Source: Armatimonadota bacterium (lineage in GTDB: Bacteria > Armatimonadota > HRBIN16). Taken from it: a DNA stretch of 64,000 nucleotides. The notes under the pieces were generated by a model, which did no database searches, was not told the origin of the DNA, and saw only the letters and a list, made by a program, of their open reading frames with translations. Below, piece after piece: positions 1 to 64,000 of this stretch. Numbering within the stretch: the stretch's first letter is position 1; each line of letters starts with the position of its first letter. The position numbers and the translations under genes are program-made. Location of the stretch: positions 1,344,001-1,408,000 of the forward strand of contig OY781964.1 in assembly GCA_963677485.1 (NCBI GenBank), given 5' to 3'.

Positions 1-2897
1 TTCACCATCTGCGTCTTCTTAATAGGAACTACCGCCCATTGCCCTAGAACCTGCACATCTATGTCGTCAGGTTTACTGATCGTGCTTAACACTTCGTGAA
101 CCAGCTCCTCCATGTTTACCATAGTGGTCTCTTCAAATGAGGTATGCACTTTTGCCAACTGTTGATAGGCATCTAGTATTTTGTATAGCCGCTGAGACCG
201 TTCACGCAGGGTCTCAAGCATTCCCTGTGATTCCTCAGTCAGGATGTCCTTATTGTCAGCATAGACCATTTGAACCAATGAGCCTATCGCGCGTACCGGC
301 CCTTTCAGCTCATGGGACGTGATGTGTACAAAATCCATCAGGTCTTCGTTAAGGGCGGTCAACTGGCTAAGCAACTGCGTGTTGTGCCGTTGCGACTGAG
401 CCCGCTCCGTCACATCACGCGCCACGCCTCGATATCCAGTAAATACACCGTCTGATCCGAACACAGGAACACCTGTCAGTTCAATGATGCGTTCACTGCC
501 ATCCTTGTGCCTAAGGCTGTTATGAAGCTGCCGGATTGGATTAGGCGTTTTCACCATGGCGTCGATGATCGGACGCATACGCTCCACTTCTCCTGGCAAC
601 ATCAGGTCAAGGATACTTTTTCCAATCAGTTCAGCCGGTTGATATCCCATCACGTGGTCAACTCGGTCACTGATGTATATAAAGTCCATATGCCTGTCGG
701 ATTCCCACACCCAGTCGGACAGACTATTGACTATCTGCAACAGCCTCTGTTCACTGACGGAAAGCTCCTTTTCCATCAACTTAATGCCCGTAATGTCTGT
801 CATCAAGCCCACGATACCGATCAGCAACCCAGCATCACTGTAGAAGGCAGCCTTATGAAGCACTATATCGCGTAACTCACCATCGTGCCGCCTGAGCCTT
901 GTTTGGATTTCCATTGACTCGATACGGCTCTCGAACGAATCTTCGCCACGCAGCAGTTCCGATGAGGCATCCGGCCCCCAGATTTCGCTCACACTGCGTC
1001 CAATAATATCGATCTCTTTGGCGCCCACATAATCCTCAAACGCTCTATTCGCACTTAAGTAATAACCCGAACTGTCGCGGGTAAACACGGGGTTAGGTAT
1101 GGCGTCCATCACCGCCCGTAACTGCCGGTAGTTCTCTCTGCGGCTCTTCAAAGTCGCTTCCAGTTCCGTATTTACTCTTGTCAGAGTTTGCCTGGTCTCA
1201 AGAATCTCAGTCAGGTCTTGCGTCAGCCCTATGATACCTACCACACGGTTTTGCTCGTCCAATATCGGCACTTTAGTAGATACAAAATGTCGATGTCGTG
1301 GATCATTAGGCAGCAACTGCCCATAAAATTGGTGAGTGCTGGTCTTACCAGTTCTGATGACCTGCATGTCATCGGCTTCCACCTCCTCGCCCATCTTTTT
1401 GACGACGAGGTCGGTATCACGCTTGCCGATGATCTGATCCCGTGAGCGCGAATATAACTGGCACAGGTTGTTGTTAACAATGACGTACCGACCTTGCTCA
1501 TCCTTCATAAAAGCCAGAGACGGAAGGTTGTTAACTAAATTTTCTAACTGCTGCTGACGGTGCTGCGTAGCCTTGGTAGCCTCAAGTATCTGTTGTTCTT
1601 TCAACTCAATGGTATAGATGCCAGCTATCAAGAACACCAATAAGCCATTGACACTAAACAGCAGCCAAAGGTTGCGCAGTTGCCCTTGCTTCACCGCGTT
1701 GCGCCATGTATCCGCCGCAACATCAATGCAGAGCATGGCGACCATCTTTTGGCTGTCCTCTAGTTTAATCGGTGCTGCGGCGGTTACCCATGATCCCCAC
1801 CTATCGGTATATGGCCCTACAGTGGCATGATCACCATTGGCATATGCTCTGACTATTTGGGGAGGAACTTCGTCATACTTAGTGCCAGGCTCCAGGAAGT
1901 CCGAGGAATTCTGTGGCGCACTGTCTGCCAAAAACCGCATCGTCCCATCGACAGACCGTAATAGATAGCTGTACCTTGTCGAGGGTGTGCGTGTCTCGAT
2001 CCGTTCCACTATCGAGTGATACCTCTGCCAGTTGGGGTCATTAACTTCACTCGCCGCAGCCTTTAGCTCCGAGATATCCTTGGCATCAATGGCTAATGAG
2101 GTCATTGATACCTTTGACAGCAATGTCTGCCGGTAGTCTGCATCAGCTTTCTGGCCTGAACGTTGTATGATGTATGGTGCCAGACCGACGACAATCGCAA
2201 TCAACGCAATAAGAAACTGAGCAACACGAGGATACTTAACGGTATAGCCTGCCAAGCTTGGTATCATCACGGCACGGATGGTGTAAGACAGACTTGTAGT
2301 CATTAAAAGGCACCCGATCACTTGTGCGACTGATCCCACATCGGCCAGGTGTGACAGATACGGTGCCATCTCAGCTCCATGGCTAGGCTGGTGCCCCAGA
2401 TAGTAACCAAGTCCGGTGATGATAAACGGTAGACTAACGTACAGACGCGTGCGTCTGTTACCCAGGTTCTGCTCTTTTAGGCTCACATACAATGATTGCG
2501 CGACCCATATATATGTGATACACGCCAGAGAGTTTGTCACACTCCGACTGATCAGAGCAAGTATCACAAGGCCGCCTGCATATCGCACGATAGCCCCAAT
2601 ATCCACGCGCCTTAGCTTGGCAATCTCAAGACACTGCATCCCGAGCAGTCCTAATGCCACTACACTGATGGCGAGTGTAAGACTGCTAACCGCACCATAC
2701 GCAGACTGTCCTCCTGAGCTCAGATAGCTCGCAAGGGAGTAAATAACTTCGGATGCGGCATATATACCAAGAGTCAGCCATGGAATGGCGCGCAGCCGCG
2801 ACCGTATGCCTGCAAAAGATATGGCAATAATGCCTGTATATAGGAAAGCACAGATGAGATGACTGGCTTCATATGTTGATAGGTGAAAAGTGTCCAT
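1..2897 (-). CDS. Membrane multi-PAS sensor histidine kinase (3' end runs off the window)
   Basis: Hand translation from ATG 2897 (MDTFHLSTY...) stays open to the edge. It has a hydrophobic N-terminus, three PAS-like repeats (LVNNLPSLAFMKD, VMDAIPNPVFTRD, LSDWVWESD) and H-box TSHELKGPVRAI. Absent from the ORF track because it is truncated. Confidence 0.9.
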   Translation of the reverse strand, partial: MDTFHLSTYEASHLICAFLYTGIIAISFAGIRSRLRAIPWLTLGIYAASEVIYSLASYLSSGGQSAYGAVSSLTLAISVVALGLLGMQCLEIAKLRRVDIGAIVRYAGGLVILALISRSVTNSLACITYIWVAQSLYVSLKEQNLGNRRTRLYVSLPFIITGLGYYLGHQPSHGAEMAPYLSHLADVGSVAQVIGCLLMTTSLSYTIRAVMIPSLAGYTVKYPRVAQFLIALIAIVVGLAPYIIQRSGQKADADYRQTLLSKVSMTSLAIDAKDISELKAAASEVNDPNWQRYHSIVERIETRTPSTRYSYLLRSVDGTMRFLADSAPQNSSDFLEPGTKYDEVPPQIVRAYANGDHATVGPYTDRWGSWVTAAAPIKLEDSQKMVAMLCIDVAADTWRNAVKQGQLRNLWLLFSVNGLLVFLIAGIYTIELKEQQILEATKATQHRQQQLENLVNNLPSLAFMKDEQGRYVIVNNNLCQLYSRSRDQIIGKRDTDLVVKKMGEEVEADDMQVIRTGKTSTHQFYGQLLPNDPRHRHFVSTKVPILDEQNRVVGIIGLTQDLTEILETRQTLTRVNTELEATLKSRRENYRQLRAVMDAIPNPVFTRDSSGYYLSANRAFEDYVGAKEIDIIGRSVSEIWGPDASSELLRGEDSFESRIESMEIQTRLRRHDGELRDIVLHKAAFYSDAGLLIGIVGLMTDITGIKLMEKELSVSEQRLLQIVNSLSDWVWESDRHMDFIYISDRVDHVMGYQPAELIGKSILDLMLPGEVERMRPIIDAMVKTPNPIRQLHNSLRHKDGSERIIELTGVPVFGSDGVFTGYRGVARDVTERAQSQRHNTQLLSQLTALNEDLMDFVHITSHELKGPVRAIGSLVQMVYADNKDILTEESQGMLETLRERSQRLYKILDAYQQLAKVHTSFEETTMVNMEELVHEVLSTISKPDDIDVQVLGQWAVVPIKKTQMV

Positions 2898-3084
2898 AGT
2901 GTGTGTGGTTCCATCGAACCAGCAGTTGACTAACCTCTCAATTAATAACCCTACTCGAGATCATTGTTGCATTTTATGGTGCAAATCTGATCATAACTAC
3001 ACGAATCCCATGCATCAATCGGCATAATAACGTAGACAATATTCAGACCGCGACCCAATATGATGTGTCCCCACCCATTCGGGT

Positions 3085-6000
3085 TTATGCACTAGGTTTG
3101 GGGTCTGTCGGCATTATGAACCAGATCATAGTGCCCTGGTTTACATGCGCCTGGATACCAATCTGTCCCCCGTGCAGATCGACCACTCTACGGGCGAATG
3201 ATAGCCCCAGTCCGGCCCCAAGGTTCTCGGTGTTACCCACATCAATTTGCTGAAAGGCCTCAAACGCAATTTCGTGGTAGCGAGGGTCGATTCCTGGCCC
3301 GTTGTCTATCACCGCGAAGTAAAGGCCTCCCGATACTTTACGCCAGTCAAGACAGATCAAACCATCCGCACGGTCCATGAAGTTTATGCTGTTCGCAATA
3401 AGCTGTTTGAACAAGTTCAATGTCAAATTACGTCGGCATTTTAACACCGGCATATCTGGGCTGATGTCGATCGTCACCCAGCGAGGCGGGTTCAGTTCGT
3501 GGATCACCTCTTGCAGAGCTAAAGCCAGATTGACCTCGGTTATCGGCTCATCTGCGGAGTATATCTCAGCCATCAGGCTATAAACATCCATCGTTTGGAA
3601 CAGCTTTTTCGTGCGGCCTTCCATGTTTCTGACAATCTCACGGCCCTCTCCGTCAAGCTGATTGTATTTATCCATTTTCAACATTTGCGCCAGTGTGCTG
3701 ATTGCCCGCAGGGGCTGCTTCAATTCGTGTGAGATAAGGTGAACGACCTCAGTTAGTCCTGAGTTCAGCTTATTCGACATCTCAAGCAAGCGTTGTTGTT
3801 CGTGCTGTGCCTTCAACCGTTCGCTGATATCACGGGCAACACCGCGGAAGCCATCCCATTCGCCAGTGATCGTATAGAGGGGCACAGCAGATAGCTCTAG
3901 ATAGACGATCCTGCCGTCAGCATGACGGAACTGCACCTCACGTTGCTTCACCACTTCATCAACACTGAATAGTTGCCGTATCTCATCTGACTGATCCGCC
4001 GCCAGGTTGTGCAGAGGGGTCTTCATCACGACATCGGGATCATACCCCAGCACCGGTGTGATTCGATCACTGATGAATGTGACGACCATCTCCCGGTCGG
4101 TTTCCCAAACGAGGTCGGACATAACCCCAACAATCTGGCGAAGCCGTTGTTCGCTGACTTCCAGCGAGTGCTCCACCCTCAGCAGGTGGGTGATATCTAC
4201 CAGGCTAGATACAAAACCTGCCACTTCGTCATACTGATCGATGTATGCCGCGGTATGCATGACCATCTGGTGTGCCACCCCGTCAGGATACCTCACTGTG
4301 CCCTCAGCGGTGACAACCTGCCTGTTAGAGATGACTAATGAGTCATTTCGGTTTAACAGTCCGATACGGTCTGCAATGCCTAACTGCTCAGCGGTTTGGC
4401 CCTGCATCTGGTCCATCTTGAGCCCTGCTAATTCCTCAAATGCCTGGTTGCACATCAGCATGTGACCACTCAAAGACTTATAAAAGATGGGGCTAGGTAT
4501 GGTCCGCATGATGGTGTCAATGCGCTTCAGGTTGCGTTGGCCCTCTTCCAGAGCAGCATTGAGAGCCTGGTTCATCTCAGCGAGCTGGCGTCTGGCAGCA
4601 ATGATCTCGGTGACATCTGTGGCTAACCCTACGATACCGGTTAACCTGCCTATCTCGTCATAGACAGGCATGATGCGGTTAACCAATGACATCGTCTGGT
4701 TATTTACCGTTACGTCGCTGGTAAGCTGTTCGACAGGCTGATCTGCTTTATACTCATTGCCAACATCGCATCGTATCACTTTAGCGAGTTCCGGGCTGAG
4801 TAACTCATGACCATACCGACCGACGATTTCGGTAGATGGACGTGCCAGCAAATTAGCCATCGCCGGGTTCACAACCATAAATCGGCTTTCAGCATCCATC
4901 ATATAAGCATATCCTGGCAGGTTGTTCACCAGGCTCTCCAGCATCAGCCTGCTCTTGTTTTCCGCTATGTCTGCTAAATGCTGTACCAGGTTGGCATGCA
5001 TGACACCCACTAGAAGAATAAAGAGAAGCAGTTCGATCAGCCCGAACACCATCATCACAGCGCGTCTCGCTAACATGATGGTATTGGTCCACAGTGTAGC
5101 CGGCACGTCAAACAACAAAGCACCCACGAAAAATCTGGTTCCGGGTTTGTAGATCGGCACGATACCGGTCACCCAACTGCCTAGATCATTTTTGTATGGT
5201 TCCGTGACAGTTTGACGCTGCATCACCAATGCACGCAGGATGACTTGAGGTACTACCCATTGCCCATTCGACAACTCAGCTTTGTCAGCCATGGCATTTG
5301 AACTAGTACCCACAAGGTAGGGCTTATCTGACTTCAAAACCATGATATATGCGGAGCTCGGGAATTCACCGACACTCACAATCTCGGCAAGAGGTCGGCT
5401 GAAGGCTTGCCCTTCGATTGACATGAATGCGACCGGCATATCGGCGTATTCGACGAGTTGTTTTGTGTTGACGTTCAGGCTGCTGATGCGCAACATGCGC
5501 AACAGCTCCTGACGGATCATGTGCTCCGCAGTAGAGCCTACCGATTGCACCGTGATGCAGGCCGCTACTGGTATGAGCACAATAGCCACTTTGATGACGG
5601 TGCTGTAAGCACTGCAGCAGATCGGTTGGCCATAGGCCTTCACTACGCCTATCTTGGTAATATACGCATTCCCACCCAGCAGCAGCAGAATAGAACCGTA
5701 CGCGATGGTTAATATGGAGGGCATCTGGGTGACGTTCAGCAAGATGCTTGCGTGCGAGCCGTCAATTTGGGTCATTTGAGCACCCAGACCATATCCGATA
5801 GCCACAATGCCTGCTGCGATCAGTAGGGCATAGAATCTAGATCGCATATCGTGCCCAGACAGCAACATCCACCAGGCTACAGCAAAACCGATAAAGGAAC
5901 CCCACAGCAGACCATTCAAATACCCCATCGTGCCGATACTGACAATGATACCAACCACTACACTCACTGAGGTAATGGAGATACGGATTAGCTTGTTGTA

Positions 6001-6282
6001 TGATTTCTGGAGCATGACTTGCTGGGCGTATATGAGCAGAACGGTAATCAATGGACCTGCAACATAGTGGTATTCTGAAAGCGTGGCAGTGGAATCACTG
6101 AGGGTTACGATATGAACAATGTCACGCAAAGCCATCAACAGCCAAACACCGGCTAGGGGCATGGCCGGTATCTCGGTCAATTTTAAGCGTGACGAAATGA
6201 TAGCCATAGCGCAGACACCAAAGCTCATCAAAGCCGTGATGAAGAGCGCGATGTCAGCCGCCGAGACGGAAATATTAGTCAT
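3085..6282 (-). CDS. Membrane multi-PAS sensor histidine kinase
   Basis: TM N-terminus, three PAS domains, H-box ISHELKQPLRAI, D-box IDNGPGI, G2 box GAGLGL. Confidence 0.93.
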   Translation of the reverse strand: MTNISVSAADIALFITALMSFGVCAMAIISSRLKLTEIPAMPLAGVWLLMALRDIVHIVTLSDSTATLSEYHYVAGPLITVLLIYAQQVMLQKSYNKLIRISITSVSVVVGIIVSIGTMGYLNGLLWGSFIGFAVAWWMLLSGHDMRSRFYALLIAAGIVAIGYGLGAQMTQIDGSHASILLNVTQMPSILTIAYGSILLLLGGNAYITKIGVVKAYGQPICCSAYSTVIKVAIVLIPVAACITVQSVGSTAEHMIRQELLRMLRISSLNVNTKQLVEYADMPVAFMSIEGQAFSRPLAEIVSVGEFPSSAYIMVLKSDKPYLVGTSSNAMADKAELSNGQWVVPQVILRALVMQRQTVTEPYKNDLGSWVTGIVPIYKPGTRFFVGALLFDVPATLWTNTIMLARRAVMMVFGLIELLLFILLVGVMHANLVQHLADIAENKSRLMLESLVNNLPGYAYMMDAESRFMVVNPAMANLLARPSTEIVGRYGHELLSPELAKVIRCDVGNEYKADQPVEQLTSDVTVNNQTMSLVNRIMPVYDEIGRLTGIVGLATDVTEIIAARRQLAEMNQALNAALEEGQRNLKRIDTIMRTIPSPIFYKSLSGHMLMCNQAFEELAGLKMDQMQGQTAEQLGIADRIGLLNRNDSLVISNRQVVTAEGTVRYPDGVAHQMVMHTAAYIDQYDEVAGFVSSLVDITHLLRVEHSLEVSEQRLRQIVGVMSDLVWETDREMVVTFISDRITPVLGYDPDVVMKTPLHNLAADQSDEIRQLFSVDEVVKQREVQFRHADGRIVYLELSAVPLYTITGEWDGFRGVARDISERLKAQHEQQRLLEMSNKLNSGLTEVVHLISHELKQPLRAISTLAQMLKMDKYNQLDGEGREIVRNMEGRTKKLFQTMDVYSLMAEIYSADEPITEVNLALALQEVIHELNPPRWVTIDISPDMPVLKCRRNLTLNLFKQLIANSINFMDRADGLICLDWRKVSGGLYFAVIDNGPGIDPRYHEIAFEAFQQIDVGNTENLGAGLGLSFARRVVDLHGGQIGIQAHVNQGTMIWFIMPTDPKPSA

Positions 6283-6424
6283 GAAGCCTCACGAAGGCGT
6301 CCCGGCCAAAAAGTTGGAATATCATAAGTTATTTTACCTGTTTTCGGTAGTTAATAATAGTTAAGAACGGGCGACCTACCTGTGACGAGCACCTGCCCGT
6401 GCTGACACGGCAGCCCTGGCTGTA

Positions 6425-6519
6425 ACTGGTCGTAGGGGCCACCCTTGTGGTGGCAGTAATCGTTATTCTTTCGATGGTTCTGGTTCCGGGCGCCTACAAG
6501 GGACGTCCCTACGACCAGT
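6425..6519. repeat. Inverted pair of GTAG-type REP-like hairpins
   Basis: ACTGGTCGTAGGGG...CCCTACGACCAGT; same family as 42254-42341. Confidence 0.7.
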
Positions 6520-6860
6520 GATGTACAAGCAGCCCCTGCGGCGTTGAAACATGACGGCGTCACTAACATGTGTCCTGGGGGCAGAGCAGTACGGGGTGGG
6601 TGCATGAAAAACCCTCCGAGGTGAGGCGGAGGGTGTTAGGTTCAAATATTAGTGGCACCCGTGGGCTAACGGATACCGGTATTAATAGAGTCCGACAGGG
6701 CTCAGTGAACTACTGAACGGAGGAAACTGTCCTACTCCATCTATATTATGCCCCGGTTTCTGCCTGATAACCATCGATTTAACCGATATAAACCAAATAA
6801 TCGAATGCAATCCTGCAACTGATCTCAGTAGCAACCAGTTGCAGGCATTTAATATATGGT

Positions 6861-7745
6861 TTATTCCAAGGCGGCCGGTCCGATAGCAGCCAGTTGGGCC
6901 GCACTGAACACAGGCCCGTCGGTGCAGACATAATATGGGCCGATATTGCACCGCCCGCACTTGCCCACGCCGCATTTCATCTTCATCTCCAACGTCGTGT
7001 AGATCTGATCAGGTGTGAAACCAAGATCAGTCAGCGCTTCCATCACGAACTTGATCATGATGGGAGGCCCACAGGTGATGGCAATCGCGTTTTCCGGCGA
7101 TGGGGCCAGCTCCCGAAGGTAGGTCGGCACGAACGCGACATGGCCGCTCCAGTTGGGGTCCTCGCGGTCGATGGTCAGGTGCAAATGGGTATCTGGCATC
7201 GAGCCCCACCGCTCGAACTCATACTGATAGCAAAGATCGTCTGCACTTCGAGCACCATAGAGCGTATCAATCCGAGCATAGTCCGCGCGGTTGTCAAGGC
7301 AGTAGTTCAGTAAAGACCGCACCGGAGCCATGCCGATCCCGCCGCCGATGATCCAAAGGTTCTTGCCCTTCCATTGGTCGGTGGGGAACCAGTTCCCCAT
7401 CGGTGCGCGCACACCGACCACATCACCAGGTTCCAGTTCATGGATCGCCTCAGTGACGATCCCCACCCGCTTCACGCTGAATTCAAAGGAGCCCTTCTGA
7501 CTGGGGCTGCTGGTCAGGCAAAAAGTAGCTTCACCCGCGCCAAACACAGAAACCTGCTGAAACTGACCAGGGAGAAATTCGAATGCTTCTGCCAGCTTCT
7601 CGTCCTGGAACACCGCTTTGAAGGTTTTGGTATCTGAGGTCTCCGAAATGACCTTCTTGACGACGGCCAGATTCGGCAGGTATTGTTCCGTCGAAAAACA
7701 TTCATGCTGCCCTTCGCCGGCGTCGGTATGACATTGGCAACTCAT
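6861..7745 (-). CDS. flxA: FAD/NAD(P)-binding oxidoreductase FlxA (AsrB-like)
   Basis: GGGIGMAP, CGPPIM, CGVGKCGRC...VCTDGPVF 2Fe-2S motif; last gene of the hdr operon. Confidence 0.85.
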   Translation of the reverse strand: MSCQCHTDAGEGQHECFSTEQYLPNLAVVKKVISETSDTKTFKAVFQDEKLAEAFEFLPGQFQQVSVFGAGEATFCLTSSPSQKGSFEFSVKRVGIVTEAIHELEPGDVVGVRAPMGNWFPTDQWKGKNLWIIGGGIGMAPVRSLLNYCLDNRADYARIDTLYGARSADDLCYQYEFERWGSMPDTHLHLTIDREDPNWSGHVAFVPTYLRELAPSPENAIAITCGPPIMIKFVMEALTDLGFTPDQIYTTLEMKMKCGVGKCGRCNIGPYYVCTDGPVFSAAQLAAIGPAALE

Positions 7746-8761
7746 AACTCAACCTCCTGGATCTGATGCAAAATCTGTCTCATATCGATATTGACAGGAC
7801 AGAGCGACACGCAGCGTCCGCACCCGACACAACCCAGCATGTGGTAGCGTTCAATGCTGTAGTCAAACTTATGAAACACGCGCTGCCGTGTTCGGCTGGT
7901 GCGGCTGGGGCGTGGGTTATGCCCTTGGCCCATCAGAGTGAACTTCTCAAACTGGCAGGTGTCCCAGGCCCGATGCCGGCTGCCGTGGTTGCCCTTTACC
8001 TCATCCACCATGTCAAAACAGTGGCAGGTAGGGCAGTTGAAGCTGCAAATGCCACAGCCCAGGCAGCGTTCGGCAAACTCGCTAAACAGCTTTTCGTCCC
8101 ACTCCTTGCGCCAATTAGGGTCGCGATGCACAGGTTCTCCGGTCCCCTCACGCGCTTTGGCGATCATCTGTTGCAGTTGAGCCAACTGAGCTTCGGTAGC
8201 TTCTGGGTAGTCGCCGCCATTCAACAGCAGCTCCCCCGCCGGAGTATAAGCCTCCGCCAGATAGCTCTCGCCCAAATCTGCGAGACGAAGGTCCAGCCCA
8301 GAGACCGCATCAGGCCCTTCGCCCACCAAACTGCAGAAGCAGCTCCACTCGGGCTGATGGCAGAAGAGGCCCACCAGCACTGTGTTCTCGCGGCGCGCGA
8401 AGTAAGGACCGTCTTTGGGAGGCACGAAACTATAGACTGTGTCCATGTAATTCAAAGCCGCCGCATCGCAGGCTCGAACGCCCAGTATGATGCGGGCGGG
8501 TGACTTCACTACCGTCGCCTTGAGGGTAAGCTTGCCATCAAGGCCTTTGTCAAATGCAAACAGCTGCTCGCTGTGCGGAGTAAACCACTCTCGAAGGTTG
8601 GAACCAGGCCCATTAAAGCTGAGGTCCACTTGCGACAGCTCTTTCACCTGCGTATATTTGATGTGCTCGTCGGTTTTGACAGGCGCAATCAGTTGCCTGT
8701 CTTTGGAAATGTCTGCAAGCCATTTGGCCAGTTGCGTTTTGAGTATAATCCTGGGTTGCAC
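7742..8761 (-). CDS. flxB: 4Fe-4S protein FlxB (AsrA-like)
   Basis: CLGCGICSFNCPTCHCF and CVGCGRCVSLCP; GTG start at 8761 after GAGG. Confidence 0.82.
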   Translation of the reverse strand: MQPRIILKTQLAKWLADISKDRQLIAPVKTDEHIKYTQVKELSQVDLSFNGPGSNLREWFTPHSEQLFAFDKGLDGKLTLKATVVKSPARIILGVRACDAAALNYMDTVYSFVPPKDGPYFARRENTVLVGLFCHQPEWSCFCSLVGEGPDAVSGLDLRLADLGESYLAEAYTPAGELLLNGGDYPEATEAQLAQLQQMIAKAREGTGEPVHRDPNWRKEWDEKLFSEFAERCLGCGICSFNCPTCHCFDMVDEVKGNHGSRHRAWDTCQFEKFTLMGQGHNPRPSRTSRTRQRVFHKFDYSIERYHMLGCVGCGRCVSLCPVNIDMRQILHQIQEVEL

Positions 8762-8781
8762 GTCTTTGTCCTCTTTTGCCA

Positions 8782-9573
8782 CTAATGCTCTGGGCATGGA
8801 TCGGGGTCATTTTCGCGATATTGACCAAGCAGCGGCTTATCCGCAGGCTGATCCCCCGCGCTGCGCCCAAACATCTCCGTTGTATCCTGGCTGACCTTCT
8901 GGGACAGCAGCCCTAGCGGGATACCCACAGGGCAGGCTCGCTCGCATTCACCGCAGCCAATGCAACGGCCGGCGAGGTGCATCATACGGCCCACATGGAA
9001 AAACCAGTTGCTCTTCGCATCTACCTGCTTGTTCACCCATAACTGATCGTTTTTGTCCACAAAGCACTCAGGACAGTAGCAGCTCGGGCAAACCGAACGG
9101 CAACCGTAACAGCGTATGCAGTGTGAGAACTGCTCAGCCCAGAACGCCCTGCGCTCCGCCGGGTTTAGGGCCTCGTAGCTCTCAGTGAGTGGGTGCAGAA
9201 CCCGTTTCATTTCGAGCAGGTTTTCGTCAGAAGGCATTTCCTCGGTCACCGACTGACCGCTGGCGAATATCACCCTGAGACGCTCACCCGATATCTGGTT
9301 CTCCCGCTGCAGCTCCACCACGCTTTTCACGTCGTTCGGGGTCAGCACAACCGCCACACGCTCCGCTTTGAGAGCATTGGGCAGATAGACGGCCAGATTG
9401 TTCACGCAGCTCTCATCCCAGATGAGGCATGAGGCCTTCTCTGCATCGCGAAGGAACACCGGCGCACTTTTATGTGGAGCCGTGCCCCGCTGATATCCGA
9501 TCACCACATCCACGAGCCCATCTTTTAGGAGCCGCGCGGCGGTCTGTTGAATGGTCTGCTGCACTTCACTCAC
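8782..9573 (-). CDS. flxC: 4Fe-4S dicluster protein FlxC
   Basis: CIRCYGCRSVCPSCYC and HLAGRCIGCGECERACP. Confidence 0.8.
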   Translation of the reverse strand: MSEVQQTIQQTAARLLKDGLVDVVIGYQRGTAPHKSAPVFLRDAEKASCLIWDESCVNNLAVYLPNALKAERVAVVLTPNDVKSVVELQRENQISGERLRVIFASGQSVTEEMPSDENLLEMKRVLHPLTESYEALNPAERRAFWAEQFSHCIRCYGCRSVCPSCYCPECFVDKNDQLWVNKQVDAKSNWFFHVGRMMHLAGRCIGCGECERACPVGIPLGLLSQKVSQDTTEMFGRSAGDQPADKPLLGQYRENDPDPCPEH

Positions 9574-10027
9574 CGCAGTCTACCCCCTTGAACGGGCCCA
9601 GTTCGGTCACGGTGTCCGTGAAAGACTGCATGACGTCTGCGAATTTCTGACCCTCTGCCGCCGATATCCAGTCGAATTTATACCGGCCCTCTTCAATGCC
9701 CATGTAGCCCAGCACGCGCTGAAGCAGCATCAAACGTCGACGGGCGTAGAAATTCCCCTTGGAGTAATGGCAGTCACCTGGGTGACATCCCGCCACCAGC
9801 ACACCGTCCACACCCTTCTCAAACGCCTTCAGAACCATCTGGGGGTTCACTCGGCCGCTGCAGGGCACACGGATCACCCGTACCTCGGCTGGATAGCTCA
9901 TGCGGCTGCTGCCAGCCAGGTCAGCACCAGCATAACTGCACCAGTTGCACAGGAAAGCGACCAAACGAGGCTTCCACTCCGTGGGTGCATGATGCTCCAT
10001 CGCACTTTTCGTTACTGTCTCGCTCAT
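9566..10027 (-). CDS. flxD: MvhD/FlxD 2Fe-2S subunit
   Basis: CNWCSYAGAD, RVPCSGRV, GCHPGDCHY, WISAAEG. Confidence 0.9.
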   Translation of the reverse strand: MSETVTKSAMEHHAPTEWKPRLVAFLCNWCSYAGADLAGSSRMSYPAEVRVIRVPCSGRVNPQMVLKAFEKGVDGVLVAGCHPGDCHYSKGNFYARRRLMLLQRVLGYMGIEEGRYKFDWISAAEGQKFADVMQSFTDTVTELGPFKGVDCGE

Positions 10028-12054
10028 GCCGGTTCCTCCGCCGTTTTGGCCATCAGGGTTTCGTCTACAATCGTGTTGCCGCTAAAGACGAGTGCGTCTA
10101 GCTCAGCCAACAGTTGATCGTCCCTAAAACCTCGCAGTTGGATACTGGCACTGCGGCACGCGGCCACACAGGTGCCGCATCCATGACACAGCCCTTCATT
10201 CACAGAGGCCACCATCTTAGTGGGGTTGCCCTTGCGGTCGGTCAACTGTTCGGCAGTGATCGCTCCGAATGGGCATACCGCTACGCAGAGCTGGCATCCA
10301 GAGCAGGAGTTGTTGTTCACCTCTGCCACGTTGGCTTCCGATTCGAGATGGTCTTTGCTGAACAGCCCGATCACTTTGGAGGCAGCGGCACTGGCTTGGG
10401 CCACGCTATCGGGGATGTCTTTGGGATACTGGCAGGCACCGGCTAGATACACGCCAGCAGTCAGTACTTCAACGGGTCGGAGTTTCGGGTGCGCTTCACT
10501 AAACCAGTTGTCGCCATCCACGCTGATGCCCAGGGTGCGCGCGGTTTGCTTGGCATCGGTCTGAGCTTCCATGGCGGCGGCCAGCACCACCATATCGGCT
10601 TCGATCTCCACCTGTTTGCCGCTGAGGGTATCAGCACCCTTGACCATCAATTTGTCACCCCTTTGAGTGACCTTACTGACGCGGCCACGCAGATAGATGG
10701 CGCCGTATTTGTCTTGCGTCCTGCGCACGAACTCCTCGTAGCCCTTGCCATTGGCGCGGACGTCCATGTAGAACACATAAGCCTGAGCGTCGGGGCACTT
10801 TTCGCGCAGCAGCAAGGCGTGTTTGGCATTATACATACAGCATACTTTACTGCAGTAACTATGCCCGGTCTCATCATCGCGGCTGCCGATGCAGCTAATG
10901 AATACCACGTTCTTGGGCGGCTTGTGGTCACTGGGGCGCACCAGTTTGCCATCGGTAGGCCCGCTGGCGTTGAACAACCGCTCGAACTGCAGGCTGGTGA
11001 TGACATCTTGATACCGGCCGAAACCCAGGTTGCCGTATGGTGTGGGATCCCACATCTTGAAGCCTGTGGCGGCGACGACCGCACCGAAGCTGTCCTCAAA
11101 CACAGTATCTTCCTGTGTGTAGTCGATCGCACCGGCAGGACATCTCTTTTGGCAGGAGCCGCATTTGTCTTTGAGGAATTTCGTGCAGATAGTGCGGTCA
11201 ATCACGGGCACATTCGGCACCGCTTGCGGGAAGGGCACATAGATCGCCTTGCGCGTGCCCAGCTCGCAGTCAAACTCGTTAGGAGCTTTTGAAGGGCATT
11301 TTTCCCAGCACATACCGCATCCGGTACACTTGCTCTCGTCCACGCTGCGCGCTTTTTTGCGAATCGTCACCGTGAAGTTGCCAACAAACCCCTCCACTTT
11401 TTCGACTTCGCTGTAAGTCAGCATCCGAATGTTGGGATGGCTGGCGCAATCCACCATTTTGGGTGTCAGGATGCAGGCTGCACAGTCCAGTGTGGGGAAT
11501 GTTTTGTCATACTGGGCCATTTTTCCGCCGATACTGGGAGTTCGCTCTACCAGAGTCACGTGATAACCCGCATCTGCGATGTCTAACGCGGCCTGGATGC
11601 CTGCGATACCGCCGCCGACCACAAGTGCCTTACGTGTGATAGGAATTTGGTTCGTGAACAGCGGCTTGTTCGTGTCGGCCTTAGCCACCGCCATCGCCAC
11701 CAGGTCGATCGCCTTACGCGTCGCTTCGCCCATATCGGCGTGTACCCACGAGCAATGTTCGCGGATATTCGCCATCTCAAGCATGTGGGGGTTGAGGCCC
11801 ATCTCTGAGATACACCGGCGGAAGGTCGGCTCATGCAGCCGTGGAGAGCAGCTTGCCACCACCACGCGGTCCAGACGATGCTCTGTAATCGCCTGCTTGA
11901 TCTGATTCTGCCCCGGTTCGGAGCACATATACTTATAGTCAGTAGCGAATACTACGCCTGAGTATCGCTTGCTGACTTCTGCGACGTAGGAACAGTCCAC
12001 TGTGCGAGATATGTTCGTGCCGCAATGACATACAAATACACCAACTCGTGCCAT
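10024..12054 (-). CDS. hdrA: Heterodisulfide reductase subunit A
   Basis: GVFVCHCGTNI, ANIREHCSWVH, GGGIAG, KTFPTLDC and ferredoxin motifs. Confidence 0.97.
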   Translation of the reverse strand: MARVGVFVCHCGTNISRTVDCSYVAEVSKRYSGVVFATDYKYMCSEPGQNQIKQAITEHRLDRVVVASCSPRLHEPTFRRCISEMGLNPHMLEMANIREHCSWVHADMGEATRKAIDLVAMAVAKADTNKPLFTNQIPITRKALVVGGGIAGIQAALDIADAGYHVTLVERTPSIGGKMAQYDKTFPTLDCAACILTPKMVDCASHPNIRMLTYSEVEKVEGFVGNFTVTIRKKARSVDESKCTGCGMCWEKCPSKAPNEFDCELGTRKAIYVPFPQAVPNVPVIDRTICTKFLKDKCGSCQKRCPAGAIDYTQEDTVFEDSFGAVVAATGFKMWDPTPYGNLGFGRYQDVITSLQFERLFNASGPTDGKLVRPSDHKPPKNVVFISCIGSRDDETGHSYCSKVCCMYNAKHALLLREKCPDAQAYVFYMDVRANGKGYEEFVRRTQDKYGAIYLRGRVSKVTQRGDKLMVKGADTLSGKQVEIEADMVVLAAAMEAQTDAKQTARTLGISVDGDNWFSEAHPKLRPVEVLTAGVYLAGACQYPKDIPDSVAQASAAASKVIGLFSKDHLESEANVAEVNNNSCSGCQLCVAVCPFGAITAEQLTDRKGNPTKMVASVNEGLCHGCGTCVAACRSASIQLRGFRDDQLLAELDALVFSGNTIVDETLMAKTAEEPA

Positions 12055-12867
12055 CTATGCCACACTCCCTTCTAATACTTTTGCCAACGCGGGATGTGGC
12101 GAAATGAGCAGCCGTTGAAGCCCCAGCTCGTTCGGGCTGAAGCCCATGGCCAGCCCTAGTAATTGGGTGAAATAGAGGATGGGTGTGCGCTGATCACCGA
12201 TTTGGCGAGAGTCCAGGTTGGTCTGACACATTGGACAGGCCGTGATGATGATATCAGCACCCGATTCTCGTGCTGCCGTGGCGATGTCGGTGCTCAGCCG
12301 CTGCACGATGTTTTGCTTCGATAGTGCCAGGCTTCCACCGCAGCACTCGGTTGCGTGCGACCAGGCCACTGGATCCGCACCGGCCAGTTTACTGAGCCGG
12401 TCCAGGCTGGTGGGGTTTTCGGAATCTTCACCATCGGCCACAGACTTCGGTCGAAGCATCATGCAGCCGTAGTAGCAGGCCACCTTCAAGCCGGACAACT
12501 GATGGGATACAGCCTGCTGTATACGCTCGTTGGGTAGACTGGCTATCAATTTCATCATGCTGAGAACCTGCACTGAATGCCCCGCTTGAACCGAAGCCAG
12601 CTTCAGGCGGTTGTAGCATGCAGCGCATGGGGCCACCACATCATTCATGCCCATCTTCTTCGCAATATCCAGATTACGCAACGGCAGTTGCTGCGCCAGT
12701 TCATGGCTGGTGCTGTGTGCTGTGGAGGCTCCACAGCAGTTCCAATCTGGGATCTCTTGAAGTTCGATGTTCAGCTTCTGGCAGATGGCCTTTGTAGAAA
12801 GATCATACTCTTTGGCGGTCGAGTGCAGTGAGCACCCCGGGTAATAGGCATATGTAAGGGTTTTCAT
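12055..12867 (-). CDS. hdrB: Heterodisulfide reductase subunit B
   Basis: YYPGCSL and two CCG domains (WNCCG, ECCGG); ATG 12867 overlaps the hdrC stop (ATGA). Confidence 0.95.
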   Translation of the reverse strand: MKTLTYAYYPGCSLHSTAKEYDLSTKAICQKLNIELQEIPDWNCCGASTAHSTSHELAQQLPLRNLDIAKKMGMNDVVAPCAACYNRLKLASVQAGHSVQVLSMMKLIASLPNERIQQAVSHQLSGLKVACYYGCMMLRPKSVADGEDSENPTSLDRLSKLAGADPVAWSHATECCGGSLALSKQNIVQRLSTDIATAARESGADIIITACPMCQTNLDSRQIGDQRTPILYFTQLLGLAMGFSPNELGLQRLLISPHPALAKVLEGSVA

Positions 12868-13409
12868 GAGCTTTCCTTTACCCATTGGCGCAACTGCGAA
12901 AGTCCTTTGATACGCTGTGGGCGGAATGGCAGCTTGCCCTTCTGGAACATGGTGAGTCCCAGTCCAATATCATCCACTAAGCGCCTGGAGCGCAGCTTGT
13001 ATTCCATCACAAGCCCCAATTCAAAAACACGTCCATCGCGGGCGATCGCATTCAGGAAAGATTTATGGAATGCGTGAACCTCAGGCTCAGCCGCTTCAAT
13101 GCCCTGTTTTTCGGCCATTTGTCGCAGCGTGTCCATCACTTCGGCACTGCTTAGTCCTCGCGGACAGCGCAGTTCACAGGTTCCGCAGCCTACACATAGC
13201 CATATCATACGGCTATGAAGAACACTTTCATCGTTTAGCTGCACCAGCCGCATCACCTGGTTAGGGGTGATATCGGCATCATTCACGACCGGACAGCCCG
13301 CAGTACAGTTTCCGCATTGATAACAAGTGGCCATATTTTGACCGCTCTTTTCCTTGACCAAGAGCGAAAACTGACTTTTTGCGGACACCGTTATCCTATT
13401 ATCAGCCAA
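12864..13409 (-). CDS. hdrC: Heterodisulfide reductase subunit C
   Basis: CYQCGNCTAGCP and WLCVGCGTCELRCP; likely TTG start at 13409 after AGAGGAAG. Confidence 0.93.
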   Translation of the reverse strand: MADNRITVSAKSQFSLLVKEKSGQNMATCYQCGNCTAGCPVVNDADITPNQVMRLVQLNDESVLHSRMIWLCVGCGTCELRCPRGLSSAEVMDTLRQMAEKQGIEAAEPEVHAFHKSFLNAIARDGRVFELGLVMEYKLRSRRLVDDIGLGLTMFQKGKLPFRPQRIKGLSQLRQWVKESS

Positions 13410-13563
13410 GAGTACTTCCTCTCTACGAGATATCATCAGGTTTTTAGGCCTGATATGAATTTGTCGTTTTGCTGTGTTTTGTTGCGTTTGCTTTTGAATT
13501 GCGGATTATATAATAGATATTATATCAAAATGAAGCATGATGCGCTTGATATAACAAGACAGT

Positions 13564-13581
13564 TTGTGAAATATATCACCG
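13564..13581. promoter_or_regulatory. Candidate Rex operator upstream of hdrC
   Basis: TTGTGAA-ATAT-ATCACCG versus Rex consensus TTGTGAA-N4-TTCACAA; minus-strand TATAAT hexamers nearby (13505-13510, 13519-13524). Confidence 0.5.
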
Positions 13582-13674
13582 CATATATATAAATATCGTG
13601 CGGTTTCAACTCCTGCAGATGATTCTGAGCACGCCCCAACTACGATCGGGTTATTATTGATTCATCGTCAATCG

Positions 13675-14868
13675 CTAATAGCGGTCTGTGAGGTACATAT
13701 GCTGCTGCCGTTTTGGGAATAAGAGCTGGCATAGCTCAACCACTTCAGCAGAAGCAGGTTCCGGCAACTGAGCAAGAAAGTGCTTGGCCGACACCGCCCC
13801 AAGCACGAGCTGCCCCAATTGGCCGATACTGAGCTTGAGGTGGTTGCGGCTCTCAGATGGCGAGCACATATGCACCCCACCCAAACCGACATGCAGCGAC
13901 TTGCTGCCCAGCTCCGTATCGAACGTGATGCTGCTATCGATGTGCAAAGCACCGTTCCGAGCCAGCCGACGCCACTCAGGCATCATATTCTCAAACAACT
14001 GCTGCATGTTGGCCACACGCACCATACAGTTCGCACAGGCTCTGTGTAGTTGGCTGAATTCGCAGTTTGTGCGCATCAAAGCCGCCGCCACAGCTCCCTC
14101 TTCTGTCACGGCATATGCCATGCGTTTGAGGCTGCGGTTCAGCTTAGCTGCCATCTCCGGCATCCACACCTGGCAAGCCTGTAACAGTGCATCCGCCGCT
14201 GCCGGGCTTTCAGCCAAAGGTTCGCTGATGACGAAAGTTTCCGGCTGCGCCTGCTCCAAAGCGTTCTGGGACCAGCTCCCCCTGCCATGGCAAGCATACG
14301 CGGCTACATGGCCATCCGGTGCGGTCAGCACGATGCACTCATCGTCACGCTCCCCCGTTGCGACGCCACTTAGCCATGACCATGAACGCATGCCTTCAGG
14401 CTTGATACGGGCACCACACACGTTGAGCGACAGGTATTGGGAGTAAATGCGTTGGATATCCGTCAGATCATCCGTCTGCAAGGGCCTCATGTGCCATCCT
14501 GAAGGCAATTCGGGCCCAGAACTGGCAGCATCGACATATACCAGCCGGTTTGGTCCGGCACTGGCGTAGCCGAACTTGTGGTAGTAATTGGGAATTCCAT
14601 AAAGCATCGTCAGCCCCAGCTCCGCCTGCTCCATGAAACGTATCGCTTCTTGCATCACGCGACGGCTCAAGCCTTGATTCCGGCAGTCATCCTCTGTGCC
14701 AACACCAGCGATACCACTCATGTCCACCTGCGAACATCCCACAGCGATAGATTGGACCACAATCCAGCAGCTACTGATAGAGCGCCCATCTCTGACTAGT
14801 TCGACTTTATAGTCGCCATTTTGGTCTTTAATTAAGTTCATTTCCGGATCTTGACAGACGTAGCTCAT
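13675..14868 (-). CDS. Eis-like GNAT N-acetyltransferase (copy 2)
   Basis: GIAGVGTEDDCRNQGLS, LYGIPNYYHKFGY; ATG 14868 after AAGGAG. Confidence 0.88.
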   Translation of the reverse strand: MSYVCQDPEMNLIKDQNGDYKVELVRDGRSISSCWIVVQSIAVGCSQVDMSGIAGVGTEDDCRNQGLSRRVMQEAIRFMEQAELGLTMLYGIPNYYHKFGYASAGPNRLVYVDAASSGPELPSGWHMRPLQTDDLTDIQRIYSQYLSLNVCGARIKPEGMRSWSWLSGVATGERDDECIVLTAPDGHVAAYACHGRGSWSQNALEQAQPETFVISEPLAESPAAADALLQACQVWMPEMAAKLNRSLKRMAYAVTEEGAVAAALMRTNCEFSQLHRACANCMVRVANMQQLFENMMPEWRRLARNGALHIDSSITFDTELGSKSLHVGLGGVHMCSPSESRNHLKLSIGQLGQLVLGAVSAKHFLAQLPEPASAEVVELCQLLFPKRQQHMYLTDRY

Positions 14869-14980
14869 ACTCTCTCCTTGTGAGCAACCAGTCATAGGGA
14901 CGCCCCCACGACAGTATCATTTACAGCCTGGGCAGCCACGTCAGCACGGGCAAGTGCTGTGATGCCGCCCACGTAGCTAA

Positions 14981-15011
14981 TGAGGAGCCGATACTCTCTA
15001 TCGGCTCCTCA
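14981..15011. terminator. Perfect 13-bp hairpin between the two GNAT genes
   Basis: TGAGGAGCCGATA-ctctc-TATCGGCTCCTCA; no strong U-tract. Confidence 0.5.
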
Positions 15012-15021
15012 ACTCATGTAA

Positions 15022-16215
15022 CTAATATCTGTCGGCCAGGAACATGTGTTGCTGGCGTTTTGGGAACAACAGCTTACACGCGGTCACCGCGTCCTCACAA
15101 GGCGGATTCGGCAGTCGGGCCAGCAGGTCTTCAGTCGGCATCGAGCCTATCACCAGCATTGCCAAGTCACCCACGCTCAAGTTCAGTTTATAGCCCGCAT
15201 CCGAGGGGTTACAGAAGCATACTCCACCCATATTGACATGCAGCGCATTCACTCCCGCCGGGGTTTCAAAGCAGATTTTGCTGTCGATGGAACCTGCCGA
15301 CTGCCTTGCCAGCCGACGCCACTCCGGTATCATGAGGTCAAATAGTTGGTCCTGATTGCCCACTCTCACCATGCAGTTCCCGCAGGCACTGTACTGCTGT
15401 CGAAATTCACAGTCCCTGCGCATCAGGGCAGCAGCCACACAGCCCTCTTCCGTGAGAGCGTAGGCGATGCTTGTGATTTCGCGGCTTTCCTTATCGGCAA
15501 TTCCTTTACCCCAGATTTCACAGGCTGACAGCAACACATCGGCCGCTTGCGGGCTTTCAGCCATCGCTTCACTGACCACCAGGGCGGAAGGAATAGCCCG
15601 CTCAAGGCCGTCAGCCACCCAGCTCCCTTTACCATGCCAGGCATATGCAGCGACGTGCCCATCTGGTGCCACGAGAACCAGGCAGTCATCAGCGCGCTCA
15701 CCAGTGGCCACACGGGTCAACTCATTCCATGCGGTTGAGCCTTCTGGACGCACACGGGCACCACAAACATTCTCTGCCAGATACAAAGCATACAACCGCT
15801 TAAGCTCTGAGATATCCTGTACTGTGACAGTACGAATCTGCCAGCCCGCCGGTAACTCAGGAACCTGTTCTTGAGTCTTAATAACTGCACCACGGTTTGG
15901 ACCGGCACTAGCGTATCCAAACTTGTAGTAGTAGTTTGGAATGCCATACAGCATGGTCAGGCCGAAATCCGACTGTTCCATGAAGCGCATCGTCTCCTGC
16001 AGCACACGGCGGCTCAGCCCTTGGTATCGGCACTCTTCTAAGGTGCCGACATCTGCGATACCGCCCATTTCGACCTGTGCGCAGCCAACTGCGATGGGAC
16101 GATTGGCGATTCGAAGTCGGCTGACGGACTTGCCATCACGCATTAAGTCGACACGGTAATTGCCGTCTGGCTCCGACAAAACGATAATCTCAGGGTCACG
16201 GCTTATGTAATTCAC
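15022..16215 (-). CDS. Eis-like GNAT N-acetyltransferase (copy 1)
   Basis: GIADVGTLEECRYQGLS, LYGIPNYYYKFGY; GTG 16215 after AAGGAG (the longer ORF call overlaps the divergent gene). Confidence 0.88.
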   Translation of the reverse strand: MNYISRDPEIIVLSEPDGNYRVDLMRDGKSVSRLRIANRPIAVGCAQVEMGGIADVGTLEECRYQGLSRRVLQETMRFMEQSDFGLTMLYGIPNYYYKFGYASAGPNRGAVIKTQEQVPELPAGWQIRTVTVQDISELKRLYALYLAENVCGARVRPEGSTAWNELTRVATGERADDCLVLVAPDGHVAAYAWHGKGSWVADGLERAIPSALVVSEAMAESPQAADVLLSACEIWGKGIADKESREITSIAYALTEEGCVAAALMRRDCEFRQQYSACGNCMVRVGNQDQLFDLMIPEWRRLARQSAGSIDSKICFETPAGVNALHVNMGGVCFCNPSDAGYKLNLSVGDLAMLVIGSMPTEDLLARLPNPPCEDAVTACKLLFPKRQQHMFLADRY

Positions 16216-16330
16216 GATGGCTCCTTGAACGATCAGATTTTGGGTTGAAGTACGATATTTTAACATGTTTGCCTCACTCAATGCCTGCCCAACCATAAAT
16301 ATACAAAGGTAATTCGGTAGAATGTATGCT

Positions 16331-17527
16331 ATGAAACACCAAAAATTCCTAACACTCGCTGCCTGTCTTTTGATGTCGCTGGCACTTGCTGGCTGCGGTG
16401 GAGGAGGAGGCGGGGCCACCACACCCACTGGTCCTGCCAAGTGGACTGTGTTGGTTTATATGAACGCTGCGAACTCGCTGGACAGTTATGCTGATGCTGA
16501 CATCAATGAGATGGAGCAGGTGGGCTCAACCGACCAGCTGAACGTCATCGTGCAGGTGAAGCGTCGCATTGTAAACTTGCAGAACACTCGACGCCTGCTC
16601 ATTGGTAAGGACAGTCAGCCGAGTACGGTCACATCACCGGTTATACAAGACCTTGGTCTAGGTGTCGACATGGGTGACTGGCAGACACTGAAGAATTTCG
16701 TTCAGTGGGGCATCGCCACATACCCAAGCGAGCACGTGGCGGTGATCATCTGGAACCATGGCGATGGCTGGCGCAGCTTGACGGCTGCAAGCCCTGTCAC
16801 CAAATCGATCAGCGAAGATGACTTAACCGGCAACCACATTGAAGTTTGGCAGTTACCGCAGGCACTGCGTCCGCTGGATACCAGCCCTGTGCTGGATGTG
16901 CTGGCGTATGATGCTTGCTACATGCAGATGGCGGAAGTGGCTCAGGAAGTTCGGCTCTGCACGCAGTATATCTGCGGCAGTGAGGAGTTCTTCCCGGGTG
17001 AAGGCTACCCATATGAGCTGATGCTGGCCCCGCTGCACGACACCCCAACGATCGGAGCCAAGGCATTTGCTGCCACGCTGGTGAACCAGATATTCGCGGG
17101 GTTGAGTTATAACGGCAGCATCACGCAAAGCGCCCTGGATGCATCGACTATCACAACGCTCACTGCGAAGATTGACGCCTTTGCTGGTGCATTGATGAGC
17201 AGCAGCATCACGAAAGATGAAGCAAATGTGGTTCGAACCCAGGCGCAAGCGTATGTCATCCCTGAAAACAAGGATATTATAGATTATGCTAAGCGCATGG
17301 CGGCTCTGAGGCCGTCCGACGCGAACCTTCAATCTGCATATACGCAACTGACGGCCGCGATGGCCAGCACAGTGATTAACGAAAAACACACCAACGATGC
17401 CGTTAAAGATTCGCACGGAGTGGCTATCTATCTGCCCTCTCGGTTGGACTTTAACAACAAATATCTGAGTACAGCCTTCAGCCGAGCGACCCGCTGGGAT
17501 GAATGGATTCAATCACAAGGGCAATAG
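16331..17527 (+). CDS. Clostripain-family (C11) cysteine peptidase lipoprotein
   Basis: Lipobox LAGC, WTVLVYMNAANSL, catalytic WNHG and YDAC motifs, GSEE. Confidence 0.9.
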   Translation: MKHQKFLTLAACLLMSLALAGCGGGGGGATTPTGPAKWTVLVYMNAANSLDSYADADINEMEQVGSTDQLNVIVQVKRRIVNLQNTRRLLIGKDSQPSTVTSPVIQDLGLGVDMGDWQTLKNFVQWGIATYPSEHVAVIIWNHGDGWRSLTAASPVTKSISEDDLTGNHIEVWQLPQALRPLDTSPVLDVLAYDACYMQMAEVAQEVRLCTQYICGSEEFFPGEGYPYELMLAPLHDTPTIGAKAFAATLVNQIFAGLSYNGSITQSALDASTITTLTAKIDAFAGALMSSSITKDEANVVRTQAQAYVIPENKDIIDYAKRMAALRPSDANLQSAYTQLTAAMASTVINEKHTNDAVKDSHGVAIYLPSRLDFNNKYLSTAFSRATRWDEWIQSQGQ

Positions 17528-17551
17528 TTCAGTATTAGAGGAGAATAGCCG

Positions 17552-18040
17552 ATGAAACCCATGACATGGATAGCTGCGTTAGCGGCCCTTACGGTATTAG
17601 CCGGATGTGGCGGCGGCGGTGGTGGAGGTGGCGATACCAACCCACCGGTCACTGACATGCTTACAGGCACCCTTAAGACCGATGGCGGTACCGCCGTCGT
17701 CGGTGTGCAGATCGCCATTTTGAAGACCGATGGCAGCGTGGTCATCGCCACCAGCAACTCAAGTGGACAGATCGCGATGGATATTCCCACGAACGCCCGG
17801 GGCTTTGTGGTCAATGCGATGCCCGTCGCTGGCGGTAGTTACTACCCGATCTTCACCTATGGCGGCAAGACTTTCCAGTTGAGCATCAGCAGTTCGGCTG
17901 ACTACAGCAAACTGCCAGAATTGTTTATACTGACGATACCGCCAAGCAAAGACATAAGCGGGCTGACATTTTACAACACCTCAACGCCTCCGCCTCCGCC
18001 ATCTAGCACAGATTACATCTGGCCCACATCGGGCACGTAA
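17552..18040 (+). CDS. Lipoprotein with a beta-rich domain
   Basis: Lipobox LAGC followed by poly-Gly; Pro-rich C-terminus; RBS GAGGAG. Confidence 0.8.
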   Translation: MKPMTWIAALAALTVLAGCGGGGGGGGDTNPPVTDMLTGTLKTDGGTAVVGVQIAILKTDGSVVIATSNSSGQIAMDIPTNARGFVVNAMPVAGGSYYPIFTYGGKTFQLSISSSADYSKLPELFILTIPPSKDISGLTFYNTSTPPPPPSSTDYIWPTSGT

Positions 18041-18052
18041 GCATCGACATGC

Positions 18053-18092
18053 ACATCAGGGCAGACCGACTGGTCTGCCCTGATGTTGTTTT
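18053..18092 (+). terminator. Rho-independent terminator
   Basis: ACATCAGGGCAGACC-gact-GGTCTGCCCTGATGT followed by TGTTTT. Confidence 0.8.
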
Positions 18093-18347
18093 CTGGGTTG
18101 TGTATGACCCGCATATCGTGGTTGGGTTAGCAGGATGTGGTAGAAACAAGCCGATGTGTGTCATTAGGTGTCCGGACACCCACGGAGTGGGTAAGATTCT
18201 TATAGCCAGGGGTAAGCGAAGCGCAACCCCTGGTTCAGAGCCCCAATATCTACCCCGAAGGGGTCGGTCGGGGCGACTCGAATGGTTGGGTTCTGCTGCC
18301 GGATTCTAGCGGCTTTTCGGGTAAGTAGCCGTGTCCTTTAGGGCAGT

Positions 18348-18567
18348 CTATTACCCACAAGTCCAGATTGGGATCGTATCGAGCATGTGCCGCGACATAA
18401 ATGTCTCGGCTATTGAACATCAAGCCCGCTAAACCGGGCTGCGGAGCTCCTTGCCGACAAAGATAACGTTAATGAAGACTGCTTCAGCAGTCTTGGTGTT
18501 CAATAGCCGAGACATTTATGTCGCGGAATCGGTGACCTACTGGCCATGCAATAATTGTGGGTAATAG
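18348..18567. mobile_element. MITE-like element with nested inverted repeats
   Basis: 13-bp terminal IR CTATTACCCACAA/TTGTGGGTAATAG; inner 35-bp IR at 18390-18424 and 18492-18526 with 1 mismatch. Confidence 0.5.
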
Positions 18568-18650
18568 CCATGTGCTTTAGCGCGTGGTGGAGGCATGCTC
18601 CTGGCTACGCGCGCCCATGATGGTATCAACATTCCGCCGGACGACGAGAA

Positions 18651-19577
18651 CTACGGCATGGGTTGCTGAAACTGGATAATATGCAGCAGTTGAAGCAGCA
18701 GATAAATCGCAGGGATGCCCAGCATCAGGCTATCGAACCGGTCCAACACACCGCCGTGACCCGGAAGAACAGCCCCCGTATCCTTCACACCGGCCTCGCG
18801 CTTCAGCGCGCTTTCAAACAAGTCGCCGATGATGCCTGCCACGGCAGCCACCACACCGATCAGCGTGGCCATACCCATAGGCACCAGGATATCCTTGGAC
18901 GGGTTAAACTGGCTGCCGTAGATCACCGCAAACAGCCAGGCGGTCAGCACAGATCCGATCACACCGGCGGCGGCACCCTCCCAGCTCTTTTTAGGGCTGA
19001 GCCTTACTGCCATCTTGTGTTTGCCATACCGCTTGCCCAGGAAATAGGCGGAGGAATCGCATATCCACACGCACCAGCAGACCAGCAGAAGCATCCATTT
19101 TCCTTCAATGGAGATATTCGGAGCCAGAGGGAAACTCGCAGGATGAAGCTGTAGTGACACCCAGGTGCGGTAGAGCACGCCGGTGTAGAGGGCGATCATC
19201 GCCGCACTGCTCAGGTTGCTCCAGGCGTGGATGCGTTCGCTATGATCGGCAATCCACACTTCATAGACCACACCAAGCACGATAAACAGCGTCAGGATGG
19301 GGTAGGTTAAGCGGGATTCAACTTGCGGGTAGTGAAAGCTAAGCCAGGCATCGAAGGGCAACATGACTCCCAGCAGCACAACCGCCCAGTTTACGCGTGA
19401 ACCGGGATTCTGCTGCTCCCAGATCATGCTTAACTCACCGGCGCAGAGGAAAGCGGCCAATGTGACAAAAAGTGCCCATACGATGTCACCCGGTACCGGC
19501 AGCCATGATATTTCACGCGGCACAAATACACACGCCAGCACGATAGGAATGCCCACCAGTGAAGTAATCAGCCTCAT
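18651..19577 (-). CDS. cdsA: Phosphatidate cytidylyltransferase
   Basis: DSSAYFLG, SPKKSWEG, GDLFESALKREAGVKDTG..PGHGGVLDRFDS. Confidence 0.95.
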   Translation of the reverse strand: MRLITSLVGIPIVLACVFVPREISWLPVPGDIVWALFVTLAAFLCAGELSMIWEQQNPGSRVNWAVVLLGVMLPFDAWLSFHYPQVESRLTYPILTLFIVLGVVYEVWIADHSERIHAWSNLSSAAMIALYTGVLYRTWVSLQLHPASFPLAPNISIEGKWMLLLVCWCVWICDSSAYFLGKRYGKHKMAVRLSPKKSWEGAAAGVIGSVLTAWLFAVIYGSQFNPSKDILVPMGMATLIGVVAAVAGIIGDLFESALKREAGVKDTGAVLPGHGGVLDRFDSLMLGIPAIYLLLQLLHIIQFQQPMP

Positions 19578-19724
19578 GGCGAGCTCACTAACGATAAAGC
19601 GCTTACGAAAGCCGGTAATATGTTTGTAGGTTCTACTCAAACTGGGCCAGCTCCCTGTTTCTGTTTATATGGCAACATGATATCATACGCAGGCATGCTC
19701 TGCGCAGTTCCTGGAGGTAATTCC

Positions 19725-20249
19725 GTGAATGACTTTGAGATATTCCGTGAAGTGCAATACTTCCCCCGATGGCTTTATTGGCTGCTCTGGCTCTCGCTCG
19801 GTCCAGGCTGTCTCATGTTAGTATACGGAATCTACCAGCAAATGGTGTTACATAAGCCATTTGGTGATAATCCCGGATCCAACATGATGCTGATCATGAC
19901 CTTTATCTTTGAATTCGGAATGCTGGTTCTACTGCTCAAACTGCGGCTGATCACCGTCGTGACCGATCAGGGACTAACCGTTCAGATGCGTCCCTTACAC
20001 CCTCGCCCAGTTCGCATCAAACTGACTGATGTGAAGACCGTGGATGTCATCACCTACAACGCGCTGAGTGACTTCGGTGGATGGGGCATCCGCTACGGAA
20101 CAGGTGGCAAAATCTACAATGCCCAGGGCAACCGCGCGGTTCGTCTCAGCTATGGTTCCGGCACGCATCTTTCGGTGGGCAGTCAACAACCCGAAGAGCT
20201 CTTGACGGCCATTCAAAAACTTTTAAAATCTGGAGTCCAAAATGGATAA
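19725..20249 (+). CDS. Two-TM membrane protein (DUF6141-like)
   Basis: GTG after GGAGG; FGGWGIRYG and GSQQPEEL motifs. Confidence 0.75.
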   Translation: MNDFEIFREVQYFPRWLYWLLWLSLGPGCLMLVYGIYQQMVLHKPFGDNPGSNMMLIMTFIFEFGMLVLLLKLRLITVVTDQGLTVQMRPLHPRPVRIKLTDVKTVDVITYNALSDFGGWGIRYGTGGKIYNAQGNRAVRLSYGSGTHLSVGSQQPEELLTAIQKLLKSGVQNG

Positions 20250-20787
20250 TCAACAAGCTAATTTTACCGAAAAACAGAGCTCATTGCTTAGGGTGTTCAC
20301 CAAAGGGGCATGGGTACAACAGGTCTCTATGGGCCTGATACTGGTCATCACCCTCTGGCTGGCGTGGAAAACCTTGTTGCAGGTCGTGCTGGGGCACGTG
20401 GATGCCAGCACGTTCAGCAACCAGATGCTGCTCACGCTGCTAGCGGTATACGTGTTAGGAATGTTCGTCTCATTCTCCATGCGGCTGATATTCACGGTTG
20501 ATGCCGATGGACTGGCCATCACCTGCCCTCCACTGATGTTCAAGCCCTTCCGAGTGGAGACCAAACAGATCAAGAGCCTGCAACTGTGCAGTTACAACGC
20601 TGCGAAAGAGTATGGCGGTTGGGGTATCCGGCGTGGAAACAACGGCCGATGTTTTACCATGGCTGGAACACGGGGCGTGATGATCAGCATGAAAGACGGT
20701 AATCACATCCTCGTCGGCAGCCAGAGGGCTGAGGAGCTCGAAATGGCCCTCTCCGTTCTGCTGCCCACCTCCCGCAAGCGGAAGTAG
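20242..20787 (+). CDS. Two-TM membrane protein (DUF6141-like), paralog of the upstream gene
   Basis: YGGWGIRRG and GSQRAEEL motifs. Confidence 0.75.
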   Translation: MDNQQANFTEKQSSLLRVFTKGAWVQQVSMGLILVITLWLAWKTLLQVVLGHVDASTFSNQMLLTLLAVYVLGMFVSFSMRLIFTVDADGLAITCPPLMFKPFRVETKQIKSLQLCSYNAAKEYGGWGIRRGNNGRCFTMAGTRGVMISMKDGNHILVGSQRAEELEMALSVLLPTSRKRK

Positions 20788-20859
20788 GCATCATTATTCA
20801 AGTTATTGGACAGATCCGTCCGATCTGCCCCATCAGCCCACCTTCGGTAAAATTAAACT

Positions 20860-21633
20860 ATGCTGAACTACATCGACTCGCACTGCCATCTGGGCAGCGA
20901 CCGCTTTGACGACGACCGTGACGGCCGCATCACCCTGGCGAAGGCGCTTGGGGTGACTCGCTGCATAGAGGTCGGCTCCGACCTGCCCTCATCGAAGTTC
21001 GCCATGAAGCTGGCTGAACAACACAAGGGGCTTTCGGCCGCGGTGGGCATACACCCTCACGAGGCATCCAGCCTCACCGCCGAAGTGTTTGAGGAGCTGG
21101 CCTGGCTCTGCACGCAGCCGGGTGCGGTGGCCGTGGGCGAAATCGGGCTGGACTACTATTACAACCACTCACCCCAGGATCAGCAACGTAAGGCGTTCGT
21201 GCAACAGCTTGAGCTGGCGCACAACTACGGTCTGCCTGTGGTGGTGCATTGCCGCGATGCCTGGCAAGAGGTGCTCGAGCTGATGCAGGCCTTCCCGCAC
21301 ATCAATGAAATATGCGGCGTGCTGCACTGCTTCACGGGCAACCTGGAGCAGGCGCAGCTCATGGTAGAGCGCGGCTGGTACCTGGGCGTGGGGGGTATCA
21401 TCACCTTCAATAACGCGCAACCACTTCGCGATGTGGTGCAGCAGATCGATCTGGCCCATCTGCTGCTTGAAACTGACTCGCCCTACCTGGCGCCAGTCCC
21501 CCACCGCGGTAAGCCCAACGCCCCGCAGTATATTCCCGTCATCGCCGCCGCACTGGCGAAACTGAAAGGCGTCAGCCTTGAGGAAGTCGCCGAAGTCACC
21601 ACCCTCAACGCGGAGCGGTTATTCGGGGTGTGA
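20860..21633 (+). CDS. tatD: TatD-family hydrolase
   Basis: DSHCH, GIHPH, GEIGLDY, HCF, LLETDSPYLAP. Confidence 0.95.
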   Translation: MLNYIDSHCHLGSDRFDDDRDGRITLAKALGVTRCIEVGSDLPSSKFAMKLAEQHKGLSAAVGIHPHEASSLTAEVFEELAWLCTQPGAVAVGEIGLDYYYNHSPQDQQRKAFVQQLELAHNYGLPVVVHCRDAWQEVLELMQAFPHINEICGVLHCFTGNLEQAQLMVERGWYLGVGGIITFNNAQPLRDVVQQIDLAHLLLETDSPYLAPVPHRGKPNAPQYIPVIAAALAKLKGVSLEEVAEVTTLNAERLFGV

Positions 21634-21667
21634 CCCGCAAAGGAACTAGTCAGCCTTGAATGACTGT

Positions 21668-21734
21668 GTCCGGGGCGGTCTGTCAGTACGATAGCGATAG
21701 CAGATAACTATAGACCGCGCCGGTCTGGCGGATA
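21668..21734. repeat. 67-bp dispersed hairpin repeat (inverted copy at 42428-42494)
   Basis: GTCCGGGGCGGTCTGT...AGACCGCGCCGGTCTGGCGGATA shared by both copies. Confidence 0.7.
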
Positions 21735-22067
21735 ACCGAACCCGTCGACACAGGCCATTGGCGCAGGACGCGGTGATCAGCCCCGATGCCGCGGGTTTAG
21801 TCACCCCACGGGACTGGCGTCCCTATACGGGGTTCCCTCACCGCGCGTCTAACTATTTGCAGCCCGCGAGCGGGCGCAGGGTACCCACCGCCAGCGCCCG
21901 CTGGAGCGAAGCGACGCGGGCAGCCATCTGATCAGCGACGGGTGATGGAGCCCCCTGGGGCGATGGAACCCGTCGACACGGGCCGCTGGTCAACATCTAT
22001 CCTTGGCGCATAGACACCCTGCCACACATCGGGCACCACGAATGACCAGTACCAAGACATGACCGCT

Positions 22068-24812
22068 TTACGCAATAATGATAGAAACCCCCGCCACGCC
22101 CCAGTCGGCGGGCAGGAACAACAGATTTCCGCTGGTGCTGCTCAGGCGGAGCGTCAGCGTATGGTCACCTGCCGCAAGACCGCTCACGTCGAACCGGTAG
22201 GGTGGGGTGACGCGCTTGCCCAGCGACTGACCGTCCACTAGCAGCTCCAGGCAGTCGTGTTTGAGCAGTTCCACATCGAAACCCACGGTCTGGTTGGCCT
22301 GCGGCTCGGAAAGCGAGAAGCGGCCCTCCAAGCCCATCACGCCCATGTACTGCTCCCATCCCTGCTGCATCAGGTTGATCGGCAGGTGCTGAGGGGTGAA
22401 GTTTTCGGCTGTGATGACGCAGTCCACCAGCCGGAAGTCGCCCATCAAGCAGACATCGCATGAGGGCATTACGTCCGCCTCGAAGAAGGCGTCGTTGTGG
22501 ACACTGGTTTCGAACTGCGGATACTCCAACCGCGCCGTCACCTGGTTGGTGCCCACTTTGACCAGACCTAGAATGTCCACGCAGCCCAGCCTGTCCCAAA
22601 CGATCGCCTCTTGTGCCTGCGAAAGATACACACTCTGGCCATTGACGGTCAGGGAGCGCAGATACTCGGTCTCAAACAGCATCCCCAACTGAGTTGGCAG
22701 GCTCTGGCACTCAAACTGAGCACGCATCTCAAAGTGGGTCTCGCCGCGCAGGACGGCAGGGATGCCGGTGCAGTTTCGGGGTAGTTCTGGTATGAACGGG
22801 TCCATACTGGTGGCTGCGATCCAGCCTTCTTGGCCTCTGAACTCCATGTCGGACAGGGTGGCGGTGTTGGCGGTCTCCGGCGTCACACTCCACATCACAT
22901 CCAGAGGCTTCTGATGGCCCAATACGGGCTGAGCTGAGCTGGGCACGGCGGATGAAGTGAGGCTGAGGTATAGACAGCCCTGTGGGGCCATACAGTGCGC
23001 TTCTACGCCCTCCACAGCATACACAGCACCCGACAACGGCTCCCAGCGTGCCATATGCTGGCTTGAGCTGATGTTCACCGACACCGCTTCGGATGTGGTG
23101 TTGCGCAAGGCGAACAACTCACCATCACCGAACTCGTAGCGGGTCACCCGGATGGAACCAGCGGGTGCGTCGGTCTGCAGTGTCAGTCGCTCTGCCCAGC
23201 AGGACTTCTCTGAGGTGATATGTTGGATGATCTGAGCCGCAGGCTGGCGAAGAATCTGCGCGTTTTGTTTCTCCAGTCCGTCCAGCACCGCATCAGTGGC
23301 CTCGAAATATCTGAAATCTGAGGGGGCAATCAGCGCATCATATTCTGCATAAGGGAACTTGATGTGTCCGTCGCACAGCTCAGCCTGTCCCACCATCTCC
23401 GGGAACACAAACTCATAGCTTTCGCCTGCCTCATAGATCGCCCGACATACCTCCTCGGTCAGCGGCATCACCGGTTCCCCAGGCAAGCCAAAGCCGTTCT
23501 GGAAGGGGTTGTTCTGCTCCAGTTGATACTGCGGGTAGAGGACGGCGTAGCGGGCCTGGTGCTGGCCCAGCGAGGGCAGTGCGATGGAACGTGCGAAGGC
23601 ATCGCGGAACTGCGGAAAGAACTCCCACCAGGGGCAGCTTTGGAACAGCGGCGGCCAGTAGGTGCGCTTTCGTACACCGGTCAAGCCCTGATGGAAGCCC
23701 ATCAGCGCGATGTCGTTGATGCCGTAGATGCCGAACATCTGCGCCCGCTGCAGCATATCGGAGAGCCGCAGGTCATATCGCGAGATACCGAACGCCTCGC
23801 AATATACCCGGTCATGCCCGGAATGCCGTGCGATGCTGGGCACCAGCACCTCCTCCATGAACACATGTTCAGGATCGGGCATCATACCCAGGTAGTCGAT
23901 GCCCGGCTCATCCATCAGCGACAGGCACTGGTAGGCACTGCCGGCAAACTTCACCTGCATCAAGAACGCATTCTCCCCCAGATGGCCCGTATACCCCACC
24001 CCGTGAGCGTGGCACCAGTCCGACATCTGGGCGTGGTAGGCCTCCACATGCATCTGCTTCACCACGGCCCAGTAATCCTGGCGGAATTGGCATGGGGCCG
24101 GATCGGTCAGCTCCACATAATGGGCCTGTATGTCGTAGCCATGCATCTTCTCAAACCGCGCAGGCAGCTCGGGTGTCCAGGGCAGTCCGATGGTGTTCCA
24201 GCAGCCCTCCAGCCTCTTCTCGTTGATCACCATTGTGGTGGGCTCATCGGTGAAGAAGCCGCGCACCACCTCATGGAACAGCTCGCCACACTCTTCGTAG
24301 ATTCGCTGGTGGTTCATCTGGATAAAGCAGTTCACCGCGTCGACGGATAGTGTGTCCAGATAGCCGATCTCGTTTTGTGTCCATGGGGCACCAAGCGTGT
24401 TATCAAGCTGCACATCGGGATGAGAGGGCACTGCGGTCACGGCTCCGTGCTCATCCTTGTCGAACTTCAGGAACCAGCCGTTAAACTCCGGGTGCTCGCG
24501 CAGCAGGAAACCGCCAGCCACCCCGCTGGGCCACCCAAACTCGTCATACACCCACACCTTCAGACCGTGCTTCTTAGCAAGTGTCAGCGCATGCCGATAC
24601 CGCTCGAAGAACTCGTCGGACAGGTATGGGATGGTCATACCGTGTACGGGGTGGATCAGGAACTCCCGCAACCCGCTCGCGGCCATTTCAGCCACCACTT
24701 CGTCCATACGGGTATGGTTCATGTCGGCATTCCAGAACCAGAAGGCGCTGGGTCGGTAAGGTTGGCTCATCTCCAACCAGTTTTCGGCAAGGGTGTGCAG
24801 AGAGTTACTCAT
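22068..24812 (-). CDS. Glycoside hydrolase, GH106/alpha-L-rhamnosidase-like
   Basis: AFWFWN, YDEFGWPSG, GFFTDEP, PGIDYL; ATG 24812 after AGGAG. Confidence 0.75.
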   Translation of the reverse strand: MSNSLHTLAENWLEMSQPYRPSAFWFWNADMNHTRMDEVVAEMAASGLREFLIHPVHGMTIPYLSDEFFERYRHALTLAKKHGLKVWVYDEFGWPSGVAGGFLLREHPEFNGWFLKFDKDEHGAVTAVPSHPDVQLDNTLGAPWTQNEIGYLDTLSVDAVNCFIQMNHQRIYEECGELFHEVVRGFFTDEPTTMVINEKRLEGCWNTIGLPWTPELPARFEKMHGYDIQAHYVELTDPAPCQFRQDYWAVVKQMHVEAYHAQMSDWCHAHGVGYTGHLGENAFLMQVKFAGSAYQCLSLMDEPGIDYLGMMPDPEHVFMEEVLVPSIARHSGHDRVYCEAFGISRYDLRLSDMLQRAQMFGIYGINDIALMGFHQGLTGVRKRTYWPPLFQSCPWWEFFPQFRDAFARSIALPSLGQHQARYAVLYPQYQLEQNNPFQNGFGLPGEPVMPLTEEVCRAIYEAGESYEFVFPEMVGQAELCDGHIKFPYAEYDALIAPSDFRYFEATDAVLDGLEKQNAQILRQPAAQIIQHITSEKSCWAERLTLQTDAPAGSIRVTRYEFGDGELFALRNTTSEAVSVNISSSQHMARWEPLSGAVYAVEGVEAHCMAPQGCLYLSLTSSAVPSSAQPVLGHQKPLDVMWSVTPETANTATLSDMEFRGQEGWIAATSMDPFIPELPRNCTGIPAVLRGETHFEMRAQFECQSLPTQLGMLFETEYLRSLTVNGQSVYLSQAQEAIVWDRLGCVDILGLVKVGTNQVTARLEYPQFETSVHNDAFFEADVMPSCDVCLMGDFRLVDCVITAENFTPQHLPINLMQQGWEQYMGVMGLEGRFSLSEPQANQTVGFDVELLKHDCLELLVDGQSLGKRVTPPYRFDVSGLAAGDHTLTLRLSSTSGNLLFLPADWGVAGVSIIIA

Positions 24813-24881
24813 GATGTCTCCTGAATGATGAACGTATCGGTAATATTTAACCACAACCGCAGTCTTCTGGGCAGACGCACG

Positions 24882-25195
24882 AAGGGCGGTTCTCGAACCG
24901 CCACGACACGCCAGACCGCGCCAGGGATTTGTCTGAACCACGGATTACACGGATGGGATCGGATAGGTTCGGATGGGAAGGGAGGCCAATCAGGAGATTG
25001 GCGTTCCCAGGGGAATTCCCCCTCTGCGTCCTTGCATCCTTGCGCCTTTGCGTTGGTTGATCGCACCTTTCGTGCCGATAACCAAATCTGCGCAATCTGC
25101 GTCATCTGTGGATTTAAATCCCTTGGTGCCTCATGCCATCAGCTACGGAAATGGCCTTTCCTCGACGCAAGAAGGGCGGTTCGCGAACCGCCCCT
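24882..25195. repeat. Mosaic of REP-like hairpins and short-period repeats
   Basis: AAGGGCGGTTC(T/G)CGAACCGCC twice, GCCAATCAGGAGATTGGC, and ACCACGGATTACACGGAT also seen near 35600. Confidence 0.7.
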
Positions 25196-25209
25196 AGTAC
25201 GCTATATAT

Positions 25210-25410
25210 GGTGAGCTCCCCGGACACCAAAAGCAGTCGGGGAGCTAATCTCACCCCTTAGCTGGGGGTGAAGGAGAAGGATTGGATGCCGGAACCGCCC
25301 CTGGTGGAAAACACCGTGACGTAGATAGGCATCCTTCTCCCAATCAACCCATATCGAACAGTATCTTGGGAGAAAACCCCGTGTTCGCTAGGCTGATTTG
25401 GTTGATTGCA
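25210..25410 (+). ncRNA. Predicted IS110 bridge RNA (ends approximate)
   Basis: 5' hairpin plus two stem-closed internal loops whose guide segments match the target and donor junction sequences. Confidence 0.85.
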
Positions 25411-25441
25411 CCATCAATCACTACCAACTGGAGATTACCAC

Positions 25442-26718
25442 ATGCACGAAGTTGAAGACAAAATCTACATCCATTATGTCGGGATCGACATCTCGAAATT
25501 GACGTTTGACGCGTCTGTATTAGGTTCATCGCACAAGCCGATAGACCATAAGGAGTTCAAGAACAACAAGGCCGGATACAAGGAGTTGTTGTCATGGGTG
25601 AAGAAGCTTACCCGAACTCCCGCCTTGTATGCGGCTGAAGCCACCGGGCCTTACAGCCGACCGCTGCTTGATTACCTCTACGAGCACCAGCACGATGCTG
25701 TCCAACTGGAGCCAAAACGGGTTCTCTATCACCGCAAAGCCAAAGGCTGGGAACAAAAGACGGACTGCTCTGACAGCGTGCTAATCGCTGACTATGTGAA
25801 AAGTCACAATGTCTCACTCTATGTCCCTCGTCTAGCATGCTATGATGCGCTTATTGGTTACACCAATGACCGCCGTATGAGGCGATCGCCCAGCGCCAAA
25901 GCTGTCGGCTTACGCGGAGCACAGTGCTGGACGAGATGATCGCTTTTCATGACATGGGCATCAAAAAGCTTGATGTTCAGATCAAAGAGCTTGTGATGAG
26001 TTCACCGCAGATGACCGAAGATATGGCTCTGCTGAAGAGCATTCCGGGTATCGGCGACGTCACAGCAAGCTATTTCCTTGCGAAAATCGGTGATGCTAAA
26101 CGATTTGAAACATCGAAAGCGGTCGCGCGCTATTTCGGAATGAACCCCTGCCCGCAACGGTCAGGAAGCTGCAAGACATACGACGGCTCCATATCCAAGA
26201 TGGGTGACCGATATATGCGGACATTACTCTACTGTGGATCGAGCACTGTGGTGAAGATGGTCAACGGTAAGTCGAAAAAGCTTGGCCAGAGCATGCACGA
26301 CTTCGTGAAGGAACTGCAGCATCCGAATTTGGTAAAGAATCCCAATAAGAAACCGAAGTCCAAGCGAGTTGTCCGGTGCGCAATCATGCGCAAGCAGCTG
26401 GTGCTCATGTGGTCGGTATTAATCAGCCGTCAGCCATATGATCCAAACTTCGGCATCGAACAAGCTTCAAATGCGGCCAACCAGCAACCGCTGACCGACG
26501 CGAACGGACATGTCCAGGATCGTGCCGGAGCGGCCCATGATATAGCCGGTGTAGGCAATGATCCTGGGCTGGACGTGAGCGTTCCAAGACGGGGATGCGT
26601 GGATGGAAATCCCACCAATGAGCCCACTCCTGCCGGCGGTGGTCGGCCCGCATCCCGAAACCGGCCATCGCGCAGTCGGGTGGGCAACAAACCGAGGGTT
26701 CTGACACCAGTATCCTAG
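25442..26718 (+). pseudogene. IS110 recombinase split by a frameshift near 25878
   Basis: Frame 1 has GIDISK, EATG, KTDCSD (DEDD). The -1 frame has SIPGIG, YFGMNP..RSGS, ISKMGD. Confidence 0.85.
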
Positions 26719-27073
26719 CTGCGGCAGTCTGCCGATAGCACGCATCGAAGCATAACGATATCTTTCGAAGCCACGAAGATGTCGCACGTCCGTTCGCGAC
26801 TCCGAGCGTCATGTGAGGTGCTACGGACCAACTGATGCCATCTGAGCCTGTTTCTGTCGCGGATCCAGGTTTGGTCTATATGCCACAAACATCACATTAA
26901 CGTTATTCTACGTGGTCTAGAGCCAGTGTCTGATATTCAGGTCCAAATCCCCAGATTTGCCCCTGGGGACTTGACAAAAGCCACAGTATCTACGAATATA
27001 TGCGGTGAGATCGGGTTTTGGGGGCGATGTGTAGGGGCGTTTCGAGAAACGCCCTTCCCATGCTGCCGACGGT

Positions 27074-28984
27074 TTAGTCTCCCCGCACGGACACAATCCG
27101 AAAGGTGCCGGACTCCACGCTCAGGCTGACCTCGCCGCCCACCAAAGGCATCGCCAGCTCAGGATGCAGCTCATCCTGGCAGCGCAGCGGATTTCGCTCC
27201 GTTATGCCCATCCCACGACGGTGGAAGCTCAAGGCCGTCGTGACCCTGCTGCTGCCCAGATTCGCCACGATGAACAGGGCCCGATGTCCCTTCACCAGAT
27301 AGGCGCTGATCTTGATATTCTCCGTGTTAGAGGAATGGATCAGCTCCTGTGTCTTCCAGTACGGCACCCAGACTGCACCGGTCATCCCGAAAGATCCGAA
27401 GGCTTTCCAGATGTCCGACTGGTGCTCAGGATGCCATATCATCATCACATCGTAGAGTATGGCCAGACTGCGCGCCCGTTCGCGTTCGACCGCATTTCCA
27501 GATATCGGCAATTGGGTGGCGGGTATACCGAAGTTGTGCCCGTGCATCTCTGCACGGAACACATCCTCAGGGTATTCGGGAGTGCCCAGCTTCATCATCG
27601 ACAGCAGATGCTCGCCATCAACGTAGAAATCTGCGAACGAGAGGGCAGGCAGTAGCACGCTAGCCGAGGTGTGGCAGAACAAGATGCCTGGCTTTGCTTG
27701 ATCCTTGACCAGACGATACAGCCCCTTCATCAGCTCCCGCGTGCGCCAGATGGCCATCGTGGGGTGGATTGTGCCATCTTTGCCCCGATACCCGCAACCG
27801 TGCCGGGTGTTAACACACGGCAACGGACAGCTCAAACCGTCGGTGTAAATGCCCCCAAAGCCGTATTCGGCGACTGCCGCGGTGTATTGCTTCAACAGCA
27901 GCTCGGGATAGGGCGTGGCGTTACACACGATACGGCAGATGTCCTGGTTGTCGGGCCTTTGGTACTGGTAGTGATCGCCTATCGGCAGAGAATCCCATCG
28001 GCTCGAATATTCTGGCGATCGAGTGGACATATAGCACCCGGTATAGGGCACAAGCCGCATCCCCTTGGCTCTACAGGCCGCAATCAATGTCCGCAGCTCT
28101 TGAGGGTCTTTCGGCCTGGGCAGGCTCTGCTGGTCGGACCAAGACTCGTGAAACCCCAGATAGTTCACGCCCAGACCAGCCAGCACGTCCAGATAGGCGG
28201 GTTGAGTGGCAGGATCAGGGCTCTTCTCGATGCCGTATCCGCCCATATGGCAATAGCGCATTTGGTAGTAGTCGGCGGGCCACGGCTTCACCGGGGTGGC
28301 CATAAACCCAAAGCACCACTCCCAGTCACCGGTCAACCGATGACGGCTCAGCAGGTTCATCCTGAGGGTCGTCACATTGCAGTCTGGTAGCACCGTGATG
28401 GCACTCTCTGGGTCAGCAGGCGACCAGGGTTCATCGCTTTCGGAAAAGAACTGGATTCCCCTGTCGTCACTGCCCAGCCAAAGATGGTGAACAAACGGCA
28501 GCTTCATCCCCTCAGGCTTGACCGCACCGGCGTTGATGCGCTTTTTGGGCCAGTCCCACACATGAGTCGGGTAGACGGAAGCATGATGGAAATACGAGGC
28601 GTCGCTCCGCTTCAGAGGAATCACCAGATCCAGCGAATCCAGGCTGAGCTCTTTGCCTGCCGAGAGTTTCATGTCGATCCTGGTCATACCATCAAATTCG
28701 GTGGTGATTCGGCAGGTAACGGACAGCTCACGGCTGCTAGCATGGGTCACATACTGCACTGACTCCCTGTCGGAGCTCATTTCTTTGAATTTGATGTTGC
28801 TCCACCGCAGCCTCTTTCCAGCGGTGATGGCGACCAACTGCATCGGCCCAGCAAGGATGTTCTTCTTCTGCGAGATGACTTTCGCCGGAAGCAGCGACAG
28901 GTTGTAGTCGTAAACCCGCCCCCAGCAGTGAACCGACTGCCCCCGTATGACAGGGATGCTCCACGGTGAGATCGTTGCTGCCAT
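27074..28984 (-). CDS. Putative glycoside hydrolase-like protein (DUF6067-like)
   Basis: GGIYTDG, EFDGM and ATPVKP motifs; lies in the carbohydrate gene cluster. Confidence 0.55.
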   Translation of the reverse strand: MAATISPWSIPVIRGQSVHCWGRVYDYNLSLLPAKVISQKKNILAGPMQLVAITAGKRLRWSNIKFKEMSSDRESVQYVTHASSRELSVTCRITTEFDGMTRIDMKLSAGKELSLDSLDLVIPLKRSDASYFHHASVYPTHVWDWPKKRINAGAVKPEGMKLPFVHHLWLGSDDRGIQFFSESDEPWSPADPESAITVLPDCNVTTLRMNLLSRHRLTGDWEWCFGFMATPVKPWPADYYQMRYCHMGGYGIEKSPDPATQPAYLDVLAGLGVNYLGFHESWSDQQSLPRPKDPQELRTLIAACRAKGMRLVPYTGCYMSTRSPEYSSRWDSLPIGDHYQYQRPDNQDICRIVCNATPYPELLLKQYTAAVAEYGFGGIYTDGLSCPLPCVNTRHGCGYRGKDGTIHPTMAIWRTRELMKGLYRLVKDQAKPGILFCHTSASVLLPALSFADFYVDGEHLLSMMKLGTPEYPEDVFRAEMHGHNFGIPATQLPISGNAVERERARSLAILYDVMMIWHPEHQSDIWKAFGSFGMTGAVWVPYWKTQELIHSSNTENIKISAYLVKGHRALFIVANLGSSRVTTALSFHRRGMGITERNPLRCQDELHPELAMPLVGGEVSLSVESGTFRIVSVRGD

Positions 28985-29017
28985 GACTTAGCTCATCATC
29001 CTTCGCATCGCCTGGTG

Positions 29018-30196
29018 CTAATGTGCCATCCGCTTGTTGGCCTCGGAGATGATGTCCAGCCGGTAGGCCCTTGAGTTGGTGGCGGTGACATTGCAATCCG
29101 CCTCCTGCCAGGTAAAGTCATACACCCACATCATCGAGAGAGGCACTCCGGTCTTTTCGATCCCATCAATGATCTCCTGGAAGAAGACTTTCTCCAGTTC
29201 GGGTGTGCCCTGGTCAGCCGTGCCAAACTCACCGACCACAAACGGCTTGCCCGCCTTGCGTGAGATCGCCATGCTCTCAGTCATGAACTCATCCACGCTC
29301 ATCTTGCGGCCGTATTTATCCAAACATGGGCTGTAGAAGTGCCCGCTTAGTGTGTTGATGGGGTCCGGGTTGTCGTCAACGAACATGATGGCATACTGGT
29401 GCGGCGTGTCGGCTCTCCAGCTCTTTTCGGTCATCTGGTGGAAGGCTGACTGCCTCGGGAAGGCGTTACCGGTGAAGATGAGTCGCGTCTTGTCGTATTT
29501 GCGCACTTCGGCTCCGAACAGCTTGAATGCGGAGCGCATCATGTCATGGCTGATCTCATCTTCTGCACTTCGGCTGGCGGGAGTTCCTAAATCCGTCGCG
29601 ATCTGAGGACGGTGTTCGGTGGCGTTTGGCAGATCGGCCCCCAGATTCATCTCATTGCCAAACTCCCAGCCCCAGGCGGCCTTCGATTTGCCGTATCGAG
29701 TGATCATCTCTTTAACGAATGTGCGCATAAAGGCGGTGGTTTTGCTCTCCGGATTCGCCCATTGGTTCACCGGCTCGCCCACCATGTCGGATACACAGGG
29801 GTGGTTGAAAAACATGCTGAACACGATACCTACATCGGCTTTTTCCGCCGCCTTGACCACCTTATCCATCCGCCGGTAGAACTCAGGCCTGTCTTTGAGG
29901 TAGAGCTTGTTATCTGTGGGCCAGTAGCCCAACGCCCACATGCGCACGAACGGGATACCTTTCTGCTGCAGCACCTTGAAGCCCTCAATGTAGCTGGTGT
30001 CTTCAGGGTTCGCCAGCGCGCGGGTGAATGCCGAGACATAGTTCACACCGATCGCTCGGTATGGCTTACCATCGCGCAGAACCGTGCCCTCCGCGCCCAC
30101 CGTCAAGCCGCGATTTGTGGCTGCGGCAGCAGGAATCGCCATCATCGATATAATGGTGCTGATTGCCGATAACAACACTACCAATTTGATTTCCAT
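29018..30196 (-). CDS. Secreted GH5-family glycoside hydrolase
   Basis: Signal peptide, GVNY, WEFGNE (acid/base), VVGEFG (nucleophile). Confidence 0.85.
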   Translation of the reverse strand: MEIKLVVLLSAISTIISMMAIPAAAATNRGLTVGAEGTVLRDGKPYRAIGVNYVSAFTRALANPEDTSYIEGFKVLQQKGIPFVRMWALGYWPTDNKLYLKDRPEFYRRMDKVVKAAEKADVGIVFSMFFNHPCVSDMVGEPVNQWANPESKTTAFMRTFVKEMITRYGKSKAAWGWEFGNEMNLGADLPNATEHRPQIATDLGTPASRSAEDEISHDMMRSAFKLFGAEVRKYDKTRLIFTGNAFPRQSAFHQMTEKSWRADTPHQYAIMFVDDNPDPINTLSGHFYSPCLDKYGRKMSVDEFMTESMAISRKAGKPFVVGEFGTADQGTPELEKVFFQEIIDGIEKTGVPLSMMWVYDFTWQEADCNVTATNSRAYRLDIISEANKRMAH

Positions 30197-30356
30197 ACAT
30201 GCTCCCTAAGCTAACTTACGCGTGATTGATATCGTGCCGAATGCACTTCATTATGGCGTGTAATCGCCATTTCGTGCAATAACCCAAACCTCATATCCAT
30301 AACACATACGCCTTTCATGACGTCTCACTAATATAACGACCTACCGGAGGGGTGCC

Positions 30357-31289
30357 ATGCGTCTGTTCATAGCTTCGCTCATCATGTTTGGGTTGATACC
30401 AGCCGGTGTTCACGCCAAAACTGTGGAATATATCAGCTCCGGCAGCTCCTGGAGATATACTCGGAATGATATACCCTCGGAACAGGCTGCCGCTGTGAAA
30501 CTGAATGACTCGCGCTGGCTTATCGGCCACAGCCCGTTCAGTTCGGTGAAATCCGGACCATTCGCAATGCGCACCAAATGGCCAGCAAATACCACCTTCT
30601 GGGTGCGAAAGCATGTGAACATTAAATACCCTTCGGAGCTCAAGGCTTATGTCGCTGTCGACAACGGGTATGAGTTCTACTGGAATGGTGTGCTGATCAA
30701 CAAGGGTTACGACAAACCGAGCGCGAAGTGGCAATATGTGTTCACAATCCCGGCTCCGGCTGTCCGGAAAGGCCGTAATCTCATCGCCATCAGGCTGATT
30801 GACCGCGGGGGCATCGCCGCCTTTGACATGAAGCTGGTCAAGAGCACCGGTATCGTGTCGGAACAGGGCGTCATCTACAACCCAGACAACCAGCACTACT
30901 ACCGCATCGTCACCACACCGCACGGGCTTTCGTGGGACGATGCCAACACCCTCGCCTTGCAAACGCGGTATCGCAATCTGCAGGGACACCTCGCCACCAT
31001 CACCACCGCAAACGAGAACGCGTTCCTCCTTCAGCACCTTCCAGGCAATGCCTGCCCCTTCTGGCTGGGCGGGTTCCAACCTGACGGGAGTCAAGAACCT
31101 GATGGTGGCTGGCGATGGGTCACCCCAGAGAAGTGGAGCTACACCCACTGGGCGCCTCATGAGCCCAGCAACGGAGCCAACCACGAAAACATGCTGGAAT
31201 TTCGCCCTGACGGCCTGTGGAATGACCAGTATGAAGGAACGAATTTGCAGATTGGTTATATTGTGGAGTTCGAACCCGGCCGTTATTAA
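30357..31289 (+). CDS. Secreted protein with a jelly-roll sugar-binding domain and a C-type lectin domain
   Basis: Signal peptide; GHLATITTANEN, FWLGG, WRWVT, EPSN, WND. Confidence 0.8.
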   Translation: MRLFIASLIMFGLIPAGVHAKTVEYISSGSSWRYTRNDIPSEQAAAVKLNDSRWLIGHSPFSSVKSGPFAMRTKWPANTTFWVRKHVNIKYPSELKAYVAVDNGYEFYWNGVLINKGYDKPSAKWQYVFTIPAPAVRKGRNLIAIRLIDRGGIAAFDMKLVKSTGIVSEQGVIYNPDNQHYYRIVTTPHGLSWDDANTLALQTRYRNLQGHLATITTANENAFLLQHLPGNACPFWLGGFQPDGSQEPDGGWRWVTPEKWSYTHWAPHEPSNGANHENMLEFRPDGLWNDQYEGTNLQIGYIVEFEPGRY

Positions 31290-31352
31290 TCAGCCGCGCT
31301 GGTGCAGGCTGCATTACCATGTCATGGATCGTCTCACGCGAAGACGCGAAGG

Positions 31353-31660
31353 CGCGAAGGGTATGTGACCGCGCTGGTTTTCCATTTAACCACAAATGAA
31401 CACGAATAGACACGAATGGCGAACATCAATCCACAGATGACACAGATGGCACAGACGAGGTAATAAATGGCGCGGTTTACCCTCTGTACGCCGACCCGCG
31501 AAGGGTATGTTGCCGCGCTGGTTTTCCATTTAACCACGAATGAACACGAATAGACACGAATGGGTATCATCTATCCACAGATGCCGTCAGACCACCTCGG
31601 ACATAAGCGAACCACCCCGGCTACACCCCAATCTGTGCCATCTGCGTCATCTGTGGATCA
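31353..31660. repeat. Imperfect direct repeat (copies start at 31353 and 31497) built from short periodic motifs
   Basis: CGCGAAGGGTATGT..CCGCGCTGGTTTTCCATTTAACCAC.AATGAACACGAATAGACACGAATGG twice. Confidence 0.8.
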
Positions 31661-31794
31661 TCTACACCATTAATTCCTTGACTGCGCCAAAATAGCCGAA
31701 AATACCCGGGCTAATCACCCGATTACCATCGTCTTATATCTAGTGTTTCAACATCACCTGGTCGACAGACCGCTTTCTGTCAGGAGGACTAGAT

Positions 31795-34521
31795 TTGGCT
31801 AAACATCTATACATGTTTCTCATCGCAGTCATGCTATTTGCTGCAACGTCGGCATTCGCGGCTCTACCCACATACGAGTTCGCTTCACAAGCCGATGTCA
31901 ATACCTGGACGGGCCAGCACAGCATCAGCTCGAAGCTCTATGTGAATGGCAGTATGGAGCTCACCCTCTCTGGGGATGACCCCTACATCACCGGTCCGGC
32001 TCGTAATCTGGGCGATAAACCGGTGTTTGCCACCATCCGCATATACAGCGAAGTGGGCGGACCTGCGGAGTTCTTCTGGTACACCGCCACGCAGGGTGTG
32101 CAGGCAGGGCATGAGGCCGCTTTTGTGGTGCCCGCGGGTCAGTGGGCGGAGGTTCTAGTTAATCTGCCCGCACTTGGCAGCAGCGGCGGCTTGAGACTTG
32201 ATCCCCCTGGCAGCAGCGGCAAATGCATGGTGAACTGGGTTCACTTCGAAGAGCAAGTCGTCGTCAACCCTCCCGCCTGGACAGGCCCAACGATGAGCAC
32301 ACCAGCCGCCGACTGGCTGACGGTGCGCAGCGGAAACACTTCACTGACCCATGACCCCACCCATTTCGGCCGGTTCTATGTCAATGTCAATGATGTGCAG
32401 ACGGCCGCAGGCTGGGATCAGCCCTGGCTCTGCTTCCGCTCCACAACTGGTGCCCCGACATGGCTCAACCTGCTGGAAGGCGCGCACACCGTCCAAGCCA
32501 TCACCAACGGCATCCAAAGTAAACTGATGGCCTTGGATACCGACGGGGCGATTTGGACATTTACCAACACCTTCACCCCGGGCGCGGTATCAGGCACCAT
32601 CGCCTGTGCCAGCACCATCCGAGTAAACCAGACACGCCGCGCATGGTTTGTGCCCTGGATGGTGATGTTCCCCAAAGCGCGCGAGCGCGCGATGTTCCCA
32701 GGCCTGGAGTATATGGACCCACTGGACACCTCCAGCAGCAAAGATGACATTGAAACCTGGGACTACCAGCGGCGCGCACCAGATCCTGAGAAGATGACCT
32801 TCCCCATGCTGGCGATGCAGGCACAGAGCCGATGGATCGGTCTCTCCTGGGTCGACAACAGCAGATGCCAGCCGATTTTTGACAGTCCAGACCGAATTTT
32901 CAGCTCTAACCTGAACTTCATGGGAGTCTTAGCCAGCAACTTCAACTCCAATCAACGCGACCCTGGCAGCCTGCTACCGGCTTTCGCCGAAGAGTTTGCC
33001 GCCAACACGGACATCACGCTGAACATGAACATCTCCGGTGGCAGCGGGCCCAACATGGTGCCGGCGATACAAACTTACGTGAAGCTGTATGGCATACCCC
33101 AGTTACCCAACCCAGGCCGCGACATGCAGAACTACGTCACATGGGCAGCCGGAGGCTGGTTGGACAGCAACATCCGCAGCGGCGATCTTTACCGGCACGC
33201 CACCTGGCCAGGTGCGAACAACTGGGCCCCTGCACCCGTTGGCGATGTGCCCTGGATGGAGCGTTGGCTGGCCGAGAACACCACCAACCCCACCCTCAAA
33301 ACACGGCTGCAGTCTGCTTCCGAAGGAGCAGCCGCACAGGTGATCGCAGCCGGAAGTGTGAACTTCCGTGGGGTCGCGCATGTGCAGTATCCCATCGCCT
33401 CACTTATCTTCACCGATGGGCTCAGCGGACCTGATATCGCGCTGGGCAGCGGCAACGGCCAGTATGCGCAGTTTACACCTGAGGGCACCGTGCTTTACAA
33501 CCCACCCGCCACTGGCAACGACCTTTCCCGAACGCACTGGGCGAAACATGCCAATGGCATGACTGCCGCGGTTTTGAAGAACGTGTGGGACGGGGTGCTC
33601 TACAGCGCCGACCCGACCCTGGGACAAAAGGCACTTACCATCACGGACATGCTGTCACAATATGACAATGAGGCCCCTCGTGGTGCGCAGACCTGGGAGG
33701 TACCGCTGCACACCCCAGACATTCTGGGCTCCGCTTACCTGGTCTACAGTAACCTGGCGGCGTATGAATACACCGGCAAGAAGCAGTACCTCGATAAGGC
33801 GATCGACTGGGCCTGGACAGGTGTGCCGTTCGTCTACCTGGTCAACCCGACGGCTGGCGCGATCGGCCCCTACGCCACCATTCCGGTGTTTGGCAGCACG
33901 CAGTTCACCTTGATGAACTGGATGGGTGTTCCGGTTCAGTGGTGTGGCATGGTGTATGCCGATGCCATCCGGCGTCTGCAGCGTTTCGACCCCACCGGAC
34001 CCTGGGAGATGCTCTGGAAGGGTATCACCATCTCAGGTATCCAGCAAAGCTTCCCCACCGGGCCCGACGCCACTCTACAGGGCACCTTGCCGGACTCGGT
34101 CAACCTGCGAGCCCAATCCCGCAACGGTGTGGCCATCAACCCCGGCACGGTGATGAGCTGCGCCACCAACTACTACCTGGGGATTCCGGCCTACGACTAC
34201 AGGATATACCGCAGTCTTGGGCTCATGGTGCATCTGCCGGGGCAATGGCTGCCTGGTGAGACCGTGATGAAGGATGAACTCACCTTCCGTGCGCAGCTCT
34301 GGACAGACGCGAAGATCATGGTGGTCGGGCTAAAGAGGTTCGGCATGGTGATGGTTGATGGCGTGGTGGTGCCTGTCGGACAGGGAGCCGCCTACGATCC
34401 AAATGGTCACCTGTTTGTAAACGCCACCAAAGGCATGCATACCATCAACATAAAACTCAATGCACAAACCACCCCGACAAACCCCGCGGGTGGGATATCA
34501 GTGCTCCAACGGAACAAATAA
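31795..34521 (+). CDS. Large secreted hypothetical protein, possibly carbohydrate-active
   Basis: 908-aa ORF, TTG after AGGAGG, signal peptide ending AFA, Trp/Tyr-rich. Confidence 0.75.
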   Translation: MAKHLYMFLIAVMLFAATSAFAALPTYEFASQADVNTWTGQHSISSKLYVNGSMELTLSGDDPYITGPARNLGDKPVFATIRIYSEVGGPAEFFWYTATQGVQAGHEAAFVVPAGQWAEVLVNLPALGSSGGLRLDPPGSSGKCMVNWVHFEEQVVVNPPAWTGPTMSTPAADWLTVRSGNTSLTHDPTHFGRFYVNVNDVQTAAGWDQPWLCFRSTTGAPTWLNLLEGAHTVQAITNGIQSKLMALDTDGAIWTFTNTFTPGAVSGTIACASTIRVNQTRRAWFVPWMVMFPKARERAMFPGLEYMDPLDTSSSKDDIETWDYQRRAPDPEKMTFPMLAMQAQSRWIGLSWVDNSRCQPIFDSPDRIFSSNLNFMGVLASNFNSNQRDPGSLLPAFAEEFAANTDITLNMNISGGSGPNMVPAIQTYVKLYGIPQLPNPGRDMQNYVTWAAGGWLDSNIRSGDLYRHATWPGANNWAPAPVGDVPWMERWLAENTTNPTLKTRLQSASEGAAAQVIAAGSVNFRGVAHVQYPIASLIFTDGLSGPDIALGSGNGQYAQFTPEGTVLYNPPATGNDLSRTHWAKHANGMTAAVLKNVWDGVLYSADPTLGQKALTITDMLSQYDNEAPRGAQTWEVPLHTPDILGSAYLVYSNLAAYEYTGKKQYLDKAIDWAWTGVPFVYLVNPTAGAIGPYATIPVFGSTQFTLMNWMGVPVQWCGMVYADAIRRLQRFDPTGPWEMLWKGITISGIQQSFPTGPDATLQGTLPDSVNLRAQSRNGVAINPGTVMSCATNYYLGIPAYDYRIYRSLGLMVHLPGQWLPGETVMKDELTFRAQLWTDAKIMVVGLKRFGMVMVDGVVVPVGQGAAYDPNGHLFVNATKGMHTINIKLNAQTTPTNPAGGISVLQRNK

Positions 34522-34564
34522 AGCTAGACGAACACCAGGCGATGTGGTAAAATATCAACTGCAT

Positions 34565-34638
34565 TGCCTGGTCGTTCAACGGCAGGACAACGGACTTTGA
34601 CTCCGTTAATCGTGGTTCGAATCCACGCCGGGCAACCA
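34565..34638 (+). tRNA. tRNA-Gln(TTG)
   Basis: Acceptor stem TGCCTGG/CCGGGCA, anticodon loop CTTTGAC, GGTTCGAATCC, encoded CCA. Confidence 0.97.
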
Positions 34639-34909
34639 TTTCAGCCCCTCACACAGCTTCCCACTAGCCCTCTATATAAACCGATAATTCGTCATAAACC
34701 TTGTACATAACTAGTCGTAGGGGCGTCCCTTGTATGCTACGACAGTGTCTATTACAGTATGGGTTGACTTGAACTCAAGAGCAGTGCTTCAAAATAAGCA
34801 ATCGCCTGCACATTCGTTATCTAATATACTTTTATACACCACTATATATTGCATTGGCTCATTTTATGAGGGTATAATGAATGAACATTACGCTTCAAGT
34901 GAGGGTGCC

Positions 34910-35425
34910 ATGACTGATCAGACAGTTCCGTTTGAAACCACAATTCTTGAATTCGGCCCGCAGCGCATCATGGGGATGAGCGTGGTTACCGCCAACGCAA
35001 ATGGCGAGTGTGCTGCACTCTGGGGTAACGAAGGCGGTTTTGCCAACCGTATGAATGAAGTCAAACCGCCTAAAACAGGCGCACCCTGTTTTGGCGTCTG
35101 CCGGTGCGTTCCTGGCATCAGCGACGGCCGGTTTGAATACATCGCCGCGGTCAGCGCCAGTGCAGACGCCGTGTTACCTCAAGGCATGGTGGAACTCACC
35201 CTGCCAAAGGCGCAGTATCTGTGTATCACCGTGCCTGGTCTTGAACAGGTCGGTGCGGCTTGGAACTACATGGGCCAGTGGTGTACCGAGAACCCTGAGT
35301 GGCGCGGGTATTGCGATCAAAACGGCTGCGAATGCACCGAATACCCCGCGTTTGAATACTACACCTCGGAGTTCTTCACCACCAAAAAGCTCTATGTGTA
35401 TGTACCGATCCGTCCGAAGGAATAG
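34910..35425 (+). CDS. GyrI-like small-molecule-binding protein
   Basis: ALW, FEYIAAV, LPQGM, FEYY, YVPI pattern. Confidence 0.75.
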   Translation: MTDQTVPFETTILEFGPQRIMGMSVVTANANGECAALWGNEGGFANRMNEVKPPKTGAPCFGVCRCVPGISDGRFEYIAAVSASADAVLPQGMVELTLPKAQYLCITVPGLEQVGAAWNYMGQWCTENPEWRGYCDQNGCECTEYPAFEYYTSEFFTTKKLYVYVPIRPKE

Positions 35426-35449
35426 GGGTTGGGTTACACGACGGGAAAT

Positions 35450-35785
35450 GTAATCCACAGATTTCGCAGATTACGCAGATAAGATAATAACCGCACCGAT
35501 TATCTCCTAACTGCGACGGTTTGTAGGGGCGGGGTCTCCCCGCCCACACCAATTGTGATCCGTCCGATCCGTCTCATCCGTCCGATGCCCGGAATGTCTG
35601 AACCACGGATTACGCGGATGACACGGATGGGTTCGGATGGGAGGGGAATTGCTAAACATTTCGTTCCCCATCCGTGTTCATTCGTGTTCATCCGCGGTTC
35701 AAATGCGCCCCTAACGGGACGAGTAGGACAGGGATTTACGGTTCCCCATCCGTGTTCATTCGTGTTCATTCGTGGTTCAGAAAAT
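35450..35785. repeat. Mosaic of short-period repeats and a REP-like hairpin
   Basis: CCCATCCGTGTTCATTCGTGTTCAT twice, GTAGGGGCGGGGTCTCCCCGCCC, ATCCGTCCG units. Confidence 0.7.
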
Positions 35786-35876
35786 GCCCTGCCCAAAATT
35801 CGCTTCAGGCGCAATATGGCAGAACCCGGTATACTATAGGATGTAGTGATATCTACGGAGGCATCGAGCGCAACAT

Positions 35877-36146
35877 ATGGCATTTCTTATTTACGTCATT
35901 TTTCAAGTACTCACATGGATGATCATCGTTCATGTGGTGATCTCTTGGATAACGCAAACGGGTGCCGCGCGGATATCTCCCTATCACCCGTTGGTCAGGA
36001 CCTTGAACAACATCGTTGACCCGATGCTGGCCCCGATCCGCAAATTGGTGAACCCAAGGGCCATGGGAGGTCTGGATATCTCTCCCATGATCGCCATTAT
36101 CATCCTCACCATCATTGAGAGTATCATCGTCAAAGTGATCCGATAG
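35877..36146 (+). CDS. yggT: YggT/YlmG family membrane protein
   Basis: VDPMLAPIRK..GGLDISPMI. Confidence 0.92.
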   Translation: MAFLIYVIFQVLTWMIIVHVVISWITQTGAARISPYHPLVRTLNNIVDPMLAPIRKLVNPRAMGGLDISPMIAIIILTIIESIIVKVIR

Positions 36147-36147
36147 A

Positions 36148-36630
36148 ATGAGCCACTCTCAACGACTAACCCCCATAGACATAGCTCACAAAGAGCTGCC
36201 AACTACACCTTTTGGTGGTTATAACAGAACCACCGTCGACCAATTTCTGGATGATCTGGGCAATGACTACGAGCAGATTATCCTGGAAAATGCCAAGCTG
36301 AAAGAACAGACGGCTGCGCTGCAATCAGAACTAGCCCGATACCGCGAAATGGAACAAACTCTGCGGGAGGCGCTTGTGCTGGCGCAAAGAACCGCGGATG
36401 AAACACGGGCAGCAGCGCATAAAGAGGCGGAGATCATTCTGCAAAATGCAGACCTCCGCGCAGCACAACAGATCAAGGACCAACAACAACAAATTGAGCA
36501 ACTCAAAAGCATCAAACAAAAGATAGCTTTCGAGCTCCGGGCGCATATGAACGTGATCCAACAGTGGCTCGATGCCACCAACGACACGCCATCGGCAGAC
36601 GCCCCACCAGATGTCCAACCTCAAAATTAA
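36148..36630 (+). CDS. divIVA: DivIVA domain protein
   Basis: LTPIDI..GYNRTTVDQFLD followed by a coiled coil. Confidence 0.9.
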   Translation: MSHSQRLTPIDIAHKELPTTPFGGYNRTTVDQFLDDLGNDYEQIILENAKLKEQTAALQSELARYREMEQTLREALVLAQRTADETRAAAHKEAEIILQNADLRAAQQIKDQQQQIEQLKSIKQKIAFELRAHMNVIQQWLDATNDTPSADAPPDVQPQN

Positions 36631-36889
36631 AATACGCGTCACAGCGCGGGCGGGAAGAAACGCCATCGACCGATGGGACCCGCAGACAGATACCCTGCAC
36701 CTGAGAGTGGCAGCAGTGCCCTCGGACGGACAGGCGAATGAGGCCATCAGGCAATTGCTTGCCAAACAGTTGAGCGTCCCGAAAAGCCGCATCACCTTAG
36801 TTGGTGGTGCCACGAGTCGCAACAAAACTTACGAAATAGAGGACATGGAGCAACTACCAGAAAAGATACTGGGGCTCCAAATTGAATGA
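36611..36889 (+). CDS. yggU: DUF167 (YggU) family protein
   Basis: VAAVPSDGQAN..LA..L.VPKS..GATSRNK. Confidence 0.88.
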   Translation: MSNLKIKIRVTARAGRNAIDRWDPQTDTLHLRVAAVPSDGQANEAIRQLLAKQLSVPKSRITLVGGATSRNKTYEIEDMEQLPEKILGLQIE

Positions 36890-39282
36890 CAGAACAAAAC
36901 AGCACACCAGAACCCGCTGATAATATCAGCCAGCCGGAAACTCCGGAGACGAATGAACAACCAGAAATGGTTGAAGCAACCCCAGAGCAAGCGAATACAG
37001 ATATCCAAAATGACGAAAACATAATCGACGCAGAAGATACGTCCGCTGATCAAGATATGTCCGATGATTCCGACTTGTCTGAATTATCTGGCAAGTCTGA
37101 TGAATCTGACCTGACCGACTTATCTGACAAGTCTGATGAATCTGAACTGACCGACTTATCCGACTTGTCTGAGACGCCTGACAGCGTAGATGCATCCACG
37201 GGACAGGTCTACGATACCCCTAAACTCAACCAGCGACAGCTACACCTAATGGAGCGCGTAGAACAGCGCATTCTCATCGGTGGGGCAGAGCCGCCGCATG
37301 TCAGCATCATGTCCAACTCCGTGGGAGCACCCCCTGATGCTATCCGGGCGATGGCCGCCCTCCTGGTCAAACGCGGCAAGATTTATATCATGGCCGACGA
37401 TCTCTACATCCACGCTCTCAGTTTCGAAGAGGTGGAAAGCCAGATCCGCGGTTATATCCAGAAAAATGGATCTGTCACAGTCAGCCAGTTGCGAGACTTT
37501 TTGGGCACAAGCCGACGGTTTGCCCATCCGCTGCTGATGCTGTTTGAAGTACGCAATCCAAACTCGAATCCCCGTCCCATGGGCGACAGCTATGCACCAG
37601 ACGACGAGAATGATGATGATGGTCCGATGCCCACATGGGAAGAATACCAGCAGTCACTGCTCTCCTCGCGCGACCGTGTCCGCATGGAGCGAACCGCAGA
37701 GCGTTCGAGCGGAGGCTATGGCCGTCCTCGAATGAATGCTGATGGCCCATCGGCAGGCGGCGGACGCAGCTTTGATCGTCCTCGTGACGGCGGCGGTGCC
37801 CGACCCAGCTTCAACAGAGACGATCGTCCACAAAGAAGCTTTGACGGACCACCAAGAGATGGCGCACGGCCAGCGGGCGGCGGTTACAACCGCGAAGGCG
37901 GCGGCGACCGACCCAGTTTCAACAGGGACGACCGACCACGAAGAAGCTTCGACGGACCACCAAGAGAAGGCGGGCGGCCCCGCGACGCAAGCTATAACCG
38001 TGAAGAAGGACGTCCAGCAAGAGAAGACGGACAGCCAGCAGGCGGCGATCGGCCCAGCTTCAATCGGGACGACCGGCCACGCAGAAGCTTTGACGGACCG
38101 CCAAGAGAAGGCGGACGGCCAGCAGGCGGCGGATACAACCGCGAAGGCGGCGGCGACCGACCCAGTTTCAATAGGGACGACCGACCACGCAGAAGCTTTG
38201 ACGGACCGCCAAGAGAAGGCGGGCGGCCAGCAGGCGGTGGTTACAACCGCGAAGGTTGCGGCGACCGACCCAGTTTCAATAGAGACGACCGACCACGCAG
38301 AAGCTTTGACGGGCCACCAAGAGATGGTGCACGTCCTAGCGGAGGCGGGTATGGCGGACGACCTGCAGGCGGCGGTTACAACCGTGACGGCGGCGGCGAC
38401 CGACCCAGTTTCAATAGAGACGACCGACCACGCAGAAGCTTTGACGGACCACCAAGAGATGGTGCGCGTCCTAGCGGTGGCGGGTATGGCGGGCGACCAG
38501 CAGGCGGCGGCTACAACCGTGACGGCGGCGGCGACCGGCCCAGTTTCAACAGGGACGACCGACCACGCAGAAGCTTTGACGGACCACCAAGAGATGGTGC
38601 GCGTCCAAGCGGAGGCGGATATGGCGGACGACCAGCAGGCGGCGGTTACAACCGTGACGGTGGCGGCGACCGGCCCAGTTTCAACAGGGACGACCGACCG
38701 CGCAGAAGCTTTGACGGACCACCAAGAGATGGTGCACGTCCTAGCGGTGGCGGGTATGGTGGGCGACCTGCAGGCGGCGGTTACAACCGTGACGGCGGCG
38801 GCGACCGACCCAGCTTCAATAGAGATGACCGACCGCGCAGAAGCTTCGACGGACCACCAAGAGATGGTGCACGTCCAAGTGGAGGCGGCTATGGTGGACG
38901 ACCAGCAGGCGGCGGTTACAACCGTGACGGCGGCGGCGATCGGCCCAGCTTCAATCGGGACGACCGACCACGCAGAAGCTTTGACGGACCACCAAGAGAA
39001 GGTGGACGTCCTAGTGGCGGCGGCGGTTACAGTGGTGGCGGACGTCCCAGTGGCGGCGGTGGTTACAGCGGTGGCGGACGTCCCAGTGGCGGCGGCGGCT
39101 ATAGTGGTGGCGGACGCCCAAGTGGCGGCGGCTACAGCGGTGGCGGACGCCCAGGTGGCGGCGGCGGTTACAACCGCGATGGCGGCGGCAGGCCGTCAGG
39201 TGGGGGCTTTAATCGAGGCCCGCGCCCTGATGACCGCGGCGGTCCGGATCGTAGGCCAGGCGGCCCTCGTAAACCAGAGTAG
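36886..39282 (+). CDS. SelB C-terminal winged-helix-like protein with an acidic N-terminus and RGG-rich tandem-repeat tail
   Basis: VTVSQLRDFLGTSRRFAHPLL resembles SelB WH4; ATGA-coupled to yggU; 10 RPSFNRDDRP repeats. Confidence 0.75.
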   Translation: MTEQNSTPEPADNISQPETPETNEQPEMVEATPEQANTDIQNDENIIDAEDTSADQDMSDDSDLSELSGKSDESDLTDLSDKSDESELTDLSDLSETPDSVDASTGQVYDTPKLNQRQLHLMERVEQRILIGGAEPPHVSIMSNSVGAPPDAIRAMAALLVKRGKIYIMADDLYIHALSFEEVESQIRGYIQKNGSVTVSQLRDFLGTSRRFAHPLLMLFEVRNPNSNPRPMGDSYAPDDENDDDGPMPTWEEYQQSLLSSRDRVRMERTAERSSGGYGRPRMNADGPSAGGGRSFDRPRDGGGARPSFNRDDRPQRSFDGPPRDGARPAGGGYNREGGGDRPSFNRDDRPRRSFDGPPREGGRPRDASYNREEGRPAREDGQPAGGDRPSFNRDDRPRRSFDGPPREGGRPAGGGYNREGGGDRPSFNRDDRPRRSFDGPPREGGRPAGGGYNREGCGDRPSFNRDDRPRRSFDGPPRDGARPSGGGYGGRPAGGGYNRDGGGDRPSFNRDDRPRRSFDGPPRDGARPSGGGYGGRPAGGGYNRDGGGDRPSFNRDDRPRRSFDGPPRDGARPSGGGYGGRPAGGGYNRDGGGDRPSFNRDDRPRRSFDGPPRDGARPSGGGYGGRPAGGGYNRDGGGDRPSFNRDDRPRRSFDGPPRDGARPSGGGYGGRPAGGGYNRDGGGDRPSFNRDDRPRRSFDGPPREGGRPSGGGGYSGGGRPSGGGGYSGGGRPSGGGGYSGGGRPSGGGYSGGGRPGGGGGYNRDGGGRPSGGGFNRGPRPDDRGGPDRRPGGPRKPE
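37804..39010 (+). repeat. Coding tandem repeat, 10 units
   Basis: Units start at 37804, 37912, 38053, 38161, 38269, 38404, 38539, 38674, 38809 and 38944. Confidence 0.95.
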
Positions 39283-40072
39283 CCTCGCCAGTTAACGTCA
39301 GTGTGCCATCGGGCATACGCTCGACAACGGCCTCACCACCCTTACTGCGAACCCGCACTAAGGGACCGGTGAGGCCGTTGTCCATAGAGACCACAGCCGC
39401 GGCACAGGCTCCTGTTCCGCAACCCAGCGTTTCGCATGCCCCTCGCTCCCAGATGCGCACCTGAACATCGGTGTCGCTCAGCCGTTTGACACACATCAGG
39501 CTGGTTTTTTGGGGGAATAAGGGGTGATTTTCCACCGCCGGCCCTATTTCATAGAACAACTCATCATCCGGCAGCTCATCACAAAACCAGACGGCATGGG
39601 TAGAGCCAGTGGACACGGCATGAAGCGTCAAATCGTGCGTTCCCACTTGGATGTGCAGTGGGGCCGCTGTCTCTGCCAGATATGGCACTAAAGCGGGCTC
39701 GTAGCGTGCGACACCCATATCTACCGTCACACGGCCATCATCGTGTATCACGGCCTTCTTCGGACCATCACTCGTCTCGATGGTCAACTGGCTGGCCTGC
39801 ACCAATCCATGTTGTCTTGCCCAAGCCGCGGTGCATCTCATGCCGTTGCCGCAGATATCCTCGGTGCCATCGGGGTTGTGCATCTTCATGAACACGCTGT
39901 CAGGTGTGGAGCCGCGTGATATCACCAGCAGCCCGTCGCTGCCCACTCCATAGTGCCGGTTACAGGCATATAGCGCGAAAACCGATGTTTCCAGCCCAGC
40001 GAGCTCCTCGGCGGCGCAAACCACGAAGTCGTTACCTGTCCCCACCATCTTGCTGAAACGCAGTTCCATCAT
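39209..40072 (-). CDS. dapF: Diaminopimelate epimerase
   Basis: GTGNDF, CGNG, WERG..ETLGCGTGA. Confidence 0.95.
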   Translation of the reverse strand: MMELRFSKMVGTGNDFVVCAAEELAGLETSVFALYACNRHYGVGSDGLLVISRGSTPDSVFMKMHNPDGTEDICGNGMRCTAAWARQHGLVQASQLTIETSDGPKKAVIHDDGRVTVDMGVARYEPALVPYLAETAAPLHIQVGTHDLTLHAVSTGSTHAVWFCDELPDDELFYEIGPAVENHPLFPQKTSLMCVKRLSDTDVQVRIWERGACETLGCGTGACAAAVVSMDNGLTGPLVRVRSKGGEAVVERMPDGTLTLTGEATLVYEGRLAYDPDRRGHQGAGLD

Positions 40073-40081
40073 ATACCCCTG

Positions 40082-40723
40082 TTAGTTCAGAAATCCCGCC
40101 CGACGCAAACTCTCTTCACTGACACTGTTGGATGTGCTGCCACCAAGCAGTCGCTCCACATAACGGCCAAGCACATCGGTCTCAATGTTCACAGAACTAC
40201 CGACACTACGTTCAGCCAACACCGTCTCCCGCCAGGTCGTGGGGATAATAGCAACCGTAAATCCAAAAGTTGTCAGATCAGCCACGGTCAGGCTCACTCC
40301 ATCTATGCAAATGGAGCCTTTCGGCACCACATAACGCAAGGCGTCCGGCTCGATGTCTACACTCAAGCGTACGGATACACCTTCATCCATCAGCCGTCGG
40401 ACCGTGCCAATTGCGTCCACGTGCCCCTGCACAATGTGCCCGCCCATGGGCTCACCTAGTCTCACGGCATCTTCCAGGTTCACACGGTCGCCCGCCTTTA
40501 GCAGTCCCAGTGTAGTGCGCCGCATGGACTCCGGCACCGCATCAAAGCTGAGGCTATCTGTGGTGATGTCGGTGACCGTTAGACATGCCCCGTTGATGGC
40601 GATGGAATCACCCAGCTTGGCCAGATTTCGCAACTTCTCACTGCTGATCGTCACCCGCATCCCTGCCTGAGCACTGGTGATCGCCTTCACACGGCCAACC
40701 TCTTCAATGATACCTGTAAACAC
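40082..40723 (-). CDS. ribE: Riboflavin synthase (alpha chain)
   Basis: MFTGIIEE, GDSIAINGACLTV, GGHIVQGHVD. Confidence 0.97.
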   Translation of the reverse strand: MFTGIIEEVGRVKAITSAQAGMRVTISSEKLRNLAKLGDSIAINGACLTVTDITTDSLSFDAVPESMRRTTLGLLKAGDRVNLEDAVRLGEPMGGHIVQGHVDAIGTVRRLMDEGVSVRLSVDIEPDALRYVVPKGSICIDGVSLTVADLTTFGFTVAIIPTTWRETVLAERSVGSSVNIETDVLGRYVERLLGGSTSNSVSEESLRRAGFLN

Positions 40724-41838
40724 TACATCTTCTCCTTATGGCCATGCGGCACTAGTCCGCTGATCATCGTATCAGCTCCATATCGCCTCGTGCTCACATC
40801 ATCCAGCCTTAGTGCATGGGCGATGTTCGCCGCACCATGTCCCTTGATGGCGGGGATACCCTGGCCTCCGAGTATCAGTGGCGCGATGAAGGCTGTCACC
40901 CGGTTGGCTAGACCGTCGTCCAACAATGAGCCCAGCAGCGACCCACCCCCGTCGCACATCACCGCGGTGATACCCCGTCTGTGCAGCTCTTGAAGGGCAA
41001 ACCGTAGATCCAGGCGACCGTCTGCAGATGCAGGAATGGTGATCACCGATACACCCAACGCTTCCAGTTGCGCCATTTTCGAAAAGCTCCCACTGGGCGA
41101 ACACAAAACCCAGAGAGGGGCTGAGGATACATCGCATAACTTTGAGGTCAGGGGGATACGCAGATTGGTATCTACCACGACTCGGACCGGGAATCTGGGC
41201 GGGTTCACTGACCGGTGCCGGACAGACAGCGTGGGGTCATCGGCTAGAACTGTGCCGATACCCACCATCAACGCGTCATGATGAGCGCGCATCAGATGCG
41301 CCTGCGAGCGTGCTTGCTCGCCCGTGATCCAGCGACTGCTGCCGTCCGCGGCTGCGATACGGCCATCCAGGCTGCAGGCGAATTTGGCGGTGACCCAGGG
41401 GCGGTCATGCGTCTGCGCGAACACAAACATCTCGTTTAGACTTTGAGCCTCAGCCTCACGCACACCACATTCCACCTCGATGCCTGCCTGACGCAGCTTC
41501 TCAAAGCCACTGCCGGAGACTTTTGGGTTAGGATCCTGCATCGCCGCGACCACACGGCTGACTTTTGCCCGGATCAGCGCATCTGCACAGGGGGGTGTTT
41601 TTCCAGTGTGGCTGCACGGCTCAAGACTGACATAGGCCGTGGCCCCTTTCGCCGCATTGCCGGCTTGACTCAGAGCTTCCACTTCAGCGTGCGCCATACC
41701 CGGTCGATGGTGATAACCCCCACCCACGATCTCGCCGTTTTTCACTAGAACACACCCGACCATGGGGTTTGGAGCCGTGAACCCCCGTTTCGCCAGGCTC
41801 AACGCCCGGCGCATATACTGGGTGTCGGTTTCAGTCAT
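40723..41838 (-). CDS. ribD: Bifunctional riboflavin deaminase/reductase
   Basis: PNPMVG, HAE, LEPCSH..PPC, SLDG. Confidence 0.96.
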   Translation of the reverse strand: MTETDTQYMRRALSLAKRGFTAPNPMVGCVLVKNGEIVGGGYHHRPGMAHAEVEALSQAGNAAKGATAYVSLEPCSHTGKTPPCADALIRAKVSRVVAAMQDPNPKVSGSGFEKLRQAGIEVECGVREAEAQSLNEMFVFAQTHDRPWVTAKFACSLDGRIAAADGSSRWITGEQARSQAHLMRAHHDALMVGIGTVLADDPTLSVRHRSVNPPRFPVRVVVDTNLRIPLTSKLCDVSSAPLWVLCSPSGSFSKMAQLEALGVSVITIPASADGRLDLRFALQELHRRGITAVMCDGGGSLLGSLLDDGLANRVTAFIAPLILGGQGIPAIKGHGAANIAHALRLDDVSTRRYGADTMISGLVPHGHKEKM

Positions 41839-42202
41839 TCGGCTTCTTACCGCAGATGTCCTTACTGCCCCGCAATAACTCGCGCTGCGCATCAACGTAG
41901 TTCTTCAAGGACTCACGCAGATCAATCACCGCGCAGGCCAGCATGCCAATTAGCAGCAGGCACATCACAAGCACATAGATGCCAAATGACAACAAAGCTG
42001 TCAATGGCGATCCGATAACGGCCGGTTCAGTTACCAACTTCGAGCACCAGACCAAGAGCGCCATCAGTAAAACCAGGCAGACACTGCCCCACACCCGAGC
42101 CCGGTATTGAACAAGCGACATCATATGGCGTTGAAACGACCACTGCACAACCAATATATACAGCAGCCCAACTATACCTACAGTGATGGCGATTGCGGTC
42201 AT
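41831..42202 (-). CDS. Hypothetical membrane protein (about 3 TM)
   Basis: RBS AAGGAGG, hydrophobic, overlaps the ribD start. Confidence 0.7.
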   Translation of the reverse strand: MTAIAITVGIVGLLYILVVQWSFQRHMMSLVQYRARVWGSVCLVLLMALLVWCSKLVTEPAVIGSPLTALLSFGIYVLVMCLLLIGMLACAVIDLRESLKNYVDAQRELLRGSKDICGKKPND

Positions 42203-42253
42203 TCGTAGTGCCTCCTTATGAGTCAGCGCATATATGCTAAGTCGTGTTTCGGT

Positions 42254-42341
42254 GTCGTAGGGGCGTCCCTTGTGGGCGCCCTAATCGTTGTTGATTCGAT
42301 AGTTTTGGTTTTAAGGCGCCCACAAGGGACGCCCCTACGAC
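42254..42341. repeat. Perfect inverted REP pair (27-bp arms)
   Basis: GTCGTAGGGGCGTCCCTTGTGGGCGCC / GGCGCCCACAAGGGACGCCCCTACGAC. Confidence 0.85.
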
Positions 42342-42539
42342 TTACATGCCTACGGACGCAGTTTGTGTGCAATCACTACTGGTCTACAGACCGCGCCAAT
42401 CTTGTTCCTGACACAGATCCCCATGGCTATCCGCCAGACCGGCGCGGTCTCGAGCCTTCTGCAACCGCTCACCTACGCACAGACCGCCCCGGACTTAGCC
42501 AAATGACGGGACCGTATTCGTCAACACATGGCCGCCTGG

Positions 42540-43214
42540 TTAGCGGGCTGATCCAGCAAGTGAACGCAACTCGCTTAAGGCGAATTCAAAGCCCTGGGGA
42601 TGTCCAAAGAGGGCAGAACCAGCCACAAACATGTCCGCACCTGCATTGGCAATGCTGCCGATGGTGGTGCTGTTTACTCCGCCGTCCACCTCCAGCCAAG
42701 CTTTAGATTGGGCGCCATCCAGCATCTCTCGGGCGGCGCGGACTTTAGGGATGCTCTGAGGAATGAAGCTCTGCCCGCCAAATCCCGGATTCACGGTCAT
42801 GATGAGTATCAGGTCGATGTCGCCCAACACATTTTCCAGTATGCAAAGCGGGGTATGTGGATTGAGGGCCACACCCGCTTTGGCTCCGCTCTGCCTGATC
42901 ATGCTTAGCACGCGCTGAAGGTGCGTGCAGGCCTCTGCGTGAACTGTGATGATATCAGCTCCGGCTCTCGCAAAATCAGCCACGTAACGGTCAGGATTCT
43001 CAATCATTAAGTGTATGTCGAATAATGCATTTGAGTGAGGCCGGAGAGCACTCACCACACCGGCACCAAAAGTAATGTTGGGAACAAAATGACCATCCAT
43101 CACATCGAAGTGCAGCAACTCCGCACCGGCCTCCGCGCTCATTTTGGCGTCTTGCCCAAATGCAGCAAAGTCGCTAGAAAGTAAGCTTGGAGAAAAGCTT
43201 ATTGGATTTGCCAT
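42540..43214 (-). CDS. rpe: Ribulose-phosphate 3-epimerase
   Basis: HFDVMDGHFVPN, MTVNPGFGGQ, EVDGG. Confidence 0.97.
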   Translation of the reverse strand: MANPISFSPSLLSSDFAAFGQDAKMSAEAGAELLHFDVMDGHFVPNITFGAGVVSALRPHSNALFDIHLMIENPDRYVADFARAGADIITVHAEACTHLQRVLSMIRQSGAKAGVALNPHTPLCILENVLGDIDLILIMTVNPGFGGQSFIPQSIPKVRAAREMLDGAQSKAWLEVDGGVNSTTIGSIANAGADMFVAGSALFGHPQGFEFALSELRSLAGSAR

Positions 43215-43215
43215 A

Positions 43216-45039
43216 TTACATCTTTACCTCTTTTTTTAGTTCTTCATTAATGAATACGCGGATGACAGCAGATCCGGTGAACTGCAGCGAAACCGCTTGA
43301 GACTTGCCGGAGTCGCACTCCTGCTCCAATGGAATGGAGGTGCCGTTATCGTCTGTCACCTCAACACGAACCATAGAAGTCGGATTACTGCTTGACGGTA
43401 CCTTCACATTCAGTGTGATATCTTTGGTGGCTGATTCACCGGAAGGGGTATTTGATGTACTGTCGGAACTATCTGTCGATGCCCCGTCCGATCCATCGGA
43501 TTTCGCGTCTCCGACCACCGGTTCGCCTTCCTTCAGCCCAAGCAACACAGAGGAATCCCGTAAAGCGGTAGATCCGGGCTGCGGCCGCTGCCATCGGACC
43601 ACACCGCCATCAGAATTCAATAGATCACCCACATTTTTCAACTCAGCCTTCAGTCCCAAGGCCTGCAGCTTAGAAACGGCGTCCTGTTGTGAAAGACCAA
43701 CTAATGAAGGAATGCGTACATCGCGGCTGCCGCTGCTTACCCACACACGCACTTCACGGCCTTGCTTCAGAGTTCGCCCAGCCAGCGGTTCTTGCTTGAA
43801 TACAGTATCCAACGGCGCATCATCACTGGGGGCCTCTTGCACGACCACAAACTGCAGCCCTAAGGACTCCACGACCTTCTTCGCTTCATCTGTCCGAACC
43901 CTTATTAACGCCGGAACTGTGGCTTCACCAGGTCCCTTTGTCATGTATACGAACACTCCAATGAAGGCGGCTAGAATCAAAGCCAGTAAAGTACCCAACA
44001 CCACTAAGGCTGTTTTCAATACATCATTTCCTTTGCGTTCCTCGTATACATCCACATCTTCCGTGTCATTGTGCAGGCTAATGCTATCTGTGGCTGCTAG
44101 CTTCTTTTTCGGCACATGCGATTTGGGAACTACTGGTTTCGCCTTTGCCAACTCCGGGCTGGCCGTATCACCCTTCAAGGGCGTATCCATGGGTGACCAG
44201 CGCAAGCTGCCCCCACTTTTGATCGCCAGATTGACCCGACGTAGGTCTTCCACAAGTTCCGAGGAGTTTTCGTATCTGTCCTTCGGATTCTTTTGCAGGC
44301 ACTTCAGTACGATGCCCTCAAGAGCACGAGGCACGCCAGGATTCTGGTTTCGCGGTGATGGTGGAGGGGTGGATTTATGCTGTTGGGCGACATCATGCGC
44401 ATAGTCTGCCGAGTAAGGAACCATTCCCGTCAGCATTTGATAAAGCAGGCATCCGAAACTGTAGATGTCGATGGCGACGGTAGGATCTCCCGGCTGGAAA
44501 TACTCCGGTGCCATGTATGGCGCAAAATGTTCATACCACTTCATACCGACCGTCTGGTCGTGCCGTAATGCCGGGGCTATACCGAAATTGACAAGTTTGA
44601 GAACACCCTCTCCCGGCTGCATGACCACATTTTGGGGGCAGAGGTAGCCGTGAACCACTCCCGCTTGATGTAGGCTTTCGAGTCCTTGAGCGATCCAGAG
44701 CCCGATTTCCGAAGCAGTACCAGGCGGAAGCTGCGTGTTAGGAATAAACTGCTTAAGGTCGATCCCCCTACGCACATGCTGCGTGACCGCCAGTATCTCG
44801 CCATCATCATCAACGACATCAAGGACCTGTGAAACTCGAGGGCCACCCACGACCTGTACCGATTGCAGCAGCTCCTTCAACATGGCACTTGAGCTACAAC
44901 TGGTGATCTCCTCACAAGGCGCGATCACGATCACATCTTGATGATGCTCGAGGTCGCCTGCCCGGTAATAAGTAAAGAGGGGCGATGCTGAGAACCGTTC
45001 CTTAATCTCATACCTGCCATTTATCACGCGATTGATCAT
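43216..45039 (-). CDS. PknB/PrkC-like Ser/Thr kinase-fold protein with TM and PASTA domains; catalytic motifs degenerate
   Basis: YMAPE and DIYSFG retained, then TM and two PASTA-like repeats; HRD and DFG altered. Confidence 0.85.
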   Translation of the reverse strand: MINRVINGRYEIKERFSASPLFTYYRAGDLEHHQDVIVIAPCEEITSCSSSAMLKELLQSVQVVGGPRVSQVLDVVDDDGEILAVTQHVRRGIDLKQFIPNTQLPPGTASEIGLWIAQGLESLHQAGVVHGYLCPQNVVMQPGEGVLKLVNFGIAPALRHDQTVGMKWYEHFAPYMAPEYFQPGDPTVAIDIYSFGCLLYQMLTGMVPYSADYAHDVAQQHKSTPPPSPRNQNPGVPRALEGIVLKCLQKNPKDRYENSSELVEDLRRVNLAIKSGGSLRWSPMDTPLKGDTASPELAKAKPVVPKSHVPKKKLAATDSISLHNDTEDVDVYEERKGNDVLKTALVVLGTLLALILAAFIGVFVYMTKGPGEATVPALIRVRTDEAKKVVESLGLQFVVVQEAPSDDAPLDTVFKQEPLAGRTLKQGREVRVWVSSGSRDVRIPSLVGLSQQDAVSKLQALGLKAELKNVGDLLNSDGGVVRWQRPQPGSTALRDSSVLLGLKEGEPVVGDAKSDGSDGASTDSSDSTSNTPSGESATKDITLNVKVPSSSNPTSMVRVEVTDDNGTSIPLEQECDSGKSQAVSLQFTGSAVIRVFINEELKKEVKM

Positions 45040-45252
45040 CTATTCACTGCCCCCCACATGATGTGATTGCAGCGTGCCTAAACCCGCGACAATGCAACTC
45101 AAGGCAAACAACACAGCATACACTCTAAACGAAATGTACACCAGTAAAGACGGTAGTATTCCGCTAACTAGATGCTGAAGTGCATATGTTAGTGCCAGAA
45201 GAATGGCAAAACATGCCCATGCGGTTCGCACCCAGTTCGAGTATTTTGTCAT
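45040..45252 (-). CDS. Small two-TM hypothetical protein
   Basis: Fills the gap between aroB and the kinase with coupled start/stop codons. Confidence 0.6.
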   Translation of the reverse strand: MTKYSNWVRTAWACFAILLALTYALQHLVSGILPSLLVYISFRVYAVLFALSCIVAGLGTLQSHHVGGSE

Positions 45253-46373
45253 TTCTCTCGGGATTCCCCATATATTTCACGGTGCGTCTGAATGGCCTTC
45301 AGCATCTGAGTGGAATCAACCGTCACAATGGGCAGGCTCACAGAACCTACACTGCTGATGAACACGAACTTCACCGATCCGCGTGCGCTCTTTTTATCTC
45401 TCGACATCTGCTGTACAATCTCTTGATCATACAACAATGCCGGTATGGATTGGCTAAACCCGAACAGATCCATGTCATGAGCGATTCGTTGGTGTGTGCC
45501 CTGCTCGGTATAGCCGAGTTGCTCACCCAGAATAGCTGCGTAGATCATTCCCACAGCAATGGCCTCACCATGAAGCATATGCCCCAGCCCCATCAGAGCT
45601 TCAATAGAATGGCCCAGCGTATGCCCATAGTTGAGCATGGCTCGTACGCCGCCTTCGCGTTCATCCTGCTGCACGACATCACTTTTGATCTGGCAGCAGC
45701 GGGCGATAATCTCTGGCCACTCACGATGGGTACTCTTCAGTAAGCTCACACCGGAATTAGTTAACTGGCTGGCAAGCTGAACATCCTGAATATAACCGTA
45801 CTTCAACACCTCAGCCAACCCGCTTCGCATCTGTCTTCGGGGCAGTGTATTCAGTGTGCTGATATCGGCAATCACAAGTTCAGGCTGGTAGAACGCACCT
45901 GCGAGGTTTTTACCTTCAGGCAGATCGACACCCGTCTTGCCGCCCACGCTCGAATCAACCTGAGCCAACAGCGTGGTCGGTATCTGAACAAATGGGATAC
46001 CCCTCATATAGCAACTGGCAGCGAACCCTGTCATATCACCAACCACCCCGCCACCCAGCGCGATGGCTGCTGAGCCGCGATCAAGTCCCGCCTCAGCCCA
46101 TGTCCTCAGCAGTTTCCCGATCTGCGCCCAAGTCTTGTGACGTTCGCCGGCGGGAACCAGGCACGGCACTGGGATAATTCCGATTTTGAGAAGTTCTTGA
46201 AACAGTTGGTCACCATATAGTTTCCAAATAACAGGGTGACTTACAATAGCGACATGCCGACCGGCGTAAGCCGACATGGCACCAATTTCTTGAAAAATGC
46301 TTCTACCAATGTGGATCAGGTATGATCGATCATCCAGAGGAACCTCAATGGTTCGCTTGATGCCATCCTGCAT
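45249..46373 (-). CDS. aroB: 3-dehydroquinate synthase
   Basis: GGGVVGD, PTTLLAQVDSSVGGKTG, LNYGHTLGH. Confidence 0.97.
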   Translation of the reverse strand: MQDGIKRTIEVPLDDRSYLIHIGRSIFQEIGAMSAYAGRHVAIVSHPVIWKLYGDQLFQELLKIGIIPVPCLVPAGERHKTWAQIGKLLRTWAEAGLDRGSAAIALGGGVVGDMTGFAASCYMRGIPFVQIPTTLLAQVDSSVGGKTGVDLPEGKNLAGAFYQPELVIADISTLNTLPRRQMRSGLAEVLKYGYIQDVQLASQLTNSGVSLLKSTHREWPEIIARCCQIKSDVVQQDEREGGVRAMLNYGHTLGHSIEALMGLGHMLHGEAIAVGMIYAAILGEQLGYTEQGTHQRIAHDMDLFGFSQSIPALLYDQEIVQQMSRDKKSARGSVKFVFISSVGSVSLPIVTVDSTQMLKAIQTHREIYGESREK

Positions 46374-46902
46374 CTTTCAGCCACCTCTTAATCTGCCGTA
46401 TTGTGTCTATCTGCTGGAATATGGAGGTATCTATTCTTTTATCTGCTGTTGCACAGTATATCGGTTCTCTAAGCTGAAACATATCGATGATCGTCTGCAA
46501 TGGGTCGTTGCTATCTCTTAACAGCGGTCTTGAGTTTCTATCGCCCACCCGCCGCAATGTGACCTCTGGTGAGGCAGACAGCCATATGATGGTGCAGTGC
46601 TTTCGAAGGCTGCTCACATTATCGGGGTTGAGTGGCGTTCCACCCCCAGTTGCGATGACCACACCATTTAGCCCTTCCAGGCTAATGATGGTTTCGTGTT
46701 CTAAGGCCCGAAAGGCCTCTTCACCGTAGAAGGAAAAATAATCGGTGACACTCATTCCAGTCTTTTCTTCTATCAGTATGTCCGTATCTACATATTGGTA
46801 GTTGAAAGCCGATGCCAGTCTACGCCCGGTTGAACTTTTCCCGCATCCCATGAATCCTATGAGTGCGATGTTCTGTGGCAGTCTTCTGCGGTTATCTTTC
46901 AT
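46345..46902 (-). CDS. aroK: Shikimate kinase
   Basis: GFMGCGKS, GEEAFR, ATGGG, RPLL. Confidence 0.96.
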   Translation of the reverse strand: MKDNRRRLPQNIALIGFMGCGKSSTGRRLASAFNYQYVDTDILIEEKTGMSVTDYFSFYGEEAFRALEHETIISLEGLNGVVIATGGGTPLNPDNVSSLRKHCTIIWLSASPEVTLRRVGDRNSRPLLRDSNDPLQTIIDMFQLREPIYCATADKRIDTSIFQQIDTIRQIKRWLKDAGWHQANH

Positions 46903-46914
46903 ATTTCATCGTGT

Positions 46915-46946
46915 AAAAAAACGGGAGCAGTCAATCACTGCCCCCG
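46915..46946 (-). terminator. Rho-independent terminator after the secretin gene
   Basis: Minus strand CGGGGGCAGT-gattg-ACTGCTCCCG-TTTTTTT. Confidence 0.8.
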
Positions 46947-46970
46947 CCTCGGTGTTAGTCTCCTGTAGAT

Positions 46971-48653
46971 TTAAGGAGTAACGCTGCTAGCCAAAGGCCC
47001 GTTCGAATCATCTAGAATACGTGCCGTCAGGAAGATCAACAACTCAACATCCGCAGTCTCATTACTTTGAGATCGGAAAAGTGAGCCGATCCAGGGCAAG
47101 TCGGAGAGAAGCGGAATCTTACCGGTGCTGCGGCTATCGCTGCGTCGGACAAATCCGCCAATCACGACTGTCTCGCCACTATTGACGATACGGGTGGCTT
47201 CCACGTATTGTCGGGTGGTGACAGGTGCTTCCGTTCCATCCGGTCCCTTTTTGAACTCAGGCACATCTTCAACCTGCAGAGGCAGATCGATCAGGATGCG
47301 TCCATCACCCAAAATGGTTGGCTGAACGGTCATTGATGTGTCAGTCGTGTAGTTTTGAACGTCGTAAGTTGTCAGGTTGCCCGTAGTGCTACTTGTAACT
47401 TGGGCCACCCATACTGGGTAATCCGTCTGTGTTCCGACCTGTGCGGGAACATTGTTCAGCGTGGTGATGATGGGCGCCTGCGACACGCGACCTTTTGAGT
47501 TGGTCAGCATCGCCCGCAGTTCAGTTACCAGATTGCCCGTGGCATATTTTATAAACACAGGGGCAGCACTGTTGGCAAATGACCCAGAAGTTGTTCCCGC
47601 CTGAGTATTTACTTGCTGTACTAGCCAGTCTATACCAAGTCGTTTTGTCTCACTTAAACTGATAGTCACAAACTCTGCTTTCACTTCAACCTGTTGTTGA
47701 GGAACGTCAAGCAGTCGAATTCTCTTGCGTACGGAGTTGATGAAGTCCTCATCACCGGTTACGACCAAGCTGTTGTCAATGTCAAGAGCTGCGATTTCTT
47801 CGCCCACACCCTCGAGTCCAGGGAAGCTAATTTGGCCTCTAGTTCCGCCCATACCAGTGGCTCCACCGCCACCCATCATACCGCCTGTACCAGTGGTTCC
47901 GCCGCCCATGCCTCCGGTAGCCATGCCGCCCTGATTTCCACTACGACCGCCGCTTTGGCTGCCACCACGGTTACCAAATCCGCCGCTTTGGTTTCCGCCA
48001 CCAAACTGGTTAAGGCCGCTGTCTGGGGTTTCAGACATATTAGCAGATTCTTCACCAGAATTCATGAAGGGGTTCGGGACGCTTATCAACGCCTCGGGTT
48101 TGCTAATAACCTGTTGGTTCACGCCCTGAAGCATCCTCTGGAAGGTGTCGTTGTTACGGCTGGAGGTATCACCTGCACGACCAACCACACCCATCGCACT
48201 CAGTAAGTCGCTCGGGCGAGAGTATTGCACACGGATTTTTTCTGTTCGATGCCGTTCAGGCACAGCCTGTACTATGCTAGCCGGAACCGACGGAACACTT
48301 GAGGTGACGGCTTGCTTAGGTCCAACAACATATGTGCCATCTTCCAGCTTGACAACCTGAGCTCCCGCGGAGCGTGCAATGTATTGCAGTGCTTTGTCTA
48401 GCGGAACATCGTGAAGATTGACAGCTACCTGTCCATAAGGATTCTCGCTGGGCTCGAACACGATACTCGCGCCTGATTGCTGCATCAGCATGTTAATGGC
48501 GGTGCGTAAATCAGCATCAATTAGCTTCAGGTTCACCGTCTGTTCATTACCGGATGGAGCCTGTGCCTCCACTATTGTAGCCGTCAACACACCGCAACAT
48601 GATACAGCGGCTGTGAGCGTCACTATCCGACTTAGCCGGTCTCTAAGACTCAT
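46971..48653 (-). CDS. pilQ: Type IV pilus/T2SS secretin (PilQ-like)
   Basis: LDVPQQQVEVKAEFV, GETVVIGG, KIPLLSDLPWIGSLFRS, ELLIFLT; ATG 48653 after AGGAGG. Confidence 0.88.
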   Translation of the reverse strand: MSLRDRLSRIVTLTAAVSCCGVLTATIVEAQAPSGNEQTVNLKLIDADLRTAINMLMQQSGASIVFEPSENPYGQVAVNLHDVPLDKALQYIARSAGAQVVKLEDGTYVVGPKQAVTSSVPSVPASIVQAVPERHRTEKIRVQYSRPSDLLSAMGVVGRAGDTSSRNNDTFQRMLQGVNQQVISKPEALISVPNPFMNSGEESANMSETPDSGLNQFGGGNQSGGFGNRGGSQSGGRSGNQGGMATGGMGGGTTGTGGMMGGGGATGMGGTRGQISFPGLEGVGEEIAALDIDNSLVVTGDEDFINSVRKRIRLLDVPQQQVEVKAEFVTISLSETKRLGIDWLVQQVNTQAGTTSGSFANSAAPVFIKYATGNLVTELRAMLTNSKGRVSQAPIITTLNNVPAQVGTQTDYPVWVAQVTSSTTGNLTTYDVQNYTTDTSMTVQPTILGDGRILIDLPLQVEDVPEFKKGPDGTEAPVTTRQYVEATRIVNSGETVVIGGFVRRSDSRSTGKIPLLSDLPWIGSLFRSQSNETADVELLIFLTARILDDSNGPLASSVTP

Positions 48654-48699
48654 CTGATGCGTCCTCCTGAGGAATTTAAACCAGTCTGTTGCATAAATT

Positions 48700-49347
48700 T
48701 CATCGCCATGAACTGTTACTGGAACTAGAGCTTCGGTTGCTGCTGCTGCTGCTGCTGTTTCCAAAACCGCTGCTACTGTTGCTGCCGCTGCCGCTGCTGT
48801 TGCTGTTTCCAAAGCCGCTGCTGCCGTTACTGCCATTATTGTTGCTGTTATTGCCGTTCTGCTGCCAATAACTGCCACTCACCTGCAGTAAAGTGCCGCC
48901 CAACATGTATGCGATCATACTGGCGTCTGCATAACGCAACTTAATTTTTTCAGTGCGCTTGGTGCTTTTTTGCTCTTCGATCTGCGTCGTCTCGGCGGTG
49001 ATTCCGTCAACAGTATCTACCTGCTTGGTGATGACGTAAATGTCGCTCTCCTTGCGGTAGGTGAGGTTTGCCGACTTTAGAATGTTCCGCAATGCCACAT
49101 CGAATGAGACATTCGGCAGCGACATGGTGATCGCCGTCTGGTCGATCTCTGAGTCGCGGAAGGAATACTTCAACTCAGGACGCTGTTTAAAGAGCATTTC
49201 GAGAGCATCGGATACACGCGCAGCCTTTAGTGAGATGGATACGCTAGCTGTATCAGCTGTATCCGCTGGCTGGTCCTGAGCCACGCATAGGCCGGTGGCA
49301 AACAGCGCTAAGCCAATCACCGTAGCCATGATCTTATAGTGTTTCAT
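48700..49347 (-). CDS. Secreted protein with a secretin N-terminal (STN-like) domain and Ser/Asn/Gly tail
   Basis: Signal peptide; VSFDVALRNILKSANL and RTEKIKLRY resemble the neighbouring secretin N-terminus. Confidence 0.75.
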   Translation of the reverse strand: MKHYKIMATVIGLALFATGLCVAQDQPADTADTASVSISLKAARVSDALEMLFKQRPELKYSFRDSEIDQTAITMSLPNVSFDVALRNILKSANLTYRKESDIYVITKQVDTVDGITAETTQIEEQKSTKRTEKIKLRYADASMIAYMLGGTLLQVSGSYWQQNGNNSNNNGSNGSSGFGNSNSSGSGSNSSSGFGNSSSSSSNRSSSSSNSSWR

Positions 49348-49455
49348 GATCGTCCTCCAGAGAACTGAACGGAAAGAAATTCATATTCGGGCAAGCCCGA
49401 AGATATCGTACCATTATTTGACCGTAAAATGCTCACTTCCGTTACACAGAAGTGA

Positions 49456-50292
49456 TTACCTGCCGGGCATCATGGGCATTGTAGGAACTCCCGGCATCGT
49501 CATACTACCAGGGCCAATGGGCATTGAAGGCATCGTCGTGCCTCCGGTGTTTCGGTTTGTGCCTGTAGTGGCGGCATTTTCGAAATTCAAATTCATTTCG
49601 TAGCGCTTACCTTCGGTCGGTATAAGCACGACACGCTGTGGTTCTATGCGAATCACGCGGTATCGTCCCTCTACCATATCACCTGCATGTACTATCATGG
49701 TACCCCGTTCGATCTCAATAATTGCTGCCACTGGCTGATCCAGCATAACACCAACCATGCGCCCCTTGAGTGCAGGTATCTCAACCTGACTGCTGGCATC
49801 AGCAGCCTGCTGCTGCTGTTTCGTTTGCTGCAAAGCCGCTTCGTCAGGCTGAATGCGCAATCGGTACTGATTTAACTCCGTCAAGTTTGTCCAAGCATTA
49901 TTGGTATTGTTTCCCAATACTTCCCATGCCATGAGTTTGAACGGGTCTTTTCGATAAGACTTAGGACGATTGGCTTTCTCAGTCGGTGTGCAAGGGGCGT
50001 ACTGACTGCATGGTGATGCGGATGGTGCACCCGCTTTTGCCCCAGCCGCTCCAGGTGCTGATGCTGCACCGGGCATACCCATTCCTGCTGGCATGCCCAT
50101 GCCACTGGTGCCAACAGCCTGTCCACCGCTTGGCATGGCCATAGGACCACCACCGGGGATAGAGGGACCGGCTCCACTTTGGGCGTACGCCTTGGGTGGA
50201 AGCTGGTTTGTTCCAAACTGAATTGCCGCCGCGCCCAGTAAAACCACGCCTATGCCCACAGCGGAGAGAGTCATCTTCTGTTTTCGATCCAT
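49456..50292 (-). CDS. PilP-position pilus assembly protein
   Basis: RKDPF motif, C-terminal beta domain (VHAGDMV..VIRIEP), position after pilO. Confidence 0.65.
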   Translation of the reverse strand: MDRKQKMTLSAVGIGVVLLGAAAIQFGTNQLPPKAYAQSGAGPSIPGGGPMAMPSGGQAVGTSGMGMPAGMGMPGAASAPGAAGAKAGAPSASPCSQYAPCTPTEKANRPKSYRKDPFKLMAWEVLGNNTNNAWTNLTELNQYRLRIQPDEAALQQTKQQQQAADASSQVEIPALKGRMVGVMLDQPVAAIIEIERGTMIVHAGDMVEGRYRVIRIEPQRVVLIPTEGKRYEMNLNFENAATTGTNRNTGGTTMPSMPIGPGSMTMPGVPTMPMMPGR

Positions 50293-50326
50293 AATCAAAT
50301 TACCTCTTGCTTGCTGCTAAGCTTAG

Positions 50327-51097
50327 TTATTGCGCAGGCGGTCTGGGCATCATAGTGGTGCCAGGAGCCCCGAAGCTACCCGCACCGGGAGTTGATAGTG
50401 GAGCACCAAGGCTGGGGGGTGCACCAAGACCACCACGAGGAGCTGCTGCGGCAGGTGTAGAAGCTCCTGCTGGTTGAGCTCCGTCAATGGTCTGGTAAAG
50501 CTGAGCTGTGTATGTAGCCACTAGATTAGGACTGGTGCCCGCTAAGCTCACTCCATCGATCATGACTAATCGAGGTGCCTTGTTCCACTTCTCGAGATGG
50601 TGCAATACTGCTTGAAAATCGCCTGTAGCTGTAAACTGACCGCCATCAGCATTCCATGTGCCCTTAGGCAATGCCATTGGGTCATAACCAGGCGGAGGTA
50701 GAGTAAAAGCGCCTGAAATCCGCACACCCTTTTGAGAGCCGATCCACTTTCTCATGAAAGAGGTAAGGTACTCAGGCTCGCGCCAGAAGGTGGGCATCTT
50801 TTGGATCATAGTATCACGGTCCGCGCTTTTCACCTCAAGATGGATGGGCATCACACGAGCCTTGATATTATTCCAGGTGGTTTGTATGACGGCTTTTAAG
50901 GCAACAGCATCAGCCAGTTTCTTTTCAACCGGTCTTCGTTGAGCCGCGCGAGCGGTATACTGCTCGATCTGGCCGTTTAGCCCTTCGATTTCCTTTTTCA
51001 TGGGCCGAACAATCACAAAGAACGTGGCAACCACGATGTTCAAAGCGATCATTACACTGATCACTATGATATTTAGCCTAGTTATCTTGGAGAGCAT
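50327..51097 (-). CDS. pilO: PilO-like protein
   Basis: N-terminal TM, coiled coil, GDFQAVLHHL..PRLVMI. Confidence 0.75.
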   Translation of the reverse strand: MLSKITRLNIIVISVMIALNIVVATFFVIVRPMKKEIEGLNGQIEQYTARAAQRRPVEKKLADAVALKAVIQTTWNNIKARVMPIHLEVKSADRDTMIQKMPTFWREPEYLTSFMRKWIGSQKGVRISGAFTLPPPGYDPMALPKGTWNADGGQFTATGDFQAVLHHLEKWNKAPRLVMIDGVSLAGTSPNLVATYTAQLYQTIDGAQPAGASTPAAAAPRGGLGAPPSLGAPLSTPGAGSFGAPGTTMMPRPPAQ

Positions 51098-51147
51098 ATT
51101 CAGTGAATCCCCTATGCTTTATGTTACACGCCTTGTCGATCGATCGG

Positions 51148-52104
51148 TTACTTTTTACCGGGCGTGGCCATGGGGCCACCACCAGGAATTGAGGGACCAG
51201 CACCGCCGCCAGAGCTGCCAGGCGACCTTGGCATCATGGTAGTTCCTGGTGCACCAAAGTTGCCGGTACCTGAGCTTGTAGGACTACCCATTATGCCCAT
51301 ACCGCCACCAGCGCCACCCAAGCTAGGAGCTCCGCCGGTTGCTCTGCCACCACCTGCGGGCCCAAACCCTGCCGGAGCAGGCGGGATGCTGGATTTTAAG
51401 GTGACGGTGACTGGGAATACATAGCCCGAACGGCCGCTGCCAGTTTGTGAAGAAGCTATTGCTCCCGAAGTGGAAGGTGCAGTGCTACCTGGGGACATGG
51501 GCATCATCGGACTGGAGAGCCCGCCGCCGGATGGAGACATCGGCATCATTGGGCTCAATGCGCCCATTGAACTGCCGGTAGCTGGTGCGGCTGCACCACC
51601 ACCCGCTCCATTCGCGGTTGTTGCCGCATACCCACCAAGGGAGATGCCAGCCGGTGCGATCGCAGGACACTTCTGCATAGATTGCAGATAGTAGGCCACG
51701 TCATCCAGCTTACGGGTATACACGTTCATATTTGCGGTGGCGTTACGAGCTACCATGCTGTCGTATCGGTAGCTGCTGGGTGTCCAGTCTGCTAATGTTT
51801 TATACAGTTTGACATAAACCAGGTTGTGGCAGTAGATGTCACGAACATTTTGGACCTTGGTCTTCAACTCAGCGAAACTCTGTTCTACCGTGGTGACCTG
51901 AGCTTCGATACGGTCTACAGCTTCGGCGGCCAGTTTTTGTGTGTTACATTCATCAGTTCGGGCCAACTTTTCGGCTGTGGTAGCGCTGCTCCAGAAGAAC
52001 ATGCCCACAGCCATAGCGGCAAGAACCACGACACTGCCTGCAAGAAGTGCCTTTTTGCGTGCCGGTTCAAAAATACTATCCGGCAAAAGGTTAATTTTTA
52101 TCAT
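51148..52104 (-). CDS. pilN: PilN-like protein
   Basis: MIKINLLP motif, TM, coiled coil. Confidence 0.8.
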   Translation of the reverse strand: MIKINLLPDSIFEPARKKALLAGSVVVLAAMAVGMFFWSSATTAEKLARTDECNTQKLAAEAVDRIEAQVTTVEQSFAELKTKVQNVRDIYCHNLVYVKLYKTLADWTPSSYRYDSMVARNATANMNVYTRKLDDVAYYLQSMQKCPAIAPAGISLGGYAATTANGAGGGAAAPATGSSMGALSPMMPMSPSGGGLSSPMMPMSPGSTAPSTSGAIASSQTGSGRSGYVFPVTVTLKSSIPPAPAGFGPAGGGRATGGAPSLGGAGGGMGIMGSPTSSGTGNFGAPGTTMMPRSPGSSGGGAGPSIPGGGPMATPGKK

Positions 52105-52125
52105 TGTGTGCTTTCGGCCTCCCCG

Positions 52126-53583
52126 CTACGCTACCCAGTCCCGCATTGCCAGGCACACTGCCACAGAAAGCAAAGGCGAAACCTCGTTCAAATAATCACC
52201 ATACTTCGCCACCAGGCCTGCGTCAGACAGGAAGGGGTTGGCGACTGTTGTGGGCAGACTTAAGCTTTGGGCTAGAGCCTGATCCAGGTTCTTCAACATG
52301 GCACCGCCTCCGCAGAGAACCAGCTTGCTTATGTGCGGCTCGTTATCGCGGGCGTTGAACATATCCAGAGCCCGTTTCACTTCAAAAATCAGTGAATCCA
52401 GGGTATCTGCCATGGCGTTGAACACTTCTCGCTGTAGTTCATCGCGAACATCGGTTTGAGTGGCCGGGACGGCGGATTCTACCGCCGGTGCCTCTCCTAA
52501 ACCGCTGCTCGTGTCGGCTCCGAAATCCATTGGAGCATCTTCTAATGTATCCGAAGATGCGGTCTCAGCACCATACGTCGGCTCCACCGGAACTGTGGGC
52601 ATACCTTCTGCGAAGGGGTTTTCGCCGCCGAAGTCCAGCCCGCTGTTAAAATCAAGACTGTCATCAAAGGCTGGTTCTGCAGTGGAATCACCAAAGCTGC
52701 TCAAGTCCATGCCTTCGGCACCGGCTGCGAAGCTGAAGTCCATCATACCTGCGCCCATGCCGCTGTCAGTTCGTGTATCGTTCAACAGCTCCATCACGAT
52801 CTCGCCCTTGGTGCGTTTCAGCTCTTCAGCACTGGCTTTCCGCTCTTCGGGTTCTGTTCCGCTTAAGCGTCCAGGCAGTCTGTCTAACAAAGCCTGTGTA
52901 AACTGGCCGCCACCGATAGGTATCTGCCATGCCATGCGTATGGTGCCTTTGGCATCATATACACCCATTTCACTCTGCATGGTGCCGATGTTCAGCACCG
53001 CGATGCTGGTGTTTTCAGCCGATAGCGTGGGGTCTAGGGGTACCAGACGAGCCATGGCCATCACTTCGGGTTCCATAGCCTCAGGTTGAAGTCCACTCTT
53101 CTGCACCGTCACACCAATGGCTTCTGCAGCTTCCAACGGAACAGCCGCCAGAAGAACCTCCAGCGTATCATCGGTCGCAGCCAGACTGTCGGGCACCACT
53201 ATGTAATCAGTGGTCACATCTGTGCTGCTGGCAAATGGGATATGCCTGGTGATTTCGTGCTTGATGGACTTATTGAGTTCAGCAGGGGTCTGCTTCGGCA
53301 TTTGTACGAACCGAACTGTCACTCCACTCTGTCCAGGTAGTGAAGCTACACATTTTTTGGCCACGATGCCGTTACGCTTTAGCATATCTTTCACAAATCG
53401 GCCAAGCGCGGCGGTATCGGGGATAGTTCCTGTTTCGTCAACTAAACCGGCGGGTACAGGTTCTACACAGACAGCGCTGATGATGTGCCCTTGTTTAGTG
53501 GGACGCACCTCAACGGCCTTAATAGACGATGTACCTATGTTCAGACCAACGATGGGGTCAGACGGCTGTTTTACAGATGACAT
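52126..53583 (-). CDS. pilM: Type IV pilus assembly protein PilM
   Basis: VGLNIGTSSIKAV, LNIG, IPIGG, LCGGGA, ANPF actin-like fold motifs. Confidence 0.9.
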   Translation of the reverse strand: MSSVKQPSDPIVGLNIGTSSIKAVEVRPTKQGHIISAVCVEPVPAGLVDETGTIPDTAALGRFVKDMLKRNGIVAKKCVASLPGQSGVTVRFVQMPKQTPAELNKSIKHEITRHIPFASSTDVTTDYIVVPDSLAATDDTLEVLLAAVPLEAAEAIGVTVQKSGLQPEAMEPEVMAMARLVPLDPTLSAENTSIAVLNIGTMQSEMGVYDAKGTIRMAWQIPIGGGQFTQALLDRLPGRLSGTEPEERKASAEELKRTKGEIVMELLNDTRTDSGMGAGMMDFSFAAGAEGMDLSSFGDSTAEPAFDDSLDFNSGLDFGGENPFAEGMPTVPVEPTYGAETASSDTLEDAPMDFGADTSSGLGEAPAVESAVPATQTDVRDELQREVFNAMADTLDSLIFEVKRALDMFNARDNEPHISKLVLCGGGAMLKNLDQALAQSLSLPTTVANPFLSDAGLVAKYGDYLNEVSPLLSVAVCLAMRDWVA

Positions 53584-53753
53584 GAGCCGGGTGTTCCTCC
53601 GAGTTTACCACCGCATTGTAACAGTCTAAAACTTCCACTGTCAACAACTGCAGATTATGCACGCGGTTATTACGGTGTTACGTAAACTATTGTTCACGGG
53701 TTGTTGTGCAGATTCCTGCTTATTTTTACTCGATTCCGAAAATCGCATATTAC

Positions 53754-54578
53754 CTAGATATCGACAACCAAACCGTCATAGGCTACTGTGATGCCTAGCG
53801 GCTTACAGAAAGCTTCCATCTCGCTATGTAAAGCCCGTCCGAGGTCAGAACTGCCGTTGTGCGAGAAGTGCGTGATGCACCACTGTGTACTACGGTCTGC
53901 AGCCCCGATTCGTTCAAACTCCACTTTCAGCTTCTCAAGGTCGTATAAACCGATGTGGTATTTCCAACCCTCTTTATCGAAGCCCATAGTGCATTCTAGC
54001 ACGATAAGGTCTAACTTGGCATTTGCCAGTGCTTGCCAGGTCGGTTGTTCGTACCAACCGGTGTCACATCCGTATAACATTCGCTTCTGACCGTCATTAA
54101 CCAGGTAGTTGAAGCTATGCGAATCACCCGTATGGGTGGCACGCAGCGGCGTCACTCTATAGCGGTCGATGGCGACGGTATCAAACACATCCAAACGATG
54201 CAAATGTATGGCCGTCTGAACTTCAGCAGACATGGCCTCAACCATCGCACAGGATTCGCGATTACCATAGATATTCAACGTCGACCGATCCCATGCAAAC
54301 CCTTGAGCTATATACTCCAGCTCGGTTGTGGCAAAGTGGTCGCCGTGGGTATGCGTAATCAACAGATGCTGAAGCGTTGAGTAGTCCAAACCGTAAGTTT
54401 GCATGTGATGCAGGCTATCCGGTGGAAAATCAATCTTCAACCGTCCATCGATATCTATCGACGAACGGGTGCGGATATCTCTCCCGCCATTCTGGCGAGC
54501 CTGTTGGCATACGTCACATCCGCAGAACAGACCTGGTAGCCCCTCTGCGGCGGCAGTTCCTAGAAAACGAACCTGTAT
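53754..54578 (-). CDS. Metallo-beta-lactamase-fold hydrolase (PhnP-like), apparent ATA start
   Basis: FLGTAAAEG..FCGCDVC, THTHGDH, THFSHN; AAGGAGG lies 6 nt before ATA at 54578. Confidence 0.85.
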   Translation of the reverse strand: MQVRFLGTAAAEGLPGLFCGCDVCQQARQNGGRDIRTRSSIDIDGRLKIDFPPDSLHHMQTYGLDYSTLQHLLITHTHGDHFATTELEYIAQGFAWDRSTLNIYGNRESCAMVEAMSAEVQTAIHLHRLDVFDTVAIDRYRVTPLRATHTGDSHSFNYLVNDGQKRMLYGCDTGWYEQPTWQALANAKLDLIVLECTMGFDKEGWKYHIGLYDLEKLKVEFERIGAADRSTQWCITHFSHNGSSDLGRALHSEMEAFCKPLGITVAYDGLVVDI

Positions 54579-54662
54579 GGTAAGCCTCCTTCAAGACCAG
54601 ATACACACGGTCTCTCCCGAATGCATTTTACACGCAGTTTACCAGAAAATAGCAACATGTGC

Positions 54663-55742
54663 TCAAAATCCAAAATCTGTGCGTGTTTTCATACGCTGCA
54701 TGATGTACTCATAGAACTGCTCGGAAGGGATTCCATCATGCGCAAGCCGGATAGGAGCCGCCGATCGGCCCATGATATACAGCAAATGGCTCTCCAACGC
54801 ACACTGATCACAATGCCTGTCCAACTGAAGCAGATACCGCAGGCTGCTATCTGGCACCTGCGAGTGCTGCTCCATTGGTACCGAACTCAAGAAGGTCAGT
54901 TTGTAAACATCTTCCATCGTCATACCCAACTCAGGCCACTGCTGCTCTATCCGGCGGGCGATGATCCCATCCCAGTCACCGTAAGAGGGTATGAATTTCT
55001 CCAGCGTATCAATGGCATCCGCCAGGAATACTCCAATGGCGACGCTCAGGTTCCACTGAAGCCCAGCCGTCACTATGGCGGCGTCATCGCTGGCCCCCGG
55101 CCCCACTCGGTGCCGCACATACAGGTAATCCACATCCGGTTCGCCAAATCGGTCTGCATCGACAATCAGCCCACAGTCGCGAAAGCGAGCGATATCTTGT
55201 TGGTGCGCCTGTTTGGCCAGTTGATACCCGTCAAGCCCCATTTCACGCATCACACGCATATTAACCATGTATCCGCGTCCACCGCCAATGATCCAGCCGG
55301 TGCGCCGTTCCACTTCAGCCCGCACATCGGGGTCATCTCTTAGCCCCCCCATATACAGTCCCCTCAAAACATCACCAGGTTCCACGGGAATGTATCTCAG
55401 TGTGCCGATGGTCAGTAAAGGGGTTCCGTCTGGCAGCACGATATCCGCTGGTCTGCCGGCGATGGCATCGTCCACAAAGTCGCTGATCTGCGTGATCAGG
55501 TCCATACGGGCCTGTCGCAGTTGCACCGGATTTCGGTGCAGAGAACGGGCGATATGATCGATAGTGGTGTTGGGGTATTTACGGCCTTTGAATGCGCCGT
55601 GCCCTTCGTGAGCGTGGCCTTCGATGCTTTGTATCAACAGCATCTCTTCGACATCCCAGTTGCATCGCAAGGTCTCCTGAGCATCCATCTGGGCAAAATC
55701 GCGTCGGATGATATCTTCTGGTGCTACCAGTGGGTCAACCAT
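54663..55742 (-). CDS. Hypothetical protein
   Basis: 359-aa ORF with RBS AAGGA, co-oriented with the MBL gene. Confidence 0.75.
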   Translation of the reverse strand: MVDPLVAPEDIIRRDFAQMDAQETLRCNWDVEEMLLIQSIEGHAHEGHGAFKGRKYPNTTIDHIARSLHRNPVQLRQARMDLITQISDFVDDAIAGRPADIVLPDGTPLLTIGTLRYIPVEPGDVLRGLYMGGLRDDPDVRAEVERRTGWIIGGGRGYMVNMRVMREMGLDGYQLAKQAHQQDIARFRDCGLIVDADRFGEPDVDYLYVRHRVGPGASDDAAIVTAGLQWNLSVAIGVFLADAIDTLEKFIPSYGDWDGIIARRIEQQWPELGMTMEDVYKLTFLSSVPMEQHSQVPDSSLRYLLQLDRHCDQCALESHLLYIMGRSAAPIRLAHDGIPSEQFYEYIMQRMKTRTDFGF

Positions 55743-55889
55743 ATTTGATTCCTTCCGCCTGTTTGAGGGGCTGTTACACGTACATAATCATGATCTGCTG
55801 TAAATATACCCGGTGATGCTAAGAAATGTTATCTCTTGTAGTATATTTATTACATAAGAATAGCACTGGTAAGCATTGCGGAGGCATAT

Positions 55890-57296
55890 ATGAGCGCAAA
55901 ACAGATCAAATTCGGCACGGACGGCTGGAGAGGGGTCATCGACGATGATTTCAACGATGAGAATGTACAAATCGTCTCTCTCGCCCTGGCCGATTTCGTA
56001 AGGGGCCTTGATGGACCAAAAGGGCCTGTGATTGTGGGATATGACTGTCGTTTGAAAAGCGACCACTACGCATCGCTGGCTGCAGAAACACTACTCCGGG
56101 CCGGCATCCCCGTGATGCTTAGCGACTCCCCCTGCTCATCACCTACGGTCAGCCTGGCGGTGGTGGCCAACGATAGTCCTGGCGGGGTGATGATCACCGC
56201 CAGTCATAACCCCCCACAGTTCAACGGTTATAAATTCAAAGCCAGCTTTGGCGGATCTGCAGGTCCAGAAATCACCGCGAGCATAGAGGAGCTGCTGCCC
56301 ACAGCCGAAGCCAAGTTGAAGCATCTGCCAACCCGCAGCCGCCCGATACCGATGGTGGACATCGTGGAACCTTATCTGACAGCCATTACAAAGCTGGTGG
56401 ATATCGGAGCGGTGCTGGGTTTGCCGGGCACCGTGGTGACGGATGTGATGCATGGCTCTGGGGCAGGCTATTTCCACAAGCTCTTCATTGGAAGCCACTT
56501 CAACCACGTAGCCATCAGGGAAGAGCACGATACCAACTTCGGAGGCATCAACCCGGAGCCGCTGGAGCGCAATATGGCCGCCTGCATTGAGGCTGTCAGG
56601 AAATCCTCAGCCATTCTAGGCGTCGCAGTAGATGGCGATGCCGACCGGATCGGTGCGGTAGATGAGACAGGCCGGTTTATCGACAGCCACACCATCTTCG
56701 CGCTTCTGCTGATCCACCTGGTGGAACGCCGTAAGCAAACCGGTCGGGTGATCAAGACGGTCAGCACCAGCCGCTGGATAGATACGCTGTGCGAGCAGTT
56801 CAAGCTGCCGCTCACCGTTACCCCTATTGGATTCAAATATATCTGCGACAACATGCTTCAGGGCGATGTGTTGATCGGCGGCGAAGAAAGCGGCGGCATC
56901 GGAGTGGCGGGACACATTCCCGAGCGTGATGGCATCTTGATGAGCCTTCTGTTGATGGAGGCGATGGCCTACAGCAAAATGAGCCTGAGCGACATGGTGA
57001 TGGATCTTTACAAGCGAGCAGGTGAGAAGCACTACCACCGCGTCGACCTGCACCTGGAGGCCGCCCATATGCACGCCGCAAGAGAAAAGTTGAAGACGAC
57101 GCAAACACACAGGCTAGCCGGTGAAGAGATCGCGCATATCGGCCATATGGATGGCACCAAGTTCGACATGGCTTCCGGTAGCTGGCTCCTTCTGCGGGCC
57201 AGCGGCACGGAGCCCGTGGTGCGCATCTACGCCGAAGCACCCAGCATGGAACGGGTGATGGAGCTTCTGGCGGCTGGCGAAGCGCTCTGCGCTTGA
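55890..57296 (+). CDS. Phosphoglucomutase/phosphomannomutase
   Basis: FGTDGWRG, ITASHNP, DGDADR, GGEESGG, RASGTEP. Confidence 0.95.
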   Translation: MSAKQIKFGTDGWRGVIDDDFNDENVQIVSLALADFVRGLDGPKGPVIVGYDCRLKSDHYASLAAETLLRAGIPVMLSDSPCSSPTVSLAVVANDSPGGVMITASHNPPQFNGYKFKASFGGSAGPEITASIEELLPTAEAKLKHLPTRSRPIPMVDIVEPYLTAITKLVDIGAVLGLPGTVVTDVMHGSGAGYFHKLFIGSHFNHVAIREEHDTNFGGINPEPLERNMAACIEAVRKSSAILGVAVDGDADRIGAVDETGRFIDSHTIFALLLIHLVERRKQTGRVIKTVSTSRWIDTLCEQFKLPLTVTPIGFKYICDNMLQGDVLIGGEESGGIGVAGHIPERDGILMSLLLMEAMAYSKMSLSDMVMDLYKRAGEKHYHRVDLHLEAAHMHAAREKLKTTQTHRLAGEEIAHIGHMDGTKFDMASGSWLLLRASGTEPVVRIYAEAPSMERVMELLAAGEALCA

Positions 57297-57400
57297 GCGG
57301 TATAGGACTGGTAGGACGAGTAGGACGAGTAGGACGAGTAGGACAGCGGAAAACCTCCCGCTCCTATTCTCCTTCTCTCCTCATCTCCTGCCTCCTCCCC

Positions 57401-58390
57401 TCACATGCTCATGTTGGATTCAATACGCAGCTTTAACTGAATGGCCAGCTGCGACTCCGGGTCTAGCTTCAGCGCACGTTCAATCATGCTCATCGCCTCA
57501 ACATGCTGACCGCCATCGGTGAGGCACATGGCTAAAGCGGTCATCACCGCGGGCTGTTCGCAGCCCAGTTCCACCGCGCGAGCCAGAGGGTTGATGGCAT
57601 TTTCGGGCAGACCCAGCATCAATAGTGCTTTGCCCATCTCCGCCCAGCCCAGCTCATGTTCTGGGTCGATCTCCACCAAACGCTCCAAGATAGTCACGGC
57701 CTCGGCGTATTGTTTCATGCGGCAAAGGCAATACCCCAGCGGGTAGAGTACTCGGTGGTTCTCAGGCTGAAGATCACTCACCTTCATCAAATACTCCACC
57801 GCCAGCTCATAGCGGCCCACCGCACCTAAAGTCACACCAAGCCGTTCATGCCCCTCCACTACGTCAGGCTGCATCACAGTGCATCGCTCGAAGGCAACTA
57901 AAGCACCTTCAAAATCGCCCAGGGCACTGCAGGCCTCACCCAGCGCGTAAAAGATGGCGGCATCCTGGTCATTCAACTCCACCGCTTTACGCAGGGCTTC
58001 ACGGGCTTCCGTAAAATGCATACATTGAAGCTGCGTCACGCCCAGGCTCTGCCAACCAGAAGGCTGCTCTGGTGCCAGCGTCGTCACTATCTTGAGCTCC
58101 TCGATCGCCTGCTCGGGATGGCCGATCTGCTGGAACAGCTCTGCCATGGCCGCGTGCGGCAACGGTGCGTCGGGCTGCAGTTTGATCGCCTCTAAAATAT
58201 GCTTTGAAGCGGACTGGTAGTGCTTTAACTCCAGAAATCGGTAGCCAGCGTCAAAATGTATTTCAAAATGGCCTGGGTGTTCATCTGCCAGCTTTTCAAG
58301 AAGGTTCACTGCCTCTTCAAGCTGACCATCTGCGGTTAGCTGCTGGATTTTATTTGCGGCTTCAGTAAGGGGGTCACTACTCATTGTCAT
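57401..58390 (-). CDS. Tetratricopeptide repeat protein
   Basis: Repeated LG..A..A..L.P TPR pattern; start approximate. Confidence 0.88.
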   Translation of the reverse strand: MTMSSDPLTEAANKIQQLTADGQLEEAVNLLEKLADEHPGHFEIHFDAGYRFLELKHYQSASKHILEAIKLQPDAPLPHAAMAELFQQIGHPEQAIEELKIVTTLAPEQPSGWQSLGVTQLQCMHFTEAREALRKAVELNDQDAAIFYALGEACSALGDFEGALVAFERCTVMQPDVVEGHERLGVTLGAVGRYELAVEYLMKVSDLQPENHRVLYPLGYCLCRMKQYAEAVTILERLVEIDPEHELGWAEMGKALLMLGLPENAINPLARAVELGCEQPAVMTALAMCLTDGGQHVEAMSMIERALKLDPESQLAIQLKLRIESNMSM

Positions 58391-58493
58391 ATGCCTCGGG
58401 GTTATGTGTTGCATATACATGATAGCCTGAACCGCCGGGTCACGGCACACCTGGCGGTTCTATTGGTCTTTGAGGGCATCGCACCGCGCCTAT

Positions 58494-59402
58494 TTACCCC
58501 GGCAGCGACCAGCGGTTTTCGGGCTGCCAGTCATCGTTCCAGATCGCCGTGATCAGCCGCTTGCTCTCCAGACAGTGCTCAATCACCTGGGCGATATCTT
58601 GACCTTGGATCTCACACACGATAGGCCCCGAGTATCCGATCTCTTTCAATCGGCGGTAGGTGGCATAGTAGTCGATGGTGTTGTTGAGGTGCGGCGGCTG
58701 GTGCTCCATATACTGGCCCCAGTATTGGTTCACCCCATTTTGGTGAATCTCCACGATACGGTCGCCAAGATGGTCAATGTAAGTCTGGAATCCTGCGTCG
58801 CTGCCGGCGGCCATATAGGCGTGGCCGATGTCCAGATGCATCCCCCATCCAGGTACCGCCTGGCAGACCTGACGCAGCGCGTCCAGACCGCCCGCTTCAA
58901 AACCCACAGGCATTCCGGCTGCCTGCGCTCTTTCGATGGCATGGGCCGCATATTCCACGTTGTATTTCATCACCTCGCTGCCTTGGCGGATGTAGCCGAA
59001 TGTGGGGTTTCCAAGATGGAAAGTGGCAGCAGCAGCCCCGATTTCGATGGCATAGTCCAGGCAGGCGTCGAAATAATCGCTTGTGATTCGGCGAAGATGC
59101 CGGTTTGCACTCGACAGGTTCCAATCCAAATGCGGCGCATGGATGGTCACCCAGTCGAACTGTTCTAGCGTGCGCCGTAACTCCTGACGCGTGGTCAAGG
59201 TGGCATCCCACAAGTCGATCCCCACATTCGCGTAGTTCTGGGGATATCCCAACTGAGCCTGGTCGTCTGAAGGCACTATTTCAAACCCGGCAAAGCCTGC
59301 ATCGGCCACCATGCGGGCCGCCTGCAGGATATCCTCACCGTGTGTAGATGGCAAGAAGTGAGTGGAAATCCCGATGCGGCGGTCAATATTACTGGATATC
59401 AT
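58494..59402 (-). CDS. Sugar-phosphate isomerase/epimerase (xylose isomerase-like TIM barrel)
   Basis: HAP, LDIGHA, EIH, GYSGPIVCE. Confidence 0.85.
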   Translation of the reverse strand: MISSNIDRRIGISTHFLPSTHGEDILQAARMVADAGFAGFEIVPSDDQAQLGYPQNYANVGIDLWDATLTTRQELRRTLEQFDWVTIHAPHLDWNLSSANRHLRRITSDYFDACLDYAIEIGAAAATFHLGNPTFGYIRQGSEVMKYNVEYAAHAIERAQAAGMPVGFEAGGLDALRQVCQAVPGWGMHLDIGHAYMAAGSDAGFQTYIDHLGDRIVEIHQNGVNQYWGQYMEHQPPHLNNTIDYYATYRRLKEIGYSGPIVCEIQGQDIAQVIEHCLESKRLITAIWNDDWQPENRWSLPG

Positions 59403-59596
59403 GCATTTCTCCTGTACGTGTCACGCGATTTATGCGGTTTTTCGATGATGATTTCGACATCGGAAAACATCTGGTTTCACGCGCCTCTATCGGTTGAATA
59501 CAGCAATCAACATAGAATATCCTGCCATATCACCAGCACATTGTTAATATTGGGGTTTTGTGATTATATATTGCGTATTCTAAGGTAAAATGAGCT

Positions 59597-61321
59597 ATGA
59601 GTTTTCGCACAAAAGCCGTGATCACAGCGTTCTCGACAACGCTACTGGTTTTAGCACTGGTATTTTGGGCTCTCTCTCAAGTGGTGTCGTACAGTTTCAG
59701 CCAACTCGAGACGAAGCAGACCAAAAGATCGGTGACCCTCATCATGGGTGCCATCACCGAGGCCCAAAACTCACTCCGATCAACTGTGTCCGACTGGGGT
59801 TTATGGGATGAAACATATGATTTCGTTCTGAAACACCCTCAGAAATATATAGATGAGAACCTTGACGGCAGCTCCCTTCGCAACCTGCAAGTCAGCACCA
59901 TCATCATCACGAACATCAATAAAGAGATCTTATCTACCACCTCCGTAGATGTGAAAACTGGCCGTTGCTATGAGACCCCTTTTGCGACGACACAACGGTG
60001 CCTTACCCTGTTGGACTTCTTCAAGAGCGAGAAACCGGAAGAAACGGTCGCCGGCTTGGTAATGCAGCGCGAAGGCCCCCAAATAGTGGTCGCGGGCCGG
60101 GTGATGCACACGGACCGCAGTGGGCCTCAAGCCGGGTATATCATCATGGCTCGTGAGCTTGATGGCCAGGAACTGACTCGCATCGGGCATGGCATGAGTG
60201 TGGATATCAGCCTTTACACCATACCTTCTGAGCGTGCAACCCTGGAAATCGCCGAAAAAACGGGCATGAACATCAACCAGCCATGGATCAAAACTGTATC
60301 TGAAACCGAGAACATCGGGTACGCCATCATGCCGAGTTATCCAAATGGCACACAGATGCTGATCTGTGTCAGGATGCCGCGTGAACTGCTCATCCATGCT
60401 AATAACAGCCTGCGATGGATGGCCACCATCACCATCTGTATCGGCCTGATTCTGTTGTTCATTCAGATAAAGGTCATTAATCGGATCGTGATCAGCCGCC
60501 TCGATGACATGGGCCATCGGATAATCGACATCGCCCACAAGCAAGACACTAACGATCGCCTGCCGGTAGAAGGTCACGACGAAATCACCAGAGTGGCGCA
60601 GGCCGTCAACTGGATGTTGGATACCCTGCAGCAAAGCAACCAGGACCTTCGAGATGTAAACACCGAACAGCAGGACCTCATCCGCATCATTTCGCACGAC
60701 CTGAAGACTCCGCTGCGCAGCATTGGTTCGCTGGCAGGGATGCTCAGCCAGGACCTGGAAAACCATCTGGACGATGATTCCCGATGGATGCTGGACACTA
60801 TGGTCGCGCGGATGCAGAAGGCCTACAGCCTGATTGATGCCGTGGTCGATTACCAGCAAGCCGGCACACCGCCCAGCTTCCTGGACGAGATCAACTTGAC
60901 GCAGATGCTGAACGACCTATTGCAGATCATGCCTCCGCCTGAGGGTGTTGAGGTGGAGATTCCGCCGCAGATGCCATCCATCAAGGCCAACCGTTCGCGG
61001 ATGGTGAATGTGTTCCGCAATTTACTCACCGATTCGTATGAAACGGTGCCTGCCCCAGGTGGCATCCTCACCTTTAGCTCCGTAGATCAGGGCGATCATT
61101 TTGTCATCACACTGCACAACAACGCAGAAGCGTTGGCCCCGCAATACCATCGCATGGTGTTTGAGGTAATGCGCAGGTTCGAGACTGACGTTAGTGATGA
61201 GGAGATACCGAATATGCTGCTTCCGACCGTTCGCCGCATTATAGAAGCCCATGGCGGCCATGTTTGGCTTGACAGCGCCGAAGGCGAAGGCCGCAGTTTC
61301 CACTTCACCATCCCGAAGTAG
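59597..61321 (+). CDS. CHASE4-HAMP sensor histidine kinase with degenerate ATP-binding domain
   Basis: DWGLWDETYDF (CHASE4), HAMP DEI, H-box ISHDLKTPLRSI. Confidence 0.88.
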   Translation: MSFRTKAVITAFSTTLLVLALVFWALSQVVSYSFSQLETKQTKRSVTLIMGAITEAQNSLRSTVSDWGLWDETYDFVLKHPQKYIDENLDGSSLRNLQVSTIIITNINKEILSTTSVDVKTGRCYETPFATTQRCLTLLDFFKSEKPEETVAGLVMQREGPQIVVAGRVMHTDRSGPQAGYIIMARELDGQELTRIGHGMSVDISLYTIPSERATLEIAEKTGMNINQPWIKTVSETENIGYAIMPSYPNGTQMLICVRMPRELLIHANNSLRWMATITICIGLILLFIQIKVINRIVISRLDDMGHRIIDIAHKQDTNDRLPVEGHDEITRVAQAVNWMLDTLQQSNQDLRDVNTEQQDLIRIISHDLKTPLRSIGSLAGMLSQDLENHLDDDSRWMLDTMVARMQKAYSLIDAVVDYQQAGTPPSFLDEINLTQMLNDLLQIMPPPEGVEVEIPPQMPSIKANRSRMVNVFRNLLTDSYETVPAPGGILTFSSVDQGDHFVITLHNNAEALAPQYHRMVFEVMRRFETDVSDEEIPNMLLPTVRRIIEAHGGHVWLDSAEGEGRSFHFTIPK

Positions 61322-61442
61322 CGGATGGTGGTGGCACTGTAAAGTAATGATGCGGTCGTAGGGACGCCCCTATGACCAGTCACATACAAGCGCCGCCGAT
61401 GTCGAGAGCGGTCTATCAAACCCACAGCTTCAGGAGGCTCAT

Positions 61443-62027
61443 ATGCCCGAATACCAATATGGACGCATCCGACTACTGCACAATGCACTCATCAAACACA
61501 ACACCCCAGATGAACTGATCGATCAGGTGATGCAGGGCGGTGAGGCGGTATCCAAAACAGCAAAACCGGCTATCAAGACCGCCTGGTTCCGGGGGGCCAT
61601 GGAACGCATGGACCGCCTGATGCCCTTACCGCAGCGTCAGGCGGTTCGGGAATCCTGCGCCTGCTGCCTGAACGGGGAGCGACTGAAAGCCTCCAAGCAA
61701 ATCGCAAAGCGGCACGCCACGCTGGAGGAGCGCATCGATGCCGCCAACCACACGCCGTATGTATTTGGCAACAGTGTGAAGCGAGAAACCGATGGCAGCA
61801 TCACGGTGCGCTTTGAGCCCGAAGGGGCCACCAACACGCGCTGCGTCTGCCTGGGGGCCGTGACTGAGCCCATTTCCGAGAGCTATTGCTTCTGCTGCGG
61901 CGGGCATATCAAGCACCATCTGCAGATCGCACTCGGCGTGAAAGTCACCTGCAAGGTGGTGCATACCGCGCTCACCACCGCCGGCAAACAGGGCTGTACT
62001 TTCAACTACCAGATCATCCCGGAATAG
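61443..62027 (+). CDS. Cys-rich conserved protein (DUF6144-like)
   Basis: CACC, CVC, YCFCCGGH, GCTF motifs. Confidence 0.7.
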   Translation: MPEYQYGRIRLLHNALIKHNTPDELIDQVMQGGEAVSKTAKPAIKTAWFRGAMERMDRLMPLPQRQAVRESCACCLNGERLKASKQIAKRHATLEERIDAANHTPYVFGNSVKRETDGSITVRFEPEGATNTRCVCLGAVTEPISESYCFCCGGHIKHHLQIALGVKVTCKVVHTALTTAGKQGCTFNYQIIPE

Positions 62028-62030
62028 CCC

Positions 62031-62915
62031 ATGCGACTGGTGCCCGCCAAGACCATCGTCACCCGCACGAAATGCCCCGAGCAATGGTTCGGCTGCCACT
62101 ACAACATGAACCTGTATCGGGGCTGTTCGCACGGCTGCATCTATTGTGACAGCCGGAGCCAGTGCTACCGCGTGGAGAACTTCGATGAGGTGAACGCCAA
62201 GCAGGACGCCCTGTCGATCGTGGAACGCGAACTCTCCGGCAAGCGAAAACCGGGCGTGGTGGGCACCGGAGCAATGAGCGACCCCTACAACCCGCACGAA
62301 GCAGAGCTAAAGCTGACCCGCGGCGCGCTGAAACTGATCCTGCAGCACCGGTTTGGCATCCACCTCGTGACCAAGGGCACGCTTGTGGTGCGCGACCTGG
62401 AGCTGTTACAGGCCATCGGCAAGCAGTACCGCGCCGATGTTTGTATCACCATCACCACCCCCCACGATGAGATCGCCGCAAAGATCGAGCCGAACGCCCC
62501 CAGCAGCTCCGCACGGTTTGATGCGCTCGAAGCGCTTGCACACGCGGATGTCTACTGCGGCATAACCCTCATGCCCATCCTGCCGCTTCTCACCGACTCC
62601 CCGGAGGATATCCGGCTGCTGGTGCGGCGGGCTGCCGACTGCGGGGTCAACTTCATTCACCCCTGGTTTGGGATGTCGCTGCGAATCGGCCAGCGGGAGC
62701 ACTATTACCGGCAGTTAGACAGGCTCTGGCCCGGACTGCGCAGGCAATACGAAGTGACGTACGGCGATCGTTATATGTGCGATTCCCCGCGTAGTTCAGA
62801 GTTATGGGATGTGTTCACACAGGAGTGCCGCCGGGCAGGTATCGTCTGGCGGATGGAGGATATCATCGAGGCGGCCGGCGCTTGGGCTCAGCCCCAGCAG
62901 CTCAGCCTGTTTTAA
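62031..62915 (+). CDS. Radical SAM protein, spore photoproduct lyase-like family
   Basis: YRGCSHGCIYCDSRS, MSDPY, QLSLF tail. Confidence 0.9.
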   Translation: MRLVPAKTIVTRTKCPEQWFGCHYNMNLYRGCSHGCIYCDSRSQCYRVENFDEVNAKQDALSIVERELSGKRKPGVVGTGAMSDPYNPHEAELKLTRGALKLILQHRFGIHLVTKGTLVVRDLELLQAIGKQYRADVCITITTPHDEIAAKIEPNAPSSSARFDALEALAHADVYCGITLMPILPLLTDSPEDIRLLVRRAADCGVNFIHPWFGMSLRIGQREHYYRQLDRLWPGLRRQYEVTYGDRYMCDSPRSSELWDVFTQECRRAGIVWRMEDIIEAAGAWAQPQQLSLF

Positions 62916-63298
62916 CCCATATAACGCAACCGCTAGACACCTTCATGCGCCATCACATCAGCAGCGCCGGTCTTCCCAGCCTCCTTCAGCATCGTCATCC
63001 TCAGCCACAGCCGCGGCATCGGCAGCCTGCTTCAGCAGGCCTGAATCGTCAATAGACTGGTCATTAAGCCGTGGTAGCACCCACAGATGTCTCAATCGGC
63101 ATCCTATACCGATATCTCCTTGCACTGCAGTAGTAATATCCGCTGGCGCCCCCGTCGACATTACGGTGACGACTCGTTACACTGCTATGTAGTCTGTGGC
63201 ATGATGCATTCCACCCACCGGCACTGCGGCAGGTGGGCCGGATGTCGGAGTACGAACGGCTGCTGTAGCGCAGACAGAAGAAAGTGGCATAGTCACAC

Positions 63299-64000
63299 AT
63301 GAAGATCATTGACGATAAAATCAAGCGAACACTTACCGACACCGTCAATCCTGCGAAGTTCGCACTGGCTGCTCAGATTCGCACCAACGATCTAGCGAAA
63401 AACTTCGTCACGCCGCCGGCCTCCGCGCGGCCATGGGTTTTCTGGTTCTGGATGAACGGCAATATCACCAGCAATGGCATCACCGCCGACTTGGAGGCGA
63501 TGCAGCGTGTCGGCATCGGCGGGGTGCTCCTCATGGATGTGAATGACGATAATCCGCAGGGGCACGTCAAATACGGGGGAAAGGAGTGGTATTCCATGGT
63601 GAAACATGCCGCGCAGGAAGCCAGCCGATTGGGTCTCGAAATCGACATTTACAACTGCGGCGGTTACACCTCCAGCGGCGGGCCATGGACGACGGTAGAT
63701 CACGCGATGCAGACCCTTGTCACGAGTGAAAAGAGAGTACACGGGCCGATGGTTTTCAATGATGTTTTACCGTCGCCGCCGAAGAACGTGGACACTTACC
63801 ACGACATCGCGGTACTGGCCTTCCGTTCGCCGAAGGATGAGGTGATGAGTGCGCAGGAATTCGCGCCGAAGGTGACCGCGAGTGTGGCACTGGGCGAGGA
63901 CCGTAAAGGCGGGGCTGGCAAGCTCAACACAGCGGTGATTTTCCCACCGATAAAACAAGGCGATTTTCCGCATTACATCCAGTTTGAGTTCGCCAAACCG
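63299..64000 (+). CDS. GH106 alpha-L-rhamnosidase-like protein (runs off the window)
   Basis: Hand translation: ARPWVFWFWMNGNI..GITADLEAMQRVGIGG, SGGPW; absent from the ORF track. Confidence 0.85.
   Translation, partial: MKIIDDKIKRTLTDTVNPAKFALAAQIRTNDLAKNFVTPPASARPWVFWFWMNGNITSNGITADLEAMQRVGIGGVLLMDVNDDNPQGHVKYGGKEWYSMVKHAAQEASRLGLEIDIYNCGGYTSSGGPWTTVDHAMQTLVTSEKRVHGPMVFNDVLPSPPKNVDTYHDIAVLAFRSPKDEVMSAQEFAPKVTASVALGEDRKGGAGKLNTAVIFPPIKQGDFPHYIQFEFAKP

Follow-up and report, generated by a model that had tools for sequence, protein, structure and literature searches.

Organization of the locus

The window, that is, the whole 64,000-nt stretch of Armatimonadota contig OY781964.1 that we analysed, contains a defective copy of an IS110-family insertion sequence that lies between two genes and interrupts one REP of an inverted pair (Table 1). 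The first bases of the element, AGTACGC, start at 25196, its last bases, CACAGTAT-CT, end at 26991, and the right flank reads ACGAAT from 26992. The two junctions share CT only, the corresponding empty site described below is scarless, and terminal inverted repeats are absent (judged by eye). The interrupted hairpin belongs to a subfamily found at ~41 loci in the genome (83 hits, both strands counted).

The recombinase gene of this copy is split by a 16-nt deletion, which is also present in one other copy; contigs of public runs carry an extra CTGGTGCAACACAGAC after position 25879. Because the deletion lies in the coiled-coil linker and shifts the frame, the window copy cannot make the recombinase. 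It retains both ends and the bridge-RNA region described below, and ten intact copies elsewhere in the genome could therefore mobilise it in trans. For annotation, the window copy is a recombinase pseudogene, and the interrupted REP doublet is otherwise ordinary.

Table 1. Positions of the element, of its predicted functional parts and of the neighbouring and free REPs, in window coordinates
Feature	Position	Strand	Remarks
Hairpin of interrupted REP, AAGGGCGGTTCGCGAACCGCCC	25172..25193	-	left target half: ACCGCCC, the final 7 nt
Core dinucleotide CT, left copy	25194..25195	+	CT at both junctions in 12/12 copies
IS110-family element, defective copy	25196..26991	+	1796 nt including the right-hand CT; intact copies 1812 nt
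Right donor half AGTACGC (putative)	25196..25202	+	first 7 nt of left end; overlaps -10-like TACGCT at 25198-25203
Target-binding loop, predicted bridge RNA	25273..25340	+	outer stems 25273-25281/25332-25340 and 25287-25290/25328-25331; inner hairpin 25303-25315
Left target guide ACCGCCCCT (predicted)	25294-25302	+	11-nt match extends from 25292
Right target guide CGTAG (predicted)	25320-25324	+	complement of CTACG
Donor-binding loop, predicted bridge RNA	25342..25407	+	outer stem AATCAACC/GGTTGATT, 25342-25349/25400-25407; inner hairpin 25367-25380
Left donor guide ACAGTATCT (predicted)	25358-25366	+	identical to right-end terminus 26983-26991
Right donor guide GTGT + GCTAG (predicted)	25381-25384 + 25387-25391	+	can pair with CT-AGTACGC via two G-T wobbles
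N-terminal recombinase fragment, RuvC-like DEDD domain	25442..25939	+	PF01548, 4.9e-20; frame lost past deletion point 25879/25880
C-terminal recombinase part, Tnp domain with conserved serine and ~90-aa conserved tail	25880..26718	+	PF02371, 1.9e-22
Right non-coding end	26719..26991	+	273 nt; TTGACA 26971-26976; left donor half ACAGTAT 26983-26989; core CT 26990-26991
AC, right target half	26992..26993	+	completes CTAC foot of interrupted REP; CT-AT at the equivalent place in G001
Intact partner REP GTAGGGGCGTTTCGAGAAACGCCCTT, inverted orientation	27031..27056	+	without the element, the two REPs form a doublet spaced by 37 nt
Free REP of another subfamily, ..GGCGCCCACAAGGGACGCCC-CT-ACGAC	42305..42340	-	partner REP begins near 42257

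The recombinase and its relatives

The two ORF fragments of the window copy match PF01548 and PF02371, both above the curated cut-offs and on two frames, the C-terminal part sharing its frame with the ORF listed as 25924-26718. The recombinase of an intact sibling copy is 430 aa long and has the same two domains and catalytic residues as that of the Escherichia coli element IS621: in the alignment with 8wt6, its GIDISK, EATG, KTDCSD and QRSGS motifs align to D11, E60, D102/D105 and S241, residues whose roles are given in passages of PMC11208158. The match to the IS621 transposase structure (8wt6) is, however, distant (E 2.5e-28, residues 10-274), and the IS621 protein has 326 aa, whereas the protein found here carries a conserved C-terminal tail of ~90 aa. 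This tail is kept in seven relatives; in an AlphaFold2 model based on an 8-row alignment (mean pLDDT 59.9) it is unstructured (pLDDT 21-33). The transposase of ISCro4 (PDB 9t56) is a second solved relative, by sequence match alone (E 5e-26, residues 10-277). By these sequence matches, the element is a member of the IS110 family, IS621 type.

Its close relatives form a small clade. Only seven proteins among 5.8 billion exceed 40% identity, and among ~186,000 representative genomes only one other species has such a relative. A single-protein search of the representative genomes gave no close relatives; in an alignment-based search of the same genomes, only a sister species of the same genus (G001) exceeded 40% identity, the others reaching at most ~40% over parts of the protein. 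A scan of metagenomes added two loci only, L152 and L153.

Copies of the element and an empty allele

Twelve near-identical copies of the element, including that of the window, are present in the 5.22-Mb genome. Aside from the 16-nt deletion, only six columns vary across them, and the contig depth of the element is ~12x that of its flanks in four public runs; on these grounds, its spread has been recent. The 430-aa frame is intact in ten copies, having been read out for one and being implied by the alignment for the rest. All 12 copies read ...CCC-CT to the left of the element and A to the right, followed by C in 11 copies and by T in one. The left flank is CGCCC-CT in 11 copies and GCCCC-CT in that at genome position 2863787, and the 7-mers preceding the core are ACCGCCC (six copies), ATCGCCC (three copies), AACGCCC, CCCGCCC and CCGCCCC (one copy each). 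A REP-like hairpin lies on the left of every copy, the 12 right flanks are all different, and the left contexts beyond the REP differ too.

In the sister species G001, the locus is empty and the REP is intact. The segment G001:C1:961139-962035 matches window positions 24300-25196 and the segment 962038-962943 matches 26995-27900, with two bases between them; the empty site has the sequence GAACCGCCCCTATCAATATTTGCGG, beyond which comes the partner REP, so that the doublet is present there. No copy of the element of the window (element 1) occurs in the G001 genome. A second empty site in G001, of rougher quality, corresponds to the copy that lies at genome position 2029089. The copies at 2530251 and 722757 gave no usable empty site: one flank of the former has no match in G001, and the flanks of the latter lie 89 kb apart there.

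Might these copies be an inactive fossil, multiplied by segmental duplication or homologous recombination, with the REP association simply inherited? The frameshift in the window copy and in one other copy would suit such an origin, as would the synteny breaks relative to G001 at which several copies lie. The public runs, as contigs, also provide no evidence of excision or of circles: no contig of the four runs skips the element and no circle junction is readable, a result that is in itself neutral on excision, and the three joints listed in the runs (25012/25013 to 25171 and 25114 to 25164) fall in other repeats to the left of the REP. Duplication of this kind, however, is difficult to reconcile with the distinct right flanks and left contexts of the 12 copies, with ten intact frames and six variable columns, and with the empty locus and the absence of the element in G001; occupancy that tracks the guide match (see below) also weighs against it. 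We therefore consider a fossil origin very unlikely.

The sequence-only reading of this DNA had placed an IS110 element precisely in the CTAC foot of a REP, and the two Pfam families, the CT insertion in 12 of 12 copies and the empty G001 allele bear this out. It had further held that the left flank with CT, joined to ACGAAT, rebuilds a REP that faces an inverted partner. Both statements are correct at the sequence level; the rebuilt site belongs to the family of 179 hairpins described in the next section, and the partner is present in G001 as well. It had also proposed that the flanks of other copies be read and that empty alleles be sought in related genomes. All 12 flanks proved to read ...CCC-CT followed by AC or AT, the left 7-mer ACCGCCC expected by that reading occurring in six of them, and the G001 locus supplied the empty allele. 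The 16-nt deletion of the window copy had gone unnoticed in that reading.

The REP family of the genome

A GGGCG-N6-14-CGCCC hairpin with CTAC directly behind it occurs 179 times in the genome, in several subfamilies. Among 658 strand-wise matches to the hairpin, CTAC is the most frequent next tetranucleotide (179), the runner-up occurring 38 times. With stop-to-stop frames of at least 150 codons taken as a crude proxy for genes rather than a gene annotation, 69% of the 179 sites lie outside such frames, as against 10% of the genome. These sequences have the features by which REPs are recognised: a short, GC-rich, imperfect palindrome in many copies, a GTAG tetranucleotide at its foot, and an extragenic location. 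As regards a RAYT link, three PF01797 genes are present in the genome, none with GTAGGGG/CCCCTAC within 1.5 kb.

The invariable arrangement, with a hairpin to the left and AC to the right, would also be seen if the REP-like flanks were the termini of a longer element that carries REP halves, and were not a host repeat at all. This idea is refuted by the 179 REPs with an intact CTAC foot, by the whole REP in G001, and by hairpins that vary among the copies (GGTT/AACC, GATT/AATC and GTTT/AAAC) while the element sequence is constant; we give it practically no chance.

A predicted bridge RNA in the left end

The 246-nt left end (25196-25441) folds into a structure with two internal loops at -85.1 kcal/mol (z = -4.1), and none of 200 shuffled sequences was as stable. 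Loop segments correspond to the flanking sequence on either side and to the two ends of the element, in accordance with the IS621 bridge-RNA rules in the passages cited from PMC11208160. In particular, GAACCGCCCCT at 25292-25302 is identical to the 11 nt to the left of six of the 12 copies, and the right donor half AGTACGC would pair with the right donor guide segment. In an alignment of five elements, 14 of 81 consensus pairs are preserved through two-sided changes, a count from a small sample in which four of the five sequences are close relatives. A search of 24800-27400 against Rfam 15 gave no match, even at E <= 1. Both the bridge RNA and its ends are model predictions.

How might such an RNA be transcribed? 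In the integrated copy, a simple promoter scan gave no + strand site in the left end and one minus-strand site, against 1.7 expected. In a circular form, TTGACA of the right end (26971-26976) and TACGCT of the left end (25198-25203) would, by arithmetic, be 17 nt apart, and the two could form a junction promoter, the -10-like hexamer agreeing with TATAAT at only three of six positions. The production of the bridge RNA, a circular intermediate and present-day activity of the element are what we infer from its architecture.

Taking these observations together, we propose, with a probability of roughly 0.88, that the element is an IS621-type insertion sequence of the IS110 group, aimed at the REP by a bridge RNA of its left end. 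This RNA, encoded within the 246 nt of the left end, would direct the recombinase, with its N-terminal RuvC-like DEDD domain and its C-terminal serine-bearing Tnp domain. The target loop would read the REP, the left target guide having the top-strand sequence ...GAACCGCCC-CT and the right target guide, CGUAG, pairing with CT-ACG, and the donor loop would read the joined element ends ACAGTAT-CT-AGTACGC. Recombination at the common CT would then split the CTAC foot, leaving the hairpin on one side of the element and AC on the other, and would duplicate nothing but CT.

Natural retargeting and occupancy of target sites

Four related elements have other guide segments, and their flanks are changed to match. 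First, element 2 (G000) has the guide CGCGCCC, and its two copies are flanked by CGCGCCC and CCTGCCC. Second, the guide GTCATCC of element 3 (G001; nine copies found) equals the flank in five of the eight copies read; of the remaining three flanks, two are GTCGTCC and one (L018) is GTCATCC with an offset, by eye. Third, at the metagenome loci L152 and L153, the guides CGTGCCC and GTGGCCC stand against the flanks CATGCCC and GTTGCCC, respectively. The right donor guide also shifts with the right donor half (AGTACGC versus TGTATGC) at both differing positions. It is chiefly the 7-nt left target guide that distinguishes the five elements, each of which lies at a matching hairpin foot. As a set, they amount to a natural reprogramming series, consistent with the IS621 rules worked out in the laboratory.

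Within the genome, we compared occupied and free sites by their Hamming distance from ACCGCCCCTAC. Six sites were occupied and three free at distance 0; the corresponding numbers were 4 and 168 at distance 1 (nine of the 168 being left-junction-like sites), 1 and 951 at distance 2, and 1 and 5298 at distance 3 (Fisher test, distance 0 versus the rest, p = 8e-16). Occupancy drops sharply as mismatches to the guide accumulate. The class GACGCCC-CTAC was occupied at none of its 93 sites. This bears on a free REP of the window, ...GGGACGCCCCTACGAC, with CGCCCCTA beginning at 42330, which the sequence-only reading had described as a near-cognate site reading GACGCCC-CT-ACG. The sequence is as described there; the site has two guide mismatches, and since its class of 93 is never occupied, it is a poor target and not a near-cognate one.

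One copy lies at a site with three guide mismatches, CCGCCCC-CT-AC, so target choice may involve more than base pairing. It is possible, although we hold it to be clearly the less probable reading, that recognition is dual: besides the RNA guides, which would be necessary, the recombinase would read the REP hairpin itself as another specificity determinant, in the manner proposed for ISPpu10. A matching 11-mer would then not suffice as a target, and insertion would be limited to sites with a hairpin. All 12 copies adjoin a hairpin, including those with the most guide-divergent left halves, CCCGCCC and CCGCCCC (flanks judged by eye), one of the three free exact 11-mers, at genome position 2591108, lacks a REP hairpin on its left (by eye), and passages of the ISPpu10 preprint (10.64898/2026.03.19.712850) describe the target stem-loop as an extra determinant. 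The other two free exact sites, however, do carry a hairpin. Because matching 11-mers lie almost entirely within REPs in this genome, counting cannot separate sequence from structure.

Comparison with known IS110 systems

We return to targeting by the bridge RNA, for which IS621 is the closest model; we cite it from passages of Durrant et al. 2024 (PMC11208160) and Hiraizumi et al. 2024 (PMC11208158). According to PMC11208160, the natural target of IS621, ATCAGGCCTAC, lies inside E. coli REPs, and 144 of 173 mapped insertion sites are in REPs. The REP studied here is therefore cut at the homologous place, CT and then AC at its foot. The two elements are further alike in their left-end bridge RNA with target and donor loops, which is predicted from sequence and fold in the present case, in the CT core, in inserting where a REP foot reads CT-AC, and in the -35 box of the right end, putative here and described for IS621 in the same passages. 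They differ, apart from the protein, in the REP family (ACCGCCC-CT-AC here) and in the host. The right end here, at 273 nt, is not short and is not shorter than the left end of 246 nt, whereas a left end much longer than the right is typical of the IS110 group, not obligatory, in the passages of PMC11208160.

ISPpu10 and ISPpu9 of Pseudomonas putida and the REP-recognising insertion sequences of Tobes & Pareja 2006 are likewise IS110-family elements found specifically inside REPs, as described in passages of PMC1525189 and PMC12288879. The paired target of ISPpu10 has a hairpin immediately on its 5' side, as is the case here, a likeness drawn from the description in 10.64898/2026.03.19.712850. 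The targeting of REPs by IS110 elements is thus already published, and the present case is well supported and ordinary in kind. IS621 itself was reportedly also described by Choi et al. in 2003.

Two further suggestions of the sequence-only reading can be judged from this comparison. That E. coli IS621 targets REPs through a CT core is upheld by the cited passages of PMC11208160, and that the same strategy has been retargeted to the REP of another host is supported by the bridge-RNA-like left end and by guides that match the flanks. The locus provides a clean natural case of bridge-RNA targeting outside the proteobacteria and leaves the known mechanism unchanged.

Left-junction look-alikes

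Some REP feet carry the first seven nucleotides of the left end of an element in the absence of the element itself. These look-alikes read hairpin-CT-AGTACGC or hairpin-CT-TGTATGC, the sequence being unrelated from the eighth base on. Both genomes of the genus have them, even G001, in which element 1 is absent. Three explanations were rejected. One was that the look-alikes are deletion scars or rearrangement joints: of three whose flanks were traced in G001, two have flanks that lie far apart there and one is syntenic, and the many repeats and the divergence of the intergenic DNA prevent the breakpoints from being placed. A 3-nt footprint (CT-AGT-ACG...) fails for the TGTATGC type. Mini-elements with both ends are not borne out: right-junction look-alikes, ACAGTATCTAC, occur five times outside elements, as against five times for the reversed control.

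We speculate, while regarding it as unlikely, that the look-alikes are non-chance, functional mimics of the left junction, either REP copies made from occupied REPs or surrogate left ends. If the former were true, the spread of REPs would record past insertions and yield REPs that are immune to re-insertion; if the latter, the recombinase could excise and move the stretch of host DNA bounded by such a tag and a right end downstream of it.

Target site and copies of the window element

How does this element choose its site? The genome that holds the window (G000, at C1:1344001-1408000) is a single contig of 5.22 Mb with 54% G+C, and a BLAST search of the region against it revealed that the element is present 12 times. 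The length is 1812 nt in ten copies and 1796 nt in two, one in the window and one at genome 1872954-1871159, which share an identical 16-nt deletion; apart from this deletion, just six alignment columns vary among the 12. The sequence-only reading had described an IS110-family insertion at the foot of a REP-like hairpin; its sequence statements were all correct in position, and the flanks of the other copies agreed with it. The junctions are built alike in every copy (...CCC-CT / AGTACGC...CAGTAT-CT / A, with C next in 11 copies and T in one), and a hairpin adjoins each of the 12. The left 7-mer is ACCGCCC in six copies, ATCGCCC in three, and AACGCCC, CCCGCCC and CCGCCCC in one each, and beyond AC the right flanks are mutually unrelated. 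On the 5.22-Mb chromosome, all copies fall in the interval from 0.72 to 3.30 Mb.

Positions of the features (window numbering unless marked)
Feature	Position	Sequence or remark
Hairpin	25172-25193	AAGGGCGGTTCGCGAACCGCCC, then CT
Insert, 1796 nt	25196-26991	starts AGTACGCTATATATGG..., ends ...CACAGTAT-CT; ACGAAT next
Inverted partner REP	27031-27056	GTAGGGGCGTTTCGAGAAACGCCCTT
Loop 1	25273-25340	5' side GGAACCGCCCCT, 3' side GTGACGTAGATA
Loop 2	25342-25407	ACAGTATCT + GTGT..GCTAG
ORF fragment, first	25442-25939	PF01548, 4.9e-20
ORF fragment, second	25924-26718	PF02371, 1.9e-22
TTGACA	26971-26976	15 nt from right terminus
TACGCT	25198-25203	
REP-like unit	34718-34745	GTAGGGGCGTCCCTTGTATGCTACGAC; loop region contains CT-TGTATGC, right donor half of the other elements
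Element 2, first copy	G000 1296590-1298388	outside window
Element 2, second copy	G000 2667671-2672041	outside window; broken at 2668303/2670867 by 2.56-kb insertion flanked by GCTCTA duplication
Look-alikes after REP-type left flanks	G000 1990840, 2010709, 2382961, 2869711	2382961 without hairpin
Look-alikes after another hairpin	G000 264922, 3436709	
Look-alike variants	G000 2851066, 1903922	AGTACGT; core CA
Look-alikes in G001	L041, L044, L046, L048, L050, L052, L058, L060-L063, L069	

An empty allele, which that reading had proposed to seek in related genomes, is present in the complete genome of a sister species of the same genus (G001). There the flanks of the insert are joined, G001:C1:961139-962035 corresponding to window 24300-25196 (95% identity) and G001:C1:962038-962943 to window 26995-27900 (90% identity), and the REP is whole, reading ...AAGGGCGGTTCTCGAACCGCCC-CT-ATCAATATTTGCGG... 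and then the partner REP. The joined flanks therefore fix the limits of the element within the shared CT(A), and they show neither gain nor loss of further bases. The copy at genome 2029089 also has an empty counterpart, a rougher one, where G001 reads ...GAATCGCCCCGACCAACC. No copy of the window element was found in G001, which carries nine copies of a related element. Several G000 copies have their two flanks at separate places in G001, those of the copy at 722757 being 89 kb apart there.

We counted 179 G000 hairpins that match GGGCG-N6-14-CGCCC and have CTAC next. They fall into several subfamilies, and just 31% of them lie within stop-to-stop frames of at least 150 codons, which make up 90% of the genome. 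One subfamily, marked by the TTCGCGAA centre, comprises about 41 loci, of which 10 are occupied by the element and 18 are free with CT-AC, and the remaining two copies adjoin hairpins of other forms. Because no REP of the targeted family lies within 1.5 kb of the three Y1-transposase (PF01797) genes of G000, the REP label is based on form, copy number and location rather than on a proven RAYT partner. Left of the interrupted REP, the segment 24888-25075 has a contig depth 20-75 times that of its flanks in four runs and is made of short CGGAT/GGATG-type words; it seems to be another repeat family.

Predicted bridge RNA

The left end of the element (25196-25441) is predicted to fold with z = -4.1 against shuffled sequences and to contain two internal loops. 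In loop 1, the 11-mer GAACCGCCCCT is identical to the left flank of six copies, CGTAG complements the right flank CTACG of four copies, and GTAG complements the CTAC of 11. In loop 2, ACAGTATCT is identical to the right-end terminus, and GTGT..GCTAG can pair with CT-AGTACGC through two G-T wobbles. In the published geometry (PMC11208160), the left guides bind the bottom strand and hence carry top-strand sequence, the partner of the right guides is the top strand, and the core lies within each guide pairing; the guides predicted for the window element follow this geometry. In a consensus structure of five element sequences, four of them closely related, 14 of 81 pairs are kept through changes on both sides, and this covariation is supportive but not strong. 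No Rfam family matched window 24800-27400 at E <= 1.

Site occupancy in G000 tracks the match to the guide. When sites were scored against the 11-mer ACCGCCCCTAC, six were occupied and three free at no mismatch, 4 and 168 at one (the free sites including nine left junctions or look-alikes), 1 and 951 at two, and 1 and 5298 at three. The free site near 42330, which had been called near-cognate, has the sequence described for it, but its class, GACGCCC-CT-AC, is occupied at 0 of 93 sites. The partner REP belongs to the class AACGCCC (six sites free, one occupied).

Retargeting among related elements

We compared four further elements of the clade: element 2 of G000, element 3 of G001 (nine copies found, eight read) and those at metagenome loci L152 and L153. 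The element alignment is 88% identical overall, and its highest variability falls in the left-guide columns.

Left guides and left flanks of the five elements
Element	Guide 7-mer	Flank
Window element	ACCGCCC	ACCGCCC
Element 2	CGCGCCC	CGCGCCC; second copy CCTGCCC
Element 3	GTCATCC	GTCATCC in 5/8 read copies, GTCGTCC in 2/8, L018 GTCATCC offset (by reading)
L152	CGTGCCC	CATGCCC
L153	GTGGCCC	GTTGCCC

All five elements share the cut point hairpin-CC-CT / ACG. The right donor half, AGTACGC in the window element and TGTATGC in the others, differs at two positions, and the right donor guide is changed at both of the pairing positions that match these differences. Element 2 is a second IS110 paralog of G000 (about 42% amino acid identity) and lies in a different REP subfamily.

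Targeting of REPs by IS110-family elements has long been known: it was described for IS621 (Choi et al. 2003, through a citing paper) and shown for ISPsy8, ISPa11, ISPpu9, ISPpu10, ISRm19 and ISRm22 (PMC1525189), and reports of the RNA-guided mechanism followed in 2024 (PMC11208160, PMC11208158). What distinguishes the present elements is that they form a small clade with long-tailed proteins, that their right end is no shorter than the left, and that their guides make up a retargeted series within one genus. For ISPpu10, the target hairpin is reported as a second determinant (2026 preprint, 10.64898/2026.03.19.712850); the copies of the window element all adjoin a hairpin, but target sequence and hairpin structure go together in this genome, which confounds the two.

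Recombinase and state of the window copy

Sibling copies encode a single 430-aa protein, and the 16 nt missing from the window copy fall between its two domains. The protein matches the IS621 transposase of known structure, 8wt6, over residues 10-274 (E 2.5e-28) and ISCro4 9t56 (E 5e-26), and the positions aligned to IS621 D11, E60, D102, D105 and S241, whose roles are described in PMC11208158, are conserved. Among the best 120 matches in 5.8 billion proteins, seven show 41-95% identity and are all 400-433 aa long; the rest show at most 34% identity and are mostly about 320-330 aa. With one genome per species (185,579 species), the element of G001 is the sole relative above 40% identity. The C-terminal ~90 aa (residues ~342-430; window 26450-26715, second frame), with the motifs ANQ..SD..G.VQ.RAGAA..AG.GN, form a tail that is conserved in 8/8 aligned clade proteins and absent from IS621-length relatives. 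AlphaFold2 left this tail unstructured (pLDDT 21-33) in a model that was poor overall (mean pLDDT 59.9, 8 alignment rows).

Since the deletion splits the recombinase gene, the window copy is non-autonomous. The deletion point lies behind 25879, where contigs of three of four public runs insert CTGGTGCAACACAGAC; the fourth run has contigs of both the deleted and the undeleted form. The contig depth of the element is about 12 times that of its flanks in the four runs, which fits 12 copies. The occurrence of the same deletion at two loci suggests that a defective copy moved in trans or that gene conversion took place.

In a circular form of the element, TTGACA of the right end would stand 17 nt from TACGCT of the left end, the AG of the left end included, forming a putative circle-junction promoter with a weak -10 match. 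TTGACA and TATGCT occur at the same places in the four relatives, and the -35 box of IS621 also lies in the right end (PMC11208160). A simple promoter scan of the integrated copy found no promoter on the + strand.

Left-junction look-alikes

Besides the 12 copies, G000 contains REP feet that carry CT and the initial 7 nt of the left end, followed by unrelated DNA. CT-AGTACGC look-alikes occur at six sites, whereas GTACGC would be expected by chance about 0.08 times after 310 CGCCCCTA sites. The TGTATGC donor half shows the same pattern, with clear G000 cases at 3495660 and 2307949; in G001, CCCTTGTATGC occurs 15 times (nine elements, six not) against once for the reversed control. G001 lacks the window element, and there hairpin-CT-AGTACGC was seen at 6/6 inspected sites of 12 pattern matches. 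Position 8 of the look-alikes is the element's T no more often than by chance, so the likeness is limited to exactly 7 nt. Look-alikes of the right junction are in no excess over chance.

How might these sequences have arisen? The site at 1990840 has a G001 counterpart with a normal CT-AC foot beside a related repeat module, whose family consensus starts GTCCGCT, and genome 2167435 reads CT-AC-GTACGCG, from which GTACGC(G) is also native REP-adjacent DNA. Both argue against a simple scar model. The look-alikes could be REPs copied from occupied REPs, native variants of the foot to which the element end bears a likeness, or products of recombination with pseudo-donor sites. The flanks of three were compared with G001: for two, the flanks map far apart there, and the third is syntenic.

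A repeat family of about 190-250 nt (...GTCCGCTGAAGCGGAC...CTGCGCCGGCCGGAGCG...GATCAGCC...), with at least 13 G000 copies (e.g., 1990843-1991035, 95741-95931 and 4119803-4119995), sometimes abuts a REP foot directly. A pattern search also placed ...GATGCGCGTGCCTTGTATGCGGCGATCGAAC... at about 29 G000 sites (e.g., 1046, 43516 and 2411979), a recurrence indicating that another multi-copy element exists in this genome.

What the first reader, a model, noticed from the sequence alone, without database searches (positions are those of the whole stretch)
25210..25410. Bispecific bridge RNA in the IS110 left end, with guides matching both target and donor
Seen directly: (1) 5' hairpin AGCTCCCCG...CGGGGAGCT at 25214-25246. 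(2) A loop closed by GGATGCC/GGCATCC (25284-25290, 25328-25334) with inner hairpin GGTG-gaaaa-CACC. Its left strand GAACCGCCCCT (25292-25302) is identical to the genomic left flank plus core (25185-25195). Its right strand CGTAG (25320-25324) is the reverse complement of core plus right flank CTACG (26990-26994). (3) A loop closed by CAATCAACC/GGTTGATTG (25341-25349, 25400-25408). Its left strand ACAGTATCT (25358-25366) equals the element's right end (26983-26991). Its right strand GCTAG (25387-25391) pairs with CTAGT at the left junction, with one G-T wobble. Knowledge: this is the architecture of IS110 bridge RNAs, which guide programmable recombination. The donor ACAGTATCTAGTAC is close to the IS621 donor as I recall it (ACAGTATCTTGTAT). 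Inference: a divergent natural ortholog with a new target specificity.
Basis: partly seen in the sequence, partly recalled or inferred. Interest (0 to 1): 0.95.

Follow-up and report, generated by a model that had tools for sequence, protein, structure and literature searches.

The report
Bridge RNA of an IS110 element
The flagged stretch is very likely a genuine bridge RNA gene in the left end of an IS110-family insertion sequence, a known kind of RNA-guided mobile element, and here it steers insertion next to a repeated DNA hairpin.

Summary
The element (window 25196-26991) has 12 near-identical copies in this genome. Ten carry an intact 430-aa IS110 recombinase. The window copy and one other share a 16-bp frameshifting deletion.

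All 12 copies sit directly 3' of a GC-rich hairpin repeat ending in CCCCT. The first loop's 5' strand repeats that flank and its 3' strand pairs with core plus AC(G). The second loop's strands match the element's own ends. Mononucleotide shuffles of the left end reached the 11-nt match 0 of 20,000 times and the 9-nt match 22 of 20,000.

Four related elements (B-E) keep the RNA scaffold but change the target guide in step with their own flanks. A covariance model built without the window sequence finds 25210-25411 at 101.9 bits. The circle junction would create TTGACA-17-TACGCT.

Verdict: a real bridge RNA with a natural target specificity of its own, and a new member of a known kind. RNA expression and recombination were not shown. 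Interest is modest.

The parts
25174..25193 (+). GC-rich hairpin of a repeated (REP-like) sequence. Stems GGGCGGTT / AACCGCCC with loop CGCG. Its 3' arm is the left target.
   Evidence: Read. Hairpins of this type precede all 12 copies. 33 unoccupied sites fit A-N-CGCCCCT-A[CT].
25187..25195 (+). Left target ACCGCCCCT, including the core CT at 25194-25195.
   Evidence: Identical to the loop strand at 25294-25302. Match to the guide is 9/9 at 6 sites, 8/9 at 5 sites and 6/9 at 1 site, of 12.
25196..25441 (+). Non-coding left end of the element.
   Evidence: Boundary from 12 copies. Identical in all 12 copies.
25198..25203 (+). Predicted -10 box TACGCT of the promoter that is completed only at the circle junction.
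   Evidence: Junction scan gives TTGACA-17-TACGCT, 9 of 12. The best site in the integrated context is 7 of 12.
25210..25411 (+). Bridge RNA gene, about 200 nt.
   Evidence: Model R1, built from elements B-E only, matches full length at 101.9 bits, E 7.8e-26. Fold z = -4.6.
25214..25246 (+). 5' stem-loop.
   Evidence: Compensatory changes against elements B-E.
25251..25271 (+). Second small stem-loop, TCACCCC / GGGGTGA. The three-helix description of the IS621 RNA does not mention such a helix.
   Evidence: IS621 layout from PMC11208160 section 6.
25273..25340 (+). Target-binding loop module. Left target guide at 25292-25302 (core-inclusive 9 nt at 25294-25302). Right target guide CGTAG at 25320-25324. 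Handshake position A at 25325.
   Evidence: Handshake rule from PMC11208158 section 11.
25341..25408 (+). Donor-binding loop module. Left donor guide ACAGTATCT at 25358-25366. Right donor guide GCTAG at 25387-25391. Handshake position G at 25392.
25442..26718 (+). IS110 recombinase gene, broken in this copy by a 16-bp deletion after 25879. The ORF fragments are 25442-25939 and 25924-26718.
   Evidence: Pfam DEDD_Tnp_IS110 and Transposase_20. Deletion seen and table 4. Intact 430-aa form in 10 other copies.
26719..26991 (+). Non-coding right end. Its last 30 nt or so are conserved in elements A-E.
26971..26976 (+). -35 box TTGACA, 15 nt before the element end. Invariant in elements A-E.
26983..26991 (+). 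Left donor ACAGTATCT, including the core CT at 26990-26991.
26992..26994 (+). Right target ACG.
   Evidence: The right flank starts AC at 11 of 12 sites and AT at 1. The third base is G at 4 of 12.

Best explanation
Window 25196-26991 is one copy of an IS110-group insertion sequence. Its left end encodes a bridge RNA of about 200 nt (25210-25411).

Proposed mechanism, by analogy with IS621:
1. The element leaves its site as a circle.
2. Joining the right end to the left end places the right-end TTGACA 17 nt from the left-end TACGCT, which switches on transcription of the bridge RNA from about 25210.
3. The RNA binds the DEDD/serine recombinase.
4. The first internal loop pairs with both strands of the target. 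The target is the 3' arm of a GC-rich hairpin repeat, ACCGCCC, then the core CT, then AC(G).
5. The second internal loop pairs with the circle junction, ACAGTAT-CT-AGTAC.
6. Recombination at the CT core inserts the element directly after the hairpin.

This copy's recombinase is frameshifted, but its RNA and ends are intact. It can therefore only move with recombinase supplied by the 10 intact copies.

Shown here: the element boundaries, the guide-flank matches, the covariation, the conserved RNA structure, the catalytic residues and the junction promoter motif.

Inferred: transcription, RNA-protein binding, and recombination.
For: 1. Recombinase. PF01548 and PF02371 are both present. The IS621 structure chain 8wt6_A matches at E 2.5e-28. 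D16, E66, D108, D111 and S246-G247 align to the IS621 DEDD and serine residues. The numbering offset of +2 in that chain is my inference.

2. Copies. There are 12 copies, differing at six single-base positions plus the 16-bp deletion. The bridge RNA region is identical in all of them.

3. Target. 12 of 12 left flanks end in CCCCT and 11 of 12 in CGCCCCT. The 9-nt guide matches the flank 9/9 at 6 sites, 8/9 at 5 and 6/9 at 1. 11 of 12 right flanks start with AC.

4. Occupancy. Among hairpin sites of the form A-N-CGCCCCT-A[CT], sites matching the guide perfectly are 6 occupied and 3 empty. One-mismatch sites are 4 occupied and 30 empty. Fisher p = 0.002. The sites are not independent, so this is indicative only.

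5. Covariation. Elements B (own genome), C (same-genus genome, 9 copies), D and E (metagenome contigs) share a 95%-identical RNA scaffold. They differ in 6 of 11 columns of the left-guide strand and 0 of 31 columns of the loop's stems. Each guide matches its own flanks at a mean of 8.0-8.7 of 9. Non-cognate guides average 5.2-6.4. The right donor guide also covaries: GCTAG with left end AGTAC in A, and TACAAG with left end TGTAT in B-E.

6. Structure. Model R1, built without the window sequence, hits 25210-25411 at 101.9 bits. Model R2 finds matches directly upstream of the recombinase gene in distant relatives (22-29% protein identity): L112, L023, L024, L026, L100, L099 and L053, with weak hits in L019 and L022. 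On that alignment 91% of cells pair and 44 of 51 pairs show changes on both sides, while slid controls reach at most 47.6%. The alignment was fitted to the model, so it leans towards the structure.

7. Junction promoter. TTGACA-17-TACGCT scores 9 of 12, against 7 of 12 at best in the integrated context. The TTGACA is invariant in A-E.

8. Handshake positions. A25325 can pair with donor position 7 (T). G25392 can pair with target position 7 (C). This is the pattern described for IS621 positions 81 and 166.
Against: - There is no direct evidence of the RNA. All four runs laid were contigs. The RNA-library contigs belong to a relative that differs at about 5% of positions, and such contigs do not prove transcription.
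- No circle-junction joint was seen.
- Rfam 15 gave no match at E <= 1. I cannot tell whether Rfam holds a bridge RNA model.
- This copy's recombinase is broken.
- The right target guide is short. Its third target position pairs at only 4 of 12 sites.
- One site matches the left guide at only 6 of 9 positions.
- The register of the left guide relative to the inner stem differs by 1 nt between A and B-E.
- The right donor guide needs a G-T wobble.
- In the distant L023/L024 elements the guide matches the flank at only 7 and 5 of 9 positions by eye, and I could not place their core.
Confidence: 0.93

Rival explanations
1. The structured left end is only a 5' leader of the recombinase mRNA, controlling translation or stability. 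Its resemblance to the flanks and ends would be coincidence or a by-product of insertion.
For: The region lies directly upstream of the ORF, with GGAG 8 nt before the ATG at 25442. No RNA ends were measured.
Against: The matches are beyond chance: 0 of 20,000 and 22 of 20,000 shuffles. They lie on the 5' and 3' strands of two internal loops, as in IS621. The flank is host DNA that differs between elements A-E, and the loop strand changes with it while the stems stay fixed.
Confidence: 0.03
2. The RNA gene is a fossil. The family is no longer active in this genome, and the guide-flank matches record past activity only.
For: The window copy and one other are frameshifted. Both copies of element B are damaged: stops inside the match, and an IS21-type insertion in one. 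No circle junction was seen in contigs.
Against: The 12 copies differ at only six single-base positions, and 10 have an open 430-aa frame with all catalytic residues. This points to recent spread. The same 16-bp deletion sits at two loci with unrelated flanks. That needs either movement of a defective copy in trans or gene conversion.
Confidence: 0.1
3. It is an IS1111-type element or seekRNA arrangement, with the guide RNA in the right end, so the left-end structure would not be the guide.
For: The right end is long, at 273 nt against 246 nt for the left end. Durrant et al. report the left end as the longer one in the IS110 group (PMC11208160 section 12).
Against: Both guide pairs lie in the left end. 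Between A and B-E the right end is conserved mainly in its last 30 nt or so, plus a few short subterminal blocks and a hairpin. The covariance models hit only upstream of the gene.
Confidence: 0.01

Closest known systems
IS621 bridge RNA and recombinase of Escherichia coli (Durrant et al. 2024, PMC11208160; Hiraizumi et al. 2024, PMC11208158)
   Same: - The guide RNA is encoded in the left end.
- It has a 5' stem-loop followed by a target-binding loop and a donor-binding loop.
- The 5' loop strands equal the top strand of the left target or left donor, core included. [quoted passage not shown]
- The core is CT.
- The right target begins AC. The IS621 wild-type target is given as ATCAGGCCTAC (Extended Data figure legend among the passages). 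Here it is ACCGCCCCTAC.
- The left donor ACAGTAT-CT is the same. Elements B-E have the full 14-nt IS621 donor.
- The insertion site lies in a palindromic repeat.
- The promoter spans the circle junction.
- DEDD and Ser-Gly catalytic residues are present.
   Different: - The recombinase is distant: 102.7 bits over residues 10-274. It is 430 aa against 326 aa, with a C-terminal extension of about 90 aa.
- There is an extra stem-loop at 25251-25271, and the RNA is about 200 nt against 177 nt.
- The right donor is AGTAC instead of TGTAT.
- The target hairpin family is different.
- No DNA similarity to any E. coli genome was found.
ISPpu10 of Pseudomonas putida (bioRxiv 10.64898/2026.03.19.712850; abstract read)
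   Same: All insertions lie beside a GC-rich stem-loop 5' of the paired target. Here every one of the 12 A sites carries hairpin-forming sequence ending just before the core, and so do most C sites.
   Different: I did not test whether the hairpin itself is read by the recombinase here. In one C copy (L014) I saw no such hairpin; it lies in different sequence.
ISCro4 transposase (PDB 9t56)
   Same: Second solved relative, E 5e-26 over residues 10-277.
   Different: Equally distant. I did not compare its RNA.
IS1111-group elements and seekRNA
   Same: Same recombinase family and the same logic of dual guides (PMC11208160 section 12).
   Different: In those elements the guide RNA is in the right end. 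Here it is in the left end.

Membership tests
IS110-group insertion sequence | Recombinase with a RuvC-like DEDD domain (PF01548) and a Tnp domain (PF02371) carrying the conserved serine | tested here: met
   D16, E66, D108, D111 and S246 in the intact copies. This copy is frameshifted after residue 146 or so.
IS110-group insertion sequence | No long terminal inverted repeats, and insertion at a specific site flanked by a CT core at both junctions | tested here: met
   12 of 12 copies have ...CCCCT|element...ATCT|A. I ran no dedicated inverted-repeat search on the ends.
IS110 bridge RNA | Encoded in the non-coding left end, with a 5' stem-loop and two stem-loops that carry internal loops | tested here: met
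   One extra small hairpin is present.
IS110 bridge RNA | First loop: the 5' strand equals left target plus core, and the 3' strand is complementary to core plus right target | tested here: met
   Across 12 sites the left guide matches at a mean of 8.3 of 9. The right guide pairs with CT+AC at 11 of 12.
IS110 bridge RNA | Second loop: its strands match left donor plus core and core plus right donor at the circle junction | tested here: met
   9 of 9 for the left donor guide. 5 of 5 for the right donor guide, with one G-T wobble.
IS110 bridge RNA | Guides covary with target and donor across orthologues | tested here: met
   Elements A-E. Among distant relatives L026 matches 9/9, L023 7/9 and L024 5/9.
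IS110 bridge RNA | [quoted passage not shown] | tested here: met
   TTGACA-17-TACGCT. Motif only; no transcription data.
IS110 bridge RNA | The RNA is made, binds the recombinase and is required for recombination | not testable with these tools
   Only contigs were available.
IS110 bridge RNA | Match to a curated RNA family model | tested here: inconclusive
   No Rfam 15 match at E <= 1. Whether Rfam holds such a family is unknown to me.

The most novel reading that the evidence does not exclude
Elements A-E may form a rare, separate IS110 clade.

- Only seven protein clusters at 41% identity or more turned up in the large protein collection.
- The recombinases are longer, at 400-433 aa, and A-type proteins carry a C-terminal extension.
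- The bridge RNA has four helices.
- Elements B-E keep the IS621 donor while retargeting quickly from one species-specific hairpin repeat to another.
- The clade may be able to move recombinase-dead copies in trans.

If active, it would be a bridge recombinase orthogonal to IS621/ISCro4, with a natural series of reprogrammed target loops and possibly hairpin-gated targeting.
Probability: 0.4. Interest if true: 0.45.

Novelty: new member of a known kind. Interest (0 to 1): 0.3.

Why it matters
This is a clean natural example of bridge-RNA targeting. One genome holds 12 insertion sites, a pool of unoccupied sites graded by mismatch, and a second related element. A sister genome and two metagenome contigs hold scaffold-identical RNAs with different target guides. 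Together these show natural reprogramming of the target loop and a preference for perfectly matched sites, without any experiment.

As a distant relative of IS621 and ISCro4, it could add an orthogonal enzyme-RNA pair to the bridge-recombinase toolbox.

It opens no new mechanism. The architecture, the target logic and even the left donor are those already described.

Tried and rejected
- **Rfam scan** of 24900-27300 at E <= 1: nothing found.
- **blastn of the left end against E. coli genomes**, to fetch IS621 for a direct RNA comparison: no match.
- **A Pectobacterium IS110 locus (L022) as a stepping stone:** it found E. coli IS110 transposase genes, but none named IS621 and the best was a fragment. 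I therefore did not align the window RNA to the IS621 RNA itself. The comparison with IS621 rests on the papers' descriptions and on the PDB protein match.
- **Sequencing runs:** all four runs laid were contigs.
  - They show the intact 16-nt form in an 1820-nt contig. Its summed depth is 117 against about 9-10 for flank contigs in X1, and 154 against about 8-15 in X3.
  - There was no circle-junction joint and no information on RNA ends.
  - Contigs from RNA libraries X15 and X16 carry a relative that differs at about 5% of aligned positions. Its listed differences in the RNA include 25292 G>T, 25313 A>G, 25317 T>A, 25320 C>T and 25373 A>C.
  - The change at 25320 would turn the right guide into one pairing with CTACA. 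One X16 loose end gives a right flank of ACA. The link between the two contigs is unproven, 12 differences were not shown, and presence in an RNA library does not prove transcription.
They say nothing about habitat.
- **Extended right guide:** the bases 5' of CGTAG do not pair with the right flanks in A-E.
- **Pairing between the 5' part of the left guide and the 3' loop strand:** possible in B and E but not in A, C or D. I dropped the idea.
- **Distant loci:** L112, L100, L019 and L022 have too little upstream sequence to test guide against flank. L053 and L099 showed no convincing match.
- **Close relatives:** DNA around the closest protein relatives P0001-P0005 (61-95% identity) could not be fetched.
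- **Paper supplements** are closed. The orthologue tables of PMC11208160 may already list this element or its relatives, and I could not check.

Full report
**Observation.** GAACCGCCCCT (25292-25302) equals the flank 25185-25195. CGTAG (25320-25324) is complementary to CTACG (26990-26994). ACAGTATCT (25358-25366) equals 26983-26991. GCTAG (25387-25391) pairs with CTAGT (25194-25198) with one G-T wobble. In 20,000 mononucleotide shuffles of the 246-nt left end, the 11-nt match never appeared and the 9-nt match appeared 22 times. The RNA folds with z = -4.6.

**The element.** The two ORF fragments after the structure carry PF01548 and PF02371. The element occurs 12 times in the window's genome. 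The copies differ at six single-base positions and by a 16-bp deletion after window 25879. That deletion is shared by the window copy and the copy at 1871159-1872954, and it breaks the frame. The other 10 copies have an open 430-aa frame. The intact protein matches the IS621 transposase structures (8wt6 and others, E 2.5e-28) and ISCro4 (9t56). D16, E66, D108, D111 and S246-G247 align to the IS621 catalytic residues. Residue roles come from PMC11208158 sections 6 and 10, and the +2 chain offset is my inference. The nearest proteins in the large collection are 95, 84, 83, 68 and 61% identical, then 41-42%, then 30% or less. The lineage is therefore sparsely sampled and far from IS621.

**Target.**
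- The 12 copies fix the boundaries. The left flanks all end in CCCCT (11 of 12 in CGCCCCT), which is the 3' arm of a GC-rich hairpin repeat followed by the core CT.
- The right flanks begin AC at 11 of 12 sites and AT at 1. The third base is G at 4 of 12.
- The core-inclusive 9-nt left guide matches 9/9 at 6 sites, 8/9 at 5 and 6/9 at 1.
- The genome holds 33 unoccupied sites of the form A-N-CGCCCCT-A[CT]. Sites matching the guide perfectly are 6 occupied and 3 empty. Sites with one mismatch at position 2 are 4 occupied and 30 empty (Fisher p = 0.002). These sites belong to repeat families and are not independent.
- Strand logic follows the IS621 rule: 5' loop strand identical to the top strand, 3' loop strand complementary to it, both covering the core (PMC11208160 sections 6 and 7).

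**Covariation.**
- A second element (B) lies at 1296596-1298385 of the same genome. A second copy of it is split by an IS21-type insertion.
- Element C has 9 copies in a same-genus genome.
- Elements D and E lie on metagenome contigs.
- The RNAs of B-E are 95% identical. Their variable columns are concentrated in the left-guide strand (6 of 11), the right-guide strand (4 of 11) and the 5' hairpin loop (9 of 17), with 0 of 31 in the stems of the target loop.
- Each left guide matches its own flanks: B 9 and 7 of 9; C 9/9 at 6 sites and 8/9 at 3; D 8; E 8. Non-cognate guides average 5.2-6.4.
- The C guide GGGTCATCCCT equals the 11-nt flank of a different hairpin repeat.
- The right donor guide also changes with the left end: GCTAG with AGTAC in A, TACAAG with TGTAT in B-E.
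- The B-E donor equals the 14-nt IS621 donor as printed in the methods of PMC13396178.

**Structure.**
- A covariance model built from B-E alone matches window 25210-25411 full length at 101.9 bits.
- A second model including A finds full-length matches directly upstream of the recombinase gene in distant relatives (22-29% protein identity): L112, L023, L024, L026, L100 (cut at the contig end), L099 and L053. Hits in L019 and L022 are weak.
- On that 15-row alignment 91% of cells pair, 44 of 51 pairs change on both sides, and slid controls reach at most 47.6%. The alignment is fitted to the model, so it leans towards the structure.
- The layout is a 5' stem-loop, a small extra stem-loop (25251-25271), the target loop module (25273-25340) and the donor loop module (25341-25408).

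**Expression signals.** Joining the right end to the left end gives TTGACA, 17 nt, TACGCT (9 of 12). The integrated left junction offers at best 7 of 12, and the linear scan found no + strand promoter. TTGACA is invariant in A-E, and by eye B-E have TATGCT as the -10. A start about 7 nt after the -10 falls at about 25210, where the model match begins. This mirrors the junction promoter described for IS621. Transcription itself was not observed.

**Handshake positions.** The base after the right target guide (A25325) can pair with donor position 7 (T). The base after the right donor guide (G25392) can pair with target position 7 (C). This is as described for IS621 positions 81 and 166.

**Reads.** Contigs of two DNA-like runs carry the element as an 1820-nt contig in the intact 16-nt form. 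No circle junction was listed. RNA-library contigs carry a relative differing at about 5% of positions, and four of its five listed differences within the RNA lie in the target loop module. This is no proof of transcription.

**Mechanism and status of this copy.** The most likely reading is an IS621-like cycle of circle formation, junction-driven bridge RNA, dual pairing and recombination at CT. This copy cannot make recombinase. Its deletion is shared by a second locus with unrelated flanks. That suggests either movement of a defective copy with recombinase supplied in trans or gene conversion. I cannot tell which.

**Comparison and verdict.**
- It works like IS621 and meets every sequence-level membership criterion of the IS110 bridge RNA class.
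- It differs by a longer recombinase, an extra RNA hairpin, the right donor AGTAC and a hairpin target of its own.
- Targeting next to a GC-rich stem-loop recalls ISPpu10 (abstract read). REP targeting by IS621 is noted in PMC11208160.
- The kind is known and widely predicted: 85.7% of ISfinder IS110-group elements.
- This is a new member of a known kind. Confidence that it is a bridge RNA is 0.93.

Noticed in passing
own genome (G000:C1) near 264919 (+), 1990837 (+), 2010706 (+), 3436712 (-), 2382964 (-): Five sites have a hairpin ending in CCCCT followed by AGTACGC, the first 7 nt of the element's left end, and then unrelated sequence with no element. They lie in repeat-rich intergenic DNA. 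They could be natural variants of the repeat or something else. Precise excision would not leave this.
   Followed up: partly
window 26992-27010 compared with 25199-25215: The right flank of this copy (ACGAATATATGCGGTGAG) resembles the left-end start (ACGCTATATATGGTGAG). The other 11 copies have unrelated right flanks. This may be the remnant of an older left end, or chance.
   Followed up: no
own genome 2667671-2672044 (L151): The second copy of related element B is split by an insertion of about 2.56 kb. The insertion encodes a 519-aa transposase (rve, Mu-transpos_C_2) and a 255-aa IstB_IS21 ATPase, so it is an IS21-type element.
   Followed up: yes
L003:1747-3036, residues about 340-430 of the intact recombinase: There is a low-complexity C-terminal extension of about 90 aa, absent from the 326-aa IS621. 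Invariant columns reach residue 406 in the 8-protein alignment. In elements B and C the match runs through a stop codon.
   Followed up: no
window 25173-25195 and genome-wide: The 9-mer CGCCCCTAC occurs 228 times against 58 expected from base composition. This reflects a large family of hairpin repeats, AGGGCG(A/G)TTCGCGAA(T/C)CGCCCCT, which serves as the landing pad.
   Followed up: partly
window 27030-27057: Another hairpin of the same style, GGGGCGTTTCGAGAAACGCCCT, lies about 40 nt downstream of this copy. Repeats therefore cluster here.
   Followed up: no
L023, L024, L026 (Prolixibacter-like genomes): These are distant IS110 elements whose model-aligned left guide tracks the flank: L026 9/9, L023 7/9, L024 5/9. 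I could not place their core dinucleotide cleanly.
   Followed up: partly

Follow-up and report, generated by a model that had tools for sequence, protein, structure and literature searches.

The two ends of an IS621-like insertion sequence in an Armatimonadota bacterium each carry one half of a promoter, and we consider it very likely that these halves compose a working junction promoter of the IS621 kind once the ends are joined. The element lies in a stretch of 64,000 nucleotides (contig OY781964.1, positions 1,344,001 to 1,408,000), hereafter the window, whose coordinates are used throughout. An outward-reading TTGACA in the right end (RE) and a TACGCT in the left end (LE) come to stand 17 nt apart when the ends abut, and a correctly spaced partner pair was found in all relatives compared. 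From the DNA sequence we infer that a circle forms in this organism, that the promoter is active, where its transcript starts and that transcription reads through into the transposase gene.

Ends, copies and target sites of the element

Window positions 25196-26991 are one copy of an IS110-family, IS621-like insertion sequence that occurs 12 times in the host genome, a single contig of 5.22 Mb. After orienting the copies, the first 25 and the last 25 bases proved identical in 12/12, while the flanks were unrelated. The dinucleotide CT stands immediately 5′ of the first element base in every copy and again at each copy's end. Ten of the copies are 1812 bp long; the window copy and one other are shorter by 16 bp, which are missing after position 25879. 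Besides this deletion, six single-base differences were found across the 12 copies, none of them in LE and none in the last 44 nt of RE. Because 12 copies share the same ends within differing flanks, the boundaries (CT, then 25196-26991) are exactly those given in a preliminary description of this DNA. That description had additionally taken the promoter as independent support for the boundaries. The boundaries are proven by the 12 copies; the promoter adds little to this proof. As expected for an IS110 element, insertion occurred at a short core that is present on both sides, with no longer target duplication, the flanks matching empty sites. Among contigs of public sequencing runs, the element assembled as a separate contig of 1820 nt that includes the 16 extra bases, at depths of 117 and 154 as compared to about 4-15 in the flanking bins. 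The element is cleanly delimited and recently active, 10 of its 12 copies are intact, and its host is far from Escherichia coli.

The ten long copies encode an intact open reading frame of 430 amino acids. This sister-copy protein matches Pfam PF01548 at 1.8e-21 and PF02371 at 4.4e-22, that is, it combines the N-terminal DEDD (RuvC-like) domain and the C-terminal Transposase_20 domain of the IS110 family. The window copy is frameshifted by the 16-bp deletion and cannot itself make the transposase, so it could use the promoter switch only if the ten intact copies supply the enzyme. Both short copies keep intact ends, promoter halves and the bridge-RNA region and would be non-autonomous, depending on the ten intact ones.

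The element is inserted directly 3′ of REP-like hairpins ending in CGCCC, followed by CT. A strict pattern drawn up for the commonest hairpin picks out one family that adjoins 10 of the 12 copies; the remaining two lie next to other hairpins that likewise end in CGCCC. The strict pattern occurs at 30 genomic sites: 10 hold the element, 18 are empty, and 2 are solo half-sites with the first seven LE bases only. The right flank begins with AC in 11/12 copies and with ACG in 4/12, and 17/18 empty sites read CT-AC.

Table 1. Features of the element and its flanks (window coordinates)
Feature	Position	Strand	Basis or remark
REP-like GC-rich hairpin, left target arm, insertion directly 3′	25174..25193	.	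same hairpin family in the strict-pattern sites
Left CT core dinucleotide	25194..25195	+	before the first base in 12/12 copies; empty sites read hairpin-CT-AC
Left end (LE), non-coding, 246 nt	25196..25441	+	identical in 12/12 copies; first variable column not before 25879
-10 half of the putative junction promoter, TACGCT	25198..25203	+	2 nt after the left CT core; AG at 25196-25197 between
Predicted bridge RNA	25210..25400	+	predicted start G 25210, 7 nt after the -10; 3′ limit approximate
Left-target-guide-like segment, target-binding loop, GAACCGCCCCT	25292..25302	+	identical (11 nt) to left flank plus core, 25185-25195
Right-target-guide-like segment with CGTAG	25318..25325	+	opposite GAACCGCCCCT; complement of core plus right flank CT-ACG
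Left-donor-guide-like segment, donor-binding loop, ACAGTATCT	25358..25366	+	identical to the element's last 9 nt, 26983-26991
Right-donor-guide-like segment	25381..25392	+	complementary in two pieces (CTAG, ACGC) to the first LE bases; by eye
IS110-family transposase gene, broken here by the 16-bp deletion after 25879	25442..26718	+	two overlapping frames, 25406..25939 and 25924..26718
Right end (RE), non-coding, 273 nt	26719..26991	+	copy alignment and reading frames
-35 half of the putative junction promoter, TTGACA, reading outward	26971..26976	+	15 nt before the right end; consensus 6/6
Right CT core dinucleotide, element's last two bases as drawn	26990..26991	+	copy comparison
Second REP-like hairpin in the right flank, opposite orientation, unoccupied target	27035..27054	.	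strict-pattern search

The joined ends probably compose a promoter

The final bases of the element read CACAGTATCT, ending in the right CT. Joining position 26991 to 25196 through one CT yields TTGACA-17 nt-TACGCT, the spacer consisting of 15 nt from RE and 2 nt from LE. The -35 hexamer matches the consensus at 6/6 positions and the -10 hexamer at 3/6 (T1, A2 and T6), 9/12 in total. The preliminary description had given precisely this arrangement: position and outward strand of the TTGACA are exact, as is the 17-nt spacer to the TAnnnT box after joining through CT. It had further placed the -10 just upstream of the predicted RNA, which agrees with a predicted start at 25210 that opens a bridge-RNA-like fold, and its general premise that IS110 circles form junction promoters is borne out by published work on IS621 (PMC11208160; PMC13626964).

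The layout corresponds to that of Pjunc-type promoters, with an outward -35 in one end and an inward -10 in the other that are 16-18 nt apart when the ends abut, and with no equivalent promoter in the integrated state. A consensus scan of the + strand of 24900-27300 revealed no promoter-like site at a threshold of at least 4/6 in each hexamer, a setting that the TACGCT box (3/6) would itself fail. The chromosomal hexamer located 17 nt upstream of TACGCT is GGCGGT, within the GC-rich flanking hairpin, and left junctions reach at most 8/12 in all 19 elements having enough flank. Alternative -10 boxes in the AT-rich segment 25203-25209 were rejected, as they lie at least 22 nt from the TTGACA and have no -35-like hexamer 16-18 nt upstream in the joined sequence. 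Junction 20-mers and 30-mers had 0 matches on either strand of the assembled genome. No joint from 26991 back to 25196 was seen in the contigs of four public runs (X1, X2, X6 and X8; 25100-27100), a comparison that is silent on circles, as contigs drop rare forms.

The host does use promoters of this very type. Counting TTGACA-Nx-TAnnnT in its genome gave 79 occurrences at x = 17, compared to 15-45 at the 19 other spacers from x = 8 to 27; over x = 8-15 and 20-27, the counts average about 24. By this rough measure, about two thirds of the exact-17 motifs in the genome would be present for a reason.

The left end encodes a predicted bridge-RNA-like structure

The segment that would be transcribed first from the joined ends folds into a pronounced structure. 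For 25210-25400, the minimum-energy fold has -74.7 kcal/mol with a z-score of -3.69, and none of 200 shuffled sequences folded as well. Its first base, G 25210, is also the first base of the 5′ stem, and besides a 5′ stem-loop and a short hairpin the layout has two stems that enclose large internal loops. As in the bridge RNA of IS621, the structured RNA is encoded in LE, one loop corresponding to the left flank plus core and another to the RE tip plus core (Table 1). A scan of 24500-27500 returned no Rfam family at E <= 1. According to the published strand rules, left guides are top-strand sense and right guides are complementary to the top strand (PMC11208160). The guide-like segments of the present element fit these rules, with the right-donor guide (25381-25392) being assigned by inference from its complementarity. 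In the related types B and C, the equivalent pairing is GCAT..ACAAG against their own LE start CT-TGTATGC, again read by eye. The left-target segment, in turn, matches the element's own left flank in types B and C, in L051 and L053, and in G039, G149, G261 and G287.

The putative promoter pair is conserved among distant relatives

Related elements were found at several distances. The own genome holds a second type, B, at 45% transposase identity, and a same-genus genome holds a third, C, at 42% and in nine copies; two metagenome contigs carry elements of the type C kind. Elements of about 30% identity were present in 14 further genomes of the phylum. Overall, 17 of 401 genomes had a match at E <= 1e-25, the own genome counted. 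From these we assembled a comparison set of 22 representatives at 30-45% transposase identity, taken from 16 genomes and 2 metagenome contigs.

RE tips were placed by the donor motif and LE starts by homology to the LE start motif, and this motif holds the first bases of the -10, so that the TA found there is partly given by construction. Independently of any promoter motif, LE starts are backed by copies with differing flanks for A, B, C, G140, G095 and G149, and in 9 of 22 elements by an exact repeat of 9-13 nt between left flank and target loop, found in an LE-restricted search; a wide-range automatic search for such repeats was set aside, as it gave mostly chance 6-8-mers. Individual members differ in completeness: LE of G037 begins at the contig end with the core not visible, the left core of G350 is TT, LE of G060 is separated from its gene by an insertion, and the gene of G106 is broken. 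The metagenome scan gave 34 loci, with only L051-L054 falling in the subgroup, L052 being without RE (contig end) and L054 without LE. L055-L084 were dropped for having no RE-tip motif after the gene, and L025 (G020) was dropped before counting for having no recognisable ends. L178, L179, L180, L182 and L184, further copies of elements already represented, were left out, and the plasmid IS110 loci L164 and L165 are outside the counts, being too distant for confident end placement. A single-protein search of the genome contigs returned no relative; an alignment-based search recovered the same-genus genome and, outside the counts, distant elements of other phyla (L093-L163, 23-36% identity).

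Across the joined ends, the best promoter reached 9-12 of 12 consensus matches in 22/22 elements. Of the integrated junctions, none of 19 on the left and 7 of 22 on the right, which share the -35, reached 9/12. Since the 22 elements are kin and not independent samples, these counts describe conservation and are not a statistical test. Eighteen elements have a common layout with a spacer of 17 nt: the first base of the -35 is found 21 nt ahead of the tip, and the -10 begins 2 nt past the core. Among the 17 distinct standard ends, CTTGAC is invariant (17/17), the next six positions, covering the 5′ part of the spacer, agree in only 6-13/17, and CACAGTATCT is nearly invariant. On the other side, all 17 ends keep LE positions 3, 4 and 8, which supply T, A and the final T of the -10, and 10/17 agree at position 7; LE positions 3-8 of the relatives read TATGCT, TATGTT, TATTAT or TATAAT. 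The window element has the weakest -10 of the 22 compared, and G350 carries the full consensus TTGACA-17-TATAAT. Three elements depart from the common layout. In G039 and G287, the -35 lies 4 nt nearer the tip and TAGGAT or TAGAAT lies 5 nt deeper in LE, giving a spacer of 18; in G261, the -35 lies 7 nt further in and TATCTT spans the core, with a spacer of 17. The -35 keeps its distance to the TAnnnT box while its distance to the tip changes, which is not expected of a hexamer serving donor recognition.

These comparative data support a promoter function, the split promoter being kept down to 30% transposase identity. Some of this conservation may be owed to recombination instead of transcription, since the right donor half is overlapped by the -10 and the left donor half coincides with the RE tip. 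We tentatively entertain, as a possibility we would neither press nor discard, that in the IS621-like clade the two promoter halves co-evolve and are superimposed on the recombination site: the -10 would sit on the right donor half read by the bridge RNA, TAnnnT would shift together with the -35, and T, A and the last T would be kept despite the donor change to AGTACG. If so, donor specificity would be mechanically coupled to expression of the excised form, and natural donor drift would be limited.

With respect to the second type, L046 and L049/L050 in the own genome, together with nine loci of G001, represent a second IS621-like type in the genus (42-45% identity) with its own hairpin targets and matching target loops. 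Matches of this second type to the window type by tblastn cross one in-frame TGA near the C-terminus, so the second type does not retain, as coding sequence, the long C-terminal tail seen in the window type.

Other readings of the conserved hexamers

The outward TTGACA might mainly act as a mobile -35 that forms hybrid promoters with chance -10 boxes in the right flank and so activates neighbouring genes, the junction promoter being incidental. The 7 right junctions at 9/12 or better point in this direction, and so does copy L008 of the same insertion sequence, which has TTGACA-16-CATTAT. However, no conserved -10 partner is seen in the flanks, whereas LE provides a correctly spaced one in 22/22 elements, and this partner moves with the -35 in three of them. 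For the window copy, GAATAT is the best partner that the flank offers at 17 nt; it lacks the first T, and a promoter formed there would point antisense into the 3′-terminal part of the gene at 27074..28984. We therefore regard a mainly flank-directed role as quite unlikely; as an additional activity, it is compatible with the junction promoter. At L008 itself (G000:C1 1660578-1662417), the right junction combines TTGACA with the flank hexamer CATTAT at 16 nt, a 10/12 match and a possible hybrid promoter into the neighbouring DNA.

A second reading holds that CTTGAC in RE and TGTATG or AGTACG in LE are conserved for donor recognition by the recombinase or the bridge RNA, their likeness to a promoter being a by-product. 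LE positions 1-7 indeed pair with the right donor guide and the RE tip with the left one, and donors are more conserved than targets (Durrant et al., PMC11208160). Yet the -35, at 16-21 nt from the tip, falls outside the 9-nt guide match, a variable stretch separating the two, and in 3 elements its tip distance shifts while the distance to TAnnnT stays at 17-18 nt. Moreover, the 22-bp donor of IS621, which does not include the -35 box, recombined only once a synthetic promoter supplied the bridge RNA (PMC11208160), which shows that recombination itself can do without the -35 region, whereas supply of the RNA cannot. Donor recognition as the sole reason for the conserved hexamers is accordingly very improbable to us.

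Finally, that a TTGACA happened to lie near the right end with a TAnnnT at the right distance by luck is hardly credible: the -10 is poor and a TAnnnT follows TTGACA at 16-18 nt in 70/1255 cases in the host genome (5.6%; 40/1255 at exactly 17 nt), so that the -10 alone adds only an about twenty-fold factor, but the 135 occurrences of TTGACA-N16-18-TAnnnT on both strands of the 5.22-Mb genome, taken with about 24 straddling start positions, give an estimated chance expectation of about 3x10^-4 per junction, which together with the host's sharp peak at x = 17 makes a chance arrangement unlikely, and the arrangement is kept in relatives at only 30% transposase identity.

Proposed mechanism and comparison with known systems

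For the junction promoter, we propose the following course of events. The element inserts at the CT core directly after REP-like hairpins. In the integrated state, the promoter halves lie about 1.8 kb apart, with the -10 facing a GC hairpin that offers no -35. In an excised circle or a tandem copy, RE, CT and LE would abut and form TTGACA-17 nt-TACGCT, from which the host sigma-70 polymerase would start near G 25210. Transcription from the junction would then yield the LE bridge RNA and, by read-through, extend over the transposase gene, and would thereby boost re-insertion of the excised form.

This scheme closely follows what has been described for IS621, in which a promoter at the RE-LE junction drives the bridge RNA and the -35 box lies outside the 22-bp donor (Durrant et al., 2024, PMC11208160; PMC13626964). 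Small-RNA sequencing of IS621 and five orthologues detected an RNA of about 177 nt originating from a predicted sigma-70-like promoter (PMC11208160). The integrated IS621 is reported to be weakly transcribed by read-through, with the junction promoter boosting expression after rare excision; given this low-level transcription, the promoter raises the supply of RNA without being its sole source (PMC13626964). The mechanism has thus already been published for IS621, and the present element opens no new question in this respect. What it offers is a case where the sequence directly displays the circle-dependent promoter, the guide loops and the target, a REP-like hairpin plus CT-AC.

The present element shares with IS621 the transposase domains, CT-core insertion beside REP hairpins and a long LE that is non-coding and takes a bridge-RNA-like fold. 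It also shares a -35 in RE outside the short donor and a -10 in LE, with the promoter whole only after joining, the likeness being one of layout. The IS621 donor oligonucleotide holds ACAGTAT-CT-TGTATG (PMC13396178), which is also the donor of most relatives found here. Compared to this oligonucleotide, the left donor half of the window element, ACAGTAT-CT, is identical, whereas the right donor half is AGTACG instead of the TGTATG of IS621 and most relatives. Due to this change, the -10 reads TACGCT and not TATGnT. The transposase is about 100 aa longer than that of IS621, and RE measures 273 nt. Identity of the transposase to annotated plasmid IS110 genes was at most about 30%, and blastn of the whole element against E. 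coli genomes gave no DNA match.

Outside the IS621 branch of the family, the ISEc11 Pjunc of the IS1111 group and the circle junction of IS492 are likewise promoters assembled upon circle formation. In the IS1111 group, the guide RNA follows the transposase gene, whereas the predicted guide RNA of the present element lies in LE. In circles or dimers of IS911, IS2, IS30 and IS21, the promoter is also divided between the two ends, one supplying the -35 and the other the -10, and is active only when they abut; these elements are DDE transposons with terminal inverted repeats, target duplications and no guide RNA.

Traces and variants of the element

Several sites in the genome and in the metagenomes bear a resemblance to parts of the element. 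The unoccupied hairpin at 27035-27054 sits 44 nt to the right of the window copy, placing the element between two inverted copies of its own target repeat. Six non-rRNA sites (G000:C1 near 264920, 1990838, 2010707, 2382963, 2851068 and 3436711) show a GC hairpin ending CCCC-CT, followed by the first 6-8 LE bases (AGTACG...) and then by unrelated DNA, with no insertion sequence. They resemble left junctions without an element and could be scars of imprecise loss, natural target variants to which the LE start happens to be similar, or chance. Three further LE-start matches fall in the sarcin-ricin region of 23S rRNA and were discarded as coincidental. The right flank of the window copy, 26992-27013, itself resembles the LE start, with 19 identities over a 23-column local alignment (score 20); the same score was reached by 11 of 5000 shuffles and by 21 of 20000 random genomic 32-mers. 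This flank could be the remnant of an older copy, that is, of a former tandem, or a chance likeness arising among 12 copies. In the metagenomic run X6, a variant about 94% identical to the element forms a contig of 1772 nt with 97 differences over 25239-26854; within its RE, 26855-26919 is diverged but unchanged in length. Other contigs of this run also carry the RE tip, 26964-26993 included.

Follow-up and report, generated by a model that had tools for sequence, protein, structure and literature searches.

Gene X, a 798 aa ORF on the forward strand (36886..39282) of the 64 000 nt window analysed here, encodes a stand-alone copy of the C-terminal WH3-WH4 module of SelB, set between an acidic head and a long repeat tail. 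The origin of this arrangement, by loss of selenocysteine decoding and retention of the module within a yggT-divIVA-yggU operon, is well supported. The explanation we prefer for its present role, held tentatively and given somewhat less than an even chance, is that the core is an exapted SECIS-binding module which probably still binds structured RNA and is rendered multivalent by the head and tail.

The folded core comprises a WH3-like winged helix (aa 116-176; 37231..37413, forward strand), modelled by AlphaFold as three helices and a beta hairpin with block-mean pLDDT above 90, and a WH4-like domain without a wing (aa 177-223; 37414..37554, forward strand), also of three helices, in which the SelB R-D...S-R motif is kept with a K to R replacement. 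The Pfam SelB-wing_3 family (PF09107, gathering cut-off 23.2 bits) matches aa 190-217 with 29.0 bits (E 7.5e-7), although only over model positions 2-29 of 47, the wing part being absent. In phmmer comparison with the PDB, aa 111-220 align with WH3-WH4 (residues 132-240) in the C-terminal fragment of Moorella SelB, with E-values of 4.3e-8 (2PLY), 1.6e-7 (1LVA) and 7.8e-7 (1WSU). AlphaFold, run on a 39-row alignment, gave block-mean pLDDT of at least 92 for aa 110-219, and the best 11 Foldseek matches in the PDB were all SelB WH3-4 chains, most of them crystallized with SECIS RNA (E 5.6e-7 to 3e-4; rmsd 1.9-2.8 Å over 104-114 columns). The homology and fold of the core are far beyond chance. 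A preceding reading of this DNA (the sequence-only reading) had proposed a SelB WH3-WH4-like core and called for comparison of an AlphaFold model with SelB; the phmmer, AlphaFold and Foldseek results all bear it out, with the SelB WH3-4 fold recovered at an rmsd of ~2 Å. The absence of GTPase motifs, also claimed there, agrees with the domain searches, in which Pfam returned only SelB-wing_3 for X, and NCBIfam nothing. Of the four winged helices of SelB, X has WH3-WH4 only, with the acidic head preceding them, and the PDB alignment begins at residue 132 of a 258 aa SelB C-terminal fragment.

Winged helices are also found among DNA-binding proteins, and after SelB the Foldseek matches are MntR, BusR and GntR-type regulators (E 0.02-0.1). 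X might on this basis be a nucleoid-associated protein or a division-site regulator, its basic, Arg-rich tail acting as a non-specific DNA clamp. However, these regulators superimpose with rmsd values of 9-22 Å and TM scores of 0.2-0.3, against ~2 Å for SelB WH3-4, and the sequence homology is specific to SelB; a DNA-binding role is improbable.

In the parts of the literature available, SelB WHD3-4 are described as the SECIS-binding domains (PMC4605307; bioRxiv 10.1101/2025.02.04.636165); a residue list of SelB-SECIS RNA contacts was not found in the accessible literature. The sequence-only reading had described the module as a SelB-type RNA-binding wing, and of this the WH3-WH4 homology stands but the WH4 beta-hairpin wing itself is missing: AlphaFold builds this domain from three helices with no hairpin, and the SelB T-R-R-x-G-D-x-R-V-L block has no counterpart in the alignment. 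The wing columns lost in X are among those most conserved in SelB (T in 34/34 sequences, R in 34/34, G in 29/34, D in 32/34 and R in 33/34). In addition, three SelB-invariant residues are replaced, K (32/34) by R, E (32/34) by M and D (33/34) by E, while the conserved columns R203, D204, S209, R210, P215 and L217 are kept. Loss of the wing together with these replacements means that the RNA surface of the core may be altered. The preferred explanation would have the module bind structured RNA, no longer SECIS, through the helix face of WH4 that carries the kept R-D...S-R and the K to R position.

The same loss of the wing and of three invariant residues would also suit a protein adaptor, in which WH3-WH4 no longer binds nucleic acid and docks on YggU, DivIVA or YggT, with the head and tail serving as spacer or for crowding at the division site or pole. 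An adaptor is further favoured by the coupling of the module to yggU in two genera (an ATGA junction here and a 26 nt overlap in genome G004) and by strong conservation of the linker, whose predicted helix is without a SelB counterpart. Against it, the R-D...S-R stretch, the most conserved in SelB, is kept in all of the wingless forms, even those encoded far from divIVA and yggU, and genomes of the sister genus g2 have yggT, divIVA and yggU yet no X. We regard the adaptor as rather unlikely, if clearly the strongest of the rivals.

The genome that carries X (G000; one contig, 97% complete) lacks recognizable selenocysteine machinery. SelA was not found; no SelB match (TIGR00475) exceeded the cut-off, the best reaching 180.9 against 242.25 bits and covering the GTPase part only; the best SelD match scored 54.1 against 125 bits; and there was no tRNA-Sec among 59 tRNA genes. 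The genome has 10 TIGR00475 matches, all of them away from the X locus, and X is the sole match to PF09107. The search for selABC and a full-length selB that the sequence-only reading had suggested thus found none of them, selA, selB and tRNA-Sec being absent and selD as well. Since the genome is without selA, selB, selD and tRNA-Sec, X has no SECIS to read, and a module kept under selection after loss of the machinery must therefore do another job.

Within the family (18 genomes), SelA is present in 12/13 genomes of genus g2 and in none of those of g1, to which the X genome belongs (0/3), or of g3 (0/2). The g2 genomes encode full SelB as well as SelA, and their matches to the X core are the C-terminal ends of SelB frames of ~640 aa, with 38-47% identity; outside g1, this g2 SelB WH3-4 is the closest relative of the core (34-42% identity). 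In the tree it groups with the g1 and g3 forms with support of 85/64, which lends weak backing to the suggestion that X may descend from the family's own SelB.

Gene X is the fourth gene of a forward-strand cluster that begins with yggT (35877..36146), encoding a YGGT family membrane protein (PF02325, 69.2 bits), and continues with divIVA (36148..36630; 160 aa; PF05103, 114.8 bits) and yggU/DUF167 (36611..36889; 92 aa from the likely start; PF02594, 79.5 bits). The junctions are tight: divIVA starts 1 nt past the yggT stop, and the start codon of X overlaps the yggU stop as ATGA, so that the translational coupling to yggT-divIVA-yggU proposed earlier was upheld. The longest yggU ORF runs from 36572, but alignment with the G001, G002, G004 and G011 proteins makes 36611 the most likely start. 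On the reverse strand, dapF (39209..40072; PF01678, 151.1 bits) is convergent to X, and its longest ORF overlaps the 3' end of X by 74 nt; the arrangement in G001 is identical. The gene order is common to G000, G001 and G004, and to G002 as far as its contig end, and yggT lies upstream of divIVA in all five of the other family genomes checked (G001, G002, G004, G005 and G011). With genes on one strand, overlapping or abutting frames and a conserved neighbourhood, the locus is a ylm-type yggT-divIVA cluster.

There is no terminator-like site on the forward strand between 35400 and 39600, and a promoter/terminator scan gave no more sites than shuffled sequence. RNA-library contigs, which record presence in RNA libraries and do not prove transcription, extend over divIVA, yggU and both head and core of X in 4/4 libraries examined, and one of them spans the yggU/X junction; the uncovered part at 37054-37185 carries no evidential weight. 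RNA folds at the four operon junctions were no better than shuffles (z -1.69, +1.20, -0.88 and +0.17), and the Rfam matches for 34400-40200, a tRNA and a palindrome scoring below threshold, were not relevant; neither source provided a candidate RNA ligand of X. No functional lead was found in the accessible parts of the DUF167/YggU literature.

The position of X invites comparison with ribosome-associated quality control. In the part of the source available, 69% of Armatimonadota genomes are reported to have RqcH without RqcP or YlmH, with the suggestion that another factor may serve, and ylmH is placed in the ylm (divIVA) operon (PMC11317155). X could be a ribosome or translation factor that re-uses SelB contacts near the mRNA entrance and, in one version, the missing partner of RqcH, in the operon place taken by YlmH in Firmicutes. 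RqcH is present in the genome (NFACT_N, 292.9 bits), whose four S4-domain frames (219, 258, 433 and 338 aa) all lie away from X; the 258 and 338 aa frames read as pseudouridine synthases from their sequences, and no small S4 protein of the RqcP/YlmH type was seen, these two of the four being the ones inspected. X itself, however, has no S4 domain (PF01479) and lies after yggU, not ahead of divIVA; X is also absent from the g2 genomes of its family, and nothing links WH3-4 to the 50S subunit or P-site tRNA. We consider such a role marginally less probable still than DNA binding.

Outside the core, X is built of low-complexity blocks. The head (aa 1-108; 36886..37209, forward strand) is rich in Asp, Ser and Glu, devoid of aromatic residues and of net charge -32, matching the acidic N-terminus described in the sequence-only reading. 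It contains 36 nt tandem repeats at 37059-37172. Conservation is seen in its first ~38 aa; the remainder is variable, with dN/dS of 0.415 against the ortholog in G001. The head sequence is different again in G002 and in RNA-library contigs from relatives, which have loose ends at 37046 and 37203. Following the core, the linker (aa 224-290; 37555..37755, forward strand) is strongly conserved (dN/dS 0.016, computed over aa 223-290) and includes a helix that both AlphaFold models predict, at low confidence, for aa 251-271 (37636-37698).

The repeat tail (aa 291-798, 508 aa; 37756..39279, forward strand) has a net charge of +33 and consists of 29% G, 20% R, 14% P and 11% D, with 22 F, 19 Y and no I, L, V or M. 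It contains 10 copies of an S-F-N-R-D-D-R-P...R-S-F-D-G-P-P-R unit followed by G-G-Y/G-G-R stretches; the 41 aromatic residues are spaced 9-22 residues apart, with a median of 11. At the DNA level, Tandem Repeats Finder identified a 135 nt repeat in 6.0 copies with 91% matches (38218..39023, forward strand), which encodes most of the tail, and further arrays at 37789-38005, 38041-38324 (108 nt) and 39004-39172 (36 nt). RGG/RG-motif proteins carry clustered RGG or RG repeats, such as di- and tri-RGG boxes. In the tail of X, Arg occurs mainly as RP (44), DR (22) and GR (16), with two RG pairs and a single RGG; it is an Arg/Gly-rich region and not an RGG box. Thus the claim of more than 500 aa of Arg, Gly, Asp and aromatic repeats holds, and that of an RGG-type tail does not.

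Pfam gave no match in the tail, and a Protein Atlas query with aa 223-798 returned no usable match. A search of the genome for a second copy yielded two weak low-complexity matches and no real paralog; one of these is a simple G-G-R-R-A repeat frame. AlphaFold on the whole protein (2-row alignment) left aa 1-115 and 270-798 without secondary structure, with a mean pLDDT of 35.7; this model is uninformative on disorder because pLDDT was low in the core as well.

Comparison with the 811 aa ortholog of identical architecture in G001 indicates that X is a working, lineage-restricted protein. Overall dN/dS is 0.083; in the core it is 0.016 (43 synonymous and 4 non-synonymous changes) and in the tail 0.042, at a pS of 0.43, a value that argues against G001 and G000 being the same organism. 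The gene is present in 3/3 g1 genomes, the G002 copy being cut by a contig end after 96 aa. As X holds only a piece of SelB, and simple repeat DNA can produce long open frames (an alternative frame of 519 aa is open at 37736-39295), the gene might be taken for a decaying, functionless selB remnant or an artefact of assembly or annotation. This is already contradicted by selection and synteny, namely by dN/dS of 0.016-0.042 at a pS of ~0.43 in the annotated frame, identical architecture in a second complete genome and synteny kept in genus g3; RNA-library contigs also lie over X in 4/4 runs examined, and we give a remnant or artefact next to no probability. A broken selB fragment was the outcome that the sequence-only reading had set against itself, and the absent Sec genes, the 811 aa ortholog and the dN/dS of 0.016-0.042 outside the head all argue otherwise.

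Only one genus, g1, has the long head and tail. An exhaustive search of representatives gave 767 matches; among the best 150 of these, only P0001, a 204 aa fragment with 94% identity, has the module near its N-terminus. P0121, with a 96 aa extension after the module, was read as having a mis-called end. A word-index protein search with aa 100-240 in the near length class produced 514 candidates, none at E ≤ 1e-3; a scan of genome contigs with the core found the G001 record only, and a scan of metagenome contigs with core plus linker found no relative. No description of such a SelB-module protein was found in the literature searched, in line with the suggestion that X was undescribed.

Shorter stand-alone relatives of the core occur elsewhere. 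In the g3 genome G004, yggT-divIVA-yggU is followed by a gene for a 135 aa WH3-4 protein without a tail, its start overlapping yggU by 26 nt; P0055 is a relative with 81% identity to it. This form shares with X its operon place, the lack of a wing, an S/T-R-R motif and a Sec-less genome, and differs in having no head, conserved linker or repeat tail; the cores are 31-36% identical, and its PF09107 score (20.9 against 23.2 bits) is under the Pfam cut-off. A clade of the g1 and g3 forms was not rejected (AU p 0.139).

In addition, small (~115-150 aa) wingless stand-alone WH3-4 proteins are found in other Sec-less Armatimonadota, namely in the genomes G349, G354 and G399 of family f47, in P0052 and at 30/36 metagenome loci. 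Like X, these are stand-alone and wingless and carry the K to R replacement, with the WH3 block G-A-P-P-D-A-x-R-A-M kept and a helix motif of the type S-S-R-R-Y-A-A-A-A-L-R-W-L; unlike X, they have neither head nor tail. They occur in genomes without SelA or SelB, and SelA is absent from all five checked genomes with stand-alone SelB C-terminal pieces elsewhere. None of the 36 metagenome loci has divIVA, yggU or yggT within 3 kb, and the recurrent neighbours of the f47-type forms are AhpC/TSA, a PntA 4TM piece and a Cys/Met PLP enzyme. Forcing these forms into a single clade with g1/g3 costs 17.1 lnL units (AU p 0.032, for a group defined after the tree had been inspected), and the tree suggests that they are probably an offshoot of SelB independent of the g1/g3 forms. 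That the g3 and f47-type proteins lack a head and tail indicates that these are not needed for the job of the core.

Taken as a sequence of events, the exapted RNA-binding module would have arisen when the lineage gave up selenocysteine decoding and the WH3 and wingless WH4 domains survived as a gene of their own directly behind yggU. In g1, an acidic head (-32) would then have been added, and tandem duplication of 108 and 135 nt units would have generated the 508 aa Arg/Gly/Pro/Asp tail with its even Phe/Tyr spacing. Head and tail could provide weak multivalent interactions with RNA and between copies of the protein, making X a block polyampholyte that clusters RNA, and any tie to cell division or the cell pole would come from co-expression with DivIVA, YggT and YggU. 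Of the condensate scaffold, perhaps localised through DivIVA, that the sequence-only reading had put forward, condensate formation is a possibility suggested by composition, and X may also contact DivIVA or YggU. In a bolder form, WH3-WH4 may have been kept repeatedly as a free reader of hairpin RNA after Sec loss, probably on two or more separate occasions, each with the wing lost and K replaced by R. In g1 it may collect specific RNAs, or ribosomes loaded with them, in a condensate placed by DivIVA, YggT and YggU. We regard this as speculative and rather unlikely; if true, X would represent a novel type of bacterial RNA-organizing scaffold.

Should the core still recognize an RNA hairpin, the mRNA-binding arm of SelB would be a transferable module for RNA recognition that persists after the Sec system is lost, and its target in Sec-less cells becomes a question; if it is instead a protein adaptor, it would point to a new partner for YggU/DUF167 and YggT, both of them poorly understood proteins. 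The three genera form a testable set, with full SelB in g2, a 135 aa stand-alone form in g3 and a giant form with head and tail in g1. The g1 protein also offers an unusually clean natural design for the study of bacterial phase separation, with one small folded binder between acidic and basic aromatic blocks of about equal and opposite charge, in a divIVA operon, where spatial organization is to be expected.

Among known systems, the closest is the C-terminal module of SelB itself (Moorella thermoacetica 1WSU, 2UWM, 2PLY and 1LVA; E. coli 2PJP), which shares the tandem winged-helix fold with X at an rmsd of 1.9-2.3 Å over 111-114 columns in the five best matches. X lacks the GTPase domains D1-3, WH1-2 and the WH4 wing of SelB, and adds the 108 aa acidic head and ~575 aa of linker plus tail. 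YlmH, encoded in the ylm/divIVA operon of Firmicutes according to the part of the source available (PMC11317155), resembles X as an RNA-binding-type module in a yggT(ylmG)-divIVA neighbourhood. The two folds, S4 and winged helix, are unrelated, however, and the operon positions differ. The FUS/hnRNPA-type and bacterial RNase E C-terminal domains are Arg/Gly- and aromatic-rich low-complexity regions of RNA-binding, condensate-forming proteins. The tail of X is likewise of low complexity, free of aliphatic residues and high in Arg and Gly, with evenly spaced aromatic stickers, but it differs from them in its single RGG, its 14% Pro and 11% Asp and its lack of sequence homology to either.

Gene X (36886–39282, + strand) is an uninterrupted ORF of 798 aa and the final gene of a tight same-strand row. 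The row comprises yggT (35877–36146; PF02325, 69.2 bits), divIVA (36148–36630; PF05103, 114.8 bits), which starts 1 nt past the yggT stop, and yggU/DUF167 (36611–36889; PF02594, 79.5 bits), a 92-aa frame whose start was taken from alignment with relatives. The start codon of X overlaps the yggU stop in an ATGA, and no terminator-like sites are found on the + strand between 35400 and 39600. The longest frame of the convergent dapF gene (− strand) reaches 74 nt into the 3′ end of X (39209–39282), an arrangement common to G001, a second genome of the same genus (g1). In G038, which belongs to another family, dapF lies two genes upstream of a full-length selB on the same strand (L034:2425–7799); its proximity to selB there and to X in the window may be a chance coincidence. 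Upstream of yggT lies a REP-like element (35597–35781), the source of spurious ORFs with repeated peptide words. It combines a 14-nt inverted repeat, a 39-nt direct repeat (copies at 35663 and 35741) and a long palindromic hairpin (35610–35697) to which miRNA-precursor models match, with sub-threshold scores, on either strand. The genes for a 908-aa secreted-type protein and a GyrI-like protein flank a tRNA gene (34565–34635; Rfam RF00005, 58.7 bits).

The sole folded part of protein X is a core at aa ~110–223, for which comparison with SelB, the selenocysteine elongation factor, reveals homology to winged helices 3 and 4 (WH3-4). In Pfam, PF09107 (SelB-wing_3) scores 29.0 bits against a cut-off of 23.2, and the match spans only model positions 2–29 of 47. 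A phmmer search of all PDB sequences aligns X aa 111–220 with residues 132–240 of the Moorella thermoacetica SelB C-terminal fragment (E 4.3e-8 for 2PLY, 1.6e-7 for 1LVA and 7.8e-7 for 1WSU; 0.0024 for the Escherichia coli structure 2PJP). The AlphaFold model, from a 39-row alignment, has a block-mean pLDDT of at least 92 over aa 110–219, and contains a full WH3 (three helices and a hairpin) and a WH4 of three helices from which the hairpin is absent. When this model is compared with the PDB by Foldseek, the best 11 matches are all SelB WH3-4 chains, most of them crystallized with SECIS RNA (E 5.6e-7 to 3e-4, rmsd 1.9–2.8 Å, 104–114 columns), in agreement with the SelB-like core predicted by the sequence-only reading. 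That reading had described an RNA-binding wing of SelB type; the WH3-4 homology holds by sequence and by fold, and it is the WH4 wing itself that is missing. The next Foldseek matches, all with E of at least 0.02, are DNA-binding winged-helix regulators, one further SelB fragment and full-length SelB; that X is a DNA binder is very unlikely. Passages in two papers describe WHD3-4 as the SECIS-binding part of SelB (PMC4605307; bioRxiv 10.1101/2025.02.04.636165); neither lists which residues touch the RNA.

Within the same alignment, a C-terminal T-R-R-x-G-D-x-R-V-L block is common to the 34 SelB-type rows (T and the second R in 34/34) and missing in X and four other stand-alone rows. Where SelB has an invariant Lys following S-R (32/34), each of the five wingless rows has Arg, and X has Met in place of a SelB Glu (32/34); the R-D...S-R columns are retained.

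Around the core, X consists of an Asp/Ser/Glu-rich head (aa 1–108; net charge −32, zero aromatics, partly 36-nt repeats), a linker (aa 224–290) with a low-confidence predicted helix at aa 251–271, and a long tail (aa 291–798; G 29%, R 20%, P 14%, D 11%; net charge +33). The tail lacks Ile, Leu, Val and Met entirely and carries 22 Phe and 19 Tyr at a spacing of 9–22 residues (median 11). Its DNA is made up of 108-nt and 135-nt tandem repeats, the largest array being 135 nt × 6.0 (38218–39023). The Arg/Gly/Asp/aromatic repeats noted earlier are borne out, although a strict RGG occurs only once in this Arg/Gly-rich tail. Head and tail, whose charges are opposite and almost equal, are found in one genus only.

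Comparison of X with its 811-aa ortholog in G001, at a pS of ~0.43, gives dN/dS values of 0.016 for the core (43 synonymous versus 4 non-synonymous changes), 0.016 for the linker, 0.042 for the tail (151 versus 27) and 0.415 for the head, of which the first ~38 aa are conserved. X is a working gene under strong purifying selection. The low dN/dS at high pS also settles in which frame the repeats are read, as against an alternative open frame at 37736–39295. The concern that X might be a broken selB fragment lacking full-length homologs falls away with the G001 ortholog and the core dN/dS, and a dead remnant is scarcely conceivable. RNA-library contigs from all four metatranscriptome libraries (four studies) cover divIVA, yggU, head and core with 90–99% likeness, and one bridges the yggU/X junction (36668–37046); as the sequence of close relatives, they are consistent with, and no proof of, expression of X. 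In two runs, such contigs have one extra A after 36867, at the yggU 3′ end, which would alter the YggU C-terminus just ahead of the X start. This C-terminus differs in G001 too.

The sequence-only reading had also raised the question of whether selABC and a full-length selB accompany X. In this genome (one contig, 5.22 Mb, 97% complete), X is the only PF09107 match. SelA is not found, the best TIGR00475 (SelB) matches stop at 180.9 bits, short of the 242.25 cut-off, and are confined to the GTPase part, nothing exceeds the SelD cut-off, and ARAGORN identifies no tRNA-Sec among 59 tRNA genes. The genome is without a selenocysteine system.

The family comprises 18 genomes in our collection, in genera g1 (n=3), g2 (n=13) and g3 (n=2). 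SelA is present in 12 of the 13 g2 genomes and in none of g1 or g3. In g2, the core is matched (38–47% identity) by the extreme C-terminus of ~640-aa frames that represent full SelB and are distant from divIVA. The g2 gene order is yggT-divIVA, an Rce1-like membrane protein, yggU and trpE, and X is absent. The Rce1-like protein (CAAX protease family) has 481–493 aa (L040:5525–6970 in G011; L041:5895–7376 in G005). The absence of X from g2 speaks against a ribosome- or RQC-linked role. In favour of one, RqcH is encoded outside the window (G000:C1:92763–94037; NFACT_N, 292.9 bits), and no small RqcP/YlmH/Hsp15-type S4 protein is seen among the four S4 frames of the genome (219, 258, 338 and 433 aa), of which the two inspected, those of 258 and 338 aa, read as pseudouridine synthases; nothing ties WH3-4 to the 50S subunit, and such a role is highly improbable.

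In G001 the neighbours of X are as in the window, and in G002, the third g1 genome, the acidic head, immediately after yggU, is cut off at 96 aa by the contig end. In the g3 genome G004, yggT-divIVA-yggU leads, through overlapping starts, into the gene for a 135-aa protein consisting of WH3 and a wingless WH4; the whole locus is missing from the second g3 assembly. The place behind yggU in the divIVA operon is fixed in two genera. A role as a protein adaptor for YggU/DivIVA is conceivable, if unlikely. In the module ML tree, g1, g3 and g2 sequences group together with weak support (85/64), and a g1+g3 clade is not rejected by the AU test (p 0.139). The simplest history, which we consider very probable when taken alone, is that the g1/g3 ancestor lost Sec decoding and the SECIS-binding SelB end stayed as a gene behind yggU; the tree by itself is no proof of this. 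Head, linker and tail were presumably added later, in g1 only.

Core matches occur in 214 of 401 sampled genomes of the phylum, and among the 150 rows listed nearly all lie in ~600–900-aa frames, i.e. SelB. In five genomes examined as exceptions, neither SelA nor SelB over the cut-off is found. In another family, f47, three genomes encode wingless proteins of ~115–125 aa (L042:4767–5138 in G349, L043:5057–5404 in G354 and L044:4771–5184 in G399). The wing is kept in a 176-aa form in G075 (L045:5174–5704) and in a 261-aa form in G136 (L047:4576–5361), which has further winged-helix-like sequence at its N-terminus, and SelA/SelB are found in neither genome; G200 (L048:3029–3814) encodes a protein as in G136, the SelA/SelB checks covering G136 and G075. 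A profile of the wingless forms recovers 36 metagenome loci, comprising 30 small wingless f47-type proteins with S/T-S-R-R, three SelB ends and three partial or unrelated matches; no divIVA, yggU or yggT lies within 3 kb in these 36. Recurrent neighbours of the f47-type forms are a downstream AhpC/TSA peroxiredoxin, a PntA 4TM piece and a Cys/Met PLP enzyme. This f47-type family (L042–L044 and metagenome L053–L082; ~115–150 aa), with an S-S-R-R-Y-A-A-A-A-L-R-W-L-type helix, is present in Sec-less Armatimonadota and at the 30 metagenome loci, and Pfam names only part of it. When the f47-type row is constrained to group with those of g1/g3, the log-likelihood falls by 17.1 units (AU p 0.032, weakened in that the group was named after the tree was seen). 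This suggests that the two stand-alone kinds arose separately; if so, wing loss and the K-to-R change occurred in parallel.

On the tentatively preferred reading, X may be an RNA-reading protein of the division operon made multivalent by its tail. The R-D...S-R-R helix face kept by the module would still let it recognize structured RNA, many weak RNA and self contacts could come from the aromatic/Arg tail, and the acidic head may balance or gate these. Co-translation with YggU, DivIVA and YggT would set X in a cell division or pole context. Condensate formation in cells is possible, if doubtful.

Full-text searches of the main text of openly available papers returned none on a stand-alone SelB WH3-4 protein, and the words 'orphan' and 'Armatimonad' are absent from a 2026 review of the prokaryotic selenoproteome (PMC13188914). 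Protein X presents a familiar RNA-binding domain in a form judged to be new: orphaned, wingless, fused to IDRs and embedded in a division operon.
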